A stretch of DNA of 11,322 bases from Nitrososphaerota archaeon (GTDB lineage: Archaea > Thermoproteota > Nitrososphaeria > Nitrososphaerales > UBA57), in NCBI GenBank assembly GCA_013306035.1, contig JABUBF010000004.1, forward strand, positions 46,603-57,924, in the 5' to 3' direction. The position numbers were made by a program, and so were the translations under genes. Shown here in pieces: positions 1-11,322 of the stretch (the first letter of the stretch is position 1; each line of letters opens with the position of its first letter). A model generated the notes under the pieces. It saw only the letters and a list, made by a program, of their open reading frames with translations. It ran no database searches and was not told the origin of the DNA.

Positions 1-1
1 A

Positions 2-322
2 TTGGAATTTTGTACAGCATGTGGTGGTAGAATTTTACCGAAGATAGATGCTGAAGGAAAAAGAATTTCTGCATGTGTTGAATGTGGTAAAGAAATGGAT
101 ACTGATATTAAATCTGTACAACAACTCGATGAGAATAATAAAATTACAATTAAAGATGAAAAAAATGATATTCAATCATTACCAATTGAGAAAGAACCAT
201 GTTCAAAATGTGGTAATGAAGAAGCTTATTCATGGCAGAGACAAACCAGAAGTGGAGACGAACCTGCTACTAGATTCTACCGTTGTGTTAAATGTGAACA
301 CACATGGAGAGAATATTCTTAA
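2..322 (+). CDS. tfs: Transcription factor S (TFS; TFIIS / RNA polymerase subunit M-type zinc-ribbon protein), 106 aa, apparent TTG start at 2
   Basis: N-terminal C4 zinc ribbon (CTACGG...CVECG). C-terminal TFIIS-type zinc ribbon (CSKCGN...CVKCEH) with the acidic-loop motif QTRSGDEPATRFYRC. Length is typical of archaeal TFS. The MEFC N-terminus matches the usual family start, so the TTG at 2-4 is probably the real start even though the window begins at 1. Confidence 0.85.
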   Translation: MEFCTACGGRILPKIDAEGKRISACVECGKEMDTDIKSVQQLDENNKITIKDEKNDIQSLPIEKEPCSKCGNEEAYSWQRQTRSGDEPATRFYRCVKCEHTWREYS

Positions 323-325
323 TAA

Positions 326-333
326 CTTATAGA
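326..333 (+). promoter_or_regulatory. TATA-like box (CTTATAGA) for the PCNA gene
   Basis: A/T-rich TATA-like element centred about 25 nt upstream of ATG 355, the canonical archaeal TATA-to-start distance for a leaderless or very short-leader mRNA. An AAGTGA Shine-Dalgarno (SD)-like element (344-349) also sits 5 nt before ATG 355. Confidence 0.35.
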
Positions 334-354
334 TACAAATATTAAGTGAATGCT

Positions 355-1113
355 ATGAGTTTTGTTGCAAAAACCAAATCACCTGCCGAATGGAAATTGA
401 TAATGAATGTAGTTTCCACTATAGTTGAAGAACCTAGTTTTGAAGCAAATGCGGAAGGGATACAATTTAGAGGAATGGATCCATCACATGTTGCTATGAT
501 TGATTTAAATTGGCCAAATGCATCATTTGAAAAATACGAATGTGACAAAGAATTCAAGTTGACTTTGAGAATTGAGGAATTGTCTAAATTGATAAAGAGA
601 GCAAAACAAAATAATAGTATATCTATATCTGCAGAAGATGACGAATATTTAATTGTTAAATTAGAGAATGGTCGTAAAAGAGAGTTTCAAATTCGTTTAA
701 TTGAGAGTTCTCAGAGCCCACAACAAGTACCAAAATTAGCATTAGATTCTAAGATTGTAATAGATAAAGGAGTTTTTGAAGATACATTAAATGACGTAGG
801 AGCAGTAGCAGATCATATTACCATTGAAACTAATAATGACGAAATAAAGTTCATTGGAAATGGAGACGCAGGAAAGGCAGAAATTACATTAAATAAATCA
901 GACGAGGGAGTATCCGAAATAAGTTCAAAAGTAGAAAGTAAGGCAACTTATAGCTTACAGTATTTGTTAAGTATTCTAAAAGCAATAGGAACCACAGCTG
1001 AAACAATTAGCATTGAATATTCTAATAAAATGCCATTTAAAATTGAATTTAGATTGGGTGAAGTAGGCGGATACATTAATTTTTATCTTGCACCAAGAAT
1101 TGACGATAGATAA
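355..1113 (+). CDS. pcn: DNA polymerase sliding clamp PCNA (252 aa from ATG 355; the ORF track opens at an in-frame GTG at 346)
   Basis: Translation (FVAKTKSPAEWKLIMNVVSTIVEEPSFEANAEGIQFRGMDPSHVAMIDL...) has the length and N-terminal pattern of archaeal PCNA. It lies next to tfs. ATG 355 is preferred over GTG 346 because of TATA and SD spacing. Confidence 0.9.
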   Translation: MSFVAKTKSPAEWKLIMNVVSTIVEEPSFEANAEGIQFRGMDPSHVAMIDLNWPNASFEKYECDKEFKLTLRIEELSKLIKRAKQNNSISISAEDDEYLIVKLENGRKREFQIRLIESSQSPQQVPKLALDSKIVIDKGVFEDTLNDVGAVADHITIETNNDEIKFIGNGDAGKAEITLNKSDEGVSEISSKVESKATYSLQYLLSILKAIGTTAETISIEYSNKMPFKIEFRLGEVGGYINFYLAPRIDDR

Positions 1114-1118
1114 TAGAC

Positions 1119-1145
1119 TTTTATATCGGAAAAATTTTTATAAAT
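1119..1145 (+). promoter_or_regulatory. Two TATA-like boxes (TTTTATAT 1119-1126; TTTTTATAAAT 1135-1145) upstream of the QueT-family gene
   Basis: These are the only strong TATA-like elements in the PCNA-QueT spacer. The first predicts a transcription start near 1147-1150, the second near 1164-1167. Either start leaves a 40-58 nt untranslated leader before ATG 1207. Confidence 0.35.
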
Positions 1146-1148
1146 TAA

Positions 1149-1206
1149 GCGGGTGAATGGGACATCTCGTCCGTTCCGCTATAGAAACCCCGGTAAGAGA
1201 TGTAAA
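1149..1206 (+). promoter_or_regulatory. GC-rich structured 5' leader, a candidate cis-regulatory RNA or riboswitch-like element, upstream of the QueT-family gene
   Basis: 30 of 54 nt are G+C in 1149-1202, against very AT-rich flanks. Nested helices are possible: GCGG/CCGC and GGAC/GUCC. The hairpin loop CAUCUC (1163-1168) is complementary to GAGAUG (1197-1202), the SD-like element 4 nt before ATG 1207. See finding. Confidence 0.3.
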
Positions 1207-1702
1207 AATGGATTCAAAACAAATAGCATTAATATCAATATTTGCAGCATTGTATGCAATTGGAGTAGTTTTTTTAGCTCCTTTTAGTTATGGACTAGTT
1301 CAAGTAAGAATTGCCGATGCACTATTACCACTTTCCATTGTGTTTGGAATGCCAGCAGTAATTGGTTTGTCGTTAGGTACATTTATAGCAAATATATTAA
1401 ATCCAACAGGAAATCTAGGACCTATTGATATTTTTGGAGGCACTGTCACGAATTTTATTGCAACATTTGTAGCATGGAAGATATGTGGAAGTAACAAAGT
1501 GCCGTTTATAGTCGGTATTGGTTGTCAGATTGTTATTGTTTCTGTGATTGTAGGAACATATCTTTCATATTTACTTGGATCTACTCTGATCGTGGGAATA
1601 GGTTATTTGTTTATAGGAACTTTTCTTGCAGTTGGAATACTTGGATCAGCATTAGTTGTAATAATAAAAAATCGTGTAGAGGCAATTGGAATTAAAAGCT
1701 AA
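1207..1702 (+). CDS. queT: QueT-family (queuosine-precursor ECF-type S component, COG4708-like) integral membrane protein, 165 aa from ATG 1207 (the ORF track opens at ATG 1157)
   Basis: Multi-TM protein with QueT-like motifs: AALYAIGVVFLAPFSYGLVQVRIADALLPL and GTFIANILNP...IDIFGGTVTNF. MDSKQIALISIF is a typical family N-terminus directly preceding TM1. An AAGAGATG SD-like element lies 4 nt upstream of 1207. Confidence 0.7.
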
Positions 1703-2553
1703 ATAATTTGAAGCGAAAAATTAATAGATTTACTTGAATGGGTAAGTGCACCCATCGATATAATATCTACGCCAGTTGATGCGTAATTTTGGAGATTAGA
1801 CATAGTAATACCGCCAGAAGCTTCAGTGAGTGGGATTTTTTGTGAAATTGATTTTATTTTATTCATAAATTTTAGAATATCTTCAGGTTGCATATTATCA
1901 AGTAATATAATATCAATATCGAGATTAATTGCTTTCATAGCAGATTCCAAAGAGTCAACTTCAAGTTCAATTTTTTTACTTGAACCAATCTGATTTCGAA
2001 CTGAGCTAATACTTTTTTGTAGATTATTAATTAATTTAGAATGATTATCTTTAATGAGAATCATTTCATTGAGATCGTATCTATGTGGAAGGCCTCCGCC
2101 AACTATAACAGAATATTTTTCGTATTTTCGAAGTCCAGGTAGTGTTTTTCTAGTAGCAGAAATATTTGTATGTGGGCTAATTTGTTTCGTAATTTTTACT
2201 GCATTATTAGTACTAGTGGCAATACCACTCATATGTCCAAGAAGATTTAATGAAACGCGTTCAGATAATAAAATTGATTTTGACAATCCATTTAATTTTA
2301 CTATTTGAGAATTATCACTGAAGGAATTTCCGTCCTGAAATAACCAATTGGATTCAATATTAAAGTGATTAAATATTTGGGTTATTTCACTACGTCCAGA
2401 AAGAATTCCAGGTTCACGACTAAGAATTTCGGCGTTAGAGATTGATGTTGCATCTATGAATAAATCAGAGGTTATATCTCCATTAGATATATCTTCGTTG
2501 AGAAATCGTTCTATTTCTGAATCCAAGGTATCCTCTATTACAAAAGTACACAC
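1699..2553 (-). CDS. nadC: Nicotinate-nucleotide pyrophosphorylase [carboxylating] (quinolinate phosphoribosyltransferase), 284 aa, GTG start
   Basis: Family pattern EDISNGDITSD near the N-terminus, plus ATRKTLPGLR, GGGLPHRYDLNEMILIKDNH and a C-terminal GVDIISMGALTHS. Divergent from nadA. Confidence 0.9.
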   Translation of the reverse strand: MCTFVIEDTLDSEIERFLNEDISNGDITSDLFIDATSISNAEILSREPGILSGRSEITQIFNHFNIESNWLFQDGNSFSDNSQIVKLNGLSKSILLSERVSLNLLGHMSGIATSTNNAVKITKQISPHTNISATRKTLPGLRKYEKYSVIVGGGLPHRYDLNEMILIKDNHSKLINNLQKSISSVRNQIGSSKKIELEVDSLESAMKAINLDIDIILLDNMQPEDILKFMNKIKSISQKIPLTEASGGITMSNLQNYASTGVDIISMGALTHSSKSINFSLQII

Positions 2554-2605
2554 AAAATATAAAACAAGCGAATCATTGCTTCATATTGGTATAAATAAAA
2601 GGTGA

Positions 2606-3571
2606 ATGATTATAACACAAATAAATACATCAGAAATTAATTTTCGAGAGGCAATTAATGAGTTAAGGGAAGAAAAGAATGCTCTGATTTTATCGCACAA
2701 TTATCAGATACCAGAGATACAGGACTTGGCGGATGTAGTTGGAGATTCGCTTAATCTCTCATTACAAGCTTTAAAGTCGGACAAAGATTTGATTGTATTT
2801 TGTGGTGTGAATTTCATGGCTGAAACGGCTTCGATTTTAGCTCCTAACAAGAAAGTAGTAATTCCTGATTTAAAGGCAGGTTGCTCATTGGCAGACACAA
2901 TTAATGTTCAACAATTACATGAATGGAAAGATAAACACCCAAACGCGGTAGTCGTTTCATACATAAATACTTCTGCGGCGATTAAAGCAGAAAGCGATTA
3001 TTGTTGTACGTCATCAAATGCAGTGAAAGTGGTTAAAGAAATTCCTCAGAACAAAGAGATTTTATTTTTACCAGATTTATTTCTTGGTGCATATATTGAG
3101 AATATGACGGGAAGGAAAATGCATATTTGGCCAGGTGAATGTCATGTACATGCAAAACTGACAGCAAATGAGATTAATACAATGAAGAATGATCTTCCAG
3201 ATGCCGATTTTCTTGTTCATCCAGAATGTGGTTGTGTTTCTAACATACTGTATGAATTATCTGAAGGAAACATAAAAAATGACAATACAAAAATATTATC
3301 AACAGATGGAATGATAAAATATGCAAATCAATCTAATGCGAAGGAATTTGTAGTAGCAACAGAAACAGGAATTTTGCATCAATTACAGAAACAAAATCCA
3401 GAGAAAAAATTTCATCCTGTTAAAGATGATGCAGTATGTGAATATATGAAGATGATTACACTGGAGAAATTATACAGATCTATAAATGAAGAAATTTATG
3501 AAGTAAAAGTTCCTGAAGAAATTGCAAAAAGAGCGATCAAACCAATAACTAGGATGATAAACACAATATAA
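2606..3571 (+). CDS. nadA: Quinolinate synthase NadA, 321 aa
   Basis: NALILSHNYQIPEIQDLADVVGDSLNLS and VFCGVNFMAETA are typical NadA N-terminal motifs. Conserved Cys residues are present for the Fe-S cluster. Paired divergently with nadC. Confidence 0.9.
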   Translation: MIITQINTSEINFREAINELREEKNALILSHNYQIPEIQDLADVVGDSLNLSLQALKSDKDLIVFCGVNFMAETASILAPNKKVVIPDLKAGCSLADTINVQQLHEWKDKHPNAVVVSYINTSAAIKAESDYCCTSSNAVKVVKEIPQNKEILFLPDLFLGAYIENMTGRKMHIWPGECHVHAKLTANEINTMKNDLPDADFLVHPECGCVSNILYELSEGNIKNDNTKILSTDGMIKYANQSNAKEFVVATETGILHQLQKQNPEKKFHPVKDDAVCEYMKMITLEKLYRSINEEIYEVKVPEEIAKRAIKPITRMINTI

Positions 3572-3595
3572 TCGTGTTAGTATTGGTGAGATAAT

Positions 3596-4606
3596 TTGTC
3601 AAAAGTACGAAAAGACTATTTTTCTGAGAGTTTTGTTTTATTTACTAATGAGAAGCTTGATAAAATCAAGAAGTTAAAGAAAGTTGTAAAAAAGAAAGAC
3701 TGTCCATATTGTCCTGGAAACGAACACATAACTGGCCCTGCAGATTTGATATTAATTTCAAAGGAAGGTGCATTAGCAAAATTAGCAGATGAGGATGAGA
3801 GTTTTGTAAAGGATTGGACGGTAAGGGTGTTTTTAAACAAAGACGCGATTGTTAGTCCTGATGAGGAGAGAATATTTAGTGATTATCCACAGTACAGTGA
3901 ACCAGCAATAGGATATCATTATGTTGTAGTGTTGAGTCAGAAACATACAATTGATTTATCGGAAATAGATAGTGAACAATGGACAAATATTCTAACTACA
4001 GTACAGGACAAGTCACGTTGGTTGTATTCGAAAAAACATGTTTCATATGTAGCAGTGTATATGAACCATGGAGTGGAAGCAGGTGCAGAGATTGAACATC
4101 CGCATTTACAAATTGTAAGTTTACCTACTGTTCCGCCGGTAATTGAAGTTGAAGCAGAATTTATGAAGAAAGCACTAGGAGAGAAAGGCATTTGTCCTAT
4201 GTGCGTGATAGTAAAAGAGGAAGAATCTAGTAAACGTATTATAGGGAAAACGGAGAATTTTGTTATGTTTGCGCCTTGGGCGTCTAAACACCCTTATGAA
4301 TATTGGATATTTCCACGTCGGCATGATGTTAGTTTTGTAAAATTTACTCAGAAAGGAATATCGGATCTATCAGAAGTAATTCATAAAAGCATAGAATCGT
4401 TGACTAAAACTTTAGGAATAGTTGCATTTAATTTAGTTATACATTCTTCACCAGAAAAGAAAACATCGAAACAGATTCATTGGCATATTGAGATTTATCC
4501 GAGAATAGAAACAAAGACTGGGTTAGAAATATCTTCCAATATTCAAGTGAATAAAATTTTACCTGAAGAAGCTGCAAAAAAATTAGCAAAGAATTTTCAG
4601 AAATAG
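3596..4606 (+). CDS. Galactose-1-phosphate uridylyltransferase-like nucleotidyl transferase/phosphorylase (GalT branch of the HIT superfamily), 336 aa, TTG start
   Basis: Zn-site motif CPYCPGNEH, active-site HxHxQ motif (HPHLQIV) and second half-domain HWHIEIYPR. GGTGAG SD-like element (3585-3590) lies 5 nt before TTG 3596. There is no in-frame ATG before the conserved CPYC. Confidence 0.8.
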   Translation: MSKVRKDYFSESFVLFTNEKLDKIKKLKKVVKKKDCPYCPGNEHITGPADLILISKEGALAKLADEDESFVKDWTVRVFLNKDAIVSPDEERIFSDYPQYSEPAIGYHYVVVLSQKHTIDLSEIDSEQWTNILTTVQDKSRWLYSKKHVSYVAVYMNHGVEAGAEIEHPHLQIVSLPTVPPVIEVEAEFMKKALGEKGICPMCVIVKEEESSKRIIGKTENFVMFAPWASKHPYEYWIFPRRHDVSFVKFTQKGISDLSEVIHKSIESLTKTLGIVAFNLVIHSSPEKKTSKQIHWHIEIYPRIETKTGLEISSNIQVNKILPEEAAKKLAKNFQK

Positions 4607-4610
4607 TTTA

Positions 4611-5030
4611 TCAGTTTCCAATCATTTGAAAAACAATTTGTCTATCTCTGCCCTCAATATTGCATTCAAGAAATATAACATGTTGCCATTGGCCGAGAAG
4701 TAATTTTTGATCTTTGAACGGAACAGTAATACTAGAGCCTATCAATGAAGCTTTTACATGTGATCGTCCGTTTCCGTCATGCCAGGTATTTTCATGTTCA
4801 TAGAAAATATCATCAGGGGCAATTCTTTTTAGCATTGCGGGAAAGTCTTTCTCTAAGCCGGGTTCATATTCAATTGTTGTAATAGCACCTGTAGAATGTC
4901 GAGTAAATATAGTCACTATACCTGTTTCAAGTCCAGAAGATTTAATTTCTGAGTTTATATTGTCAGATAAATCAATCATCTGATTCTCATGTTTTGTTTT
5001 AATTGTAATCTCTTTGGTGATTATATTCAT
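4611..5030 (-). CDS. YjbQ/UPF0047 family protein (annotated in databases as secondary thiamine-phosphate synthase enzyme), 139 aa
   Basis: Family-typical motifs: IFTRHSTGAITTIEYEPGLEKDFPAMLKRIAP, HDGNGRSHVKASLIGSS and LLLGQWQHVIFLE. Confidence 0.8.
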   Translation of the reverse strand: MNIITKEITIKTKHENQMIDLSDNINSEIKSSGLETGIVTIFTRHSTGAITTIEYEPGLEKDFPAMLKRIAPDDIFYEHENTWHDGNGRSHVKASLIGSSITVPFKDQKLLLGQWQHVIFLECNIEGRDRQIVFQMIGN

Positions 5031-5045
5031 TATTATTTAGATAAT

Positions 5046-5990
5046 TTATCCTACTGTAATAACTTTGCTTTGAGTTAGGGAGAGCGGATTTTTATCTGCG
5101 AGATTATCAACTGCGACTACTTCAATTTTAAATTGTCCGGCATAGGTAGGAGTCCAGCTATTGCCAAGTGTTGCCGATTTTCCTGCGTCGACTTGTATAT
5201 TAAATACAAAGATTTCAGTAATAAATTCGCCAGTATCGGCATCTGTGATAGTAGCAAGCCAAGAAGTGGTTATTCGTTCATCAGAAATATTTGTGATTTC
5301 TGTCTCAATAGTAATAGATTCGCCAATTGGAGTTGGATCAAGAATAGGAATTAATGAGGTACCGTATACTAATATTATTTCACCCAATGCGATTTTTTCA
5401 TCTATTGCTGCTGCAGGTTCAGGATCTGGTGCAGGGTCTGCTGCTGCAGGTTCAGGATCCATTGGCATAGCAGGGTTAGCTGGTGGGCTTTCTACGGTTA
5501 ATAATTCATTTATTCTTTCGTTTGCATTTGTAAGATCTGCTTGAATATCTATGAGTTCATTCTGTAAATCTTCAATGGTTTTTTCATAAGTATTAAATTT
5601 ATTTGTACTTTTTAGAAGTTCTCTGTTAATTTCGTCGAGATTGTTCTGTGTTTTGGCAAGTAAATCTTTAGTTTCATCAAAACTAGTCAATCTGCCTTTA
5701 AGAATAAGAATTTCGGAATTTGCTTGATCGAGATTAGTTTGTAATTTACTTAATTTGTCATTATTTGATTTATCGATAGGAATTTCAATAGGAACAGGCT
5801 CTGAGTTATCTGTAAATAATTGTGCGGCGCCATATCCAAGTGCTATGCCGATCAGCAAACCAACAACGGCAAAAACAATCTTCGGAGATATTGTGCTAGA
5901 CTCGTCGGTGTTCTGTGTACTATTTAAAGTGTTTTCTTCATTTTCAGGTGCTCTTTCGTAAGTAGAGGGATCATATCCCATTATTATCAA
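5046..5990 (-). CDS. Hypothetical single-pass membrane protein: short N-terminal tail, one TM helix, long coiled-coil stalk, Pro/Ala-rich linker, C-terminal beta-rich CARDB/Ig-like domain (TTG 5990 or, more likely, ATG 5981)
   Basis: TM segment IVFAVVGLLIGIALGYGAAQLF. Heptad-like region from LSKLQTNLDQANSEILILK to TNANERINELL. Linker PPANPAMPMDPEPAAADPAPDPEPAAA. The C-terminal ITIETEITNISD...VDAGKSATLGNSWTPTYAGQFKIEVVAVDN resembles CARDB-type domains. Its stop codon lies 15 nt upstream of the yjbQ-like start on the same strand. Confidence 0.7.
   Translation of the reverse strand: MIIMGYDPSTYERAPENEENTLNSTQNTDESSTISPKIVFAVVGLLIGIALGYGAAQLFTDNSEPVPIEIPIDKSNNDKLSKLQTNLDQANSEILILKGRLTSFDETKDLLAKTQNNLDEINRELLKSTNKFNTYEKTIEDLQNELIDIQADLTNANERINELLTVESPPANPAMPMDPEPAAADPAPDPEPAAAIDEKIALGEIILVYGTSLIPILDPTPIGESITIETEITNISDERITTSWLATITDADTGEFITEIFVFNIQVDAGKSATLGNSWTPTYAGQFKIEVVAVDNLADKNPLSLTQSKVITVG
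5407..5459. repeat. Perfect 20-nt direct repeat (gctgctgcaggttcaggatc at 5407-5426 and 5440-5459, period 33 nt) inside the Pro/Ala linker coding region
   Basis: Read directly from the sequence. On the coding (minus) strand it encodes the duplicated DPEPAAA peptide. It forms a local GC-rich island in an AT-rich gene. Confidence 0.9.
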
Positions 5991-6098
5991 TTATATCGCC
6001 GTATTACTTCTTTTATATTTTTGTATAGTTCTAAATTTAATTGAAAATATTTCGAATAAATTATATGATGGAAATACGAGAAAATAACAAGTGATAAT

Positions 6099-6569
6099 TT
6101 GGAAAAAGCGGTTTTTGGAGCAGGTTGTTTTTGGCATATTCAAGACAGGTTTAACAAAGTAAAAGGTGTATTGTCGACCTCGGTAGGTTATTCTGGAGGA
6201 GATACTAATAGCCCGAGTTATGAACAAGTATGTACCGGTAACACAGGCCATGCAGAAGTAGTTGAAATAGATTATGATCAGAAGGTTGTAACATATTCAG
6301 AGTTATTGAGTGTGTTTTGGGCGTGTCACGATCCAACTACAAAAGATAGGCAAGGTCCTGATATCGGCCATCAATATCGTTCTGTTATATATTATTTTAA
6401 TGACGAACAAGAAAATTTAGCAAGAGATTCAATGATTAAGATGGGTAAATCAGGAAAGTTTCATGATTCAATAGTAACTGAGGTGCAGCCCATAAAAGAA
6501 TATTATAAAGCAGAAGACCATCATCAGAATTATTTTAAAAAAAAGGGATCCATATTTGGGTTAATATGA
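6099..6569 (+). CDS. msrA: Peptide-methionine (S)-S-oxide reductase MsrA, 156 aa, TTG start
   Basis: Catalytic GCFW motif at the N-terminus (AVFGAGCFWHIQ), plus VGYSGG, TGHAEVVEIDYD and GHQYRS. GTGAT SD-like element (6091-6095) lies 3 nt before TTG 6099. Confidence 0.9.
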   Translation: MEKAVFGAGCFWHIQDRFNKVKGVLSTSVGYSGGDTNSPSYEQVCTGNTGHAEVVEIDYDQKVVTYSELLSVFWACHDPTTKDRQGPDIGHQYRSVIYYFNDEQENLARDSMIKMGKSGKFHDSIVTEVQPIKEYYKAEDHHQNYFKKKGSIFGLI

Positions 6570-6581
6570 GCGTGTAGTAAA

Positions 6582-7409
6582 CTGAAATTTGGATTATCCA
6601 TTCCCGTTACAATTGGTAAGAATTGGAAGAATAAATTACTAGAGATATTACCTTTGATTGAAGAAGCAGGAATTTCTTCTTTATTGGTGTGGGATCATTA
6701 TATGCTTCCAGAAAAGTATGGTATTGAGAGCAACAACACGATAGATGCATGGATATTGTTATCATTTATAGCTGCGAACACAACAAAAATAAAAATTGGA
6801 ACATGTGTAACACCCATTCCTTTTCGGCCACCACAACAATTAGCAAAGGTTGTTTCATCCGTTGATAACATTTCAGACGGTAGAGTCATCCTAGGAGTAG
6901 GTGCAGGATGGCACAAACCAGAATTTGATGCATATAGTACATGGGATGATTCGAAAGTTCGTTATGAAAAAACTGTGGAAGGATTAGAAATTATGAAAAA
7001 ACTTTGGACAGGAGAGATAGTAAATTTTAGTGGAAAATATTATAAGATTAAGAATGCGATTTTACAGCCAAAGCCCATTCAGAAACCATTTCCAGAATTA
7101 TGGTTTGGTACAACTGGAAATAAAATGTTAAAATTAATGACCGAGTATGGATCGGCATGGATACCTGTAGGAATATCGTCCAAAGATTATTCAGAGCGTG
7201 TAAAATATATTAAAGAAATTTCAAAAAAAAATATTTGTTTAACTTATTATGATCATAGAGACATGGAATCTTACGATGTAAACAAAGTAGTCGATGAATT
7301 TGAATTAGTTGGTTGTGAATATTTTATCGGGTTGTTAAGATATGAATCAGAAGATATTAAACAAAAATTAAGAAAGTTTATGGATGTTATTTCATCTTAT
7401 AATAAATAG
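6582..7409 (+). CDS. Luciferase-like monooxygenase (LLM) / F420- or flavin-dependent oxidoreductase family protein. The conserved N-terminus begins at a CTG (6582); the first canonical start is TTG 6654
   Basis: LLM hallmarks: (x)KFGLSIP first strand, LLVWDHYM, KIKIGTCVTPIPFRPPQQLAKVVSSVDNISDGRVILGVGAGW, PKPIQKPFPELWFG. The start is ambiguous, see finding. Confidence 0.75.
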   Translation: MKFGLSIPVTIGKNWKNKLLEILPLIEEAGISSLLVWDHYMLPEKYGIESNNTIDAWILLSFIAANTTKIKIGTCVTPIPFRPPQQLAKVVSSVDNISDGRVILGVGAGWHKPEFDAYSTWDDSKVRYEKTVEGLEIMKKLWTGEIVNFSGKYYKIKNAILQPKPIQKPFPELWFGTTGNKMLKLMTEYGSAWIPVGISSKDYSERVKYIKEISKKNICLTYYDHRDMESYDVNKVVDEFELVGCEYFIGLLRYESEDIKQKLRKFMDVISSYNK

Positions 7410-7507
7410 TGGGCACGCCCGGATTTGAACCGGGGACCTTCGCCATGTCAAGGCGATATCCTAAACCATTCTAGGAGTTTGATCAACTCTGGCTAGACGA
7501 CGCGCCC
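7410..7507 (-). tRNA. tRNA-Val (anticodon GAC) with a roughly 22-nt non-canonical intron in the D-loop; no encoded CCA
   Basis: Hand-folded reverse complement. Acceptor GGGCGCG/CGUGCCC (one G-U) with discriminator A. D-stem GUCU/GGAU. Anticodon arm UCGCC-UUGACAU-GGCGA. Variable loop AGGUC. T-arm CCCGG-UUCAAAU-CCGGG. The mature length is 76 nt once the insertion is removed. Confidence 0.8.
7469..7490 (-). other. Putative tRNA intron (AGAGUUGAUCAAACUCCUAGAA, or the same 22 nt shifted because of a flanking CUAG direct repeat) within the D-loop of tRNA-Val
   Basis: Without removing about 22 nt the D-loop would be 33 nt long. The insert forms its own hairpin (GAGUU/AACUC), and its 3' part CUAGA pairs with exon UCUAG. 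Exact splice sites are not determinable by eye. Confidence 0.55.
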
Positions 7508-7530
7508 CTGATATGATGAAAGGAGAAAGT

Positions 7531-7537
7531 TATTTAA
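7531..7537 (-). promoter_or_regulatory. TATA-like box (TTAAATA on the minus strand) for tRNA-Val
   Basis: Centred about 27 nt upstream of tRNA position +1 (7507) on the minus strand. Confidence 0.35.
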
Positions 7538-7573
7538 TTGTTATAGTATTACAGTTATTTTTTTATCAGATTC

Positions 7574-7580
7574 TATAAAT
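7574..7580 (+). promoter_or_regulatory. TATA box (TATAAAT) for the HTH regulator gene; predicts a leaderless mRNA
   Basis: Centre about 26 nt upstream of ATG 7603. No SD-like element lies in between. Confidence 0.4.
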
Positions 7581-7602
7581 AGTATAAAAATACAAGATAT
7601 CT

Positions 7603-7986
7603 ATGCTTCTTCATAGTGAGGTTGAGGCTCAAGCAGTAATTCCTTTTCTACGTACAACCGTAGCAAAAATATTGATTGATAAATATGGATTAACGCAGCA
7701 ACAATCTGCAAAGAAGATGGGTATTACACAGGCAACAATCAGTAATTATATGAACCGTAGTAGGGAAAATATTGAATTGTATTTGATCACAAATCGTATT
7801 CAAACATATTCAGAACAAATAGCTGATGCCATTATGAATGAAAGTAGTGAGATTATTGTGGGTGAGAAGTTTGAAGTTGCATTGAAGTTTATTCGTGAAC
7901 AAGGAATAATATATGATTTACATCAAGAATTGGAGAATAATCATACCATAAAAGACTGTCCACTTTGTTCCAGTAGGCGTAAATAA
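7603..7986 (+). CDS. Small XRE-type helix-turn-helix transcriptional regulator (archaeal-type), 127 aa, with a C-terminal CxxC
   Basis: HTH segment GLTQQQSAKKMGITQATISNYMNRSR. N-terminal AQAVIPFLRTTVAKILIDKYG resembles small archaeal XRE-like regulators. C-terminal CPLCSS. Confidence 0.65.
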   Translation: MLLHSEVEAQAVIPFLRTTVAKILIDKYGLTQQQSAKKMGITQATISNYMNRSRENIELYLITNRIQTYSEQIADAIMNESSEIIVGEKFEVALKFIREQGIIYDLHQELENNHTIKDCPLCSSRRK

Positions 7987-8020
7987 AGATTTTTCAAGTT
8001 AGATTAAGAGATGAATAGTA

Positions 8021-9700
8021 ATGTCAAATGATATAGTAAATAGTAAATATTTTTTCTATTTATTGCGGTTCCAGGTGTTCATATCCGGCGCATCTGTAAT
8101 GGGCTTGGAATTACTTGGAAGTAGGTTAATATCTCCATATTTTGGGAACACATTGTTTGTATGGGGTAGTTTAATCGGCATTACATTAACTGGATTAAGT
8201 GCGGGATATGCTTATGGAGGAAAAAAATCTGATCAAAAAGCTTCGTATCAAATATTTTCTTTATTAATCTTTATCGCAGGAAGTTATACATTACTTTCTA
8301 CGTTATTAGCAGCAGAAATTTTCAAGATTATTTTATTATTTAAAATAGGTGAAATATATGGGCCATTAATTTTTAGTATCGTGTTTTTATTAGTTCCTAC
8401 TTTTTTGTTAGGTGCAGTAACTCCTTTTGCAATAAAATTAAGTACAAAATCGATGAAGACAATTGGACAAACAGCAGGAAATTTATATTCATTATCAACT
8501 GTAGGAAGCATTTTTGGGACATTTGTAACAACATTTATTCTTGTTCCAATAGTAGGTGTTGATATAATATTATATTCGATCAGTGTAATTTTAATAATAT
8601 CTGCAATCATGGGAATTTCTAAGCAAATCAAAGTAATTGCAATAATTTTAATTTGTATATCAATGTATTCTGCAATATTTGTACAGGCACCGTTAGCAGG
8701 AATAGTATTTGAAAAAGACACGCAATATCATAGATTACTAGTACATGATGATTCGGTAACCAATATACGAACATTAATTTTGGATAATAATTTCCACAGT
8801 GCAATGGATCTAGACGATAGGCATAGAATAGTGTATGAATATACTAAATATTTTCATTTAGGGTTATTATTCACAAATGATGCACAAAACGTTTTGTTTA
8901 TTGGAGGTGGGGGTTTTTCCGCGCCAAAGAAGTTTCATGCGGATTATCCGGAAATGAATATTGATGTCGTTGAGATTGATAAAGATGTTGTTAGTGCAGG
9001 AGAAGAGTTCTTTTTTGTTCTACAAGATGAACGTCTCGAAATAACTACAGATGATGGTCGAATTTTTCTTAGAAAAACAGATAAGAAATACGATATCATT
9101 GTACTGGATGCATATGATAAAACCTATGTTCCTTTTCATTTAATGACAAGAGAATTTCATCAACTAGTATCAGATCATTTGACAGATGATGGCGTATTGA
9201 TTTCTAACATCATTACTTCAATAGATGGTGATTCAGCAACTTTGTTTTTATCTGAATTAAAAACGATGGATAGTGTTTATTCGAATATTCATATATATCC
9301 TGTTGTATCAGAACAAGAAAAAATAATACAGAATATAATTGTAGTTGCTCAAAATAAAGAAAGTAGAGTTACAAAATTTGAGTTGTTATCACGTCAAGAG
9401 AATATTGAAGTAGATTTATCAGAAGAAATAGAAAAAGAGTACAAAGGAACTTTAGAATTTAATTCTTACAAAATTTTGGAGGACAACTTTGCTCCTGTAG
9501 AGAATTATCTTAATCCATTAACTGGGAAACAATATGTCAAAAGAATTATTTTAGAAGATGGAATTGCTATTGAAATATTAGATAATAATGAGCAGAATTG
9601 GAATAGTGAATTGAGTGTAAATCAGTTTTTATTTGTACTAATATCAGCAATTGTATTGGCATATTCGATTTATTCATATAGTTATATTGATAAAAACTAG
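8021..9700 (+). CDS. Membrane-fused spermidine/spermine synthase-like protein: N-terminal polytopic membrane domain, aminopropyl/methyltransferase-fold domain, C-terminal TM helix; 559 aa
   Basis: About 7 hydrophobic helices in the first 220 aa or so. Rossmann-type VLFIGGGGFSAPKKF, VVEIDKDVV and DIIVLDAYD are typical of the spermidine synthase family. Terminal TM segment LFVLISAIVLAYSIYSY. GAGATGA SD-like element lies 6 nt before the ATG. Confidence 0.8.
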   Translation: MSNDIVNSKYFFYLLRFQVFISGASVMGLELLGSRLISPYFGNTLFVWGSLIGITLTGLSAGYAYGGKKSDQKASYQIFSLLIFIAGSYTLLSTLLAAEIFKIILLFKIGEIYGPLIFSIVFLLVPTFLLGAVTPFAIKLSTKSMKTIGQTAGNLYSLSTVGSIFGTFVTTFILVPIVGVDIILYSISVILIISAIMGISKQIKVIAIILICISMYSAIFVQAPLAGIVFEKDTQYHRLLVHDDSVTNIRTLILDNNFHSAMDLDDRHRIVYEYTKYFHLGLLFTNDAQNVLFIGGGGFSAPKKFHADYPEMNIDVVEIDKDVVSAGEEFFFVLQDERLEITTDDGRIFLRKTDKKYDIIVLDAYDKTYVPFHLMTREFHQLVSDHLTDDGVLISNIITSIDGDSATLFLSELKTMDSVYSNIHIYPVVSEQEKIIQNIIVVAQNKESRVTKFELLSRQENIEVDLSEEIEKEYKGTLEFNSYKILEDNFAPVENYLNPLTGKQYVKRIILEDGIAIEILDNNEQNWNSELSVNQFLFVLISAIVLAYSIYSYSYIDKN

Positions 9701-9711
9701 ATGTGTGAGAA

Positions 9712-11121
9712 TTGACTGAATTTCAAGTTGTTGTGATAGGGGCAGGTCCAGGAGGTTATCTAACTGCTATAAAATTATCACAGTTAGGTCAGAAAGTAGC
9801 ATTAATTGAGAATGATAAACTTGGTGGAGAATGTTTGAATTATGGATGTATACCATCGAAAACTATGATCAATACGAGTGATATGTATCATAAAATGTCT
9901 GATTTATCCACACAGGGAATAGAATTCGAATCAGTAAAAGTAGATTTAGAGACATTTCAGACGTGGAAGAATTCTATTACAAAAAAATTAAGGGGGGGCA
10001 TAGATCTATTATGTAAAAATTATGGAGTTGAAATTGTTTTTGGAACCGCTAAAATAAGAAACCCAAATTTAGTTGAGGTCATAAATGGAGAGAATAAGAA
10101 AGAAATTTCTACAGAATATATAATAATTGCAACGGGTTCGCGTGCAAAAGATTTAGAAGATTTAAGATTTGACGGTAATCAAATTATTTCGGCAAAGGAT
10201 GTATTGGATTTAAATAAAGTTCCAAAATCAATGTTAATAGTTGGAGGTGGAGCCATAGGATTAGAATTAGGAACCGCATTGGCAAAATTTGGAACACAGG
10301 TAACAATTATAGAAATAACTGACAAACTTTTGCCTGATATTGAACAAGATTTAGTAAATGTTATTGAGAGATCAGCAGATGAAATTGGAATAAAGGTTTT
10401 GTTGAATTCAAGAATTACAGAGATCAGTAAAGAATCTGAAGTTGTTGTGAGTATAAAAAATAATGACAATGTATCGAATGAAAAGTTTGAGAAAGTATTA
10501 GTGGCAGTTGGTAGACGCGCGAATGTTGAGAAGTTAGGACTAGAAGAAATTGGTATAAAATTCAATAGTAATGGATTCATACAAGTAGATGATAAAATGC
10601 AGACAAATGTTTCAAATGTATTTGCAATTGGAGATGTAGTAGGGCCTCCATGGTTAGCTCATAAAGCATACATGCAGGGACGAAAACTTGCTTATCATAT
10701 TGCAAAAATTCCAGCAAATATACAAATAAAGAATATTCCTTATGCAGTTTATACTGAACCTGAAATAGCGTCGGTGGGATTGACTGAAGAGAGTGCATTG
10801 GAACAGAAATATGATATTCGTGTGGGAAAATTTCAATTTGCAGCAAATGCCAGAGCATTGACATCAGATGATGGTAAAGGATTTGCGAAAGTAGTCGTGG
10901 ATAACAGTACTCATAAGGTTTTAGGAGTTCATATAGTGGGGAAAAATGCGTCAGAATTGATCAGTGAAGGAGTATTGGGGTTAAATATTGGAATGAAAAT
11001 TGAAGATATAGAAAGTTCAATTCATCCACATCCAACATTAACGGAAGCGTTATTTGAAGCCGCATTAGTAAGTTTAGATAAATCAGTTCATTCGTTCATA
11101 AAGAAGTCTAAGTCAGAATAA
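9712..11121 (+). CDS. lpdA: Dihydrolipoamide dehydrogenase-type flavoprotein disulfide reductase, 469 aa, TTG start
   Basis: FAD-binding VVVIGAGPGGY. Redox-active disulfide GGECLNYGCIPSK. NAD-binding VGGGAIGLELG. C-terminal His-Glu dyad HPHPTLTE. There is no in-frame ATG before the GxGxxG motif. Confidence 0.85.
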   Translation: MTEFQVVVIGAGPGGYLTAIKLSQLGQKVALIENDKLGGECLNYGCIPSKTMINTSDMYHKMSDLSTQGIEFESVKVDLETFQTWKNSITKKLRGGIDLLCKNYGVEIVFGTAKIRNPNLVEVINGENKKEISTEYIIIATGSRAKDLEDLRFDGNQIISAKDVLDLNKVPKSMLIVGGGAIGLELGTALAKFGTQVTIIEITDKLLPDIEQDLVNVIERSADEIGIKVLLNSRITEISKESEVVVSIKNNDNVSNEKFEKVLVAVGRRANVEKLGLEEIGIKFNSNGFIQVDDKMQTNVSNVFAIGDVVGPPWLAHKAYMQGRKLAYHIAKIPANIQIKNIPYAVYTEPEIASVGLTEESALEQKYDIRVGKFQFAANARALTSDDGKGFAKVVVDNSTHKVLGVHIVGKNASELISEGVLGLNIGMKIEDIESSIHPHPTLTEALFEAALVSLDKSVHSFIKKSKSE

Positions 11122-11143
11122 TTAAAAAAAAATAAAAAAATTT
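11122..11143 (-). terminator. Oligo-T tract on the minus strand (T7-A-T9), a candidate intrinsic archaeal terminator for the minus-strand basic-repeat gene
   Basis: The plus strand reads ttaaaaaaaaataaaaaaattt. On the minus strand this is a long U-run downstream of the minus-strand stop codons (11190 and 11233). The plus strand has only a T3 run, so the signal looks unidirectional. Confidence 0.35.
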
Positions 11144-11192
11144 AGAATCCTACCAAGAAACACGAAATTAATTTAATGTATAGATTAAACTA

Positions 11193-11322
11193 ACGTTTGC
11201 GTTTAGCTGCTTTTCGTTTAGGAGCGTTGCGTTTAGCTGCTTTGCGTTTTGGTGCTGCTTTCTTCCGTTGGAGCTGCCTTACGCTTTGGAGCTGCTTTAC
11301 GCTTTACTGCCTTACGCTTTGG
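11193..11322. repeat. Imperfect tandem 15-18-nt repeats (units such as cttacgctttggagctgc and gcgtttagctgcttt)
   Basis: Directly visible periodic reuse of gcgttt/acgcttt + agctgc/ggagctgc blocks. This corresponds to K-R-K-A-A(-P) peptide repeats on the minus strand. Confidence 0.7.
11233..11322 (-). CDS. 3' end of a gene that continues beyond the window and encodes a Lys/Arg/Ala/Pro-rich basic repeat tail (...PKRKAVKRKAAPKRKAAPTEESSTKTQSS*)
   Basis: Open minus-strand frame running in from the window edge with PKRKAA-type repeats and a TAA stop at 11233-11235. The same repeat continues in another frame down to TAG 11190-11192, see finding. Product identity is unknown because the gene is truncated. 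Confidence 0.45.
   Translation of the reverse strand, partial: PKRKAVKRKAAPKRKAAPTEESSTKTQSS

Follow-up and report, generated by a model that had tools for sequence, protein, structure and literature searches.

The comparative analysis outlined a conserved RNA element in the leader of the queT gene, spanning positions 1147-1203 of the forward strand of the window, the 11,322-nucleotide stretch of Nitrososphaerota DNA analysed here. Judging from comparative sequence evidence, this leader is probably a cis-acting RNA switch on translation initiation, and the form that such a switch would most likely take is a riboswitch belonging to a new class. In full, the conserved leader measures about 57 nt and encompasses a 47-nt core (element positions 1-47, counted from nucleotide 1147), a linker, a Shine-Dalgarno (SD)-like sequence and one further base. 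Its covarying helices, together with the stop codons and indels described below, bear out the original prediction of a structured, conserved and non-coding leader.

Searches with a covariance model (R1) identified the element in 99 of 100 sources, once per queT locus and with scores of 44-91 bits, and the same model also detects it in loci L107-L111. The queT loci had been retrieved via the protein, without reference to the RNA, and the element was present in every Nitrososphaeria queT locus fetched, including four close and one distant genome loci, all 80 metagenome loci and three further clade representatives. Each locus has just one copy, in sense orientation and immediately 5' of queT; sampling was confined to queT loci, and the exclusive association with this gene is hence true by construction. 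Searches for a second copy covered the 11-kb window, about 225 kb of sequence flanking queT and two neighbourhoods of 20 kb; they found none and returned weak chance matches only (L044, E = 0.18; L110 positions 8845-8893, E = 0.12, the latter merely GUGAGAAACCCGGG without helices). A degenerate DNA pattern of the element yielded no matches among IMG/VR viral contigs, and the intermediate marine QueT proteins that were looked up provided no further leader types. The 47-nt core is better conserved than the queT coding sequence: it is 100% identical in L004, against 80% for the coding sequence, and 72% identical in L011, against 59% for the coding sequence and 51% for the upstream spacer. The length of the element varies by indels of 1, 2 and 4 nt.

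The gene downstream of the element encodes a QueT protein (PF06177; Pfam E = 1.3e-22). Homologs of 161-164 aa match a start at ATG 1208, defining a coding sequence at 1208-1702 of the forward strand (164 aa). The start codon, which the original prediction had placed at 1207, therefore occupies 1208-1210, and the SD-like GAGAUG at 1197-1202 ends 5 nt before it, instead of the 4 nt initially given. The GC-rich character attributed to this region was confirmed, with 30 of 54 positions being G or C in 1149-1202 as compared to 10 of 54 and 13 of 54 in the flanks. GAGAUG, the marine clade version of this sequence, is a weak match to the canonical SD motif, and is replaced by GGGAGG in soil lineages and by GAGGUG in L022. 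The motif AAGAGATG, put forward as a recurrent ribosome-binding word, ends 7 nt (not 6) before the ATG of the gene at 8021 and occurs twice in the window against 0.73 expected copies, a count reached by 32 of 200 shuffles and thus not significant; GGUGA-type SD motifs were observed upstream of other window genes, such as nadA.

Conservation of this kind could also be attributed to coding sequence, either as an N-terminal QueT extension from ATG 1157 or as a small upstream ORF. The frame 1157-1702 is open in the window, where it yields MGHLVRSAIETPVRDVK ahead of MDSKQ, and many database QueT entries (176-198 aa, with N-termini beginning MGHLVRSAIETP... or MAPPTRCARETP...) correspond to gene models of this type. 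However, 66 of the 76 distinct leaders present an in-frame stop inside or after the element, at varying places, and in L001-L003 a 1-nt indel between the SD and the ATG breaks the ATG-1157 frame while the element stays identical. The indel lengths within the element are not multiples of three, the compensatory changes detailed below operate at the RNA level, and the Pfam QueT match begins at TM1, which is residue 23 of the long form. Furthermore, an in-frame UGA at 1154-1156 of the window excludes from this frame both the GUG at 1153-1155 and the helix 5' of it, which are equally conserved. The stop codons and frame-breaking indels hence indicate that the leader is non-coding, turning the doubts initially voiced on the N-terminal extension into its rejection and making a coding origin for the block extremely improbable. 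However the leader may work, many QueT entries for this clade in the databases begin with a spurious N-terminal extension that stems from translating leader sequence.

The first helix of the element, P1, pairs AGCGG (1148-1152) with CCGCU (1176-1180) and incorporates the GCGG/CCGC pairing (1149-1152/1176-1179) initially seen in the window. P1 is paired in 97.4% of alignment cells and is predicted by RNAalifold as well. Its pair 2-34 appears as G-C, A-U, U-A and G-U, and its pair 6-30 as C-G in 44 leaders and G-C in nine. The 5' strand of P1 is followed by GUG (1153-1155), which is identical in 56-57 of 57 leaders, and by a G-rich strand, AAUGG (1156-1160), that can pair in two registers, designated ON and OFF after their putative roles. 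In the ON register, positions 1157-1160 pair with 1167-1170 (97.7% paired, with both-side changes in three of the four pairs) and the GUG pairs as G1153-U1175, U1154-G1173 and G1155-C1172. These latter pairs are compatible with 100% of the leaders, and the U8-G27 pair becomes C-G in L070. The whole ON hairpin is 98.1% paired and was independently predicted by RNAalifold. In the OFF register, positions 1156-1160 pair with CCGUU (1171-1175), the strand that contains the ON partner of the GUG, to generate helix P2. P2 is 97.0% paired, with pair 13-26 changing from G-C to A-U in L007 and wobbles replaced by Watson-Crick pairs in L070, L027 and L110, and the GUG would then form a bulge between P1 and P2, making it a candidate pocket element.

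Between the two strands of P2 lie L1 (1161-1162, GA in the window) and the anti-SD strand CAUCUCGU (1163-1170), which constitutes the 5' strand of a pseudoknot and contributes its positions 1167-1170 as the 3' strand of the ON hairpin. L1 consists of two freely variable bases: positions 15-16 read GG, GA, AU, AG, UG, CU, AC or GC, and no other position changes to compensate. The exact complementarity between CAUCUC (1163-1168) and GAGAUG (1197-1202) on which the original prediction had based the sequestration of the ribosome-binding region extends to A1162-U1203, and it defines the best-supported pseudoknot. Pairing of positions 17-22 with SD positions 6-1 is observed in 97.7% of cells, with compensatory exchanges of C-G for A-U, U-A for C-G (L022) and C-G for U-A. 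Within the linker (UAA, 1194-1196), A1195 pairs with U1170. At this pair (24-49), 46 leaders have C-G, six have U-A and one has U-G, and in L005 and L091 the loss of position 24 is accompanied by that of linker positions 48-49. Covariation links position 24 to position 11, its ON partner, as well as to position 49, its OFF partner. The remaining strand, L3 (1181-1193), is an A-rich single strand, reading AUAGAAA followed by the nearly invariant CCCCGG. Within it, 56-57 of 57 leaders have the same bases at A39-A41, C43-C45 and G46-G47, position 42 is C, U or A, and the length before the AAA varies by -2 to +4 nt. To reach the SD, this strand would have to run back along P1 and P2.

Taken together, P1, P2 and the pseudoknot are 97.4% paired, with both-side changes in 7 of 18 pairs (41 cells), a result that none of 500 shuffles, which ignore phylogeny, could reach; slid controls were 35-49% paired. 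Linker and SD were aligned with manual curation, and these values consequently lean towards the model. Given the high similarity of the leaders (90% mean column identity, alignment A4), independent compensatory events are few, amounting to about 4-6 for the pseudoknot, 3-4 for P1 and 1-2 for P2, and P2 rests mostly on wobble-to-Watson-Crick changes. Pairing of CCG (1171-1173) with CGG (1191-1193) could extend the pseudoknot (25-27/45-47), being 100% compatible and presenting one compensatory case (U-A in L091). P2 competes with this equally compatible extension, and the OFF architecture with P2 is thus one of two candidates.

The presence of a TATA-like box, TTTTATAT, at 1119-1126 of the forward strand was corroborated, and its conservation identifies it as the TATA box of the queT promoter. 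Across 73 distinct upstream regions, an A/T box was located at -29 to -21 (marine) or at -32 to -26 (soil, cTTaAtT) from element position 1, and L108 and L110 present the same TATA spacing as other loci. This fixed distance suggests that the leader element makes up the 5' end of the mRNA, and the usual archaeal TATA-to-start distance would place the transcription start at about 1147-1150, on the first bases of P1. Archaeal repressors commonly bind at such a site, and the conservation might accordingly reflect a transcription-factor operator at the DNA level, overlapping the transcription start. This appears very improbable given the base-pair covariation, which includes a long-range pseudoknot, the lack of a palindromic half-site architecture and the extension of the conserved block over 55 nt of transcript, as far as the SD. 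The abundant G-U wobbles, observed in 45 leaders at pair 11-28 and in 53 at pair 12-27, are also strand-specific. They would be A-C mismatches on the opposite strand, and they hence indicate that it is the RNA of this strand that acts.

The original prediction had suggested that mutually exclusive folds were possible, and the analysis identified two such registers, which share positions 11-14 and 21-24 and are both about 97-98% compatible in all lineages. The specific pairings proposed for them fared differently. The run CCCC is present at 1188-1191, but its pairing with GGG as a switch partner lacks comparative support: positions 15-16 vary freely, no covariation was detected, and a 14-16/42-44 helix beside the pseudoknot is topologically implausible. 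The hairpin GGAC(AUCUC)GUCC (1160-1172, forward strand; 1160-1163 pairing with 1169-1172) does form in the window, where it also occludes the anti-SD strand, but it is an alternative restricted to the marine clade. Overall it is 66.8% paired, with pair 17-23 feasible in 8 of 54 leaders, and this rules it out as a conserved helix, the conserved alternatives being the ON register (1157-1160/1167-1170 and 1153-1155/1172-1175) and P2 (1156-1160/1171-1175). A kink-turn or L7Ae-type motif at the GUG bulge was also discarded on inspection, the flanking AG and UU giving no tandem G-A pairs.

Single-sequence folding of the window leader gave a minimum free energy (MFE) of -13.3 kcal/mol, which is not significant against shuffles (z = 0.32), and the resulting structure contains the non-conserved GGAC/GUCC hairpin. 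It is therefore the comparative evidence, with 99 of 100 sources and covarying helices, that sets the element beyond chance. In soil leaders the ON hairpin has an energy of about -24 kcal/mol, and the OFF fold combines -5 to -8 for its nested part with -12.5 to -13.8 for the pseudoknot duplex; the corresponding values in the window are -13.1 (ON-type MFE) versus -10.0 plus -9.1 (OFF). The ON and OFF energies are thus close, and a ligand could tip the balance between them.

The features described above can be assembled into a putative switch mechanism. Transcription would begin at or within a few bases of P1. In the predicted ON fold, P1 (1148-1152/1176-1180) would run into a long imperfect hairpin, with GUG 1153-1155 pairing to 1172-1175 and AUGG 1157-1160 to UCGU 1167-1170, so that half of the anti-SD strand would be held in the hairpin, leaving the SD region free. 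In the OFF fold, the G-rich strand would slip by four bases to form P2 (1156-1160/1171-1175) and release the loop CAUCUCGU, which could then form an H-type pseudoknot by pairing with A1195 and 1197-1203 in the SD region, while the strand 1181-1193, A-rich and with the CCCGG, would return along P1 and P2. The ribosome-binding site would thereby be buried and queT would go untranslated. We propose that a small molecule may stabilize the OFF fold, as in a translational OFF riboswitch, and that the nearly invariant unpaired GUG (1153-1155) and AAA/CCCGG (1185-1193) are candidates for its binding pocket. Based on the identity of the downstream gene alone, the likeliest ligand would be a 7-deazaguanine imported by QueT, such as preQ0, the precursor of archaeosine, or a closely related compound.

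All the structural evidence fits any effector equally well, and the structure might be real without acting as a metabolite sensor, serving instead to keep translation constitutively low or responding to temperature, Mg2+, a protein or a trans-acting RNA. A purely thermodynamic or kinetic attenuator would also be consistent with the closeness in energy of the two folds. However, hardly any variation is seen at about 14 unpaired positions (GUG, AAA, CCCGG) among leaders whose QueT proteins are only 46-55% identical, a near-invariance typical of a specific tertiary pocket and unneeded for a simple SD-masking hairpin or thermometer. Inspection of the sequence revealed no evident kink-turn-like or other known protein-binding motif, and the element is tied to a transporter family with riboswitch-controlled homologs in bacteria (PMC11625349). 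We therefore consider a role other than metabolite sensing rather unlikely, and favor a riboswitch.

To our knowledge, every riboswitch class so far reported in archaea is also bacterial, and archaeal examples are sparse. We see an even chance that the queT element represents the first riboswitch class confined to archaea and a fourth, structurally unrelated class of 7-deazaguanine aptamer, tuned to preQ0 rather than preQ1 and operating throughout the ammonia-oxidising Nitrososphaeria by a four-base slip of a G-rich strand that interchanges a hairpin with an H-type pseudoknot burying the SD. The Nitrososphaeria, which comprise marine and soil ammonia oxidisers, are among the most abundant archaeal groups on Earth, and an archaea-specific class would thus be present in globally abundant organisms. 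It would also imply that a metabolite-sensing RNA evolved independently in archaea for a transporter family that is controlled by three other aptamer folds in bacteria, as a case of convergent RNA evolution. As far as we know, 7-deazaguanine salvage in archaea has been predicted but is essentially unstudied, and the element would offer a direct handle on this preQ0/archaeosine pathway, as well as a compact aptamer of about 57 nt for structural work and biosensors.

Like riboswitches in general, the element is a conserved, structured cis-RNA in an mRNA leader that is supported by covariation, and it would presumably interconvert between two exclusive conformations, one of which controls the SD. 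In SAM-II and SAM-V riboswitches, which fold into compact H-type pseudoknots, the helix containing the ribosome-binding site is stabilised when the ligand binds. The queT element shares with them a classical H-type, SD-sequestering pseudoknot, but they are bacterial and differ in ligand, gene context and sequence, and we know of no description of a conserved alternative slipped hairpin for either of them. A passage of PMC8281238 that cites Gupta and Swati 2019 refers to riboswitches reported in archaea, which are similarly cis-regulatory RNAs in archaeal 5' UTRs. The classes in that passage are common with bacteria and were first defined there, whereas the queT element was detected in Nitrososphaeria alone and corresponds to none of those classes. 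The literature on archaeal queT, on preQ0 and archaeosine and on Thaumarchaeota riboswitches yielded no description of the element.

The bacterial queT gene is classically controlled by preQ1-I, preQ1-II and preQ1-III riboswitches (PMC11625349, PMC5372724). The original prediction had been unable to match the leader to a preQ1 consensus, and in agreement with this the Rfam covariance-model scans were negative for all three classes (RF00522, RF01054 and RF02680). None of the 4227 covariance models in Rfam 15 matched the window at gathering score, and the element could not be assigned to any Rfam 15 family. With permissive filters (E <= 10), the 161-nt region 1100-1260 returned no preQ1 family and only spurious hits to rpsL_ricks and U11 (E = 7.1), and nine diverse homologous loci likewise returned no Rfam 15 match at E <= 1. 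The element might still be a highly divergent member of preQ1 class I, II or III missed by these models. It precedes the same gene family, and its pseudoknot, SD-containing helix and A-rich 3' loop recall preQ1-I type III and preQ1-II (PMC11625349). Its size of about 57 nt and its helix layout, however, fit none of the three consensus models, and together with the negative scans and the differences outlined below they make such membership quite improbable. The class III riboswitch is a case in point, having about 100 nt and five helices, with its SD distant from the pocket and not inside the pseudoknot.

The resemblance to preQ1-I, especially type III, encompasses an H-type pseudoknot, an A-rich 3' strand after the first helix and the occlusion of the SD by the second pseudoknot helix, and also the gene context, since preQ1-I regulates 7-deazaguanine transporters (PMC11625349). 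However, preQ1-I spans about 34 nt, and its P1 and P2 have 5 bp and 3-4 bp, respectively, whereas the archaeal element stacks P1 and P2 with a GUG bulge between them and has a pseudoknot helix of 6-8 bp. Furthermore, the specificity cytosine of preQ1-I resides in a conserved UC or AC dinucleotide immediately 5' of the P1 3' strand (PMC11625349), a location at which the archaeal element presents UU (or AUU/AAU). An AC does precede the P2 3' strand in soil lineages, reminiscent of the AC that determines specificity in preQ1-I types II and III, but other lineages have GU or AU there, and the covariation of its C with linker G49 marks this C as part of a Watson-Crick pair rather than a specificity base.

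In preQ1-II, which is confined to Bacillota, about 80 nt are organised in P1-P4, with an HLout pseudoknot and an extra hairpin, P4, in the 3' loop between P2 and the SD strand (PMC11625349). Its U-rich junction makes U-A-U triples under ligand, a hallmark of classes II and III (PMC11602147). The archaeal element lacks both the embedded 3' hairpin and the U-rich junction and shows instead an invariant GUG, AAA and CCCGG. Its equivalent strand (1181-1196) spans 13-20 nt and is A-rich with CCCGG, without conserved internal complementarity. With preQ1-II (the COG4708/queT RNA motif), the archaeal element nonetheless shares its location in the queT 5' UTR, a control that would be exerted on translation only, and the pairing of the whole SD with an upstream loop in the pseudoknot helix (PMC11625349), a likeness of function rather than of class membership.

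It is essentially certain that the queT leader of the Nitrososphaeria is a conserved, structured, cis-regulatory RNA switch, whose most likely mechanism is an exchange between a long hairpin that leaves the Shine-Dalgarno (SD) sequence free (ON) and a pseudoknot that buries it (OFF). Sampling was anchored on queT, with loci retrieved via the QueT protein and not via the RNA: six genome loci were fetched by QueT protein, a further 80 from metagenomes were found with 15 diverse aligned QueT proteins as query, and single QueT homologues were looked up one by one. The leader (1147-1203 in the window) is identical or nearly identical in close relatives, and it remains recognisable at only 46-55% QueT identity (locus L005, soil lineages and the clade of L107, L108 and L110). 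When 70 leaders were combined into a covariance model (R1), 99 of 100 sources gave a single copy per locus, scoring 44-91 bits and lying on the sense strand directly 5' of queT; R1 also detected the element in L107-L111. Searches with R1 for a second copy in the window or in approximately 270 kb of locus flanks returned weak chance matches only. A weak match upstream of the PriX gene in L110 (8845-8893; 10.6 bits, E = 0.12) contains GUGAGAAACCCGGG but no helices, and is probably also due to chance. In one soil locus (L062, 76-100) the 5' part of the element is duplicated in tandem, GGCGUGUGAGU followed by GGCGCGUGAGU, so that P1 would have a choice of two 5' strands, and the GUGAGUGG strand would likewise be on offer twice.

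The gene 3' of the leader belongs to the QueT family (PF06177, E = 1.3e-22), and NCBI lists the identical protein, annotated QueT, from a marine Thaumarchaeota MAG. In the window it lies between PCNA upstream and nadC/nadA downstream, with no further 7-deazaguanine genes; two adjacent reverse-strand ORFs of 314 and 86 aa (5049-5990 and 5994-6251) had no Pfam match at E <= 0.001. Synteny is kept within clades and differs between them (window 1-3571; L007-L010; L108, L110): a TFIIS-like Zn-ribbon gene, PCNA, queT and nadC/nadA in marine lineages, queT and a macro-domain gene in some soil lineages, and PriX (primase subunit), queT and a class-I aminoacyl-tRNA synthetase gene in the L107/L108/L110 clade. 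The leader RNA keeps company with queT and not with any particular set of neighbouring genes.

The 47-nt core that opens the element is more conserved than the coding sequence, and far more so than the upstream spacer. Identity of core and coding sequence is 100% and 80% in L004; for core, coding sequence and spacer it is 72%, 59% and 51% in L011, and 89%, 68% and 49% between L015 and L011. The alternative reading of the element as an N-terminal extension of QueT from ATG 1157 finds an open frame in the window, but fails on stops and frame-breaking indels. A stop in the QueT frame occurs inside or after the element, at differing places, in 66 of 76 distinct leaders; in the window, an in-frame UGA (1154-1156) shuts P1 and the GUG out of the ORF; in L001-L003 a 1-nt indel between SD and ATG breaks the 1157 frame while leaving the element unchanged; and internal indels of 1, 2 and 4 nt are observed. 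In the long ORF, Pfam matches QueT from residue 23 onwards. Since the element is non-coding, the many database QueT entries of 176-198 aa beginning with MGHLVRSAIETP or MAPPTRCARETP are over-extended gene models. Gene callers pick an ATG or GTG inside the leader RNA, which lengthens many public models of the clade (among them P0001-P0013, P0032, P0092 and P0102; window 1157-1207) by 12-35 residues, and the false extensions appear conserved (…ETP…, GAAACCCCG) solely through the conservation of the RNA. In L091 the QueT frame aligns from an ATA (1001-1012), with no ATG, GTG or TTG close downstream of its GGGAGG.

All the sequence features listed in the original prediction were found in the window, including the complementarity of GCGG 1149-1152 and CCGC 1176-1179, the exact complement of CAUCUC 1163-1168 and GAGAUG 1197-1202 (lengthened by A1162-U1203), CCCC at 1188-1191, and a G+C content of 30/54 for block 1149-1202 against 10/54 and 13/54 in its flanks. 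The start codon, placed at 1207, is at 1208-1210. The motif AAGAGATG, offered as a ribosome-binding word shared with the 8021 gene, lies 7 and not 6 nt before that gene's ATG, and its two window copies are not significant against 0.73 expected. GGUGA-type SDs directly precede nadA (aaaGGTGAatg) and a HIT/GalT-like gene (GGTGAgataatTTG) at 2577-2605 and 3566-3595, indicating that SD-led initiation exists here, with a GGUGA and not a GGAGG core. Folded alone, the window leader is no more stable than its shuffles (MFE -13.3 kcal/mol, z = 0.32), and hence a single sequence proves nothing.

Comparative evidence was drawn from a curated alignment (A4) of 54 distinct leaders, later extended to 57, in which the 47 core positions align gap-free between marine and soil leaders and the linker and SD columns were curated by hand; conservation is high and independent substitution events are few. 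Helix P1 (positions 2-6 with 30-34; window 1148-1152/1176-1180) is 97.4% paired, with pair 2-34 appearing as G-C, A-U, U-A or G-U and pair 6-30 as C-G in 44 leaders and G-C in 9-12. The pseudoknot, formed by loop positions 17-24 with the SD hexamer and two linker bases (window 1163-1170 with 1195 and 1197-1202), is 97.7% paired. It varies at pairs 18 (C-G or A-U), 19 (U-A, or C-G in the CACCUC/GAGGUG of L022), 21 (C-G or U-A) and 24-49 (C-G, U-A or U-G), and in L005 and L091 the loss of position 24 is accompanied by that of linker bases 48-49. Variation at positions 15-16 is free, in keeping with a short loop L1. Across P1, P2 and the pseudoknot, both-side changes occur in 7 of 18 pairs (41 cells), a level reached by none of 500 shuffles, and sliding the partner by 1-3 columns reduces pairing to 35-49%.

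Positions 11-14 (AUGG 1157-1160; GUGG in soil leaders) have two possible partners. Pairing with positions 21-24 (UCGU 1167-1170; soil CCAC), together with G7-U29, U8-G27 and G9-C26, yields a 12-pair hairpin continuous with P1, which is 98.1% compatible, shows both-side changes in 3 of 4 inner pairs and was also returned by RNAalifold on an uncurated MAFFT alignment. This ON hairpin uses four anti-SD bases and therefore excludes the pseudoknot. Pairing with positions 25-28 (CCGU 1171-1174) gives P2 (positions 10-14 with 25-29; 97.0% compatible), in which L007 shows the one compensatory change, from G-C to A-U, and L070, L027 and L110 turn wobbles into Watson-Crick pairs; because P2 leaves the anti-SD strand in its loop, the pseudoknot can form alongside it. 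Covariation links position 24 to each of its partners, positions 11 (G/A) and 49 (G/A). The OFF fold may include P2; in an alternative OFF architecture, P2 would be absent and the pseudoknot lengthened by CCG 25-27 with CGG 45-47, an extension that is fully compatible across leaders and has one compensatory case (U-A, L091). The predicted inner hairpin GGAC 1160-1163/GUCC 1169-1172 is present in the window but is a marine-clade feature, 66.8% paired across leaders and with its closing pair in only 8 of 54; it would nonetheless act like the conserved hairpin, since the anti-SD strand is occluded in both. Among nested structures, soil leaders reach their MFE in the ON hairpin (about -24 kcal/mol), and the OFF fold sums -5 to -8 (P1 and P2) and -12.5 to -13.8 (pseudoknot duplex), loop penalties excluded; the window values are -13.1 (ON-type MFE) versus -10.0 plus -9.1 (OFF). 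The OFF fold is hence slightly disfavoured or nearly isoenergetic, as expected if a ligand must tip the balance.

At two sets of unpaired positions, G7-U8-G9-A10 (1153-1156) and A39-A41 with C43-G47 (1185-1187 and 1189-1193), 56-57 of 57 leaders carry the same base. The exceptions are confined to single lineages: U8C in L070, deletion of G9 with G47A in L091, A40G in L110 and C44A in L108. In the divergent L108 (9975-9983), CAC replaces the CCC of CCCGG (AAAUCACGG) and A replaces G at position 14, with no obvious compensating partner for these changes. If the pseudoknot is of the H type, strand 1181-1196 would have to run back along P1/P2, passing a GUG bulge that would be exposed in the OFF fold only; from this path, we speculate that GUG and CCCGG may form a candidate pocket.

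Of the two TATA-like boxes proposed upstream, TTTTATAT at 1119-1126 is present and conserved, while the second (1135-1145) lacks conservation. A TATA-like box stands at a fixed distance from the element in all clades: TTTTTATAT at -29 to -21 in marine leaders (window 1119-1126), cTTaAtT at -32 to -26 in soil leaders, and TTTATAAT and CTTAAAT in L110 and L108, respectively. Given this position and the usual archaeal TATA spacing, transcription is predicted to start at, or a few nt from, the first P1 base, and the element would then be the entire 5' UTR.

The upstream regions of queT in Caldarchaeales, of Aigarchaeota type (L006, L103-L106), contained no R1 copy, even with filters off. There, queT adjoins a divergent radical-SAM gene and a TrmB-family regulator gene (L006 1380-1500; L103-L106). 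Together, these neighbours and the absence of the element suggest that Caldarchaeales queT is regulated differently, possibly by a protein.

The Nitrososphaeria leader is probably a metabolite-binding riboswitch. With QueT encoded downstream, its putative ligand would most naturally be preQ0 or a related 7-deazaguanine; archaeosine synthesis is consistent with this, preQ0 being the base that archaea insert into their tRNA on that route (PMC5372724). Searches with the 4227 models of Rfam 15 gave no match in the window at gathering scores, only two spurious matches (E = 7.1) at 1100-1260 under permissive filters, and nothing at E <= 1 in nine diverse homologous loci. Our literature search found no description of this element; background literature describes sporadic archaeal riboswitches of bacterial type only (PMC8281238), and a 2024 review lists three preQ1 classes and five motifs, all from bacterial phyla, with archaea unmentioned (PMC11625349). 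The archaeal element lacks both the UC/AC specificity dinucleotide of preQ1 class I and the embedded P4 and U-rich triplex junction of class II (PMC11602147), and differs from the 100-nt, five-helix fold of class III. In function it most closely resembles preQ1-II, likewise a queT leader with the SD wholly within the pseudoknot helix, and preQ1-I type III.
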